Shown: positions 1-64,000 of the stretch, piece by piece | Layout of the letters: each line of letters begins with the position of its first letter | Position numbering within the stretch: the stretch's first letter is position 1 | NCBI RefSeq assembly: GCF_006345805.1 | Contig: NC_043012.1 | Coordinates: forward strand, 14,074,001 to 14,138,000 | Source of the DNA: Octopus sinensis | Taxonomy: Eukaryota | Direction of reading: 5' to 3' | Length of the DNA stretch: 64,000 nucleotides | Program-made: the position numbers and the translations under genes | The notes under the pieces: generated by a model | The model's database searches: none | What the model was told of the DNA's origin: nothing | What the model saw: the letters and a program-made list of their open reading frames with translations, nothing else

Positions 1-365
1 CCACAAAAAAAGTTAACAACCACCCTAATGATATCCGTCCATAATGTGGGGTTGTTTTACGTCTAAACATCGCTTGAATGGTGAACATAGGGGCCGGATT
101 GAAACATATTTAGGATTCTTTTAGATCTATTTCTTTTGTTGATTCTGTTTCTTTAAATCTCAAATCATATATATATTACTTTTTTATCGTGTTACAAATA
201 AAATTAACTAAGTGATATATTGCAGAACTTTCTCTCAATGTATTTGATAACACCAGTTGATATCCGGATTTTTTTTTAAAAGTCCCTTACAAGGAAATTA
301 CACCCTCAATTTTGAATTACATATATATATATTTTGAATTATATATATATATATATATATATATA

Positions 366-562
366 AAGCTCCACGAAGCTCCGGCAGGAGATGGTGACGA
401 TCCCTGCTGTACTCTTTCGCCACAACTTTCTCTCACGCTTTCTTCTGTTGGCCTGCTCGCTTAGCCAGCGGGGTGGCGTCGTTCGAAGGCTAAAACAATG
501 CGAAGTGCATTGTGACCAGCGATGTGTAGCAACATCTGATAGCCTGGTCGGTCACGGTGATA
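366..562 (+). mobile_element. SINE family A, 5'-truncated (body + tail type 1)
   Basis: Near-identical to the body and tail of the copies at 29612-29857 and 51008-51279 (aagctccacg...ccctgctgtactctttcgccacaac...ctggtcggtcac); flanked by (TA)n and (CATA)n. Confidence 0.85.
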
Positions 563-590
563 TCCATACATACATACATACATACATACA

Positions 591-682
<92 letters not shown>

Positions 683-770
683 CAATACACTCTCCCGTGC
701 CGAACAATCATGCAGATGATTTGTTTATAATGATATGATATTAGTACACATGTCAAATTACGAAATGATC

Positions 771-884
771 GCAGAAATGAAATGTTTTGCTCAAGAACAC
801 AATGCAGTCCCTGGTCTGGGAATCGAACTCACGATCTCGCAATCGTGATTGCAATACCCTAACCCCTAAGATATGCGCCTTCAC
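771..884 (-). mobile_element. SINE 5' fragment (tRNA-like head + CORE-like segment)
   Basis: Shares gaaatg...gttttgctcaagaacacaatgc and the head with the copy at 44660-44888. Confidence 0.7.
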
Positions 885-1867
885 AATATATATACGTGGT
901 TGCATGTGTGTGCGTGCGTGTGTGTAGGTGTGTGTTTTTGCATATGTGCGAGTGCGTTTCTGTGTCTGTGTGTGTATTATCACTTAGCTGTCTATAAACC
1001 ATAAGATAGAAAATAAAACAAAATCAAGATGGTTACACTTTTACACATTCTTGAGTAATATAGCACTTGTTATGGCATATAACTGATGTTACCGTCGCTT
1101 TTGCGCCGACTATCGCAGCTACAGATTTTGATGAGTCTCTGCATAGCCTCTTTTATGATATATCTATCCTCTGGGGCAACAATTTTCCCATTTTGTCTGT
1201 TTGTGCCATGAGAAATAAACAGACTTTACTATTACCTATCCTCTAGTTTATAAAATGAATATCACTTGTAACGGTTTAGCTATCATATGATTAATTACTT
1301 TTGTGTGTGAACGGACTTCATGTGTATGAATCAAATAGCTGTAGAGAAGATTTGGTGTACATTCAATGTGAATTATAGTAAATTATATTAAAGTATATAA
1401 AGCATCACATACCTGAAAATGAAACTACGTATTCTGCCATAATGAGATGGTAGACCAGAACTCAGGTGTATGGCACAGTATGTTAATGTATCATAAATAT
1501 GACATTAACTAAATTCAAAGGGCTACATTAATTAGGATAGGCTGGGATGATGACGTTATCATTTCTCACATAAAATTACGCAATAATCAAATGATTACAG
1601 GACATTAATTAATAATAACATTTAAGGAGTTTATTCTAAACGTTATAAATGCAAATCGCTTTGTCATTTAATTTCCTAAACCTTGTAGTAGGTCTAGAGA
1701 ATAGCTATAACTATCTACAAAGAGGAACGTGAAGCAAGCATATATTAACATCTAAAATCCAGAAATATAACAATCTACGTCAGAAACTCTAAAAATGTAA
1801 ACTTTCCAGTTTAAACTTTTGTTTCCCAGAATATAGGAACTAATTCAACTAGACATTATACGCTAGA

Positions 1868-2653
1868 CTAGCTATTTTGAACCGTGCTTCGCTTGGGTTT
1901 TGGTGGTAATTGCAACCTAATGGTAGCCCCGCCTCACACCATTTCCCACCCCATTTTACCCCTAGTGTAAATTTTGGCGCCAATCCGACCCCATCTACCA
2001 CCCCTTAAAACTTTCCCATCCCCAAATGAGACAAATAACCAGGAAATCAAACTTTTTTGCATTTCAGCTTTATAGATATTGACTCTATTATACATATATA
2101 TATATATGTATATACATTATATATATATTTATACACACACAAATATATATATAAAAATTAACACACTGATTAATAATATCTGTTATGATTGTATGGTGGT
2201 GGTGGGCGATAATAATTCACCGTTCTAAAAGACCTGCGGCGGGAATATTTAAACTTCTGCGGCTGTCAAAGCTTTCTCTCTATAGATACAGACAGACGTA
2301 CAGTGGGAGACGTGGTGGGAGAAAGAGTGAGAGAGAGACGGCGAAAGCGGTGAGTGAATGAGAGTGGAAGGTGTCAAACGTCGTTATAGAGAGAAAGTAG
2401 AGGGAAGGAAGGAAAGAGAGAGATCGAGGAAGACAGGGTGATATCCGAAAGGAGGAACCGATAAACACTTGTCAAAGTCTGTGTTTTGTTGCCCTAGATA
2501 GGGGTTTCTAACCTAGTCCGGTCGCTTCCACGCTTCGTTTTATATGTCTCCGTAAATTTTGGTGCCAATCCGACCCCATCTACCTCCCCTTAAACCCCTC
2601 ACATCCCCAAATGAAAAAACAACTTTTTCGCATTTCAGCTTTAAAGATATTGA
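1868..2653 (+). mobile_element. Helitron/Helentron-like non-autonomous element with duplicated 3' block
   Basis: Starts ACTAGC...ccgtgcttcgcttggg, similar to HINE/DINE-type starts; a ~100-110 bp direct repeat lies at 1968-2081 and 2553-2653 (taaattttgg.gccaatccgaccccatctacc...gcatttcagcttt). Confidence 0.5.
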
Positions 2654-3694
2654 TATAGAATCTCTATAACATTATTGTGGGTTCACCGGACAAACTGTAA
2701 ACGACATCCAGAAATTTAATTGCAGAGTATGATAAATGTGGTCACTTATATCCCAAAAATCATCTCACATGTGCAGTGAGAAAAGCTGTGAAATTTTCCC
2801 TTTTTTTTTCCGAAGCAGTTTCAAGAGCTACAACATAAACCGTAAACTTCATGATTTTAAAATTTCTTGACTCTGAAGCCTTCGAATTTTTCGAGATACT
2901 TTGAAGATTCTTGAGATTTGTGGGATGTTCTAGAAACGTTTTCTTCGAGGTTTTTTAGTTTATGAAGTTTATTAAGCTTTAAATCATTTTTCTAAAGTAA
3001 TTATTTCTTTAAGCGTTTTTTTTTTTTTGAGAATTCTTCAAAAAGATTTCTACAAATTTTTTCATGTTTTTTATCCAGTTCTTCATTGTTTTTAATTTCT
3101 CTTAACTTATTCAGTTACAGTATTCCCTCTTCCTCATTTTACCTTCTTCACCCCTCCTGCTAACAGCGTTGCCCAGTTACGTTTCTATACTATAAACCAT
3201 AAGATCACCCTTGAGAATGAAAGAAAAATCAGCAGAGTTTTTTCGAAATCATTCAATGGAATTGCATTCAGTAAAATAAATAGAAGCCAAGTGCTTGAGA
3301 TAATAGAGCCGACTTTATATCTCCTCATGCCAAAATACCTAATTGGCACTATGCCGAAAAACAATCAATATTTTTAGATTTAGATTGAAATAGTAACACC
3401 TACTCTATAATTTAATTCTAAAATTTGTTAATGTTGCCAGCAGTAGTAGTATTGATGTAAAAATCAGTTTTTTTGTTGGTGTTGTGGTTCTACTTGTTCT
3501 TGTTTTTGCTATTGCTTAACATAGAATGGTCCTTAAAAGACAGACATATGATCAAATCCGTTTATCCCTTGATTATCCTGGTTTTTTGTCCAGATACAGT
3601 GTATCATTATCTAATGGGTTATTCATTTCTAAGCCAGTGGGACGTGATTTGAGAAACATATGATTGCTAATAAGATCAATAGTAATCTTAATAC

Positions 3695-4045
3695 ACCTGG
3701 GCGCCTATGAAACTTGGACAGTGATAACAGAAATCGAAAGAAAAATCCAGGCTACAGTGATGAATTGTTCCAGAAGGATTTGGGGAATATCATAGAGATC
3801 GTGTCACAAATGAGGAAATGGAAAAATGAATAAGGCAGGCAATACGGCCCTAGGAGGATCTTCTTACCACAGTAAAGAAATGCTCAGGTACTTTGGCTAT
3901 GTCACCCGCTCATCAGGGTTGGCCAAAACAGTCCTTCAGAGAACAGCCAAAGGTGGCAGACGTAGAGGCAGAAGAAAGAGACGGGATCTGGTTGCAAGGT
4001 TATCAGTGGTATCCCGACGGCCAGCCACACTACGGGACATGTAAT
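3695..4045 (+). mobile_element. RTE-clade LINE, decayed 3' end
   Basis: Translates ETWT..IERKIQA...RRIWG..S, then LRYFGYVTRSSGLAKTVLQ..KGGRRRGR, typical of the RTE C-terminus. Confidence 0.8.
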
Positions 4046-5744
4046 GGAATAATGGATTCTATTTTTACCGAGCCATACAACTAATTGGGAACTCTATCAT
4101 TGACCCATGTGATAAGATGTTACGAATGATGTCAGCCTCTGGTGTATATAAAAATCTACCAAACGCTATATACATCTCTATGGGCATTACTGACTATGTA
4201 CCAGTTCAATCACTCCTTCATCATCGCTTCCTCTGAAGTGCAACAAGGATTTTAATACTGAAATCATTCACTCTAGAGATGATGAAACAGCAACAGAAAG
4301 GGGGAGAAGGGAGGCAAGACAGAAGACTTAAGAAAGAAAACAGACAGGATGATATGGAGGAAATCAATATTGATTTCATCGTATACTTATATTAACTGAC
4401 AATTTTTGAATTCAGAGAGACTGCTGCTGAGTTTGCTACTGTGTTAAATAATGAGAAAGAAAGGGAGGAAAATTGTAAGAAATGGTAAAAAATAAACAAA
4501 AGAAACAGGCGTTGATAATAAGGATTTACTATAATAAAAAGAAACAGGCTTGGTGACCAAGCAACAATATATATTAAACAAGAAAGCAATTTTGTCAGAA
4601 TTAGGGTACTTAAAATTACTTTGCCATAAATAGTATATGATGTAAAATTAAAACACTAACGCATACATATTTCCACATAAATATATACATACATACATAC
4701 ATACATACATACATAAATTCATACAATTATATCTCTCTAGTATCATTTATCATTTATATTTTACAATACTCTGTAATAACAGACGACATTAAAACAAGAC
4801 AGCCGATAACAGATCCGTGACTGAGTTTTTAGTTATAAACAGATATTTGTATGTATTGATTTATGTCTATTTTAAAACACGAATTATTTTTAATAATCCA
4901 TACACAGCATAAATTTCGCGAGCAGCTTTAGCGGCCTTAGAATTTTGATTAAAAGCAAAAACGAAGGAAGTGTCGAAAATGCTCGTTTTTCTTAACTTGA
5001 CACTCCATTTTAATGATCTGAAAATAAACAAAAATTAACTAAAATTAACTAGAAAAAAAAAGCAAGTAGATTTCAAAATGATTCAAAAATAGAATTCTCG
5101 AAAAAAATAGATTCCAAAATTTCAAAACGCAATAAATTCCAAAATTTATAAAAACGGCGGGAACTTAGTTGCCAACCCAATATATACTAGCAAATGCCCC
5201 CGTCGTCCATTGGACGGTTTCTATAGGTGAAGAGGGTTACGTTGGACGATGTTTGATGATTGTATAGAGTTGTTACTTTTGGTTAGGGCATTAAAGATTC
5301 ATGAGACGCTAAAACTGTTGACTGTTTCTTCTAAATAAGAAAATTTGATTGATAGTGTATCTTAACACAGTGAACCTTTTCAAAATTGTAATGAAGCCAA
5401 TAAAATGAAGGAAGTCTCTTCAGCCCCCCCCCCCTACAACTTTCAGTAGAATCGGACATCATAATTAACCTTAAACTTTTTCTACTCAAACACTTTCACA
5501 TTGGGATAAGCACAATGTACTCTTCCATAGCACATACCTCATGTTGACACTTATACATCAGACTGGATGCTGTTTTATCTCCAAAGTGAATATTGCAAGT
5601 AATATTTAAGCAATAAACAGTTCTTTGGCTTTTGCATTTGATGACTGTTGATTTACGTATTTTATTTCTATTTTCAGTGGCCCCTTGTTAAGAACTACGG
5701 GATAAATAACATCAGTTTCGAATAAAAATATGAATGGAAATTTT

Positions 5745-5760
5745 AATCACAGACACACAA

Positions 5761-5805
<45 letters not shown>

Positions 5806-5990
5806 AGTATATACATACATATATACGACGGGCTTCTTTCAGTTTCCGTCTACCAAATCCCCTCACAAGGATTTGATAGGCTCGAGACGATAGTAGAAGA
5901 CACTTGCCCAAGGTGCCACGCAGTGGGAATGAACCCGGAACTATGTGGGTTGTAAGAAAGCTACTTACCACACTGCCACTCCTGCGCCTA
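5745..5990 (-). mobile_element. SINE family B, 5' half
   Basis: Matches the full copy at 45066-45461 (aggcgcaggagtgg...caccttgggcaagtgtcttcta...gacggaaactgaaagaagccc). Confidence 0.9.
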
Positions 5991-7119
5991 TATATATATA
6001 TATAACACCTTGAGCTTCCGCTTACTTTTCACACCATGCTACTCAAAAACAATCAAGTATAGAATCTATACTTTTATCAAAAACTGGAGAAGCAATAAAG
6101 AAGAGAATCGATAACAGAGGAAGGTAAATAAGTGCGCCAACAAGAAAAGAGAAAAAAGGAAAATTACATGAAATAAATTAAAATTTCTACAGGAAAGGGG
6201 AAAATGATTTACAAAGTATGCAGATAAATTTGCTCGTAAACACTTGTTTCAAACATAATGGTACCAATCATTATTTGCACTTACCTATATACACGTTATG
6301 ATATCAGCGAAAACAAAAATTACTTATGGTTTAAGTTAAAGTTTTGATGATTAGAAACCAAATCGCGATCTCTTCATGTGACAAGAAGTGTGAGGCTTTT
6401 CCAGGAAAAAAATTGATTTCTTTCGAAAGGTAAAGAAAAGCAATTTCTTCATCTCTAAACTGCAAAATGCAAGCAACACACACACACACACATCTGTATA
6501 TATATAGGCACATACACATATATACATTCAAGCATATTCACACAGAATTACATATACGTGTATGCATGCACGTGTGTCTGTACTTTAAATTCTAGAGTCT
6601 GTTTCTTTTCTGTAGAAATCTTCGTATATCAATTGCAGCCATCGTTCTCAGGATTCATTCCATCTCTTGAATTTTTAGAAAGATGATCCTCTTGTTTCAA
6701 TCATTGTTTCCTTCTTCAGTTACAGCCCACAATTTGTGTTTGGTATGACTGAAAACAGAAACGGTATAAACGGCAACATGGAGAACAAAGAGTATTCTTT
6801 TCATAATCTCTCGGAATTCTTGCAGTTTCGGCTTTCAATGTAATACGTCTTTTCCTTCGCAAACGCCAACGACTGTGCAGACGATACGACTTTTAGGGAT
6901 TGATCCATGAAATACAAACAAAAATAAATAACATGGTGATGTTGGGATATAGTAGGTCAAAGGTGGAGTGAACGCGCTAGGGATCCAGACAAAACATATA
7001 ACAAACAAAATAGTCAAGCCTTAATGAGAAGGACAAAATGAAAATGGAAGTAAAACATATCTCTTTAGATTTCTACAGGAGAAATTTGAATAGACATGAC
7101 TAAGTGCTTAAGAAATAAG

Positions 7120-7445
7120 AAGTTCGTTTTGAAACCACGTAGATTTCGATTCAATATCACTGTGCGGCACCTTGGGCAAGTATCCTCTTTTACATCTCCA
7201 GGCCAAGTAGTACCTTTTGTGAGACTTTGATAAAGGAAATTGTGTGGAAACTCGTTGTATGTATGCTCGTGCGAGTTTGTGTGTGCTTGTGTGTGCGTGT
7301 GTATGCATGGGCGTTTGTCAACCACCACGGTCTGACATAAAAAGTAGGCTGTTTTAGCGGTTTGCCAAAGTGAACAGTCGAATAAGGCCCGGACTGAAGT
7401 ACTGGGGTCGATTTGTCTGTTTAAACTCTTCTAGGCGATGTCTAG
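7120..7445 (+). mobile_element. SINE family B, diverged copy
   Basis: ggcaccttgggcaagt core, internal (GT)n and gtactggggtcgattt segment. Confidence 0.7.
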
Positions 7446-7868
7446 TTTTAGGAGGTTCTGCAGCATACAATTTATTTAGAATAATGAGCGAAAAGGAGTA
7501 ATCTTTACAGGTCGGATGAATAAGAACGTGTATGTTTGAGTAATGAGAAACAACGATATTGAATATGTTTTTCTTTTACTCTAATATTAAGATGTGATGT
7601 ACATAGAATAATCAAACGGAAAAAGAAAGAAAAATTAAATGCATTTTACTTCTCTACAGCATATTTCTACTAAAATCATGTAATGGAGGCGAACACTTTT
7701 CTTCATGTGATCGGCTTGAAAAATTAAGTCACTAGGATATTATCATACATTTCTTAACATGAAACCAATGGTAGCCTTAATTCACAAATAAAGAAATTAT
7801 ATCCACCAATGCGGTGTTAAGCACTCATTTTCATCGTTCTGCATTTACGTGTATATATATTTATATAC

Positions 7869-7984
7869 GATGGATGGGTGGATGGATGGATGGATGGATG
7901 GATGGATGGATGAATGGGTGGATGGATGGATGGATGGGTGGATGGATGGGAGGATGGATGGGTGGATGGGAGGATGGATGGGTG

Positions 7985-8075
<91 letters not shown>
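7869..8075. repeat. Compound (GGAT)n-(AGAT)n microsatellite
   Basis: Direct reading. Confidence 0.95.
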
Positions 8076-8076
<1 letters not shown>

Positions 8077-8085
8077 TCACCGTTT

Positions 8086-8880
8086 TCATCATTATTTAAA
8101 GTCCTCTCTCCATACTTGCATGAGTTAGACGGTTTGACTGGAGCTGATAAGCCGGAGAGCTGCACCAGCTTCCAGTTTGATATAGCGTGGTTTCTACGGC
8201 TGGATATTCTTCCTAAGGCCAACAACACCAGGAGTGTAATGGGTGATTTTGTCACCGGCACGGGTGCCATTTAATTGATCCCGGCAACGACCACGGCTAT
8301 GATTCATGGGTGCTATTTGCATGGCACCGTTAACGACCTCGACGATTCATGACTGCCTTTTACATGGTACCGGCAACGACCACGTGCACGATTCACGGGA
8401 CCCCTTTACATGGCTCCATCAACGAAACGACCAGAACTACGATTCACAGATGCTATTTACCTGGCACCATGAACGACAACGGCTACGACTACGATTCACT
8501 GGTGCCATTTACGAGGCACCAGTTAACGGCCCAACTCCGATTTTACAGGTGTCATTTACATAGCACCGGCAATAGGCACGAATACGATTCACGGGTGCCA
8601 ATTACACGACACCGGCAAGGCCACAACTACGATTTCACTTAGCCTGGCGAGTCTTCTCACGCACAGTATATCGCCAGAGGTCTCGGTCACTTGCCATCAC
8701 CTCCGTAGGGCCTAATATTCGAATATTTTGCTTCACCATTTCGTTCCATGTCTTCTGGATCTACCTATTCCACAGGTTCTCTCCAGAGTTAGAGATCGGC
8801 AGTTCTTTCACAGCTGTCCTCGTCCGTACGCATCACATGACCATACCATCGCAGTCATCTCTCTTGCCCACTACATCTGC
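8086..8880 (-). mobile_element. RTE-clade LINE 3' end with 3'UTR
   Basis: 8880-8640 translates (with frameshifts) LRWYGHVM..DEDSC...KTWNEMVKQ...DRDLWRY.VREKTRQAK; the 3'UTR runs to a short TGA-type tail near 8090. Confidence 0.85.
8259..8635. repeat. Minisatellite, 8 diverged units of ~43-52 bp, each with a hairpin
   Basis: Consensus ~cacgggtgccatttacatggcaccggcaacgaccacgactacgatt; ggtgccat/atggcacc is an inverted repeat. Confidence 0.9.
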
Positions 8881-9766
8881 CTGATGCCTTTTGTGCGTTT
8901 TTCAATAACGTGTAGTTTATTCTAATTAATATTCATGCGATACTCAATATATAGACACAATTATTACAGGAGCAATGCAACCCACTTCGGAAAGAAGGCA
9001 TTTTTAAATGTTGGTCTAAGTAATATCCACACACTGAGATAAAAGTAACAACTAAGAAAAAGCCAATAACAGCTCCTATCTTGGTATTTGAAAGTGCCTG
9101 CAGAGAGTTAACCGTATCGCTGTTAAATACAGAAAATATCAAATGGAAGCCTAGAGTCCTCCTAAACAATAATTGCAAACGATGTGAACAAATAGCAAAT
9201 ACGCCATAGTATTTGAGTGCGAGTATGCACATACCAACTGAGTCCTTTTATGTAATTCACGTCCAATCAGCGTAACAGAAGTAGTTCAAACAAAATTTCC
9301 CGGTCAATGAATTGAAATGCTGCAAACAAAATAAATTTATTTTACACTTAAATAATTTAAACAAGTAAGAGATTTCAATACACGAAAACCCATTTACATA
9401 TGATGTCCAGTCAGTTTGACGTCCTAATGGCGTTACTATTTCCTTATCGCTGCATCACAAAATATAACACAAAACATCTATCGCTTGAGGAAATGAGTTA
9501 AAACTTTCAAAGACCAAATATAGAAAAACAGAAACTTGTTAAGAAATCAATTACGTTGAAAATTCAGTGATTCTTTTACTGAACTGTGAACAATCTTTCT
9601 GAAAGAATATATAAATACCAACTTACAATCATATCTACATACACAAATCATACATATATACATAAGTACACAATGCACCAATACACACAGATATCTAAGT
9701 GTGCATTTATAAGTGTGTGTGTTAGTGAGTCTGTCTACAGGGAGAGACAGACAGATGTATGGGCAA

Positions 9767-9820
9767 CATATATATATATATATACGTATATAAAGCCGGA
9801 TTTTTGGAGACCTTCCATCC

Positions 9821-9875
<55 letters not shown>

Positions 9876-9893
9876 ACATATATATGTATATTC

Positions 9894-9930
<37 letters not shown>

Positions 9931-9982
9931 ATATATATATATACATATATACATATATATATATACATATATATACATGTGT

Positions 9983-10016
<34 letters not shown>

Positions 10017-10061
10017 TAATATATACATATATACATTTATATATTTGTATACATATGTATG

Positions 10062-10129
<68 letters not shown>

Positions 10130-10135
10130 TATATA
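9767..10135. repeat. Long imperfect (TA)n microsatellite
   Basis: Direct reading; contains a 35-bp foreign insert (see findings). Confidence 0.95.
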
Positions 10136-10242
10136 AATTGGGACAACAAAGGAATAAACAAATATGTTATAGACTTCATTAGCTTACAGTTGTTTCAGCT
10201 AGAAGTAGCATTTCTATCATAGTTAAGATCTTGAATATCACG

Positions 10243-11457
10243 TACGCGAAGTTCCCGGAGTAGATATGCTTCATAAAAAACAACTTATTTGCCTAAGTTT
10301 TAACATCATCTCCTACAAAATAATGTACCTTGCGCTGCCGGTATCCGTGTTCTTGTCACTTTGGAATCTGGCTGGAAGTCGTTTTCTGTAGGTAAGTCTT
10401 GTGCAATTCTCTCTGGATCTCGACATTGGTGTTAAAACAGTGACTTTGAGCTGCCATTTCATCTTAGGGAAGTGACGTAAGTCCGCAGATGCTAAATCTA
10501 CCGAATGGAGCAGAGGCGGAAGCGATACGGTGTTGTGTCTGGCGAGAAACTCACGCGTGAGGAGAGCACGGTGACAGTGTCGTTCCACACAGATCCGTTT
10601 GCTTTCACCGAATGTCTTCCCTAAAATTCTTCAAAATGTCGTAGTAAGATTCTCGATTGATGGTCTATCCCTGGCGAACGAATTCTTGATGCACAATATC
10701 GCGGATGTCGAAGGAAAAAAATGAGCATGCTCTTAAATGAGCTGCGGCTCTGTCATGCCTTTTTCGGTCGTGGAGACTTCCATTGTAGCGATAGGTAATT
10801 CGTCATTGGATCATACGCGTAGACTCAACTCTCATCACTGGTGATGATCCTCAACATGGAGGATGGGTCATCAGCTGTACGCTGACGGAGATCTTCACAG
10901 ACTTCGTCGCGCTTTTCTTTTTGCCGTATGTTCAATTGAGACGTCAAAATTTCCTGCACGAACCTATATAATAGTCCATCAACATCAGCAATGTCGTTGA
11001 TTGTCCCCCGACGATCCTCAGACACAAGTGGATGCATTTGCTCTACTTTTCCGGAGATGTCGCTCATGGTATAACTTCCAGATTGCTCAACTTCTTCCAG
11101 GGACATACTTCTACTTTCGAAGTGCCCGTATTACTCGGAACATTGTGTACGATCCATGGGTCCGTCGCCGTAAACTTGCCAAAACATGCTCAATGTATCT
11201 GTAGCAGATTTCTCAAGTTTAAACGTAAATTTTCACATCGAGTTTTTTTGCAATTCCCTGTCCATGAAAAAATCGCAGACTACAGCATACACGTGATCAC
11301 AAAAACTCAAATCTCACAATTAGCGAAGTAAACCCAGTGATGTCACCCGGCACATTACCTCATAAAGGCCACTGCTATCTCTCATTATGCACTCAACTGT
11401 ATAATACCATCTTCCCGCTACGAACTAAACCAGGAACATTTTGATACCACCTTTGTA
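10243..11457 (-). mobile_element. Tc1/mariner (mariner-type) transposon, pseudogenised
   Basis: Transposase fragments KLEKSATDT.., EDRRGTINDIA, RIITSDES*VYAYD, HSVDLASAD..FPKMK; degraded termini (tacg..aagttcccgg / ccaggaacattttgataccacctttgta); length ~1.2 kb. Confidence 0.9.
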
Positions 11458-11549
11458 TCTTGGACTTAGCAATGTCTAAGAAAAATATCATTACACACAC
11501 TCATACACACACATGATGAAAAATATATGTGTGTGTGTGCTTTGCAATG

Positions 11550-11590
<41 letters not shown>

Positions 11591-12016
11591 CAGTGGAGAT
11601 GGGAATGCTTTTTAGTATTCCGTTATTCCATTCCAAATCTCATGGTATCATCATCTTACTATAGAGTATTTTTTTAATATTATTGTTGTTACTATTTGTT
11701 GGTGTGCGCGATCGCTTGCGTGCATCTATCTCTGCTACCGATCCTACTACCGTCGATAAATGCAATAATGAAAATGGGAAAATAAACATGAATAACATGT
11801 GGCTGTCGTTACCTGAAATAACCGAAATTGAGGAAGAATAAATAAAATCATGAGCAGAAAATTGTACATTTTACAAGAATCTATATTTTCGTTATCAGTC
11901 GCATTATAATATTCGTCACTTATAACTCATGCATCGCTTTGATCTGAACTTTTCCTTTCGTCTCTTAATATATGCACATATTTTCCTGTTTTATGGACTT
12001 TTGTTTCTAAAATAAC

Positions 12017-12048
<32 letters not shown>

Positions 12049-12260
12049 CATCATTGCTCCTACCATCATTATCATTATCTTCATCATCATCAACGCCAGA
12101 ACCAACAACAACATCAAGAACAAGAGCAAGAACAAGAAAGAAAAATACACCATAAATGGTATATGTCATTCTGTCATTGGTAGATAGATTAAAATTGTAC
12201 GTTGGCTTACAAAGAAGGAAAGAGAAGCAGGAGATTGCCAAATACCATCGTATGTTGGAA

Positions 12261-12286
12261 ATGATGATGATGATGATGATGATGAC

Positions 12287-12350
<64 letters not shown>
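12261..12350. repeat. (GAT)n trinucleotide microsatellite
   Basis: Direct reading; source of the spurious poly-M, poly-I and poly-S ORFs. Confidence 0.95.
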
Positions 12351-12352
<2 letters not shown>

Positions 12353-12479
12353 AAGAATGATAAAGCGGACGAGGAAGGAGATGCGGAAGAAGCTAGGAAA
12401 CATACAATTACTGTTTGAATGTTTACAGCTGCTTCTGACTTGATATTTAAGCAATTTTGGTAACTTCTGATTCCTGTAG

Positions 12480-14600
12480 ACAACAGGTTTTAACTTTTCT
12501 TTCTTCTCTTACAGTCATGAGAACAATTGTTTCTTGCCGAGTCGGTGGTAATGAATTCAAATCTGATGACGAGATTTCCGTACAACATCTAGAATTTACA
12601 TAACGACAGATCCTCTTGATGTCTGCTCTTCCCCAAACATTATTGTTCTGTTGTGTCGAGCACATAGTGTTATGTTTTCTGCACCGAGTCTTATGTTAGT
12701 TTATGCTTACTTATTATGAATTGAATTGTACATCCGTCATGTTTTTAGCTTGAAAGAAACAGCTGGATTTTCACTGACAGATTTACCAACGCTACATATA
12801 ACCATTCTTTTCAGTCGCGTAAGCAAGAATTTGTTACTAGCGAAAGACAAATTTCTGCTGTCAAATTGAACTTTATTGAATACCGTTTTGTCACTTTTGA
12901 GATGATGTGTTCTTTTTCTGAAAGAACCAGTATATTAATCCATTGCATTTCGACTGGAGTTCTCTATTTACTTTCCATTACAGACATCTGTCGGTAAAAT
13001 AATGGTGCATCATCTTCACTTAAAGCTTCACAATTGGCAGAACAGTGGAGAAGAGGATTTGTAAAACCATTTTAAGTGATGTCCTCTAAAAACCCAGTCT
13101 TTTAAGATAACAGTATGTTACACGCCATTTCCCGATAGTATTCAGGTCTGTATATTTCTCAGATAAAATTTCAACAAATTTAACCAAGATCTTAGTATGG
13201 AACTATGGCTTCAGTAAATCTCCAAGTAGTATTCTCCAGTATTTCATTGAACTTATCCTTTAAATATTTAAAACCATTTCCTTAAAGATCTATACTTTTC
13301 AATATATTTTCCATGAGGTCAAGTTTAATGTGATGTTGAGGAAAAATATTTTTTCAGGTTATCAACTATTGCCGGAGTTTGTGCCCCAACGACATATTCA
13401 GTTCTCGACAAAAAGCAAACATGCATTATGTAGTGGCTTTCATTCCGTCTGGTACAACAATTACATACACTAGTACCACAAACATGTGCACAGAAATTTG
13501 TAGCTCTTTTGTAACCGCGTACACTTCTTTAGCCCAAATGTAAACAAAAATGATAAAGAGGCAGACACATTTGAAATGTGGTCCATGTATTTGATGGACC
13601 TATCCACTCATAAAACTCAAAAAAGCTGCTTTACGATTTACTGACCTTTATTTTTTTATGATTATTTTTTTTTTTTGGTATCATAGTCTTCTATCATTGC
13701 ATTGACTTCATTCGAAATTCTTGCTTTTTGCCTCCACCAGAAATGATAAATATTGCATATTGCCATGTCAAGAAAAGAAACTGTAGTGTTTAACTGAAAA
13801 GCATTCTGATCTTAAAGCCGGGGACCAATTCTGCCTTCCCTAAATGGCGCCAGAAGTGATTTAACTACTTTTCACTTAGCAGATATGAGAAACAGACTGT
13901 ATTTCGAACACGTGGTTGATTTTCTGTTTTAATATCCTTGGCTGAGTTTGTCATCACTGTTGGTGGGATTTAGCGATAGGTTTATTCTATTCTGGGAAGC
14001 AGTACAGGTTTTAAGGCTGATTTATTTTCTCTTGTAAACCTAATTATGTTTGTCTTGCAAAAACAGAAGTCTTCATACTGGTTTGCGGAAAACAAAATAT
14101 CATGGGGAGAGCGAATGATAGAGCTATTACTTTTGCCGTTCAGTCAAGCTGTTAGAATTGCACATTCGCAGTGTCTAATTCCCATATTTGTCTCCTGTAT
14201 TGCAAGTAAAACTCGTGCTCATATACACGACTCATCCCTGATAATGTTGTTTTATTTTGAAGTTTCATTGATGAATATTATCCACAGATATAGCGTGCGT
14301 TGCCTAGGAATCCACACAAGCAAATCTATTCGAAGTAATTCTAAATTTACACACAAGATCATAGAAAGTAATTAAGATACGTTGCGTGATTTCCTTTTCC
14401 CATGCAACAAACTCACCGCTAGAAACATCATACGTAAATTGCAAAACTACCGAGGTTTCTATCTCTGTCAATTTCCCTTTCCATTGATTAAAACCTCTAC
14501 CAACAAGCTAGGTTCTATCCTCGACAAACAGGTTTTTATCTACACTCATATATCCCGATCTTTCAAAATTTGCAACAATCTACCTTTGTGATCCTGCCAA
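12480..14600 (-). mobile_element. Ancient LINE remnant (APE endonuclease + RT; clade uncertain)
   Basis: Scattered motif echoes in the expected order (IDLL, VPDGM ~GPDG, PEYYREMA ~P.NYRPIA); heavily decayed. Confidence 0.4.
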
Positions 14601-14709
14601 CGTTTAACCTCACCTGCAAAATATCACCTGCAAAACTTCGATGTTGAGGATGACAGTAATTACCAAAAGCTTTCTCTGAAAGTTTTCTCTCTCTCTTGCT
14701 CTCTCTCCC

Positions 14710-14783
<74 letters not shown>

Positions 14784-15483
14784 GGTTTTCATAAAGCCGG
14801 ATTTTTGGAGACCTTCCATCCTATACGCCGCATGGTCCTCCTTCACGAGCAATTTCATGGAACCAATGTTGATACAATCAAATTTTCAGAAGCATTCATA
14901 ATACCTTGCTGGACAGAAAGAGCCCAATTATGGACACTTATGTCAGGAGACAGTTTTGATTATAATATAATCCCACACAAGCAACAACAGACTTTACATT
15001 CTCTTCTTTGTTTTCAAAGCATAACCCAGAGACATCAAACTGCCTAGGCATCTCAATAATAGGATTAATTTGACATTTTATAAATAATTATTTTGCATTA
15101 CATTACCTGACATAAGTTCCACCACGCTGTTCATAAATCCATTATTCCATCTGCCAATTACATTTACCATATGATATTTAAACAATGAGTGCCAAAGTAA
15201 ATTTACAGCAAACATTATTGGCCGACAGTTGAGTCCTCGAAACAGTACTTTTATAAATGACTAGAATTTGCATGATTCCCCGATAGATATTAAAGCAACA
15301 TGATTCAATTATGATACTGTTTACCTGTATGTGTCTGAATGTAAGTGTCTGTGGATGTGTGTACATATAACTGTATAGAAATCCCCCCACTTGTACCCTT
15401 ATCTCTATATCTCTCTCTTCCACATACACACGTTCATCTATAAATACTTACACATATATACATATGTATACATTTATATGTAT

Positions 15484-15516
<33 letters not shown>

Positions 15517-16377
15517 GCTTTATTCTTATTTTTATAAGAATGCCATATTAGTATGGCGATAACTATTATATATATACATCTATGTATATCTATATCTATC
15601 TATATATATATATAGTATAGATGATGCGTATATAAAATTCTGCATAGGTTTAAATACAATAATATTCGATAAAGAACGGTGCTTTCAATTCTATTCTATA
15701 CGTTGCTGCAAGGTATGTTATCTACGATAATCTGATATTTATTTTATCATTGTAGCGTAAACAAAACAAATTTCATTATTATTATTATTTGAAAATAACA
15801 AAGTTTTACTTTCCGCCAAAAAATACAACCCGAATCTGAAAATAGGGGTTTCATTCTCATCTCCATATATCATATGTTCATGTTGTGGCTGTGTATGTGT
15901 GCGTGCGTGTGTGTGTGTGGTGTGTGTGTGTGTGTGTATGCACGTGTAGGCGTGTATGTATGTGTGTGCGCGCGTAACACTGTCTAATTGGTTCCTGCCT
16001 ACACTTTCAGTTACTAATATGCTTACATTTATGTGGGTGTTTGTATATATATATATAATCGATATAACACTCCGAACAACATCTGTAATTAAGTATATAT
16101 ATATATACATACATACATATATACATACATACATATATATATAATTAATCAATATAGGGTGGCAAAAAAAAAATTTTGTAGAATTCTTTTGCCACCAGCG
16201 GCCTAGTGGGAAAAAATTAAATAGTCATAGACCATTTTTAAGTTCAACATCACAATCAAGGAACGGCCATAATAGGCCATTCACCCACTAGAAATAACAG
16301 CCAAAAGCTTCAACCGCAAAATAACATCAATTCCGTAAACCAGGAGAAAATTAAAAAAACATTTATCCTGATTGTGA

Positions 16378-16417
<40 letters not shown>

Positions 16418-18061
16418 TATCAAAATATGTTATATGTTCAGAGCATTTTCTTTCTCTGTCGCTTTCAGTTCAAATACCATTGGAATTCATCATCTGTTGA
16501 AGTAGGATTTTATTTCCCTTTCATTCGAATTTAGTTTATCTGCAGCTTTCTATTGACAGCGAGCTAACAACTGTTTTGTAAACGAACAAATTTAATCAGC
16601 TAGAATTTTAATATACTACTCGCTTACAAATATATTTACATAGCAAATCTAATTTTTATTCCTGTTTGAAATATTATGTATATTGATCGAATAGAAGCAC
16701 GTTCTTTATTACTTTTTTTTCAAACATTATTGTGTTTGTATGCGCGTGTGTGTGTCTGCGAGCGCGTGCGTGCTCGTGCGCGTGTGTGAATCCCTATCTA
16801 ACTGACTGCTACCTACAGTCAGTTTATATTCGCGTACATACGAACGTCTAGGATACATGTCTGTGTTTGTTATTTTGAACATGGTCTTATTAAGAAAACC
16901 TGTGACTCTTATGGACACTATTCTTTCTATGAGGACATTGATTTTGTCATTCTTTAACCCTCGACAGACGTCGATTTAAAAGGAAAGGCATTGTTATAAT
17001 AATATGTATCTTTTGTTCCAAGTCACATAACCCCAAAATTTCTTTTCCTACGACCGTATTCCAAAGAACCATAATACTTTGTGGTACCTTGCACATTTGT
17101 GGCCACATACAGGTTGGCCACAAATTATCCTTACAATTTAAGTAATTCAGAAAAAATGAATTAAAAATAAAAATAACCCAGCAGAGGTTATTAGAAAATA
17201 GACTCAAATAAATTTATATTACAAATATCAAAAGACTTCCACGCGGGCTCCAATGGTTCTAAGCTAATCATCTAGGTGATCTCAACTTTTGTAGACAAGA
17301 GTTAAGTTGTAAAGCTAATTTTTGAACAACCTGGATGATATATCCTCCATATTTCCATATTTTCCTGTGTACACATCAACTTATTTCGTCTACGTTGTTT
17401 AATAACACCTACCGCACACAGGAAGTTTATATAATGACTGCGATCGATTCCTTTATCCAATTCAAGTACAAAATTTCTTTGCTCTAAATATATACGTTAT
17501 TGTGCTTACTGAAATGCAGTATGCACAATATTGTATATTATGTGAATTACTGTGCAGTAATACTGTGTGAGTGGAATATGGATTTTTTTTTCACTTAAGA
17601 TCTGAACAATTCATTCGTTCTGCTCCTAACTACCATAATGTATTTTAACCACAAGAAAAAAAATTAATGTTCTCCGCTGGCACTAAACTTATTGCTTATC
17701 GTTATTAATGTTTGGTGTTGTGCATAGTATCGTTGTATAACTTTATAACTTTATGAAATTCTTATTGTTCTAGACCAGTTTTCATTCAACAACAACTAAG
17801 TTTCTCTTTTCCATAAAACAGCAGACATTTGTATGAGAGTTTGTTCTGGCAGAGGAAGAAAACGGTTGAAATGTGAGAGCAACTGTTGTATTACACATAA
17901 CATTGTTCGTGTGCATCAGATTACAGTCTTTGAGATGATATTTAAGCTATTATTGTTTCTGATATTTCTTGTATATCCTTGCTTTTATTTTTTCTATTTT
18001 GAGTGGGATGATCAGTGCCCTTAGACTGGTCGTGTATAGCGGTTTTTGTTGTTTGTTCCTT

Positions 18062-18352
18062 CTCGAGCCATGTCTGGCTCATAAGGGCCGCTTTCCCGTT
18101 TCCTTGGTGTATAGGTTCCCCACCTGGACGGGAGGCCGGTCCATCGTATGTGAGCTGCAAGATGCAGGAGGAAAGAGTGATAGAAAGTTGTGGCGAAAGA
18201 GTCAGCAGAAGTTCTGCCATTCCCTTCTGCCGGAGTCGCGTGGAGCTTAGGTGTTTCGCTCATAAACACACACATCGTTCGGTCTGAAATTCGAACCCGC
18301 GGTCCCTCGACCGCGAGTCCGCTGCTCTAACCACTAGGCCATGTGCCTCCAC
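18062..18352 (-). mobile_element. SINE family A-related, tail type 2
   Basis: Head gtggaggcacatggcctagtggttagagcagcggactcgcgg; body shared with 19605-19904; tail with cctggacggga.gcc.gtccatcg (+ strand reading). Confidence 0.85.
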
Positions 18353-19604
18353 GTGTACTGGGGTTCTGTGTGTTATAGATACGTTTGGGTGTTTGAGAGT
18401 GGTTTTACACGCAAGTTGAACACACTTTTGAGGCCAGAAGCTGCTGTAGCTGCGAATGCTGTCACTTTTATAGCCAGTCTTTATTTATTTTCTATTTTGA
18501 TTTAGCTTTCTATGTAGTCAGTGGATTTCTTCTGTTTTGTGTTTAGTTTCAAATAATGTGTTGGGCAAACAACGGAAAAGACAAGTGTATGATGTTTTGT
18601 TTGTATACTAGTAATTTTGTTTTACTGAAGAACTGAACAATTCATCCATTCTGCTTCTAACTGCCATAAATTATTTTAACCACAGGCGAGAAAATATGTT
18701 TTCTGAATTAAATCAGAATACAAAATTTATTTGTGTTGACAAAAATGTTGTGCACTCTTTCGTTACCTTTCTATGCCAGTGCTCAATTTTACTCCTAACT
18801 TTTAAATAATATTCAGTGACGTTGAGTTTGATGATCGGAGTTAATATTTCAAGTTCTTTATAAAGAAGTGAGATAATGAGTTTAGTAGATTTTAAACTAA
18901 TCACAATTCCAGAGTTTGATGTAGCACTGGAGGCTGTGACTGTGATATGAACTACAAATGAAGCTGCATTTACGCATCAGGTGCCTTTCCAAGTTGCATT
19001 GTGAAGAAAAACCCGATACCTGCGATACACCATTTAGAATATTGCACGTTTTTATTACTGCCCTATACATAAGCTTAGTAACTTGAAAGGTTATTATCTT
19101 GATAAATGTTTGTGTTTTCGCTGAAGAAACTGCTGAGTATTTACGTTTAAGTGTTTCTCATGAGTGCGAAGAAGAGCATTGTTATTTTTGAAGGTAGAAT
19201 GATAGGTGCAAGAACCTTTTGCTATAGAAGTTATTAATCATTTTCAAGCGTAGAGATGCGGCTGAACTATGTTGATAGGACGTATGGCTTGAGTTTAAAG
19301 AAGATTGCCTGGAATGACGTTGCACAGAATAAGCCGATTTTTATAATTGATGGAATAATCAATAGTTGTTACTCATACTGTTTTCGTTCTTTCATTGTTC
19401 TTTCAATATTTTTAGAATTCTCTTCAGTCTCAAGACCATTAATGTTTGTCACTGCTCGTATGAGTAGTTAAAGCGGCTGACGTATGCAAAATTACGTGAG
19501 CATGTATATGTTTTTCATAGTTATCTATCGGTAGGTCTGTTCATAAGGCCTTTTCATTGCCTGATGTTTTCCTAGTACATTTCTAGTGTCTCAAGGAAGA
19601 AAGG

Positions 19605-19904
19605 TTTTTTTTCGCCCATTTCAAGCCTAGCCAGGCTCATGGGCCCGGTTTCCCGGTTTCTGTGGCGTATGTGCCCCCCCCCAGCTGGACGGGACGCCAG
19701 TCCATCGCAGCGTTACTCAAGAAACAGGGAGAAAGAGAGTGAGAGAATGTTGTGGCGAAAGAATACAACAGGGGTCGCCACCACCCCCTGCCGGAGTGTC
19801 GTGAAGCTTTTAGGTGTTTTCGCTCAATAAACATACACAACGCCCGGTCTGGGAATCGAAACCGCGAGTCCGCTGCCCTAACCCCTGGGCCATTGCGCCT
19901 CCAC
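19605..19904 (-). mobile_element. SINE family A, tail type 2
   Basis: Head and body match 51100-51279, but the 3' part differs; ends in an A-rich tail. Confidence 0.9.
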
Positions 19905-21540
19905 GGAAGAAAGGTAGATCGATAGAAATTAAAGAAGAAAGGAAGGCAACTGGTAAGTTGCTATCTTTTGAGCAGTGCTTCATAACTGGTTTTTAGAAAA
20001 GTGTTTGATAAAGATATTTATTTTGGATTATTGGTATTGCTACTTCACGTTGTTGTTCATTGACGTCAATGGAATTGGTTGACTTTCAAGCGAGATTCAT
20101 GTTATTTATTTGTATAGTGTTTTAACGTCTGATTTCATAATTCATGTTAAACACAGTCGTACACACGTTTCCTGCTGTTTCGTTGTCTTTGTCTTTGATA
20201 TTTCCTTGTTATTTGTCTGATGAGGAACTTTTGTTCTTTCATGTGTATGGTTTTTTTTCCATCTAGTTAGCAGTCCATTTATATAAAGTGTGTTGCATTT
20301 GGCGGTTGTCTTCGGATGCTATCATATTTGTTTAGTTTGGTGTATATATTTTCTTGCTGTGTTTTTTTAGATCTGAGTAAACTGTGAATGAACAGATATT
20401 TGATCAAAGAGATTCCATGCTGTTCTACCATTTTTCACCCATGGTATATTTTAGGATAATAATATTCAGTTGTCCCAAGGCAATGGGGCGCGATTTGATA
20501 ATATTCAGTATTTCTAACAGAATAAGCTGTCCTGACCTGCATCATCTTACATGCTCCACTAAAAAATGGTAAAGCTGAGGGTGATTTGGGTGATCTTTCT
20601 ATCATATCGATCGACTATGTACACGCTCCTGAGCTTGCTTGTATCTTAGCTGGGGAAAGTATAGTTGTTAAATTCTATAAATTTGTATTTCTTGTTTCTT
20701 CGTGAAAGACACTTAATAGAATTCTTTATATAGAAATCAAGTTTGTTTGATAATATGTGAATATGTTGAGATAACTATGGTGCTAAAGTCAGAAAAAATA
20801 GGACAGTTTTCTTAATTTATTTTGTGTTGGTTTTGAAACGGAAGGGTGCGATATGAGAGAAATTTGATTGTTATCTCTAGCAAGTTCAGCTACCACTTAC
20901 AAGCGACAACAAGTGTTATATTTTTCTTAATTTGTATAAAATAATATTTATTTGTTGTTGTATCGTTTCTGTTTCGGAATGTCGTTAATTGCATTTATAT
21001 ACGTGACACACGCTTTTGTTACGCTGTAGTCGTAGTATATGAAATCCTGCCATTTCTATGTTTTATTGAGTTTTATTGAGTTTGTAATGTTTGTCCTTAG
21101 CATTTCTGTCGTTCGCATTGTTTGTTATGTACAACGATTTTGCCTTCGAATTTATTTTTCTACTTGAGTTTTTGTTTATGGTTAGTTCCAATTTAACCGT
21201 TATTAAACAAATCTCTGGTTAAAGGCACTCCTGCATTGACCATCAGGATTTTCTAAAACATAAAACAAGAAAAAGAACATTATTGAACATGTCAATGTTG
21301 AAGGCGTTAGAGAGTCCGATCGGATAGAGATTTGACAGCTGTCTTTAGAGTGTTGAGCAACTGTAATATGACTTATCGTTCGTGCGAATTATCGCGAAGA
21401 AAGGCCTTATTGCGTACCAGGTTTCTACGATGATAAAGTGTCTTGAGATCATATTGTCAATGTTTTGATTTGTAATCTTACAAATGTTCCCTTTTACAAT
21501 TATGTTTTAGTCAGTCTTTTATAAGTAGTAACTAAAGTGC

Positions 21541-21963
21541 GTCCCCAAAATCCATCCCCTCTTCACCGTGGTGGGGACGCTGGCAACGGGTTGTGTCAGA
21601 GCTATGCCATCGGGGACTTCGGTTCCTGGTAGGGCCACCCAAGGCAGATTGGTCTGACACTGAGTGGTATTAGGGCCACAACCCGGCAGACGGGTCTCTG
21701 GTGAAAATCCTCGGAGTGTCTGTTTCGGCAACCGGCGGCTCCTCGGTCGTTCTGTCCCTGCGTTTGCGGACAATCTGCGGCAAATAGGATTTCTCCACAT
21801 GCGGGATTGTTGGGGACCGCTTCAGAAATCCACATATTCCCACGAAACTTCTTCCATGAATTCTCAATGGCGAACCTGCCATGGTTCGAGATGCCTCGAG
21901 GGTGGTAGAAGAAACCGACTCAACCCGCCCAGAGTGAATGTCGCCACAAGTCCAAGTAAGTAG
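21541..21963 (+). mobile_element. Short non-autonomous RTE derivative (5'UTR-like part + short tail)
   Basis: agagctatgcc...tagggccacccaag resembles BovB/RTE 5'UTRs (from recall); ends caagtccaagtaagtagt; flanked by the direct repeat taaagtgc (21533-21540 and 21964-21971). Confidence 0.6.
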
Positions 21964-22024
21964 TAAAGTGCAGTTAAACTTGAATCAGTGGTCTATTTGT
22001 TATTGATTAATGTTAGACTTTTAT

Positions 22025-22205
22025 ATGTTGATTTCAAATTTTGGCACAAGGCCAGCAATTTGGGGGAAAGGTAAGTCGATTAAATTGACCCCAGTTCTTA
22101 TTTTATCGTCCTCGAAAGGATGAAAAGCAAAGTCGACACGGGTGGAATTTGAAATCACGGTGTAAAGTGTATTTTGCTCGACGTGGATTCTGCAAGCTCG
22201 CCTCG
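22025..22205 (-). mobile_element. SINE family C
   Basis: Reverse complement carries gtcgactttgcttttcatcctttcg...ctggggtc, also seen at 31495, 31851 and 62936. Confidence 0.8.
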
Positions 22206-22599
22206 TTTTGATCTTTATATATTGAATAGGCTTTGAAAGTGCTTTGTATTTTGTTGAAAATTAATTTTGTGCTTATTTTTGTTTTCATCAAATATATCCT
22301 TAATCTTATGTTAACAGACTAAGCTTTCCATTTTTATTTTCTTGCTTCGATTACTCTAACTTCTTTGCGTGAAGTTCGTAGACGACGTTGAACACCTTCA
22401 TATTTTTCATTTTGTCAGTGCAATGAAGAGCTGATCAAGAAATACAGAGATAAGGTGAAGAAGGAGGGGTCAAATATAAAACTGACCCCACCAGAGGAGG
22501 AAAAAGTGAAAATGAAAAAAAAGGCGGTAGTATTCAGAACATTTTGAAACAAAACAGAATTGAAAACGCGCCACAGAAAGAAATAGAAGAAATTTTGGA

Positions 22600-23410
22600 A
22601 AGACATATAGGAGACAGCATAGCGTTCCTTGCGAGAGTAAAGAAATATGTGTCTGTAGTGGTAACCTTTGTATCAGAGGAGCAGGCGGGAAAATTCTCCG
22701 ATAGGTTGGTATAAAGAGAAGTACAAAAAAGAAGTACAAGGATAAAAAGATCGATGTTGCATCAAGAGAACAGACTGAAAGATGCTTGGGGCCCATCAGG
22801 CCGGAGGTTAAATACCAAGGGCAACAAGTTTGCGTTGGCCCAGGTGAGATTTCATTCAAAGGGAAAATCTAAGCAGCACTCGGTGACAGCCCTGAGATCA
22901 CAGGAAGTGCTGCTTTTGCTGACTTACCTTGGAAGGCGTGTAGCCAAGGTGTGAGTGGAGGAGGTCCTGCCGGAGGTAAATGTGGTCTGGCTGGTAGCTA
23001 CAATGACTCTTGGCGTGGAGGAGAGAATTTCAATCCTTCAAACAACTAGCCTACATACGCAGAACTGGCTGGGGCAGGGGCTCGATGTGATAGTTCAGGC
23101 TGCCCCAAAAGATTTAGAGATTATGGCTGACACCATTCTGGTAAGGGGAAAAAGACTGAGGATCGTGGTGAAGGGCAGGAGGCCTCGTTGTTTTAAGCGC
23201 AGCCAAAAGGTCTACACAAGGGCTAAGTGCACTCCACCCACTGAGAAAGTTAAGGAGACCATAACGAAGGAGAGCGCGCCGTCACCCGCAAAGCGAATAA
23301 CAAAATGCTATGAAGAGCCGTGTAGGCAGGTTGAAAATGACAAGGAATGGACAGTGGTAGCAAGGAAGAGTAGGAACAAAAGAAGAAAGATCAATTATAG
23401 CGATGAATAA
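22600..23410 (+). mobile_element. ORF1 (gag-like) remnant of a Tx1/L1-like retrotransposon
   Basis: Two in-frame ORFs (22754-22954 and 22955-23410) split by one TGA; GRRPRCFKRSQKVYTRAKC is a degenerate CCHC knuckle; WTVVARKSRNKRRK motif. Confidence 0.6.
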
Positions 23411-23611
23411 CCCCATCCCACCCCACCTACTACCTCCTTTCCCCTCTCTATTCCCGCAAACACTTCCCACCCTACCCCTCCAAACATCGACCCCAATGCT
23501 AACCCTACAGTAACACAAACCACAAACATGCATCCATGCATCCCGGAGCCAAATTCTCCCCAGTCCCCTCTCTCGTCGTCGTAACGACTGCGTGCTCCTA
23601 TACATATATAT

Positions 23612-24975
23612 ATCATCATCATCATTGTTCGACCGTGGTCGAGACAATGGAATTTACCATGCTACGCCAGACTTCACGGTCCATCATGGCATTACGGAGG
23701 TCCTGTTGCTGGATGCCTGTATCCCTGGAGATTACATCAGGGTAGGAGAGTGTGCGCCCTCTGGTATTGCGAGTAGATGGCTTCCAGAGGAGAAGAGTAG
23801 AAATTACTTCTTTTTCAGCGCTACAACAATGTCCAGCAAACTGGACTCTCCTACCTTTCACAAGAGATGACACAGGTGGTAGTTTCCCATATATTTGCAT
23901 TTTGGTTGGATGGCGCTTCCACGAGATATTTTGAGCTCTCATAAGGAGGCGAGTGTAGGTTCCATCCAACCGCCTCTCAAGCTTCTTTGATAACGTCCAG
24001 GTTTCTGAGCCATATAGTAGGATTGGTTCGACTGTGGCTTTGAATATTTCAAGTTTGAAGTCTCTACTTAGATTTGATGACCAGATCTTATGCATGTCAT
24101 TACAGGCTGACCAGGCCATACCCTTTCTAGTTAGAAAGTCTTTTCCAGATGATGATATGTATGACCCAAGATATTTATAATCAGAAACCATATTTAAGGG
24201 CGCGTTGTTGAGAGTATGGATGATGCAATCACTGTTGGACAGGCACTTGTTTATGTATTCAGTTTTGGCCTCATTGAGGTAAAAACCTACACAATTTGAG
24301 GCTTGTTCAAGAGATTGTAAAAGAGACTGGGCATTGGAGAGAGAATCACTGATAAGAGCGATGTCGTCAGCAAAGTCAGTGTCTGTCAAGTACTCAGCTG
24401 GGTGTCTGGAACTTCTTCTTGGTTTTATTTCAAAGCCCTTGCCAGAGATGGTATCAACTGACATACGTAGCACATAATCAACAACAATGATGAAAATAAA
24501 TGGGGCGAGTGTGTCTCCCTGCAGTATTCCGGCTTTGATTGAGAAAGATGATGTTTCTCCGTCAGGGGTTAAGATGGTTGAAGACGTATCTGTGTATAGG
24601 ACCTTGATGGCAGAAATGATTTTGTCTGGTATCCCATAGAGCTTAAGGATTTCAAACATCTTGTACCTATCTACAGAATCGAACGCTTTAGAAAAGTCTA
24701 CAAATACCATTGCAAGATCGCGATTAAATGCTTTTGATTCTTCAATAAGTCTGCGTAAGCATAGTATCTAGCTCAGCGTTGAGCGCCCATGTCTGAATCC
24801 ATTTTGGTTCTTTCGGAGCAAAGGTTCAACAAAAAGGACAAGACGATTTAGGATCAGTTTGTTGTACAGTTTTGCAGCAATTGACATTAGAGATATACCC
24901 CTGTAGTTGGTGACGAGGGATAAATCGCCTTTTTTGGGTATTGAAATGATTTGAGATTGGTGCCAAATCTTTTGC
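23612..24975 (-). mobile_element. RTE-clade LINE, 5'-truncated, near-intact RT and complete 3' end
   Basis: IPKKGDLS..NYRGISL, QNGFR, FVDFSKAFDSV, GILQGDTLAP, FADD, YKYLGS, LLYGSETWTL; one in-frame TAG at 24770-24768; (TGA)n tail; lies within (TA)n. Confidence 0.95.
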
Positions 24976-25000
24976 TCGCACTTTCCACCTTTGTCACTTT

Positions 25001-25040
<40 letters not shown>

Positions 25041-26030
25041 AATTTATTGTGATTTAGTAATGGTGGTAGGAATACAAATCCATCTGAGATAAATACAACC
25101 AAGCGGCGTATACTTGTGTTATATTCTAAATATAGACATTAATTTACTATGTTTTTGTATCTTGTGTCTGTAGTCCGTTCAATTCCGGTTCGTTACATTA
25201 AAACTATGGTTTTCGTTGTGTTTGTCTCACCTACAATGTCTGACGCTTCAATTCTGAAATTCAAATTCAGTTTGTTCGTCTTTATTCATTTGTTTTGTTA
25301 TTTATATTTTTAACTTATTTTGTTTTTGATTTTTTCTTTGCAGATATTTTTTAAGATTTCTCTCGTAATTATTTGACTTCAGAATATTTTTCTTTATTAA
25401 CATATAATCTTTTATTACATCTTATTTCTTCACCGGTCATTTACACAACATTCTACTTCAATTTTAAAATAAATATCCCTAATAATTTCCTGCGTATAAA
25501 TATCCCTAATAATTTCCTGCGTATTTTCTACACCATATCAAATTCATGGTCATTCATTTCGGATAAGTATAACGGAAGATTTATGATGAAGCACCGACTT
25601 GAAGGCTTTAGTGGAACAAATCTACCCCAGGACTTGTCTTATAAGCTTAGTACTTATTCTATCACTGCTACAATCATGCAAAGCATTTCGCCTGCATTTC
25701 TAACAATTTCACAAATCGACCACTCACGATAGCTATCCTATTTTATTAGCGGGATTTGGTCTCAGAGGGAAAAGACTAAGCTCATTGCCTAAGTTATAAT
25801 AATTCTGGAAATGCACTGCCTATACTGCACACACATGCACGCAGGCATATATATATATATATCAATGCGTGCTTGTAAATATGTGCATACATATAAACAT
25901 ACATAGATATATATGTTTCTATGCATTTAGGTATGTATAAACGTAAATGTTCGCGTGTGTGTTTTTATGAGGGTTTGTAGGTTTACGTCTGTGTGCATCT
26001 GTATGTATATATATATATACATATATATAT

Positions 26031-26074
<44 letters not shown>

Positions 26075-27291
26075 TATATATATATGAAGAGAAATACATA
26101 GATAATTGATATATATATATATATATCATTTGATAGACAGGTGTGCGTATAAGTGTATGCTTGTGCCGGTGGGAGGTTGATAATTGTATAAATAAAGACA
26201 TTGTTATTCTGCGATTCATGAGCAATTAAGCAAGACAGTAATTATTAAAATGAAATAGAGTAGAATAAGATATATTTAAAGCAGCGTGAGAATTCTTGCT
26301 CAAGTTTAACAGTTCCGCTTCATGAAACCACTAACAATTTATATCAGTTGGATTATATTTGTAGCAGATAATCTATATCGGATGGATGGACTGGAAGAGA
26401 GCCACGCTAATCCGTATTGACAATGGTCATGATTTATAATTAACATGATAATGAGAACTGTAAATTCCATTTTGGTGAACGCAAAGGTTATTCTAAAATG
26501 AAATGTGCGTCAAGAATTAAGAGAGATATCCAATGAATTATGTACAACCATTTCTTGGGTCCAGATATGCTAATGTGAGAAAGGGATTTGTAGGAGCAAA
26601 CTGTTCTGGGGAATAATTAAAATGATAATTAGTAGTATTCCAAACAAATGCAAGACAATATAATAACGCTGGAGAAATTTTAGATGAAGCAATGAAAGAA
26701 GAAAACAGAATAATTAGAGACTATATTCTGAGGAAGGTCGCAAGATTTGAATGTATTCTGTTAGGTTAGATTTCGTTGGGATGGCAGCCAAGGGAATTAG
26801 ATACTTAGAAAACAACATGGCTTGTGTAAAATTTGATAATTACTGAGGTGAAAGTGATACAGGTATGAGAGTGACACAGGTATGAATGTGATACTGTCAC
26901 GTGCATTTACACAAACATATATATGAACAAACACGCGAAAGTATATGAATTCATTGGTGATAATAGGGACAAATATTATCCGTATAATCAAATTCAGAAC
27001 ACTCACTCGCACGCAAACGCGCGCGTGCACATACATGCATATATTTCAAGGAAGAATGTTATGGATCGTGACTTCGAATTTTCCACCAGTTATGCCATCA
27101 TCGGAATGTCTGTTACATTTAGCACGCCGCAAATGTAGATTAATGTAAAATTTTGTATATTATAATTGAACATAACAACAAAAAATTAACACAAAGAGTA
27201 TATAAAAACGTCGATACGTATGCACGTCCATATGCACATACAATGAGTTGTACGTCTTTAACACTATCCTGCATGCAGGGATCGGAAATGC

Positions 27292-27325
<34 letters not shown>

Positions 27326-28369
27326 ATGCACACACGCGCACACATACATACTCACACACACACACACACACGCACAGACACACACACACATATATATATA
27401 TATCTCAAATTGATGTATTACAATACTATTCCACAGCCATGCCTCAATCCAACACATCTCCATCATCAGTTGCCCCACGGATATCATTATATGTACCAAT
27501 CAATCCAGCGGTGTCGAAAGCACTAAAATAAGTGTTGTTTGAGAACAAACAAACAAACAAACCAAGGAAACAACAACTTTCAAACACATTTACCCAATGT
27601 ACAGCCGGATCGATAAATAAATTCCATAAGTAAATTACCAACCTTCCAAAATATTTAACTAAACAATGACAAATTTATTAAGTCATGAAAAATTATAATC
27701 CTTACCGTCTTCGAGCAGTGTAATATAAAAGTAAAGCTTAATAACCTCATTATTTCAGTCAAGCAATATATAGGCAGGATTAACCACTAACCTTACTAAA
27801 ACTACAAGAGATATTGAAACCAATGAACACTGTATCGGTATTAATAATAAACTTCAATAATTAAATTATTTTCTAAATTGAAAAGTTCATATAAATAATC
27901 CCTCGGGTCTTCTATGATGAAAGTTCAGACCGTATAATTTTTTTCAAAAATAAAACACGTCTGAAATTAATTTAACTTATATTTTTATGAGTGAAATACA
28001 TTATTTCATCATTCAAAAGTTAATAAAAAAAACACTATATACTCAGTACTATATCACCACTACAAGTTATATATATATTAAGTTACCGGTGACTAATACA
28101 TACTTAAATTTTATTAAATAGGAACTAATAAAAGTACTTGTAATAAACTAATATTATGAATCTTGTTATGACTACAGCAAATTAAACTACTTAAAAGACA
28201 ATAAAACTGTTTAAAAAAACAAAAAACTACAAGTATTAATACATACATATTTAATCAGACACGCGGCCCACTCACCAAAAATTTAAAGAGCAACTATATA
28301 GATATATATATATATATAGATAGATAGATATAGATATAGATATATATACGGGTGTGTGTAATTGTGTTT

Positions 28370-29570
28370 AGAAGAATATATTAATAAAAGGAATTCCAAC
28401 CTTGTCTGATTTTCACGTTTTATTTACAATCTTATAATGATATATTATAAGATAATATAATATAATAGAATAAAATAAAATAGTAGAATGTTAAATGTTC
28501 ATTCTGATTGAACTAGTACTTTCATGCATTAAATTCTGCAATCTTCAGGTTCATGTAGTAGTGGTGACAGTCATGCTTCACAATTTTTGACTGTAGCGAG
28601 ATGGTTAAATCTGTGCCTTAAATACACCTGTGTGGGCTCCGGTTTGCTTGGTTTTGCAAACTGTATTCTGACCAATCAGTGTGTAGCATCACTCAATTAC
28701 TTAAGCTGATTGGTTGGTTTAGGCGTCACGCTTTGTTGAACATGTCAAGAGAACTGTATCTTAACCCTGGCCAAGGCAGCAATTGTTGGGCTATTTTTAG
28801 AAATGTTGTAAATAGACTTTGTCAGGGATTTTTATATTTCAATTGTCATCATCATCATTGTCAACACCTTAATTATTGTTGCTAGTGGTGATGGTGGTGG
28901 CAATAGAACTTTTAACCCTAAATAAGATAATTTTCCTGTTATCTTCATCTTGATCACCTTTAGTATTGTTGTTGTTGTTTGTGGTCATGGTCGTAGCAGT
29001 AGAAGTAGTACCTCTAAGTATTATTATTATTGCTTATTTATCTTGGGTTCGAATTTATCAATAAAATTCTTTTCTCTGATTTTCCTCTCGATTTCACTTG
29101 GGCTGTGTAATTTGTAGAATGGAAATATTATATATATTTTCCGACCACATGTTGCTAGGTGGTTACTCAAAGGTATCTTATATAACCTGTTGTCGGTGTA
29201 CACGTGAGCATTCTGATAGTGCATTTCCCGTCTGACCTACATATATTTTTTCACAATTTGGGCATTTGATGCAGTAAATTAAATTTCTGCTTTTGCAGTT
29301 CATATTCGCGTTTGTGAATATTTTCCCGGTTTTTGTGTTTATATATTGGCCGGTATGTATGAATTGGCATGTGCCACATCGGCTATCATTGCATTTAGAT
29401 ACAGTGAATGTTTGGTCTTTGTTGCTAAGGTCAAATTTTGCCTTTGTTAGTAATTTTTTCAAGTTTTTAGGCTGTCTTTTACTAAGAACTATAGCTCGAT
29501 CCGTGATTATATCTTTTAATTCATTACTTTGAGCAATGATTGGTAGGTTTGCTTTGGCAATGTTGAAGAT
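28370..29570 (-). mobile_element. Penelope-like element 3' part (GIY-YIG endonuclease + pLTR region)
   Basis: RQPKNLKKLLTKA, C.DSRCGTC, MNCKSRNLIYCIKCPNCEKIYVGQTG, then after a frameshift LSNHLATC...RKIREKNFIDKFEPKIN. Confidence 0.9.
28509..28553 (-). ncRNA. Minimal type-I hammerhead ribozyme
   Basis: ugaac-CUGAAGA-u-ugca(gaauuuaa)ugca-u-GAAA-guac-UA-guuca: 5-bp stem I, 4-bp stem II, palindromic stem III (AGUACU), CUA cleavage triplet. Confidence 0.8.
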
Positions 29571-29611
<41 letters not shown>

Positions 29612-29614
<3 letters not shown>

Positions 29615-29857
29615 GAGGCGCAATGACCCAGTGGTTAAGGCAGCGAACTCGCGGGCGTTGTGTGTGTTTATTGAGCGAAAACACCTAAAAGCTTCACGAA
29701 GCTCCCTGCTGTACTCTTTCGCCACAACTTTCTTCTGTTGGCCTGCTCGCTTCGCCAGCGGGGTGGCATCATTCGAAGGCTAAAAACAATGCGAACGCAT
29801 TGTGACCAGCGATGTGTAGCAACATCTGATGATCTGGTCGGTCTCATGATCACGTGA
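29612..29857 (+). mobile_element. SINE family A, tail type 1, internally deleted
   Basis: tggaggcgcaatgacccagtggttaaggcagcgaactcgc head; matches 51008-51279. Confidence 0.9.
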
Positions 29858-29955
29858 TATATATATGTGTGTGTGTGTATACAATGTATATACATATATA
29901 TTGTATGTATATAATGTATATACATATACACACACACACACATATATATATATAC

Positions 29956-30020
<65 letters not shown>

Positions 30021-30021
30021 A

Positions 30022-30063
<42 letters not shown>

Positions 30064-30065
<2 letters not shown>

Positions 30066-30225
30066 GACGGGCCGCTTTAAGTTTCCAGCTAACAAATGCA
30101 TTCACCAGTCTTTGGTTGGCCTGAGATGAAGAAGAAAGTAGTTGCCCAAGGTACGACGCATTGGGACTGAATCCGGAACTGTTGTTTGGGCAGCAAATGC
30201 GCTACTACACAGCTACGCCTGCGCA
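30064..30225 (-). mobile_element. SINE family B, diverged 5' half
   Basis: Similar to 5825-5990. Confidence 0.7.
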
Positions 30226-30917
30226 CACCTAATCACTTGCACGCAAGTTATTCTCTTTAAATTTCTTCACTTCATTTATCTTCTATTTTAATATATTGAA
30301 TTCGTAGGACATAACTGGCATACACTTTTCTAATATCCTGCTTTGTTCATCTGGGTTCTATCTTACCATTTTGTACGGAGGATTCTGCTCCGGTTCATTT
30401 ACTACAATGTACGGATCTAAAATTAGTTCTCTCAGTCTCAGTATGTTTGACATTTCCCGAAATAGCTTTTATATATTTGTCTACTCACATACACTTATAC
30501 ATCTTGACTGTATACCTAATCGATTTTTAAGAACTTCTTCAATTACGTATCACTACAGAGCAGTTCGTTTTTAATTTGTTCGAAGCAATTATATCTATTC
30601 AACTTTCAACTGATTTATTAATAAGGTCACAGCAAGACAAAAAGAACTCTCAAAGATAACTTTTCGTATGGGCACAGCGATGGTATTAATCGTGCCTTCT
30701 GGCGTTGTTCTGATATAGTTGTGTTTTTCATTTTGTCCTGGCATAAGGGATGCACTGTATTAATACCGGAATTGCTATGTTCAATTTTGTGGTATTTTAG
30801 AAATCAATCCATGACAAGCTAACTTTTGTTTTCTTCTTCTTTTATTCTATAAGAGCATCCGGTTAATTGTCGTTATTGTTATTGTTATTATTATTTTTAT
30901 TATTATTATTATTATTA

Positions 30918-30949
<32 letters not shown>

Positions 30950-30954
<5 letters not shown>

Positions 30955-31322
30955 TAATTTTATTTTTGTAACGCGCTTTCAATTCACTACCGAGCGCAGC
31001 TCTGTGTGCCTTAGGTATGTGCTTTAGTTTGCTGTGATGCTCTTATGGTTACTCTAGTGAAAGTGTTTTGTGTAGGATGTGTGCAGTGTCCAGTAGTGCA
31101 ATTTTCCATATGTTATATATATTTGTAAGTCGTGGTGTTTTTTTATGTGTTTGTCTGAATATTTTTTTATCATAGCTAATGCACCTACTATGATAGGAAT
31201 TGCATCTGTTTTTAGATTCCACATTCGAGTTATCTCTACTTCCAGGTCTTTGTATTTTGAAAGTTTCTCCATTTCTTTCAGAGAAATGTTGTCATCTGCT
31301 GGTATTGATACATCAATCAGAA
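30950..31322 (-). mobile_element. R4/Dong-like non-LTR retrotransposon 3' end (restriction-like endonuclease)
   Basis: LIDVSIPADDNISLKEMEKLSKYKDLEVEITRMWNLKTDAIPIIVGAL; ~100-bp 3'UTR; (TAA)n on both sides. Confidence 0.85.
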
Positions 31323-31327
31323 ATATG

Positions 31328-31374
<47 letters not shown>

Positions 31375-31457
31375 ATTGTTCTTATTATTATTGTGGTTAC
31401 TATTGTTTTTTGTTGCTGTAGTTGGTGTTGATGTTGTTGTTGCTTATGGTGATGAAT

Positions 31458-31494
<37 letters not shown>

Positions 31495-31495
<1 letters not shown>

Positions 31496-31697
31496 GGAAG
31501 CCTTAGCTCGCTGGGCAAAATGCTTTGTGGCATTTCGTCTGCCTTCACTCTCTAAGTTCAAATTCCACCAAGGCTGTTTTTTGCCTTTCATCCTTTCGGG
31601 GTTGAAAAATTAAGTACCAGTGAAACACTGGAGTCGATGTAATCCACTATACCCCTCCCCAAAAAATCTCAGGTCGTGTACATATAGCAGAGAGGAT
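31495..31697 (+). mobile_element. SINE family C (a second fragment lies at 31851-31985)
   Basis: gttcaaattccaccaagg...tgcctttcatcctttcgggg...aagtaccagt. Confidence 0.8.
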
Positions 31698-31720
31698 TCT
31701 TCTTCTTCTTCTTCTTCTTC

Positions 31721-31787
<67 letters not shown>

Positions 31788-32230
31788 TATTATTGGAGTT
31801 GATGTTGTCGTTGTTTATGGTGATGATTTTTGTTCTTCTTATTGTTAGTGTTCCGCCAAGGCTGACTTTGCCTTTTTATCTTTTCGGGGTCAATAAATCA
31901 AGTACCAACACAACCCTGGGATCTATGTAATCGACTAGTTTCCTCCCACCAAATTTCTGGCCAGGTGTCTTCAGTAGGATGGATTATTTTTATCATTCAT
32001 TATTCTTATTGTTGATAGCTGGAGGTGTGTTTTTGGAGCGCTGTAAATTTTTGACTAATTGTTTAAAAGATTCTATCTTTTGTTGTTTAAATCGTTTTGG
32101 AAACTAGCTACCTTTCGCAGGGTGGGCTGATGTTTGTTAACCAAAGCACCATTTTGAAGGTGATACAAACCTTTTTTTTTTTTCAAATTTCTTCGAAAAT
32201 TTGCTTCGAAGATGGCGTCGAAAAGTGGGA

Positions 32231-32284
<54 letters not shown>

Positions 32285-33173
32285 AAGTTAAAGATAGGAT
32301 AAACTCTTCATAAGAATTTATCAAGTAGTTAGCGTGAAAAACTTTATGAGTCCCTCCTAGCGTGAGGCATCTAAGTGTAATAGTGCCCTCTATATAATAT
32401 ATATATTTATATATACATACATACAAAGAATATGAGGGATTTAGCTCACTTGTAATCTAAACGAATAGGTACCGTGGGTAAGTGTTATAGTTGGTCGACC
32501 ATCAAGTTCCAAGATCACAGCTAAGTGTGGATCTAGGGATCTGTGTTAAGGTTCCGTTATAGCATGTATATATTAGAAAAAATCAACACCAAGGTAGAAC
32601 GAGTCTCTCAAGTCATGTAAGACGCGTATATATACATATATGTGTGTGTGTATACATGTATATGTGCGCGCCTCATATGCAAGCTGATGTCCATATATGT
32701 ACGAATGTATATCTATGCGTGTATATGTATTTATATATATCTATGTACATGTATGTGTATACATATATGTGTGTACACTCTCTCGTTTTTTCCCTACTTC
32801 TCTATCAACATAACTATTTTAGAAACTAGCTAATTTCAACTCAATAATTTTTTTTTTCTTTCAATTTAGAAATTTTAAGTTTAGATCTCAAATTTTCATT
32901 TTCAATTTTAATTTTGAATTTGAGGTTTAATTCTTAATCCTTTATCTCATATCATTTTACGGCTGGTTAAATCTATCCTATTTTATTTTTATTCCTTTTC
33001 TCTTCCACCGTTCACACTTACTCACAAAACCCATTTAGGACATATCTGTCATTACGCATCTTTTATTTTATTACTTTTATTATTTTTATCAATATTTTTT
33101 TCATTTTTTAATTTTCATTTTATTATTTTTGTATTTTCTTATCCTTTTTCCTATCTCTCTTTTGATCTTTCTC

Positions 33174-33204
<31 letters not shown>

Positions 33205-33695
33205 ATACACCCACTAACAAAATCCATGTAATTGCTTCATACATTTTCGCTCTATAAACAAATTTATAATATGAATACATCATTCAGAACACTGCCAAAA
33301 TATTGCCTGAATTTACCTGAGATTTTAACTAAAACTCCGTACCTTCATGGAAGTACCGACCAACATCCATATCCTCATGAAAAAAAGGGTTGTGAACGTT
33401 ATTCTCTTGCCTATCTTCTTGTAACTACGTTTACTCTTTATTTCTTCTATTTTACTACTTTATTCGTCTATTTTATTCTTTATAAACTGTGGATTTTATT
33501 CCTTGTAAACTGTAAATTTTCCCCGTCTAAAATATTCATACTATGTTTCTGGTGATTAGATACCCAGTGCACAGATATGCAAACTAACTACTTGATTATC
33601 TCAGAAGCATCTGTAAGACTTCAAATTCACCTTACCCTAATTAAATTATTCTAAATCGCTTGAGATACTCGTTATCGCTTGTTTTGATTTTTCCT

Positions 33696-33762
<67 letters not shown>

Positions 33763-33766
33763 ATAT

Positions 33767-33864
33767 ATAACGACAATACGGCACAACTATTTCACCTCAA
33801 TTGGACCCGCTCTCTTCAACATTACACCAGGACACGTCAAAAAAGAAACTGACCACACAAAATT
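33767..33864 (+). repeat. 98-bp perfect inverted copy of 34079-34176
   Basis: Base-by-base reverse-complement match. Confidence 0.95.
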
Positions 33865-33877
33865 ATAATATATTATA

Positions 33878-36678
33878 ACTTAGAATAACTTAGAAAGGTT
33901 TTTGGCCAGTATTGGCCCAGGCCATGTCTAACTTAATAGCACCACCTGGCGAAGTCTTTCAGTTCAGGATTTGGGCACCAAGGCCCATTCGAGCAGAGAG
34001 TTATTGTTTGCGGAGACATATCCGGGTGTGGGTGGTTTGTCCGGTACTGTTTGAAGGAATTTGTCCAAAGACTTCTTGAATTTTGTGTGGTCAGTTTCTT
34101 TTTTGACGTGTCCTGGTGTAATGTTGAAGAGAGCGGGTCCAATTGAGGTGAAATAGTTGTGCCGTATTGTCGTTATGTGATGCGATTTAGATTTTTGTTG
34201 TGGACGGATGGCACGTGGTCCAAGCCTTGGATGCATTTTGAAGGTGATGCCAACATCATTCGGACAGTGCTGATGGAATATTTTCCACATCATACAGATA
34301 ATGTAGCGTTCACGGCGTCGTTGGAGTGAATACAATTCAGCTTCTCTAGTCTACCCCAGTAGTCAAGGTCTGACATGCCATCTATCTTTTTGTGATTGAC
34401 CTTTGGGGAGCTTCAATTCTCATAATATTTTGTTTTGTGTAGGGAGACCACAGTGGACAGCAGTATTCAAGGTGGGATCGGGCAAAAGTGGAGAAGAGAA
34501 GGATAATAGCGTGGGAATCTCTCGACTGGAAGGTTCTGAGAATCCAGGAACACATTCTGCGGGCCATGTCAACTTTGCTGCTTATATGTGTAGCCCAGCT
34601 TATGTTGTTGTCCTGTTTACTACTCCCAGGTCTCTGATGTTGTTGGATGCCATGAGAATTTCTCCAGAAGGAAGAGAGTATGGGAGTTTCAGAGCGTCCT
34701 CCCTTCCAAAGTGGATCAGTTCGAATTTGTCTTCATTTAGCAACATGTTATTCTTTTCCGCCCATTGGACAACAGCCAGTAGGTCTGACTGAAGGTTTAT
34801 TCGGTCATCCACGCCATTGATGACCTTCTGGAGCTTGGAATCATCAGCGAAGGTTCTAATGTTGCTGTGTTTGATGGTGTCAGTAATATCATTTATGTAG
34901 ATGATGAAGAGAAGTGGGCCCAACACAGTGCCTTGTGGGACACCACTGCTGACTTTGGCTGGGCTGGATTTTACCCCTTCGACTACAACATGTTGGGTTC
35001 TGTTAGAGAGGAAGCACTTGATCCATTGCAGCAGCTTTCCAGTGACACCAATATTGGACAGCTTTCTCAGAAGGATCTTATGATCAACCCTGTCAAAGGC
35101 CTTGCTGAAATCAAGGTAGATGACATCAGTGTTGGAACCCTCTCTCCAAGGCTCTCAAAATGTCATCAAAATGATGCAGTAGCTGCGTCAGGCAATCTCT
35201 CCCATTACGGAATCCATGCTGGTTGGGGTTCAGCATATTATGACTCTCAGGAAGTGAGTCATATGCGATCTCAGCACCCTCTCAAATACCTTGATGATAT
35301 GAGAGGTGAGTGAGATTGGACGGTAATTCACGGCAAGCGATTTGTTTCCTTTTTTGAAAACTGGGACAACAGACTGGGATAGAAGGTCTTCTGGTATATA
35401 TCCAGCATCCAATGAGTTCCGCCACAGATTGGCTAGAGGGGTGCAAGTTGGTTTTGACACATCTTCAAGACACAAGCAGGGAACCTATCGGGACCTACTG
35501 CTGAATTATGCTTCATTTCCTTTATTGCTGCTAAGACATCAGAGCGCCAAATGTTATGTCCGATAAGTGTATTGGGGAGTAACATCACTTGATACAGCCC
35601 AGATCAGTCATCAGGATTGCTGAAAACAGAGCAATATTGTTTCTGCAATATTTCTCCCATTTTTGGCATTGTCTTGAAGAGTACCATTTTCATCAATCAG
35701 AGGGCCAACAGTAGAACCAGTGACTCTGTGTTTTTTTTGCAAATGAAAAGAACACTTTGGGATTGAGTTTGATCTTCTCAATGGCCCAGGCCTCTTCAGC
35801 TCTTCGCTGACTATTGATGATAGACATCATGTTGGTTTTGGAGTTTATGTTTTTAATCTCTAGCGACGAGATGGCAGTCAGGTTGGTGTGTTGCTGTTGA
35901 CAGTATTTCAGCATGTTGATCTTTTTGTTGATTCTTTTAATTTTCCTTATGAGAGATTTTCTATTTCTAGAGGGATTCGACACTTAGATTTGTTTGCAGA
36001 TCTTAATGGGGTGTGTCTTGCACATATGTTCGTGATGGTGTCTACAAGTGACTGCCAGGACTTTTTGATGTTAGTGGGTGTGTATGTGTGCGTGAAGGAC
36101 CAATCGACTTGTGCAAGATCATTATTGATCGCTTCCCAGTTTGCATTGTGGAAATCCATAGTGTCAAATGGATGAGCAGGAGGGATGACATTGTTTTGCA
36201 TTTTGGCCAGTGAAATCTCAGATCACAGAGAACCATGTCATGGTCGGAGAGTAGGGTTTTCTCCACTGCAATATTGTGGATAGTATCAGTGTGATTGCTG
36301 AAAATTAAGTCTAAGACGTTTTTGTGACATCTCGTTAGTTCGAGTACCATTGGGACAAGAGAAGTCATCCATGAAGTCAAGAAGCGATTCCACTGCCTCC
36401 CTGTCAGGGTTGAGAGAGAAGAACCTGGCGGCAGACTGTTTGTAGACCAGTCAACCCCGGGAAGGTTGAAATCTCCCATCATTAAAATGTTGTCAGGTTG
36501 ACACTGCTGAATGAAACACTTTATGCTGTTGAGGCATTCCTTGAAGCATGGTAGGGGCGTTTGGGGTGGTCTGTAGAGCCCAACTACTGTTAAGTTGTTG
36601 GTTTGACTGAATACAGCGACTGCTTCGCAGTATCCATTCGAAAATATGTTCATGGCTTCTGTTGAGAATGAATCATGG
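33878..36678 (-). mobile_element. CR1/L2-group LINE ORF2 (APE + RT), 5'-truncated and frameshifted
   Basis: LYRPP, MGDFNLP, LDLIFSN, LSDHDMV; FKKGNKSLAVNYRPISLTS; GVPQGTVLGPLLFIIYIND, FADDSKL; YSLQRRRERY; short 3' terminal repeats (ctaagtta). Confidence 0.95.
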
Positions 36679-36688
36679 ACATATATAT

Positions 36689-36723
<35 letters not shown>

Positions 36724-36817
36724 GACAGACAGACAGAGACAGAGAGAGAAAGGAGGAATAAAGAGGTAGAAGAGAAGAGAGCGGAGATATATAGATGTCC
36801 ATATACATATACGTGTG

Positions 36818-36859
<42 letters not shown>

Positions 36860-37049
36860 TGTGTGTGTGTGCGCGCGTCTCTATGTATATATGTACAGAC
36901 ATATACGTATATATGTATATATATATGCAAGTATGTATGTATATATATATATATATATATGGTCAGGGTTAGGAGTAAGGGTTAGGGGAAGCTACTTTTA
37001 TGTCGAAACGTATCATAGTAACGCGACGCTATTTTTCATAAATCACAAT

Positions 37050-38360
37050 ATATGCAAAATACAATCTAAAAATTAATCATATCACATAAACGTTTTATGC
37101 CCATGACAATGCCAATGATTTATAGCTGACCTGCCAAAATATTATCCACAATCCAGGAACACAATTACAGTATTCAGTCCCATAAGAAGAATATAATATT
37201 GTGTATAACTTATAAGCACCAAGTGTATTATTTCAGAGTGTGAGAGAATTAATAATTTATTGCACTATATTATCTTCATATGAATCAGTATACATAACAG
37301 TGGCGACAAGTTGCATTGCTGATACAACGAATGAATAATTAGAACAGTTGTGATAAAGACAAGCATAATTACAGTTTTGGGCATTCCTTAAAGGCACTAT
37401 GATGCATGAAGAAACTCAAAACTTTGAAATCAATTGGTTATGATAGGTGATGCATTAAGATATAGAAATTAACGCTTGACACGAGTTTTTATCAGCTTTC
37501 TTGCTTGAAAGCCCAATACTAAAGGTGTCACATTTGGCCTTCATAATTTCAAGTGTGATAATCAATTATCGAGATAGATCCGACATATAAGATTTCTTTC
37601 GCCATTTAATTTACGCCGTGTTAAAAAAGGGCAGTTCGGTTGGAAAAACAACTTCCCCTACTGTATAGAAATTTGTCAAAATGCAATTAGCTGTTTCATT
37701 TTAACAAGCTGATGAGTGAATCACGAATTGGATGTGAGAAAACCTTTTTCTTGAAACTTCCCTTTTTGCGAATTACATAGAACTATCTACACAGCAAAGT
37801 AAGTCAACATTAGGGTTTCCCCTTGGCTGTTTTAATATTACAAGCAACATTATTCCATTACTCTCTAGTCATTTGCAATTTAAATAACATGCTTGAAACA
37901 TAATCCATTGCATCGAAATGTTCTCATTCACCACACGATAATGAATAATTTATATATTTATTTTGTCCTTCTTTATGGTTTTATTTTTCGTTTCACATTG
38001 CAATGTTTTGTGCGTTATTTCAATTCCACGTAGCTACTGTTGCGAAGAATCGGCTGGTGTATTTATTTTACTGTTAATTTAATCTAGTGCAACTCTATAA
38101 AAAGCTTCAATTTCCTAGTATAAAAGTTACAAAAAATAATAATACTTGTGAAATCTTGTTGAACCATTCTTTTATTTGATAAGATGGTTGCATTACATCA
38201 AATACTCTAATATGACAAAATGTGTAAAAGTCCAAAGGAAATTCAAAGTATTGGTATCGGGCGAAGCGGGAAATAGATTGCGCAACTTCTTGGCAAGAGT
38301 AATCAGTAGGTCGCCAATCATTTTCAGTTAAAGATTGAATTTTTCACACTTAAACAAAGT
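37050..38360 (-). mobile_element. Possible ancient Helitron PIF1-helicase remnant
   Basis: Faint motif echoes in order (ATVAT, KLFIIVW, VIRK, FLYTVGE, GMPK, GQL); degenerate TTAGGG units at 36962-36987. Confidence 0.35.
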
Positions 38361-39179
38361 GTTTGATTAACAATCACTTCAGTACTCGATGTATTTTACA
38401 CTACTTTCTGTTATGGGAGATCGCAGTTTCCATTCAATTTACCAATTACTGTTTCTATTGACTCTGTTCTTGTTTCTCTTCTATTTCTTCTTATTTTTTC
38501 TTCTTCTGTTTCTCTATTTCTTCTTCTTCTTGATCGTATTCTTCTTCTTCCTGTTCTTCATCCTCATCCTCATCATCATCGTTATCATCAACATCGTCGT
38601 CCTCATCATTATTATTATTGCTTGTGGTGGGTGTACGTTTTGTCGGCTACCGATTTGTTTGTTGAACTAAGTTGCAAACAATTTGTTTACTTTTATAAAT
38701 AGTTTTTTTTTTTAATTTTGAATAAGCCATCTCTACTACTTCACTGTATAAAAGAGATGGACTGCTAAATTGTGCACCACAAGATAAAATTTTTGTACAG
38801 TTGCTATTTGTTTTTTTTTCTTTTATCTTTTACTTATTCATTTTGCTGTCGCCTTTTCTCTGCTGACATTGCCTGATGCAGCGATGGGGTCGCAGTAAGA
38901 AAGACACATACAACGTCATTAAAAAGCATTACCTGTATGTTCGTTTTAAAAGGACAGCAGCACAGAATTTATGGAGAAAAAAGAATGCTGCTACGAAAAG
39001 AACAATGACCACAATGGTAACAACAACGTTAGTAATATTAAGGACAACGTTTGTAAGAGTGAGAACACTATCACACATAATAAGGACATAATAAGGACAT
39101 CAGCAGCAACAACAATAACAACGAAAGCAGTAACAATATAAATAATAAAATCAAAAGCAACTACAGCAATATCAATGGC

Positions 39180-39990
39180 AGGGTTGTTTCGAAAAGACTT
39201 GGACCTCGAGATAGCATAGATCTTCCGTGACCCGCAAGTAAGTTAATGGTCCGGAACATGAGCAGTTACAAAGAATTTCCCTTTAAAATAGTCGCATTGT
39301 ATGCATCGATAGGAAGAAGGGGGCGGTCATATTTCTTCAGGCACCTTGAGATTTTCTTAGGAACGACCCACTCATTAGTGCTAGTGGGTGATTAGATCAC
39401 CAACATGAATACATGTCTGGATTTTATGGGGCAAGCTGTTAAGAGAGGGTTTTTAAAAGCCTTACAGACCTGTTCGGTCCTGTCCGACTTTTTGATGGAC
39501 GCCGACTAGATTTCCCGAATGCGTCAATGTAAACATGAGCATCAGTCATTCAGGCTGTTTCTAGATGAAGTATTCTGCATGACAGCAGATAGGGATAGCA
39601 TTGAGATTCCATAATTCAATATGGCCGGCTAAACATATTACAAAGTGCATTATTTCCCCTATTCTGTACGAACTGACACTACAGTAGATGCTGGGGGTTT
39701 TGAGGAGCGGCCGGCGAGGACTCGGATGCAGAAGACCTCGAAGTAATTAGTGTTCGACATCAAGCTCATTGAGGTGATCGTTAATGCATTTAGGGAATAC
39801 GTGCCGATGACAGGTGCAAAAATTAATCAGAGGAAGTTGTTGAACCTCCAGTTCGATTGGAAGAGGAGGTCTATGCAATCTAACAGCATCATCGGGCACT
39901 GGGGCGAGTGGTAAAACTGCTAGAGGCTTGATTTGGTCCAGACCTCAAAGTGGAGAAAGAGTAAGGCTATGTGACGCGTAGAGTGCCGAG
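39180..39990 (+). mobile_element. Tx1/L1-like ORF2 remnant, internally deleted
   Basis: LFRKDLDLEI..FRDP and RHLEIFLGTTHSLVLVGD* match the 57835-58150 copy; later TGAKINQRK and VKLLEA*FGPDL. Confidence 0.75.
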
Positions 39991-40720
39991 TTTTAAAAAT
40001 TGTAGGAGTGGTAAAGCAAGTCATAGTGAAACGGCATAAACATACCTATACTCTAATGCTGCAATATAAGATTGACTCTGTCATATTTGTGAACAGCTCC
40101 AACATTAGTTGAAGGAAGGGGCAACGAGAAATGATATGTAGTGCGATGAAATCTCAGTGAGTATACAAGTCTTAGTGTACTATGGAGACCAAACATCCAC
40201 ATCAAAAGCATCGAAGGAAAAGGTCATGCGACCGGTGGGAAAGGGCAGAATACCTAATTGTTATACAATAATGGCCACTTAAGAGACTAACGGGAAGAGA
40301 TGGAAAAGTGAAACAAAGGAAAGACAATAAGGAATGAAGGAGAAGTAGTAAAAATCAGTAGATTCCAGATGCTTCTCTCTTCAGAAGATCAACATTTAAT
40401 CGCCTAGAATAATAAAGATCAAGCCTCAACCTCAAGTGTAATTGATTGCTCAGAAGCCAAGGACTTTCCGCCCAAAAGTAACACGGGTTCGTCTTATAAG
40501 AAACTGGAGATGACTAATAAAAGTGTGTATCGAACCGTTTGTACACGTCTGTATAGAGAATAATGTAGAACGACCTCACAATAAAAAGATTAACACAGTA
40601 AGAAAGTAAACAGAACCCCCGAGCTTCAGTTCGTCTTCACATCCATAATTCTCACTGTTGCTTGTAAAACAAGTAAATAGCCTTGTAACTTAAACTCTTC
40701 AAGAACATATATATATATAT

Positions 40721-40778
40721 GGCGGTGCCCCAGCATGGCCACAGCTCATAAGCTGAAACTAGAATCAATCAATCAATC
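40721..40778 (+). mobile_element. Isolated SINE/LINE 3' tail inserted in (TA)n
   Basis: ggcggtgccccagcatggccacagctcataagctgaaact followed by (AATC)n. Confidence 0.75.
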
Positions 40779-40799
40779 ATATATATATATATATATTCT

Positions 40800-40956
40800 C
40801 TTTGTTTATTTTCTCGTGTTCCTTTCTGTTGAAGAGTGTAAGCTCGAAACGTAAAAACATTTCTCACCTTCTCGAGTGTTTAACTAATACACCTGTCTGT
40901 TGCTTACACACCTGTCTTCGTCTTTTGTTTTTTTTTGTAAATTCGAACGATATATG

Positions 40957-40992
<36 letters not shown>

Positions 40993-41215
40993 ATATATAT
41001 ATATATATAGATATATATATATATATATATATACGAGCAAGCATATAATTGAAAAACAAGGTGGAAAAAATAGTACTTGAATACCGAAGTTGAGTAATTT
41101 GCTTTTTTATTAAAGCTCCAAAAACAGCACAAAGGACTGTTACTCAGAGTTTCACGTTTCCGTTTGTCAGGTCGTTGTGATCAAGACTTGATCTCAAAAC
41201 AACCTGAGAAGAAAA
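40800..41215. mobile_element. Two pLTR-like fragments with degenerate hammerhead motifs
   Basis: 40823-40856(+): uuu-CUGUUGAA-gagu(guaa)gcuc-GAAA-cg-UA-aaa; 41175-41136(-): CUGACAA-acg(gaaa)cgu-GAAA-cucugag-UA. Confidence 0.5.
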
Positions 41216-41799
41216 CGCACCGCCATGTTCGGAAATTGAACCCATGATCACGCAAGCATCAATGCAACAGACTAACCACAAAATCACATGCATTCACTTA
41301 TTTGTTTATACCCACATATTTTGTAGATCTCTTGTATACGATTTATTTTATGAATAAATAGATCCTAGGGTCAAATACAATAAACAAAGTATTATTATTA
41401 CCACTGTCACCATCATCAAGATATTATTATTCGCTGATGACCCTATCAGATGCTAAGATATTTTTCTTCTGAGAATTTCCGAAGTTTTCCAAGTTTTCAT
41501 TTGAAGAAAGCATTTTTTCCATTTTAATATTATTTCAAGTAGGCTGTAAATAATTTTTTAAATCGATAGCAAGGTCGGTTTTCAAAACATTTTCATTTTA
41601 TTTTACTCTTTATCACTACAGAAAAAAAATTTCTTCTTTTCTGAAATCCACTCTTACTAGAAATTATGAGTAAAGCAACAGATAAACAAACAAAAATTAT
41701 TTGTGTTTCTAAAAACTAAAAGAAATGTTTTAAATAACAGAAAAGCAGAAAAAAAATAATGACATCTCCACAAAAGAGGCAGCTCTTTTGAGAATCATA

Positions 41800-42890
41800 A
41801 CTGCAACACAAACAACAACTGTAACATCAAGCACGTACGTACTTCATCAAATGTGATGTGTGATGTCAAAAGATGATCGTTTGCAAACGTTCTTTGGAGT
41901 GAGAAAAGAATGCAAAATATTTCGCAGAAAGAACTGAAACTTGTCAGCAATTTTCCACAAACAAGGCACTCGACTACCACAGTCTTCTGAGAGGTAGAAG
42001 ATGATATAATTGTGAGCTGCTAAACACACGAACAGCCCAGTTCAAGTGAGAGTAGGGTTTCACCTCCCAGTCGTTAGAAATGGTCTGTTCAACCATTGAC
42101 AACACTGATAGAAACCTAGCAGAACACTTCTGTATAAGCTACACAGTCAAACAAACCACTGGTCGAACAGGTTTTGAGATAAAATTGCAAAAACAAAGCA
42201 CTTAATAATTTATTGGTAAAACTATTCATAACATATTACAGTTTTCACATAGAAAGTATCCACAGAACTTGGGTCCTTACTCATTCTGCCCCAATAATTC
42301 GTTACTGAACTGTCTATAATCACCGGCATTATGTAATATATGAACTACGTGGAGAGCACACTCAGAGAGAAGATATAATCAGCATAGTAATGTAACTGAT
42401 CAACGCAAATTCACGTTTAAATGTTTATCTATTTTGTTTTATTTATAGTTATTCTTTCACCTGTTTTACTCCAAGTAATTATTTGTACTCTTATTTTGCA
42501 GCCCATAACTCGTCTCATTTATATGTATAGGTGTGGAGAGAGAAAGAGAGAACGAGAGAGAGAGAGAGATACATACATACATACATACATACATACATAC
42601 ATACATACATACATACATGATTGTATATATATATTATTTCACCTGATATGAGCTTTATCTCTACTACATGCCAGACTTGTTCAAATTTACCCTTCCAGAT
42701 ATCTGACCCGATGCAAAGTGACGTTTTTGAGGATTTTTCCATATAAGTGGAATACACTTGATAATTTTTAGCCCAAAAGGGCGTTAGTGCTCATCGTCAA
42801 TACTTTGGCCATAAACATACAAAGCTACACCAGCACGAACGAATCTATATATGGCAACCTCTATTTCGTGGGATATATCTGCTTCATATA
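41800..42890 (-). pseudogene. Possible second decayed nrf-6/OACYL-like remnant
   Basis: Segment ending at donor cag|gtgaaa (~42642) gives RLPYI.., KCIPLIWKNP, QVWHV; the next segment gives VKPYSHL and NYIIFY; several stops. Confidence 0.3.
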
Positions 42891-44659
42891 GAACAACTGA
42901 ATTAATAAGATTTTACCTAAGGCAATGACCCAACAATGTCTCATTCCAGTGACTGAAGCAAGTAAATGATAAAAGAAAGGAGCTAACAATTAGAATGTAT
43001 CAACTGTTGAAAGTATTCCGTGTATATTCCATTATTTTTAAAGCGGCTTCATTAGTGTTGCAATTGTTGATGTAAAAATCCAATGTAAAAATCCAAACGT
43101 GTCTACACTCCGCCGAAATATTACATATCTAATTTAAGACTTTACTTTGTCAGGCAAAATCTAAAAACTGTTAGGACTGCAAAAATTGTTTCTATCTTTC
43201 CAATAGTAATTTTGATTACCAGCTTTAGGATGGTTTAAAAGTTTCTGATAGAATATTGTTCATTGCCTGTGATTTATTTTATCCAGATCAAAGACGATTA
43301 AATGAAAATCGTAACGCTAGTAAGATTTTAATTGTAGAAGGTAAACAACACTCTTAAACACAAAATGAAATTATATTCTACTTGATAGTTCAATAAATAC
43401 AGACATTGAACTGCATATTACTATTGTATTATTATTTAATTTCTAGCGTAAATAGTATAATAACGTATCAACTTCGTAGTCTTTTCCATTTTGTTGACCC
43501 TGCAGGAAGATAATGACAAAGCGAGGCTTGCATTCGAACTCGAAAGTAAAAGTCACGAAACTTAATAGTAAAATTCTTTTATTCAGGCGTTCCACTGACC
43601 CGATCAATTACCTGTTGCAATTCCTTTAATTCATTCTATACAATTTCTGTTTAACATGATGTTTTGCACACTTAAAATTCTGGTGCACTAGTTTTCAATG
43701 TGAACATCAAGTAATTTTGTTACAATGTATAGCACTTAATGAGCATTACGAAAAAACTTAAATGGAAGAATTTATTTCAATCTATGAACTATTATATTAC
43801 AGTAAATGCAATCGATGTACATTAGCAGGAATACTGATTTCTAAACATTATAGGTAAATAAACTTCTGTTGTTATATATTCTAGACAATATAAATGTCAA
43901 ATTGAGACATTCTTTAGAAATGCTATTTAGTTATCATTATGAAGTTTGTTTCCAAATAATTATGCAGTTGAATGAACTGCAAATTAAATATTATGTTGAT
44001 TGAATATCCACAAAGCGGCTTTCAGTCTACAGACAAAGCCCAAAGCTACAGTCTTCAAATTGCTATAACTTAAGAATGCTAATATCATTTTAATTTTTTT
44101 CTTTCACATTAGGTTTAGCTGCATATATATTTTAAAACGATCTCTATTGATTTTAAAATTCAACTACCAATTTCAAATGTAGTAATAATGAACAATAACA
44201 TTTAGAAAGCATAACATACTACTATGACTATATGTCGTTTCATTATCTCAAATAAACATTAATTTTATTTTAAATTATAGAAGAGACCTACAGCTAGTAT
44301 GACTAATTATTTTTTAATTCCAACCTTTTTGCAACATTTCAATACACGATAATTCAACATAAATGTTTCATTAACCTACATTATTTCTAGATTACCATAT
44401 ATTTTAATTTATTTGCCAAGCACAAATGTGATTAATTGAAATATGAAGTATTTGCATTTTCAGTTCGTTTTGAAATAAACGTTATTCATTAACACTTGTT
44501 TAACGGTTGATTAATGGTTTTATTAATTTAGAATGAACGAGAAAAATATCATAATTACGCCATTTCGAAGAAAAGGCAATATGAATGAAATGTAATTGCT
44601 GAATTCAATCAGTGAAAATATGATATAGGTTTATGCAGGAAGTAAAAGTAGAGTTACCT

Positions 44660-44888
44660 TCCTGAGTCCTAACCAGCGGTTTTCTAGTTTCATTGCGTGT
44701 ATATTCCACCACCGGGACAGGACGCTGGTCCGTCGCAGGATTACTCATTTTTGCCAGCTGAGTGGACTGGAGCAATGAGAAAATGAAGTGTTTTGCTCAA
44801 GAACACAATGCGTCGCTCGGTCTAGGAATGAAAACCACAATTTTACGATCATAAGTCCAGCACCGTAACCACTAAGCCACACGCCTCT
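44660..44888 (-). mobile_element. SINE with CORE-like body and tail type 2
   Basis: tRNA-like head, body aaatgaagtgttttgctcaagaacac, tail ggacaggacgctggtccgtcgcaggattac resembling 19687-19717. Confidence 0.8.
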
Positions 44889-45065
44889 GCTCTGCAGGAA
44901 GTCTTGACAGGCGTTTTATTTATTAACTTTAAATAATTCACATAAACCACGTTCAAAAATAAGATACGAGAATTTTCAAAGATGGTAAAAATGGGTCATC
45001 ATGGACTATTTCAGACTTACTTTATTTTGTAAGGTTTTCTGCTGGTTTAATTGCTGTTTGAAATA

Positions 45066-45461
45066 CTCTTTTACTCATTTACTTGTTTCAGTCATTTGAC
45101 TGCGGCCATGCTGGAGCACCGCCTTTAGTCGAACAAATCGACTCCAGGACTTATTCTTTGGAAGCCTAGTACTTATTCTATCAGTATTTTTTGCCGAACC
45201 GCTAGGTTACGGGTACGTAAACACACCAGCATCGGTTGTCAAGTGATGTTGCGGGGCGACAAACACAGACACACAAACATATACACTCACGCATATATAT
45301 ACTTATATACAACGCGCTTCCTTCAGTTTCCGTCTACCAAATCTACTCACGAGGCTTTGGTCGGCCCGAGGCTTTAGTAGAAGACACCTGGCCAAGGTGG
45401 GACTAAACCCGGAACCATGTGGTTGGTAAGCAAGATACTTACCACACAGCCACTCCTACGC
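45066..45461 (-). mobile_element. SINE family B, full length
   Basis: Head, internal (TA/GT) tract and tail aaggcggtgctccagcatggccgcagtcaaatgactgaaacaagtaa. Confidence 0.92.
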
Positions 45462-46152
45462 ATGTGCATTAAAATTCAGTGAATACAATATTTCCATTGT
45501 GATACAAACTTGCATATAAACGTAGGCATAACACTGACATTTGATCTCTCGTGTGGCATTAATAGATATTTCCATATAAATGCCTTCTGGTTATTTCGTA
45601 TCAAAATTATTATCAGTGTCATATTTGGGTTATGCCGCAAACTTGTATAATACACAAACATACATCTGACCTTTGATCTCTCATTTGGTATGATTATCGT
45701 TTGCCATAACTAATATAACTGATATTCAAATAAACTCTAAACTAGTTTCACTTAAACATTTCATTTGATTTTGATTTTCTATTAACCATCATTAATTTTG
45801 TTTAAACACTTGTTACATTTCCTTTCCTAATTCAATCAAGGTTTCCACATATTGTGCAATCTGTAAAATATTGCTTTAGAGTCGAATGGTGATTGCTTCA
45901 CTGCTTCGACAATAGAAAAGTTATCTTAAATATTATTGAATATTAAAGCATTTTCCTATTTCAATCATCTTATTGTTGGTATATAATTCTCCGTTCAATG
46001 CATCATTCTAGCTGAATTCTGAAATGCCGATCTTGAATTAACAATTATTTCGGTGTCATGATATCGTTATACACGCACATACATAGACACACACGCAAAC
46101 ACACAAAGACATACGCACACAGATGATACATATATATATATATAATACTTTA

Positions 46153-46310
46153 TATGGCTGTGCGGTAAGAAGCTTGCTTCCCAACTAAATGATTCCGGGT
46201 TCAGTCGCACTGCATGGCACCTTGAGCAAGTGTTTTCTACTATAGCCTCAGGCCGACCAAAGCCTTGTAAGTGGATTTGGTAGGACGGAAACTGAAGACA
46301 ATCCATATAT
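46153..46310 (+). mobile_element. SINE family B, 5' half
   Basis: tggctgtgcggtaagaagcttgcttccc...ggaaactgaag. Confidence 0.88.
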
Positions 46311-46479
46311 GTATATATATATATTCCTTATTAGTGAATTAAGGCTACCATTGTTTTCCTGTTATGGAAAATATGAAAATATCCTAGTGTCTTAATTTTT
46401 CAAGCCGATTACATGGAAAAGGGTGTTCGTCTCCATTTTGGAAAACAATCTTGCTTCGTTCACGGGATTTCTCGTAAAT

Positions 46480-47350
46480 TTGAGTAAAAACCAATGAACC
46501 ACTGAATCAAGGCACGTTATTCTTGAGTAGCATCTTTTGGGTGTTTGTTTTCCTTGGATGTGTCTTGGGTTAAATTTCTTTTGGTGGTTAATTTTTTTGC
46601 ATTATTTTACATTATTTGTTATTATTCCGGCCATGGTGTTCTTGTACTTGTATGCTGAGGTAGTTCGTCAGTGGAGCATATTTCTTCTTTGTGTGGAGTT
46701 TTTGTGCTTTGTGCGTTCATGTTTAAGAGAGGGGCCATCCTGGTAGACCTACCCTCGACTATTGAGTGTAAAATATTGCTTGTGTATGCAAAGAGAGACG
46801 GCCTCACCCCTTACGTTTAAGATGTTATCTTATGATTCAATAATGTTTAATCTGCCAGTAATACACAGTTCACATTTGGTACCCCGTCTTCTGTATTTCA
46901 TGGTTTTACCAATAATTTTCCATTTTATCTGGGGGTTGCTTATTCCACCTTCTTTGAATGTCCATATCATATTTGATAGAGATATCGCATGTTTTTGGTA
47001 TTTGTCTCTGAATGACACAAAATGATGTGTATACCTTTCCTTCAACAAGTTGCCCGTCTTTCCGATATACGTATTTGCCATTCCGTTGAGGTCCGTGATC
47101 TTGGCCTTGTATACGAGTTCTTTCTCGAGACTGTTTTTGTTTAGAGGGCAGCGGTTTGGGAATGTGAAGCTGCATTGTCTTTCTGGGGTGTTTCTGGTGT
47201 GATTATGTTTATTGTGATTGAGGATTATTGATCTTATATTGGTGAGGTAAATATAGCTAACTTTAACTATTTTTGTAGTATGAATGTCTTGTATTCTGTT
47301 CTAAAAATAGCTAATGGTTGACATTTTACCCTTACTGAATAGGGGAGAGG
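46480..47350 (-). mobile_element. Penelope-like element, GIY-YIG region
   Basis: VKVSYIYLTNI..I..HN, RCPL...ELVYKAKI, TYIGKTG...KERYTHH..SFR, LS..IW, CELC. Confidence 0.88.
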
Positions 47351-47944
47351 CATAGTTCTAAAGAAGTACGTCATGTTATTTTTCCACTCTTTTGGCCAAA
47401 TTGATTAACTGTCTCTTCCAAGCCCGACACTACTGGTCATCCTAATCAGCATATTCATAACATATTCCTCTACGCCAATATTATTGATATTTATTTTAAT
47501 ATAAAATAAATCTAGGTATGCACCCAATTGTTATTATTATTTATTTATTTTATATCAACACTATTATTTGCTTATTTTTTCATTAGATTTATATTTGTGA
47601 CTAGTAAATCTAATTATTTATTCATAATATATTAGTTGACAGGTTGGGTTCATATATATATTTGTATATTTAAATTGTAGTATCGATGCACTATTCATAG
47701 GAATTATTTACACTATTTTATCTATATCTATTTAGATTTTTAAATGTTTATCTAATTTTATTATCTATTCATAGGTATTATGAACACAGTGTTTGTTTTA
47801 ACTATATCTATTGAAATATATCCAATGTATTTTTAACTTTATGAACACAACAGAGCCATCTTTCCCTCTTGTTGATCCATTTGCATTTTGATGTAAGAAT
47901 CAGGCAAATTTATTCGACGCAACGTTCACATTGTTTGTGTGTCA

Positions 47945-48185
47945 GAAAGAAGCTCGTCGAATATATCAGTTTGTGTCTGTGTTTGTATCTGTGTTTCTCC
48001 CACTTGACAGCCGGTGTTTTGAATTTACGCACATGAAAATAAGCGGTTTGGCAAAGACACTGATAGAAAAAGTAACAGGCTGTAAATAAAAATACGTACT
48101 AGATCGATTCGTTCGACTAAGATTTCTGCAAGGTGGCGCCCCAGCATGGGCTCAGTCTGATGACTGAAACAAATAAAAGATAAAA
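47945..48185 (+). mobile_element. SINE family B, 3' half
   Basis: Ends aaggtggcgccccagcatgggctcagtctgatgactgaaacaaataaaaga. Confidence 0.8.
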
Positions 48186-48589
48186 CATAGTTTAATGATT
48201 TTAACTTTTGTCAAATGTGAAAACGATTTAACGCAAGTAAAGATTTCGTCGATATTTGTTCCTTTTACACTCACCACCTGAGGCTGACAGAAGACACCTG
48301 ATGACACCATTACTTTCATCTAAGATTTATTGTTCCGCAAGACATGCAATATCCTGTCCAGAACGTTCAAAACCTCTTTCTTATTAATAGCACATTAATC
48401 ACGGCAACAGTTTGGCATCCTTTTATGATTTTGTCCAGTCCCCAAATTCTTGTCAAGGTTGCAAACAGGCGAATGATTTGTGTACTATTACAAGGCAATC
48501 ACCTGGCTTCTTTAATGACTTGCCCAGCCCCTAAATTCTTGTCGATATTTCTCACTGGAGCACTATTCTTGACTAGATACAAAAGGATC

Positions 48590-49371
48590 TTTAAAAGGCG
48601 TGTCCTATAAGAATCAATGGAATGATTATGATGGCAGTACTTAAAGACACTACTGAAATAACTATGCCCTTATGCTGATGGAATATGGCAACGGGATCAT
48701 CGCGGAAGCTTAATCCAGTTTGTTGCTACTAAACCCGAGCAAAAATAGCCGAATTGAACACTCGCAGGTCTACTGTAAGTTTTGTTTCATTTTCGTTGTC
48801 GTATGATATGCGTCAATATTATGGTTATCCCATTCTAAATGTCTCTTGTTAGATTATTGTAACCAGTTCTAAACTGTTTGTCCTCCTCAATGTTTGTGCT
48901 TGCTGTGTTCCAATAAAATATTGTGATTTTAAATGCTGGGTGTCTTTCATGAAAGTAAACACGAAAAAGCATCAGGAAGTTCATTGCTACTGACGCAATT
49001 TCCCTACAGGAATTAGATAATATTTTCGCGGTTGATTACCTGAATCACAGAAAACATTGCATCGTTGAACCCATAATGGCAATTTTCATGAACGTAACTC
49101 AGAATTGATGTTTGTCTGCAGGAAGAACTTGAAAACCAATAACATATTGTCAACTTCAATCTGTGATACTAATTCTGGAAACCTCCACCCTCTCCTGATC
49201 ATTTGTATGTGGGGTAGCCATTATAATCCGCCGAACCTCCATCGCAAATTGTTTTAACAAACGCTTAGTGCTTTTGTTGTCTCCCATGCAAATTTAGAGT
49301 GTACAGACAATGAACCCCTTCTTTTTAAATATTAAAGAATTCTTTTGTTCTGACAGGCTTGAAAGCTTTGT

Positions 49372-49417
<46 letters not shown>

Positions 49418-49790
49418 CGTGACATGTGCTTTAAGAGTGCGTAGCTGCATCCATCATTTGTTGGTTGATTCCCAACTTTTGATGGATAACACTTTTACAT
49501 CACTCGGCCAACAACCCTCCGTTTCATGGGTCTATTTGGGTAGTCGTTGCTAGCGAGGGTTTTACGAAGCCGGAGTGCAAATCCTAACTCAACCTCTTTT
49601 ACTCACCTTTTACGAAACACAGGGAAAACGTTGGTTCTAATTTTTGCCATGCCGGTCCCTACACAGCATCGGAATAAGTGAATCTTATTTGTCAAAGAGA
49701 TTTTCAGTATATGCATGCTGAAAATTCCATTTTTGTAAATGTATGGTATGTATATGATACCTGACCGACCCAAATATTTGACACTTACTA
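48590..49790 (-). pseudogene. Possible processed pseudogene of a DEAD-box RNA helicase
   Basis: Collinear motif echoes with no room for large introns: GTGMAK (motif I), IIMATP (Ib/Ic), IEVDNML (II), MFSV (III), LVATN (V), SIDSY (before VI); many stops; interrupted by (GTA)n. Confidence 0.45.
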
Positions 49791-50433
49791 AACAACTCCA
49801 TCATTTTTGCTCCTGGATGTGAAATTATACCTGCGAATGAATGCGTGCCATTAAAGATTCCTTCGCAAAATTATTTCCATATGGAATTACAGGTGAAAAT
49901 AAAGGCGAACTGTGACCAGGCGGCAAACACATGTCAATGCGATGTTAGCATGAATTATTATTACAATACTAGAAACATTTTAGCAAATCAACCATACATT
50001 TAAGGAATGCAAAATTTAGTCGTGTCTGTAATTTGAGCTTGCAACAAATAAATTTGGATTCCAGCTCAAATTTCAATTATTTGTTTTCAATAGCAGACGT
50101 TTCTTGCCAGCATAATTAGAATTAACTTTTCATCAATCAAGACTTACAATAAAATAGATTTGGAAAGAGAGACGGGGGAATGGAAGGAGTGCATAAAACA
50201 GTTAAGGATAAATGTAATGTGTGTGAGAGAGAGAATGAAGCAGAAAGGAAGAGTGAAAGAGAGAAAGCAAGCAATGAAGATCAGGAAGTATGGCAAAATA
50301 GTAAAGCAGTGATTCAGCACTGGTTGTGTCAAAGGAGAAGTGATACGTGCGTAATAAACGATAGAGTGCGAGAAGATTAACATAGGCGCACAGGATTTTC
50401 CTCATGCATGTGTGTGTGTGTATGTGTGCGCGC

Positions 50434-50501
<68 letters not shown>

Positions 50502-50924
50502 GTTGCGTGTTCAGCTTAAGGTGAAGGTGTGATGAAAGCATTTATAACAAAACATTAAACGTTGTTTAATCCAATGAGTGCTGGCAAAGTGTAACAATGG
50601 TAAGTGTCCAACTGCGGACAAATAGTGAGAGTTGATGCCTTAATGTGTGTAAAGGGTATGTATGTACCAATATGTATATGAGTCAGGGAAGCCGAAATAA
50701 CTTACGTGGGCAAGAATGAGAAGTTGTAAGCAGTGATGAGCTAGTAGTGATAAGTTGGTCTGTGCTAAGTGAGAGGAAAAAGAATTATTCATGGAATCCA
50801 TTGCGTTGAGGGAACTGGATTGTGAAATACATCCGCGCTGACTAAATTTAAAACGGCGCCAAACACTGCTGTACCACTACTGAGCTAATGCGCGGTAACG
50901 AAATATGGCTTCCCTGGTCACTAC

Positions 50925-50963
<39 letters not shown>

Positions 50964-50966
50964 TAC

Positions 50967-51007
<41 letters not shown>

Positions 51008-51014
<7 letters not shown>

Positions 51015-51279
51015 ATCACGTGACCGACCAGTCCATCAGATGTAGTTTTAGCCTTCGAATGACGCCACACCGCTGGCTAAGCGAGCAGGCTAACAGAAGA
51101 AAGAGTGGGAGAAAGAGTGATGAAAGAGTACAGCAGGGATCACCACCCCCTGCCGGAGCCTCGTGGAGCTTTTAGGTGTTTTCGCTCAATAAACACTCAC
51201 AACGCCTGGTCTGGGAATCGAAACCGCGATCCTACGACCGCGAGTTCGCTGTCCTAACACTGGGCCATTGCGCCTCCAC
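51008..51279 (-). mobile_element. SINE family A, near full length, tail type 1
   Basis: tRNA-like head with A/B-box-like motifs (tggcccagtg..., ggtttcgattccc); within (TA)n. Confidence 0.92.
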
Positions 51280-51284
51280 ACATG

Positions 51285-51327
<43 letters not shown>

Positions 51328-52002
51328 TAAACAGTAAAAATAATTACAGACATGGACAAGAACATGAAACACCACAGAGACGACACAAGAACCACAGGAC
51401 GGGACATTCGAAGCCCTCAGTCATCAGTCAAGAACCAGATCATCTAGCAATTTCGGCTGATTAATCTTGAGATTGCTCCGATATGGGCAGCCCGCCAAGG
51501 GAAATCTAAGCCAAGCGCATTAGATCCCCTGGAAGAAAGCTTCGAATGTATACAACACGAGGACGGAAAACGAACGAAGTACACGAACAAAAATACAGAA
51601 TACGTGACACCAATAAGAATACCAAACGTAAAAACAATAACGGTAAAAATAAAAAACAAAACGAAACCAGGACGTAGGACAAGGGTCTTTCGACAGGACG
51701 AGTTGAGTATGGGGCTGGCTTGTGAAGTTGTGCCTAATGGCCGCAGGGAGACGAACAAATACGTGTTGCTTCGGCGGCTGCTGGAACGAAAGAGCGCTCA
51801 ACAGCGGCTAGCGGTCACGTGAGAACAAAAGACAGGAGAAAGGGACAGATGAAAAGAGAGAGAAGGTGGACGAGGGAGGAGAAGAAAGAGACAGATCGAG
51901 GGGCTGGAGGTGAGAGAGATAGAGAAACGTAGAAGGGGGGGGGAAGACGGATGGAGGGGGAAAGAAAGGAAGGGGAATAAGGGAGGAGAGAGAGAGAGAG
52001 AA

Positions 52003-52047
<45 letters not shown>

Positions 52048-52227
52048 GCACCTGGTTATTACCTGAGTAAGTACGGTCCTTGGTAAAGTTGTACGGTAGC
52101 AGGTAGTCCGGTAGGTAGACCGTAGTATAGTTTATATACGAGAAGAAAATGGATGTAAATAACAAAGAGAAACTCGTAGTTTTCGCTGGTATGTCTTTAA
52201 TTTAATTAATTAACAAAGAAGAAGGTA

Positions 52228-52278
52228 GCATTTACGATCGTTTCAATTTACTAGTTTTAGTAAATATCTTCAGAATGC
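52228..52278 (-). ncRNA. Minimal type-I hammerhead ribozyme
   Basis: gcauu-CUGAAGA-u-auuuacua(aaac)uaguaaau-u-GAAA-cgaucg-UA-aaugc: 5-bp stem I, 8-bp stem II, palindromic stem III (ACGAUCGU), GUA triplet. Confidence 0.85.
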
Positions 52279-52799
52279 GAAAAATAGATTGATACACCGG
52301 TCAGAATTCGAAAAATAAATTGATATATTGGTAATGGTAATAATCAAAATTTGTTAGTCTTATATTATATTTTGTTCTTAAGTTGATTATTTCACTTGGG
52401 AGTGGATTTCATTGTTGTAGATTGGTTAGTTTATTGTTTCGTTGCCCAATTAGAGCGGGGTGTATATTATTTTGGTGAGTAATCCCGAATTTGACTAAGC
52501 ACATTTTTTGCATACGTATGTATTTAATTGGTTTAAATCAGTGGAGAGTTTTAGTCACCGGCGGTGTAAGTGAAGGGGGATAACTCTAGAAAGGGAGCTA
52601 ACTCAAACCGGTTTATTTACACTAGGTAGGTTGTTTATTATTATTATGGCTAAAGTTTAGGAAGTTCATTGAGATAAAAGGGGTCCTATCATGGAATGCG
52701 GAGGGCGAGTGGGGTTGGGGGTGACTGTTTATGTGTAAGTGCTGAAGGTGGTTCCCAGCTAATTAGACTTATATAGATGAATAGGCTAGTGTGGGTCCT

Positions 52800-53870
52800 A
52801 CTATCTTACTGATACTTTGAAAATACACAAAGGCCTACATATACCTCAAATACATAAATGCTTCTAGTAACCAGCCAAACTTTATTAAGAGAAGCCTAAT
52901 ACATAGCATTAGCAATAGAATATCACGCCTCTCTTCCAACATAAATATCTTTAATAGGCATAAGAAAAATTTATAATACCGCACTACAGAAAGCAAGATT
53001 TAAACAAAATATTAAATACTTTGACCTTGATCACCATCAAGTAGCCCAATCATTAATCCCATTAACACCAACCATGCACCATACATCACCACAAACTACA
53101 CGATCAATACGAACAGTATGGGTAACCCCAACAAAAACAGCACCAATATGAACAACGCCGAGACACATACACAAACCACAAATGACAACAAAAATAACCA
53201 CAACACTAACACCGATGAAGTGATAATCAATAAAACTAACAATATTAACAAAACTAATAACACCAAGTACACAAACAAGCCCCAAAATAACATTAGCTAC
53301 AAAAATGATAATATAAACCTACACATCGGTATGAATAAAACTAAAGCAACCCAACGAACCTATATGAACCCTCATATGCAAACAACACCAATAGAACAGG
53401 CAAAACTAATAGGAAAGTGAAACCTAACTATAGAAATAAGCAAGATAGCCATAACCATAACTTCACACACGACTCACAAACAAGGAGGGTAGATTCTATA
53501 CTAGACAAAAATATACAATGCAAAAAATAAACAAAATAGTGATAATATTTGGTTCGTAATCCCCTACACCTTGCACCTCAAATCGAACATAGTTCGCTCA
53601 TTAATGAAAATCATAGATAAACACCTAAATGTAAATGATAAATGCGCAAAATTATTTAGGAATAAAATTAGAGTAAGCTACAGCTTGACCAACAACTTAG
53701 CTACAATGATAGCCTCAATAATTAAAAGAATCTAGACAAGTTCTATGAAACTAGAAAGATTGTAAACAATAAAAATAATAACCAACCAACTAATAGAACT
53801 AAGCCCACCACTAACGTAGCGCATCCTGCTAACTTCGATATCGACCTGAATAGTAATACCACCACCACCC
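52800..53870 (+). mobile_element. Penelope-like element, RT C-terminal/linker region
   Basis: YINASSNQPNFIKRSLIHSISNRISRLSSNINIF, YNTALQKARF, IWFVIPYT, IRVSYSLTNNLA. Confidence 0.8.
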
Positions 53871-53872
53871 TA

Positions 53873-54453
53873 AAACTGTTTACCAAATGGCTTTGTAATT
53901 AGGAAAGTTTTACTTTCAAATTTATAAGGTTAAAAAAAAAGTATTTTAAAAAGTTTTACGGGTGATTAGCATTTTTTTCCTGGAGGTTCTTATTACTTGC
54001 TGCTGGCTATGTGACTGCACTTGAGTGCTTGATTTCATAACACAGAGTCAAGCACACAGCTCGCACATGTAATTTCTGAGAGTATTCAGGTACATAATGC
54101 AATGTCTTAGCGATTCCACTGACGATGTACGGATAACAAATTAATTTATTTGTTCATTAATGCATAAACTCGAATTTAAGGTTAACTATTAATAAATTTT
54201 GTTTTCATTCTCTTTGGAATTCCTTTTTTTTTTCTTGGTTTGGGTTTGACTGCTCTTTTTAACATGTAAGGAGTCCTGTGAAGGGTGCCTTCTCTGTATA
54301 TAAATCTTAATACACTCTTATATATGAAAATATGCTGTCTATTGAGTTTTATTACACATGCTAAACACCGGTAAAAATAAATTATAATTGTTTTACTCTT
54401 ATAATTTTCACAGTAAAATTTTCCTAATTACAAAACCATTTGGTAAGCAGTTT
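53873..54453. mobile_element. MITE with ~42-bp terminal inverted repeats; a partial second copy lies at ~54455-54880
   Basis: 53873-53914 and 54412-54453 are reverse complements with 3 mismatches; internal ~53990-54410 is repeated, diverged, directly downstream. Confidence 0.8.
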
Positions 54454-54914
54454 AAATTTATTATTTGCTGCTGGCCACGTGGCTATGCTTGCGCGCTTGA
54501 TTTGATAACATAATGTGTAAGTATGCAGCTCGCACTTGTAATTTCGGTACGTATTAAGCAGCATAATTATGCATTGTCTTAACGTTCCCACAGACGAAGT
54601 ACGGATGACAAATTAATTCATGTGTTCATTAATACAGAAAATCGAGTATGGGGTTAACTATAAATAATTTTTGTTTTCATTCTCTTTAGAATTACTTTTT
54701 TCGTGATTTGGGTTTGACAGCCCTTTTTATCATGTAAGACGTCCTGTCAATGATTTTTTCTGTGTATAAACCCTTATACACACTTATATATGAAAATATG
54801 TTTTCTGTTGACTTTTACTATGCATTCTAACCACCAGAAAAAAATTTATTCTAATTTCCTTTATTCTTATAATCTTCACAATATGTGTGTGCGTGTGTGT
54901 TCTACTAAAACGTC

Positions 54915-55220
54915 AGTCCGACCAAAACCTTGTGAGTGGATTTGGTAAACGGAAACTGAATGAAGCCCGTCGTATATAAATGTATATATTTATGTATGTT
55001 CGTGTGTATCTGTGCTTGTCGCCCAGCCATCACTTGATAACCGATCCTGGAATGCTGATGCTCTTGTAACTTAGCGGTTCGATGAAATATTCCGGTAAAA
55101 TTAGTACTAGGCTTTCAAGGAATAAGTCCTTCGGTCGATTTCTTGGACTAAAATCCTTTAAGGTGGTGCTCCAGTATGGACGCAATCAAATGACTGAAAC
55201 AAGTAAAAGAATAAAAGAAT
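54915..55220 (+). mobile_element. SINE family B, 3' two-thirds
   Basis: ccgaccaaaaccttgtgagtggatttgg...aggtggtgctccag...tgactgaaacaagtaaaaga. Confidence 0.88.
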
Positions 55221-55265
55221 ATCTCTCCATATATCCCTATGTATCATTACATGTATATATATATA

Positions 55266-55330
<65 letters not shown>

Positions 55331-55336
55331 TATACG

Positions 55337-55371
<35 letters not shown>

Positions 55372-55376
55372 TATAT

Positions 55377-55427
<51 letters not shown>

Positions 55428-55846
55428 TGTTTCTTATTAGCCACACAGGGCTGCACACAGATAGAACAAATTACAAGGTAGAGCTTTTCTTTTGAAGGTT
55501 TAAAAAAAAAAAAAAAAAAAAGGGGGGGTCGATCAAAAGGGATCGTAAAAGGAGAGAAAGAGGACAAAAAAAAAAAGGGGGGGTTAAAAAAAAGGGGGAG
55601 AGGAAAAAAATTGATCAATAGGGATCGTTATCACAGAAATGTCAATATAAAGTGTAAAGGGGGGGACAGTGAGGTTTACCCGTGGAAAGAAAAGCCTACG
55701 GAAAAGACCACGGTAACCTCGGTCAATGAAGTCACATGTTATATTTCTTCATTTTTTTTTTTTTTGCAAATAAGCAACTCTCTGTATTAATTTTTACGGT
55801 TCATAGAATCATAGTCAAGGTGGCTTCGTCATTCATACGTGCCATA
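55428..55846 (-). mobile_element. Retrotransposon 3' end (last codons ARMNDEATLTMIL* + 3'UTR), possibly Tx1-like
   Basis: Unique sequence bounded on both sides by (GATA)n; the clade call is from recall only. Confidence 0.45.
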
Positions 55847-55915
55847 GATAGATAGATAGATATACATATAGATATATATATATATATACATATACACACA
55901 TATATATATATATAA

Positions 55916-55997
<82 letters not shown>

Positions 55998-56784
55998 TAT
56001 TTTATATATGAAGCCCCCGCGTGTTTATTTGCATCAACATCCCCAAATCAGTTCACCTGGATTCCTCTTGCAGCCTTTACTTACCCCGCGGACTTATTTC
56101 TCGATGAACACCTCGAAGTCTAAGTCAAATTATTTGAGCACCTCCACATGTTTACTATATTGAGCATCTCTGGATATCACCTGTTGTCTCTGTATGTGAC
56201 TGTGTGTGCGAGAGAGAGAGAGACAGACAGACAGAAGGAAAGAGATAGTTTGTAGGTGCTCTTATGTACGTATAAGTGTGTGTGTGTGCGTGTATGTATT
56301 TAATTGTAGGCATATAAACATTTTCTAAACATACATATGCTTATAAACATACACCAGCTGACTGTAAGATGAAAAGTCTGAGTGTTTGTTTGCAATAGAT
56401 ATTACAAATAAAGGGATGTTGTAGTTGCCAAATATAATAGTTACTGTTTGACTTCAGTCAATATTCATGATTAAACCGTTGATATATCATCGAAATATGA
56501 TACAAAATTTGATGTTTGGCGTATATTTCAAATAAGATAAGTATGGTAAGAGAGTTCAAAAAAGAAAGATGTAGAAGATGATGTGGATTCTGGTGATAAA
56601 ATAGTGATGAACGTCTTAGTCAACGCTGACGTTTGTTTGTTTCATTGTATTCAGTGACTAAATGTTGTCAAGAATATATTATTAATACATTTCGATGAGA
56701 CAGGACAGTTTTAAACAACACTATATTTGTTTGTTGTCTAAGTTCATTTACATAGTTTGTAATGATATATCAATATAAAATCAA

Positions 56785-56861
<77 letters not shown>

Positions 56862-56899
56862 CACTAATAATTATAATAATGATGATGATGATTGATGAT

Positions 56900-58150
56900 T
56901 TCATTTATTTGCTACCAGAGCAAAGGATGAGGGGGCAGTACAAAGATAGATATAAAGTGTGGTGGTTTACATATAATGAAATGATAGGGGAAAATGTAAG
57001 AATACACGGTATACAATGGAAAAGAAGGGTTATACACATAATATACAAAGGTTAAAAAATTCTGAGGAGAGGGTGATAGAGATGTAGCCCGCCAGATACA
57101 AGATGATGTATAGGAATAATCAAGGAACCCCACCGTCGTGATTTCCCTGAACAACAAGAGCAAGTACTCACTCCAGTTCTTTCTCTCCGACTCACAGGTC
57201 TACACTTAGACAGGTACCATCCACTCTTACCATTTTCGCAACTTTCACCCACCTTTCAATAAACTCACTTGAAGACAGCATTTCCCTCTCCACTCTCAGT
57301 TCCCTTTTCAAGTGAAACTTGAAGAAGTCAATTCGAGCTCTACCAAATAGGAAATTATCTGTCCTCATGCCTTTCAGCCTTGTCCATTAAACAACCTCTT
57401 TCGCCACAGCCACCAGGGAAAGAAAAACTGCCTTGCCTGCCCGAATGAAGTAGGGTGGCGGAGTAATCATCCCTACAGACTCGACCGACAGACGGATCCG
57501 TCCCACACGTGACATCAGCTGTTCAACATAACCACACCAAGTCCGCAATGTCCAGACACTGAACGAGTGCACGCAGGACGGTTCCGTCACTCTGCGTGCA
57601 CTTCGAACAAGCCCGTCTGACAGCACAACCGTACCTGTAGAGATTATCTCGAACCGGTAACGCCACCTGGTAGCACTGCCAAGCCAAGAACACCTGGAAC
57701 TTATCCATGACAGTTTCCGACCGCAAAGTCCTCCGATAAAGACTAGCCAGTTCGTTTTCGATGAAGCTCAATGTCTCTCCGAGAACGTATCGCACTTGCC
57801 CGCCACTAATCCTCCATGCGTCCAAAATCCCATTCTAGTCTCCTACAAGTTCTAAACTGTGAGACGTTCCCAGGAATGTTTCTAGACGCCTGAAGAATCC
57901 TAGCCTTCCAGCATAAACGACTACCAATCTAAGGGCGCCACCTTCGCCACTATTCACATCTAGAACCACCAACCTGCCGCCCGGGTCCAAGAAGATTCCC
58001 TTTACTTCGAGACTTAAGGATTTTCGGAATAGCGCTGCTACCCCGCCGCTCGCTCCCGACAGACCCAATGATGAGAATATCTCATAGTCTTCGATAATGG
58101 GCGCTAGTGCTTGCGCATTAGAAATCTTTGTCTCACTAATTGCAGCCAAG
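56900..58150 (-). mobile_element. Tx1/L1-like ORF2 remnant lacking the RT core
   Basis: APE: ISETK, GGVAALFRK, DPGGRLVVLD, LVGD*N; joined directly to the C-terminal zinc finger AWQCYQVALPVRD...CSKC...ALVQC. Confidence 0.8.
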
Positions 58151-58169
58151 AAGTGGGGTATAATGCACC

Positions 58170-59510
58170 TGAAATGAGGTAAGGTACATCCCTTGCAGGG
58201 AAAGAATAACCTTATAGGGAAATGGTTAAACACATTAAAAAAGAAGGCTGCAAATACCTTTGCATACGAGAGTTCCACGAAATAATGGAGAAGGAAATCA
58301 AAGAGCAACTAAGGATGGAATATTCCGAAGAATAAAATTGGCGTTGCGCTCGAAATTGACCGGATGGTATAAACTCCCAGCTGTTAATACAAGGGCGATA
58401 GCATCACTTAGGCATGGAGTTGGAATCATAAAATGACAAAACAAAAAGAACTGGTGAACATACATACGAAGAAAAATATTGACAGTGTACGGAGTTTTCC
58501 ATCCTAAGAGCGACACAGATAGGCTGTACTTGCCCAGAAGAAAGGGTGGGAGAGATTTAATCAGTTCACAGGATTGTATCGAAAAGAGGCAAACAGCTTA
58601 GGGTGGTATGGTATGTAAAAAATACCGTGGAAACATTGTTGAAGCATATAAAGAAAATAATTGTGTTAAGAAAGAAAACCACTAAGAGGGGAACAGTGCA
58701 CAAAAAAGTAACAGCAAGGAAGGATAAAAATGTATGCTCAATTTGCAAGAGAGACGAACGCCAAAACAGCTAAAGAAGACCAGTGGCTATGGATTAGGAG
58801 GATTGACTTGAAGATAGATAAAGAAGGATTTATGTGCGCAGCTGAAGAACAATCGTTAAGGATTATGTGAAGTGCAGAATTGACAACACCACCGAGAGCG
58901 ACAAATGTAGAATGTGTGGTGAGAGGGGTGAAACGGTGTGGTAGAGGGGTGAAACGATGTAGCACACCGTTAGCAAAATGCCCATAATTGGCACAAAAGA
59001 CTTCATGATTATGTGACTAGAATGATCTGTGGAAATTACAGCCTACAAAAAGCAAAGACGTGATATGAGCAAACTCTAGAAGTAATCACCGAGAACGAAA
59101 ATTGCAAAATCTTGTAGGATCACCTGTGCAGACATCATAAACTGGACATTGCTGGGGTAGAAAAAAAGAAAGAACATGCACGATAATCGTCATAGCATGT
59201 TCTGAACACAACAGGAATAAAGAGAAAGAAGAAAAACTGAACAACTCTGATTCGAAGTGAGAAATAGAAGAATGTGGTCAATGAGGGAAGTAGACGTGAT
59301 AGCAATAGTAACTGGCGCAGTTGGAAGTAGCAACACTCAAGTAACAACGTGGTACAAAATGATTGGGGCAAAAGTAAAGGTAAAACGCATACAAAACTCA
59401 GCATTGCTTGGAACTGCAAGAATTCTTCGCAGGGTTCGAGAAGAATGACCAGCAAACGAGTCTCTCCTTAGTCTGCTGGCTGCTGGAAGCTGACACTTTC
59501 CATCATAACA
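58170..59510 (+). mobile_element. R4/Dong-like element, decayed C-terminal half
   Basis: AVNTRAI.SLR.GVGII, FHPKSDTDRLYLPRRKGGR.L, CAAEEQSLR, CRMCGERGET, RRMWSMREVDVIAIVTGAVG, ALLGTARILRRV; followed by (TAA)n. Confidence 0.88.
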
Positions 59511-59567
59511 GCAAAATAAGCTTAGAGTTTTCAAAAATAATAATAATAATAATAATAATAATAATCT

Positions 59568-60006
59568 GCTCAATACCACAGATTTGCTTGTCAGTTGTTT
59601 GACCTTAACCAGTTGAGCATGTCCCTTAGTGGCTGACGATATGTGTATCTCTGATCACGAGCAGAAGTAGTGGGGGAGCATCATAGCCATGTGTTGAGAA
59701 GGATTCTTTGGGGTTTGAATAATTCACCTCTGGAAACATGGGTGTTTCGTTCAACGTCCTTAAACAACCCTTATTCAGGGACCTTTTGAGCGGGATGGGT
59801 TACTCGATCTGAAGAAAATTCTAACTGGGCTCCACCTGCAAGGTCATGTGCTGTTTATCTTGATATGAGATCACCATGTCGCGCACATATGGTTGTGATG
59901 CATGTGCCTGGTATACCCTTATCAGACGGGTAGTCATGATGGGTATACTGGGCTTCGTATATTTTACCCCAGTGTCACTTTGATGGCATGCTCTGCTCGC
60001 TCACTC

Positions 60007-60008
<2 letters not shown>
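59568..60008 (+). mobile_element. ~440-bp non-coding insertion within an (AAT)n array
   Basis: Unique sequence bounded on both sides by (AAT)n; probably the 3'UTR or a non-autonomous derivative of a TAA-targeting element (inference). Confidence 0.55.
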
Positions 60009-60046
<38 letters not shown>

Positions 60047-60099
60047 TAATAATAATAATGATAATAATAATAATAATGATAATAATAATAATAATAATA

Positions 60100-60147
<48 letters not shown>

Positions 60148-60277
60148 GGCTGGACGTGAAAGAAGGCGGCTGGACGTGACAGAGGCTGGACGTGTTCTTC
60201 TCTGTTCTGACCTGTCAGCAGTTGAAGTCACAGAAATACGAATACAACCCAGCAGGACAACTGAAAAAATAACTCAA

Positions 60278-61127
60278 AAAGACTGGAATATCTACAGTTT
60301 TCTGTGATTATTTGGAACTTCCCTCAAAATAAGTTAAGGAACTTACAAATGTGCAGCTTTGGACATACAAACGAACACCTCAAAAAGTTTAGAAATTTTG
60401 TGTGAACATTTTCCCGTCTTCCCTAACAGAATATGTAAACATGCCTTTTATTGTAACAACACAATTAAATGCACGATAAAAAAATTAAGGAAGTAAGCAC
60501 CTGCCAATATATATAGACTGTACAACAACAAAAACTGTAAACCAAAGCAAAACTTAAAAAAAAAAAGAAAAATCCCAAAAGAAAAAGTAATTCAAAAATT
60601 CAACAAGATGAACATCTCTTCCTACTACTATTTCCAAAGACTGGAATATTTTAAATCTCCCTCAAAATAAAATAAGTTAGGAAACTTACATATTTACAGC
60701 TTTCGAACACAAACGATCAGCTTTATAAAAGAAAAAATACGCTTTAATATCTACAAAAAAATGTGTGACGACTTATCGTATTCTCTCTCCCTGAATATTC
60801 GAAAATGTAAGCATCATCCTCCTTTTTATTCTAAGAACGCTACCATTTCTCTCCGTGCGGTCATACAAAAGACCATATTTAATAACTTTTAAAACTTTAC
60901 TGTCTACAACGTGTTTTCTTTTCTTTTTGACACTCCCTGAGTGTTCGAAAATGTAAACATCCTTTTCATTGCAAAAAGTCCTACTGTTTTTTCCAACTGG
61001 ATAGACAAATGAACATCTCAAGAAAACTTAAAAACATTGATATAATACCCAAAAACGTAAACACGCATTTTTATTGCAACAACACAATCGAATTCAGAAA
61101 TTCAAAAATTCAACAACTTGAACATCA
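60278..61127. repeat. Degenerate local tandem duplications
   Basis: aagactggaatat...ccctcaaaataa...acttaca at 60278 and 60638; aatgtaaacat...ttattg-like motif x4; aacaa.atgaacatc-like motif x3. Confidence 0.6.
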
Positions 61128-61719
61128 GAATATATATATGTGTGTGCCTGTGTGTGTGTGTGTATACTATATTATTATTATTGTTTTTTCTACCAGTAAT
61201 TACGAATAGAACAGGTTGAATGGCTTCTTTTCAATGCAGCGCTCCCAATATCCACAGGTAGTAGTAACAACATTTGACCTCTGTGGACCTAAAGGCTGCG
61301 AAGAGTCCTTTGTCTCTATGGCTGACCTCCCCACCGTCTTCCAAATCTATTTATAGACCTGTAGTTTATGATCTATTCACCAAATGCTACCCAAATTCTC
61401 CCTAAAGCTATGGTGGTGGTGGTGATGGTGATAATGATAAAAATAAAAATAATAATATGCTGCAACTGCTAATACTAAATACTACTAACACTAAATTAAC
61501 TCTACAACTACTACTATTATGATAGCACAGGTATCTGAGGTCCAACTACCGCCCTTACCACTAACCCCACCCACGCTACTGTTGCTGCTACTGCAACCAC
61601 TGCTGCAACTACACATAAAACAATAATATCAGTGGTATCAGTGATAATGATAATAATGATAACGAAAGGAAACGGGTGGAGTCTCCTCATTCTCATGAGC
61701 TGATTAATGATACATCTAG

Positions 61720-62728
61720 TGATGGTGTCACAAGAATACACTGGTAACTGCGCAGCCTGATGATCGCTACCTCATATGAGTGATAATGAAAAAACAAAAT
61801 ATTGTGAATAACGGTGGTAATGAAAGTGAAGCCATTGATGGTGATAGTGTTACACCCGGTAGGCTCAGAGATTCTGGTCCTGCTCCAGCCTGTCGATATC
61901 CAGAAAGGGACCACCACACACGGTGTAGACGGGGCAAGCAAATTAATACTGTGGTCATGGAGTGTTACTACCTGAGCAGCCCAGTAGATGAAAATGGTGC
62001 TCAAATTAGAGGTTACCGACAACGTATGTATGATCATTGGAGAGAAAAGGGATTGTTTCAACTCACGGAACAGAGACTGTGTTATCAAACTAGAGCAATA
62101 AGAAAAAATTGTTGTTTCACAGAAGTAGAGCTCGAAGCTATCAAAAGACGGGTCATGGAAAATAGCAGCGGAGATAACAATGAAAATACAGTTCTTACTA
62201 ATAAGAGTAATCCCACAGCACAGGAATGGAGCAGGTGTAGTTTACTTGATGAGAGACATAGATGATCTAAAAGAAGACAATAAAACTAATGGTGACATGA
62301 CAGATGAACAATTGGCAATCTACGACAGAAAAAGGTAAGAGTACAGGAGAACATTAGCGACATTATTTGCAAAGGTTGATTGATGGAAATTGAACCAAGA
62401 AACGAAAAATGTCAATGAAATTCTTAAATACATCAGAACAAATAACATCACAGAAACAAATAATTTGATAAAGGCAGCAAGTATTGTTGTAGCAGAAAAC
62501 GTGGGCGTTGATGTCAAGAAAAAGAAATATAGTGGGCGTGACAAAAGAAAAGATCCATGGTGGAAAAGAAGAATCCAGGCAGGGTTAGACATGATTTCGA
62601 AGGAAATCTCTCTTTTAGAGCGAAAAGTGAAAGAGGAGCTGAAAAGCGAACAAAAATACAGGGCACTGAAAAGGAGGTATAATATTGAAAGAAAGGGCCT
62701 GAAAGTAGTAGTGGAGGAACTGAAACTG
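61720..62728 (+). mobile_element. R4/Dong-like element, N-terminal region
   Basis: VMECYYLSSP..GYRQRMYDHWREKGLFQLTEQRLC..ELEAIKR; ITETNNLI; PWWKRRIQ; RYNIERKGLKVVVEELK. Confidence 0.85.
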
Positions 62729-62829
62729 AATTCCTCTCAACACTATGGCTATGATGCTTCCCCAATACTTCTGCTTGTAATCAGTAATGCACATATCGTC
62801 AGTCTTATTATTATTATTATTATTATTTT

Positions 62830-62883
<54 letters not shown>

Positions 62884-62935
62884 GAGTAGTAGTATCTTTA
62901 CTATTATCATCATCATCATCATCATCATCATCATT

Positions 62936-63135
62936 AAGGTGGTGAGCTGGGAAAAATGCTGAGTGAATTTTTCGTCCGTCCTTACGTTCTGAGTTCAAAT
63001 TCTGCCGAGGTCTGCTTTGCTTTTCATCCTTTCGGATTTCATATTAAAAGGTAATAATGAAAAAAACTGAGGTCGCTGTAGTCGATTAACGTCTTCTCTC
63101 TATCACTGATGAACTTGTACCAAAATTTCAAGCAA
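62936..63135 (+). mobile_element. SINE family C
   Basis: aaggtggtgagctgg...ttacgttctgagttcaaattctgccgaggtc...tcatcctttcgg; lies between trinucleotide repeats. Confidence 0.85.
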
Positions 63136-63167
<32 letters not shown>

Positions 63168-64000
63168 TTGTTGTGGTTGTTGTTACTATTGTTGCTACTG
63201 CTGCTATTCTTATTGTAGTTGTTGTTAGATATTATTAACATTGCTGTTCCGTTTTACTGGTTTATTTGGTCGTGATACGAAGGAATGGAACTAATTATAC
63301 TTCTGTTCCACTAGAATGAACTTGAGTGGCTTGTACAAGAATTTCATCATATTACAGATGTTAAAATTAACGTAAATTCAGAACAGAATTGCTTATGTGT
63401 GTGTGTATAAATAACAAAAGAAAAATGGATTGTCATAAATTTAGATTTATTCCCTCTTGTTACGTGTCTAAACATTGATTCTGTAATGTACAACCAAATA
63501 AATACCAATGCCACTCGTGTAAATCAAATCGGTTAGGCATAAACAACTGTCATTGCGTAGACAGTGAAATACCGGTTTCACTCCCTTTGGAATTTCAGCA
63601 GTAGCTACGTACCTGTCTATATATATATTTACGCAGAGATGTTGTTTACAGGGCAACTGTAATTTAGCGGTTCCATAATTTATGATTTATATCTTGTCGA
63701 CTGAATTTGCCAATAAAAATCACAACTAATAAAATTCTCCCGTCTTAATCTCTAACCTTGTCTTAGAAAACATACGAAAATTATTCCCTTGTACTTCACT
63801 GACAATATTTGACTGTAAATGTGTATGGTGTTCAAACTATGTCACAAGAACCCACTTAACATATGATTGCGTTGAAATTTTCTTCACGTTATTGATAATC
63901 TTAATAATAACGGAGAACCAAGTTTAAGAGGCATTTTATCATACATCTTGTTCAGATCAATTCTGAGTCAAAGCAGTAACAAGTTAATTGTACCTATCTA

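What the first reader, a model, noticed from the sequence alone, without database searches (positions are those of the whole stretch)
52228..52278. Best-formed hammerhead ribozyme, antisense and upstream of a Penelope RT fragment
Seen: complete core, 5-bp stem I, 8-bp stem II, 8-nt palindromic stem III and a GUA triplet. Its helices differ in sequence from the 28509 motif, yet the architecture is the same, including U10.1-U11.1. It lies ~520 nt upstream of, and opposite to, the 52800-53870 Penelope ORF fragment. Established: 5'-truncated Penelope insertions often carry an inverted pLTR. Inference: a lineage of dimer-dependent hammerheads with a U-U variant, retained better than the adjacent decayed ORF.
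Basis: partly seen in the sequence, partly recalled or inferred. Interest (0 to 1): 0.75.

Follow-up and report, generated by a model that had tools for sequence, protein, structure and literature searches.

The report
Penelope hammerhead caught mid base-pair swap
This is a real hammerhead-shaped RNA motif in the tail of an old, broken Penelope-type jumping gene, predicted to cut itself only when two copies pair up; its odd U-U spot is already known from relatives, and copies across the genome likely record that spot changing one letter at a time from U-A through U-U and G-U to G-C.

Summary
The motif is real: complete core, 5-bp stem I, 8-bp stem II under a U10.1-U11.1 mismatch, palindromic stem III, GUA site; none in 100 shuffled windows. 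It lies, sense, in the 3' UTR of a decayed Hydra-clade Penelope-like element. In the window that 3' end is the inverted, tail-bearing arm of a head-to-head insertion whose other arm (RT thumb) is cut off at a TIR element. U-U is not new: 14 of 25 published Hydra families carry it, and Perreault 2011 reported it. The 28509 motif belongs to a different, younger PLE clade, so there is no single U-U lineage. The motif is not significantly better kept than the ORF (0/51 changes versus about 4%, P 0.10-0.26). What the data add: rooted trees order this family's copies U-A (outgroups), U-U, G-U, G-C, with the window copy among the last U-U branches; and truncated arms start more often just after the predicted cut (24 versus 8), a hint of in-vivo cleavage. 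Cleavage itself is untested. The scan already noted Hydra hammerheads and two-armed insertions on other DNA, but not this family.

The parts
52228..52278 (-). Minimal type I hammerhead motif, U10.1-U11.1, 8-bp stem II, palindromic 8-nt stem III; predicted cut 52233/52232
52005..52043 (.). (TA)n microsatellite, likely insertion target
   Evidence: Hydra preference for (TA)n in PMC8557442 section 11
52044..52132 (-). Optional ~89-nt 'tail'; in a near-full-length sister copy (L146) the same sequence lies just upstream of the ORF, i.e. it is the start of the next unit
52133..52805 (-). 3' UTR / pLTR of the Hydra-clade element (~670 nt); 52133-52140 is the common tail-less 3' end, ~95 nt after the predicted cut
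52806..52840 (-). Last ten codons and stop of the element's ORF (after the CxH motif); 5' truncation point of the inverted arm
52841..52842 (.). Head-to-head junction, 2 nt matching neither arm
   Evidence: alignments
52843..53872 (+). Second arm: decayed RT thumb, ~190-aa Asn/Thr/Lys-rich insert, 'IWF' block; linker cysteines, endonuclease and 3' end missing
   Evidence: no remainder in the window or the next 20 kb
53873..54453 (.). Element with 76-100-nt terminal inverted repeats (MITE-like) that abuts the broken end of the second arm; partial tandem copy 54458-54883
28509..28553 (-). Second hammerhead (U-U, 4-bp stem II), sense in the 3' UTR of an unrelated, younger Neptune/Nematis-type PLE at 28295-29570

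Best explanation
The motif is the hammerhead in the 3' UTR of an old, broken Hydra-clade Penelope-like retrotransposon, predicted to cut only as a dimer, and its U-U spot is likely a passing stage in the family's history rather than the mark of a new ribozyme type. How it would work in the active element (inferred): a head-to-tail tandem RNA carries two copies about 3.6 kb apart; their palindromic stems III pair into an 8-bp helix, probably helped by the element's RT-endonuclease, and cleavage ~300 nt upstream of the next start codon would trim the RNA. Reverse transcription starts at two sites ~95 and ~190 nt downstream of the cut, giving two head-to-head arms, one with and one without the tail (arm pattern shown; the two starts inferred from PAc). 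Copies that contain the whole motif, like this one, were copied from RNA left uncut at that site. The window copy is a lone fossil with no partner in cis and is probably inert. Along the family's master lineage the 10.1-11.1 pair went U-A, U-U, G-U, then G-C alternating with G-U (order from rooted trees; the first step crosses an unsampled branch).
For: Shown: motif above chance. Colinear copies run RT thumb, CxCx5C linker, GIY-YIG-type domain with CxxC and CxH, stop, UTR, hammerhead in sense, 3' end at (TA)n; near-full copies show RWK (L174) and DKT (L146, L151), the Hydra marks of PMC8557442 section 11. Core + stems I and III are identical at 27 of 28 ungapped columns between this family and its sister subfamily, against 62-78% in flanks (Fisher p 0.001); non-CpG columns with subfamily-level variants 5 of 46 in the motif versus 86 of 284 nearby (p 0.007); stem II differs by two double changes (10.2, 10.8). 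The dimer fold is the cofold minimum (-23.6 kcal/mol), the monomer hammerhead fold has probability 0.003. Three trees (UTR without ribozyme columns, 43 and 67 rows; coding region, 46 rows) place U-U copies as a basal grade and all G10.1 copies on one starred branch; outgroups share the U-U-group letter at 47 vs 8, 28 vs 8 and 25 vs 4 informative columns, and U-U monophyly is rejected (AU p 0.011). Arm 5' ends: 24 in -2..+24 versus 8 in -29..-3 of the cut (p 0.0035; 18 vs 7 by insertion, p 0.02), the largest step of 10 offsets tried. From papers: U-U in 14 of 25 Hydra families; U-U is the most active mispair at this position (PMC3088659); protein-assisted cleavage and two RT starts in PAc (PMC11167929).
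Against: No cleavage data. Pfam and the homologue search did not name the protein pieces, so clade rests on motifs read by eye, not on a tree with published RTs. No intermediate between the U-A sister (25-nt stem II region) and U-U (22 nt) was found among 112 places; the branch is long (0.13 coding, about 0.3 UTR), so the root could be pulled to one end. Terminal branches are about equal along the ladder (medians 0.059-0.068), so there is no age gradient to confirm direction. 11.1 flips between U and C several times, partly explainable by CpG decay. The AU group was named after I had seen the first tree. The 5'-end step has confounds: both queries began at the cut, the stretch after it is AT-rich and palindromic, and RT could stall at the helices; only 7 of 53 arms in -100..+30 start within 3 nt of the cut. 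PAc cleavage mutants still insert in vitro.
Confidence: 0.75

Rival explanations
1. The fold is kept as a binding or RT-positioning signal, or rides along as a passenger; it seldom or never cuts, which is why 10.1-11.1 is free to wander.
For: Every intact copy was copied through an uncut site; metazoan minimal hammerheads cleave poorly (PMC4209133); PAc insertion does not need cleavage and no reads end at its site (PMC11167929); Naiads are reported to thrive without canonical hammerheads.
Against: Catalytic core positions carry no shared variant among 37 copies and are kept across sister and distant subfamilies while stem II turns over; 5' ends step up at the cut.
Confidence: 0.2
2. The pair changed in the opposite direction: G-C is ancestral and U-U is a late, degenerate state of a dying subfamily.
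For: G10.1-C11.1 is the hammerhead consensus; U-U copies are few; the root sits on a long branch; no age gradient in terminal branches.
Against: Two nested outgroups share U10.1 and the U-U-group letters (47 vs 8, 28 vs 8, 25 vs 4); AU p 0.011 against a U-U clade.
Confidence: 0.12
3. The RT piece is an internally primed inversion (twin-priming type) of one minus-strand insertion, not the remnant of a second arm that once reached the 3' end.
For: The arms are head-to-head with ~400 nt of element missing between them, and no remainder lies within 20 kb; L099 and L107 also have second arms ending inside the endonuclease.
Against: The piece ends against a TIR element, not a (TA)n target; family insertions often end both arms at the 3' terminus, one with the tail.
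Confidence: 0.2
4. One reading: one lineage of U-U hammerheads links the two window motifs and this copy is preserved by selection at the locus.
For: Both motifs have U-U and palindromic stem III; 0 of 51 private changes.
Against: Different PLE clades; U-U common in unrelated hosts; 0 of 51 is expected in 10-22% of cases at the flanking rates; other copies show CpG decay in stem III.
Confidence: 0.04

Closest known systems
Hammerheads of Hydra-clade PLEs (Craig et al. 2021, PMC8557442; sections 5, 6, 11, passages, supplement parts 1-2 of 59 and search hits read)
   Same: Sense, near the 3' end; type I with short self-complementary stem III; U at both 10.1 and 11.1 in 14 of 25 families; (TA)n targets; inverted 5'-truncated copy giving an opposite-strand motif (Penelope-13_HM); RWK, DKT, CxCx5C, CxxC, CxH.
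   Different: Not one of the listed families; longer unit (~3.6 kb vs under 3 kb), ~670-nt 3' UTR, ~190-aa Asn-rich insert after the thumb, ~89-nt tail; published U-U stems II are 3-5 bp, this one 8 bp; the paper files the U's under 'core' and, in the parts I read, does not discuss the pair or its history.
Minimal hammerheads of metazoan PLEs (Cervera and de la Pena 2014, PMC4209133; parts 1-2 of 4 read)
   Same: Long stem II, short stem I, palindromic stem III, predicted dimer dependence, dual motifs on opposite strands.
   Different: That paper lists G10.1-C11.1 and an extra nucleotide after A9 as conserved; this copy has neither.
Natural U10.1-U11.1 hammerheads (Perreault et al. 2011, PMC3088659; section 8 and passages read)
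   Same: Same mismatch, described as the most active mispair there.
   Different: Not tied to a retroelement lineage or to a path of changes.
PAc (Poseidon) of Anolis (Frangieh et al. 2024, PMC11167929; parts 1-2 of 4 read)
   Same: Two RT start sites bounding the tail; AT-rich targets; insertion from uncut RNA; model for protein-assisted cleavage.
   Different: Other clade; its hammerhead overlaps the start codon, here the cut would lie ~300 nt upstream; tail about 89 nt rather than 30-40.

Membership tests
Minimal type I hammerhead | Core C3UGANGA9, G12AAA, U16.1-H17 | tested here: met
Minimal type I hammerhead | Stems I and II, open stem I, palindromic stem III allowing a dimer | tested here: met
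   stem II double changes versus sister subfamily
Minimal type I hammerhead | G10.1-C11.1 (consensus, with known exceptions) | tested here: not met
   U-U in this copy; G-C in 37, G-U in 27, U-A in 27, U-U in 4, other 2 of 97 parsed relatives. Not obligatory:
Minimal type I hammerhead | Match to an Rfam hammerhead model | tested here: not met
   no hammerhead hit at E<=1 or E<=10
Minimal type I hammerhead | Self-cleavage | not testable with these tools
   only an indirect step in arm 5' ends
Hydra-clade PLE | C-terminal GIY-YIG-type endonuclease after RT | tested here: met
   read by eye in colinear copies L031, L032, L034, L036; missing from the window copy; no Pfam support
Hydra-clade PLE | CxCX5C linker, CxxC and CxH, no CCHH | tested here: met
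   against section 11 and the Hydra alignment rows
Hydra-clade PLE | RWK and DKT motifs | tested here: met
   RWK in L174 (inside the family), DKT in L146 and L151 (sister subfamily); decayed copies vary (RWE in L146, DKV in L174)
Hydra-clade PLE | (TA)n insertion and sense 3' hammerhead | tested here: met
Hydra-clade PLE | Generally under 3 kb (typical, not strict) | tested here: not met
   L146 unit about 3.65 kb, owing to the Asn-rich insert and long UTR
Hydra-clade PLE | RT phylogeny with published Hydra proteins; absence of IFD | not tested
   published proteins were only read in the supplement
Naiad PLE | N-terminal endonuclease, no canonical hammerhead | tested here: not met
   endonuclease is C-terminal, hammerhead canonical in order
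Non-LTR retrozyme | Non-coding tandem repeats with a hammerhead in each unit | tested here: not met
   single motif attached to a coding element; definition from bioRxiv 10.64898/2026.07.22.740005, part 1 of 5

The most novel reading that the evidence does not exclude
Dead copies of one retrotransposon lineage preserve a complete single-step walk of the hammerhead's most conserved stem II pair, U-A to U-U to G-U to G-C, taking three tolerated steps rather than two through a G-A or U-C mismatch, while the ribozyme kept cutting in vivo at every stage (arms piled up at the cut); the window copy is a pristine sample of the U-U stage. The same branch lost the unpaired C at step 4 of stem II that sister subfamilies keep.
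Probability: 0.4. Interest if true: 0.55.

Novelty: new member of a known kind. Interest (0 to 1): 0.33.

Why it matters
As given, it is an ordinary fossil of a described ribozyme-retroelement pairing. Its value is as a natural mutation series: four states of one base pair, three of them in nearly the same sequence background, each carried by a subfamily that transposed. That makes two open questions testable with short RNAs: whether PLE hammerheads must cut for transposition (called unclear in PMC8557442), and which mismatch intermediates compensatory RNA evolution can pass through (G-U and A-C routes are the ones in print in the listings).

Tried and rejected
Rfam scans: only microsatellite-driven or weak hits, no hammerhead. 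Pfam on four ORF pieces: nothing above cut-off. Homologue search with the endonuclease piece: 58 candidates, none at E<=0.001. Sequencing runs: no RNA holder listed; laying contigs of X1 and X2 showed other family copies, mostly G at 10.1, and cannot show expression, strand or cut ends. Search for the missing part of the second arm in the window and the next 20 kb: none. Extended stem I or loop I-II contact: no stable one seen in single folds; with 60-nt flanks the minimum-energy fold disrupts the hammerhead. Naiad assignment, considered first, rejected. One search was contaminated by a microsatellite in one reference and was redone; its counts are not used. Dating by terminal branch length gave no gradient. 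Lunse et al. 2017 (PMC5785218), the most relevant cleavage study, is not held; I saw only its title in a reference list, and it or the unread supplements of PMC4209133 and PMC3088659 may already cover U-U PLE hammerheads. Literature searches for the U-U pair and for such a walk; only PMC3088659 names U10.1.

Full report
Observation. A descriptor scan found two motifs in the window, this one and 28509-28553, and none in 100 shuffled windows. Rfam has no matching model and the 51-mer alone is not unusually stable.

What surrounds it. The window lies in a 2.7-Gb genome. 52060-52800 has 525 first-look candidates, 40 scored, 67-93% identical apart from the window itself. In colinear copies (L031-L034, L036) the order is RT thumb (homologous to 52843-53870), about 400 nt encoding a CxCx5C linker and a GIY-YIG-type domain with CxxC and CxH, the stop, a 670-nt UTR with the hammerhead in sense, and a 3' end in (TA)n. 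Near-full copies show RWK and DKT. These are the Hydra-clade marks of Craig et al. 2021 (PMC8557442 section 11; alignment rows). The assignment is by motif; Pfam and a homologue search named nothing and no tree with published RTs was made.

Geometry of the window copy. 52044-52840 is a minus-strand arm: last ten codons and stop, UTR, hammerhead, and an 89-nt tail against (TA)n. 52843-53872 is a plus-strand arm that starts in the thumb and stops against an element with terminal inverted repeats; no remainder was found in the window or 20 kb beyond. Family insertions are often two-armed (28 of 60 loci), commonly one arm with the tail and one without, which fits two RT starts as shown for PAc (PMC11167929). 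In L146 the tail sequence lies just upstream of the ORF, so in a tandem the cut would fall about 300 nt before the start codon.

Is U-U new? No. In Craig's File S2, 14 of 25 Hydra families have U at both positions (my count); all listed Hydra motifs are sense except the inverted copy of Penelope-13_HM. Perreault et al. 2011 reported the natural mismatch and cite it as the most active mispair there. The 28509 motif belongs to a younger family (copies 91-97% identical) with a CX4CxxC linker and a two-cysteine GIY-YIG, Neptune/Nematis type by motif; it has 431 exact pattern matches, 99 of the 100 listed being U-U. So U-U occurs in two clades and is compatible with a large recent expansion, but is not one lineage.

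Is it better kept than the ORF? The window copy has 0 private changes in 51 positions, against 38 of 971 and 43 of 990 in the ORF piece and 18 of 620 and 24 of 623 in the UTR (two reference sets); P is 0.10-0.22 by rate and 0.25-0.39 by Fisher test. Across 37 copies rare changes are 2.6% in the motif and 3.4% in near flanks (p 0.08; against all flanks p 0.0003, but copies were picked by aligning over the motif). Stem III CpGs decay in many copies. Selection shows instead between subfamilies: 27 of 28 ungapped core, stem I and stem III columns are identical to the sister subfamily against 62-78% in flanks, and shared variants are rarer in the motif (5 of 46 vs 86 of 284). This is selection on transposing masters, not on this locus.

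History of the pair. Among 112 places with an exact stem III 16-mer (of 161 in the genome, 100 listed; set enlarged by loci already held), 97 could be parsed: 37 G-C, 27 G-U, 27 U-A (sister subfamily), 4 U-U, 2 other; 15 were truncated or unparsed. Trees from the UTR without ribozyme columns (43 of 58 copies long enough; 67 of 126) and from the coding region (46 rows) give one ladder: outgroups U-A (also the distant long-stem copy L185), then a U-U grade with the window copy among its last branches, one starred branch to G10.1, first G-U, then G-C alternating with G-U, the deepest subfamily mostly G-C. Outgroups share the U-U-group letter at 47 vs 8, 28 vs 8 and 25 vs 4 columns, and a U-U clade is rejected (AU p 0.011; group named after the first tree). 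Against this: the U-A to U-U step crosses a long unsampled branch on which stem II was also rebuilt (10.2 and 10.8 double changes, C-A at 10.4 became U-A, loop shortened), terminal branches do not grow with depth, and CpG decay blurs G-C versus G-U.

Mechanism. Computed: the monomer hammerhead fold has probability 0.003, the palindrome duplex is -10.0 kcal/mol and the two-molecule active arrangement is the cofold minimum at -23.6, against -26.2 for a natural G-U copy and -31.2 for a G-C copy; for the one U-A copy tried (L125, which has a private stem II change) the cofold minimum kept only the stem III duplex. From papers: metazoan minimal hammerheads cleave weakly and as dimers (PMC4209133; review passages PMC6765202); PAc cleavage needs its protein and is dispensable for insertion in vitro. 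Inferred: cleavage trims tandem precursor RNA. A hint that it happened in vivo: in 60 loci found with sequence downstream of the cut (88 arms, 28 starting more than 120 nt upstream), 24 arms start at -2..+24 and 8 at -29..-3 (p 0.0035; 18 vs 7 insertions, p 0.02); 3 of 21 U-U-type arms start within 3 nt of the cut. The queries began at the cut, the downstream stretch is AT-rich and palindromic, and RT stalling could do the same, so this is suggestive only. The idea to test arm ends came from scan note e1-10329839. The window copy has no partner motif of its family in the window and is probably inert.

Verdict. A new family member of a known kind. The ordered base-pair walk is the part I could not find in print, with the limit that Lunse et al. 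2017 and several supplements were not seen.

Noticed in passing
window 28295-29570 (-): Young Neptune/Nematis-type PLE 3' part with its own U-U hammerhead; 1989 first-look candidates, 431 exact motif matches, frequent two-armed insertions; the better target for expression and cleavage tests.
   Followed up: partly
L126, L146, L200 and other sister copies; L184-L186: Sister subfamily keeps an unpaired C (C-A) at step 4 of stem II; more distant copies have a stem II region of 50-60 nt. The window's family lost both features yet kept transposing.
   Followed up: partly
window 53000-53540 (+): About 190-aa Asn/Thr/Lys-rich insert between RT thumb and the IWF block, where the two published Hydra rows I read have about 15-20 residues.
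   Followed up: no
window 53873-54883: MITE-like element with 76-100-nt TIRs followed by a 78% identical partial tandem copy.
   Followed up: partly
window 46830-47300 (-): Another Hydra-like linker and endonuclease fragment (156-aa open frame), a different family; no hammerhead found near it by my descriptor.
   Followed up: no
window 23622-24767, 34600-35154, 36042-36962, 57835-58308, 61780-62962: Non-LTR retrotransposon RT and endonuclease-like fragments by eye; no host gene was looked for systematically.
   Followed up: no
L095:4055 (-) and 4921 (+), about 14 kb past the window end: Opposite-strand pair of hammerheads with the same stem III palindrome but a ~57-nt stem II region and different stem I.
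   Followed up: no
all loci held (1.0 Mb): About 25 further hammerhead-like motifs of other families with varied 10.1-11.1 states (G-C, G-U, U-A, A-U, U-U, A-A, bulged), so the genome is rich in them.
   Followed up: no
L286, L287, L290, L293, L298, L329: Short near-perfect palindromic insertions in which both arms begin within about 25 nt after the predicted cut.
   Followed up: partly
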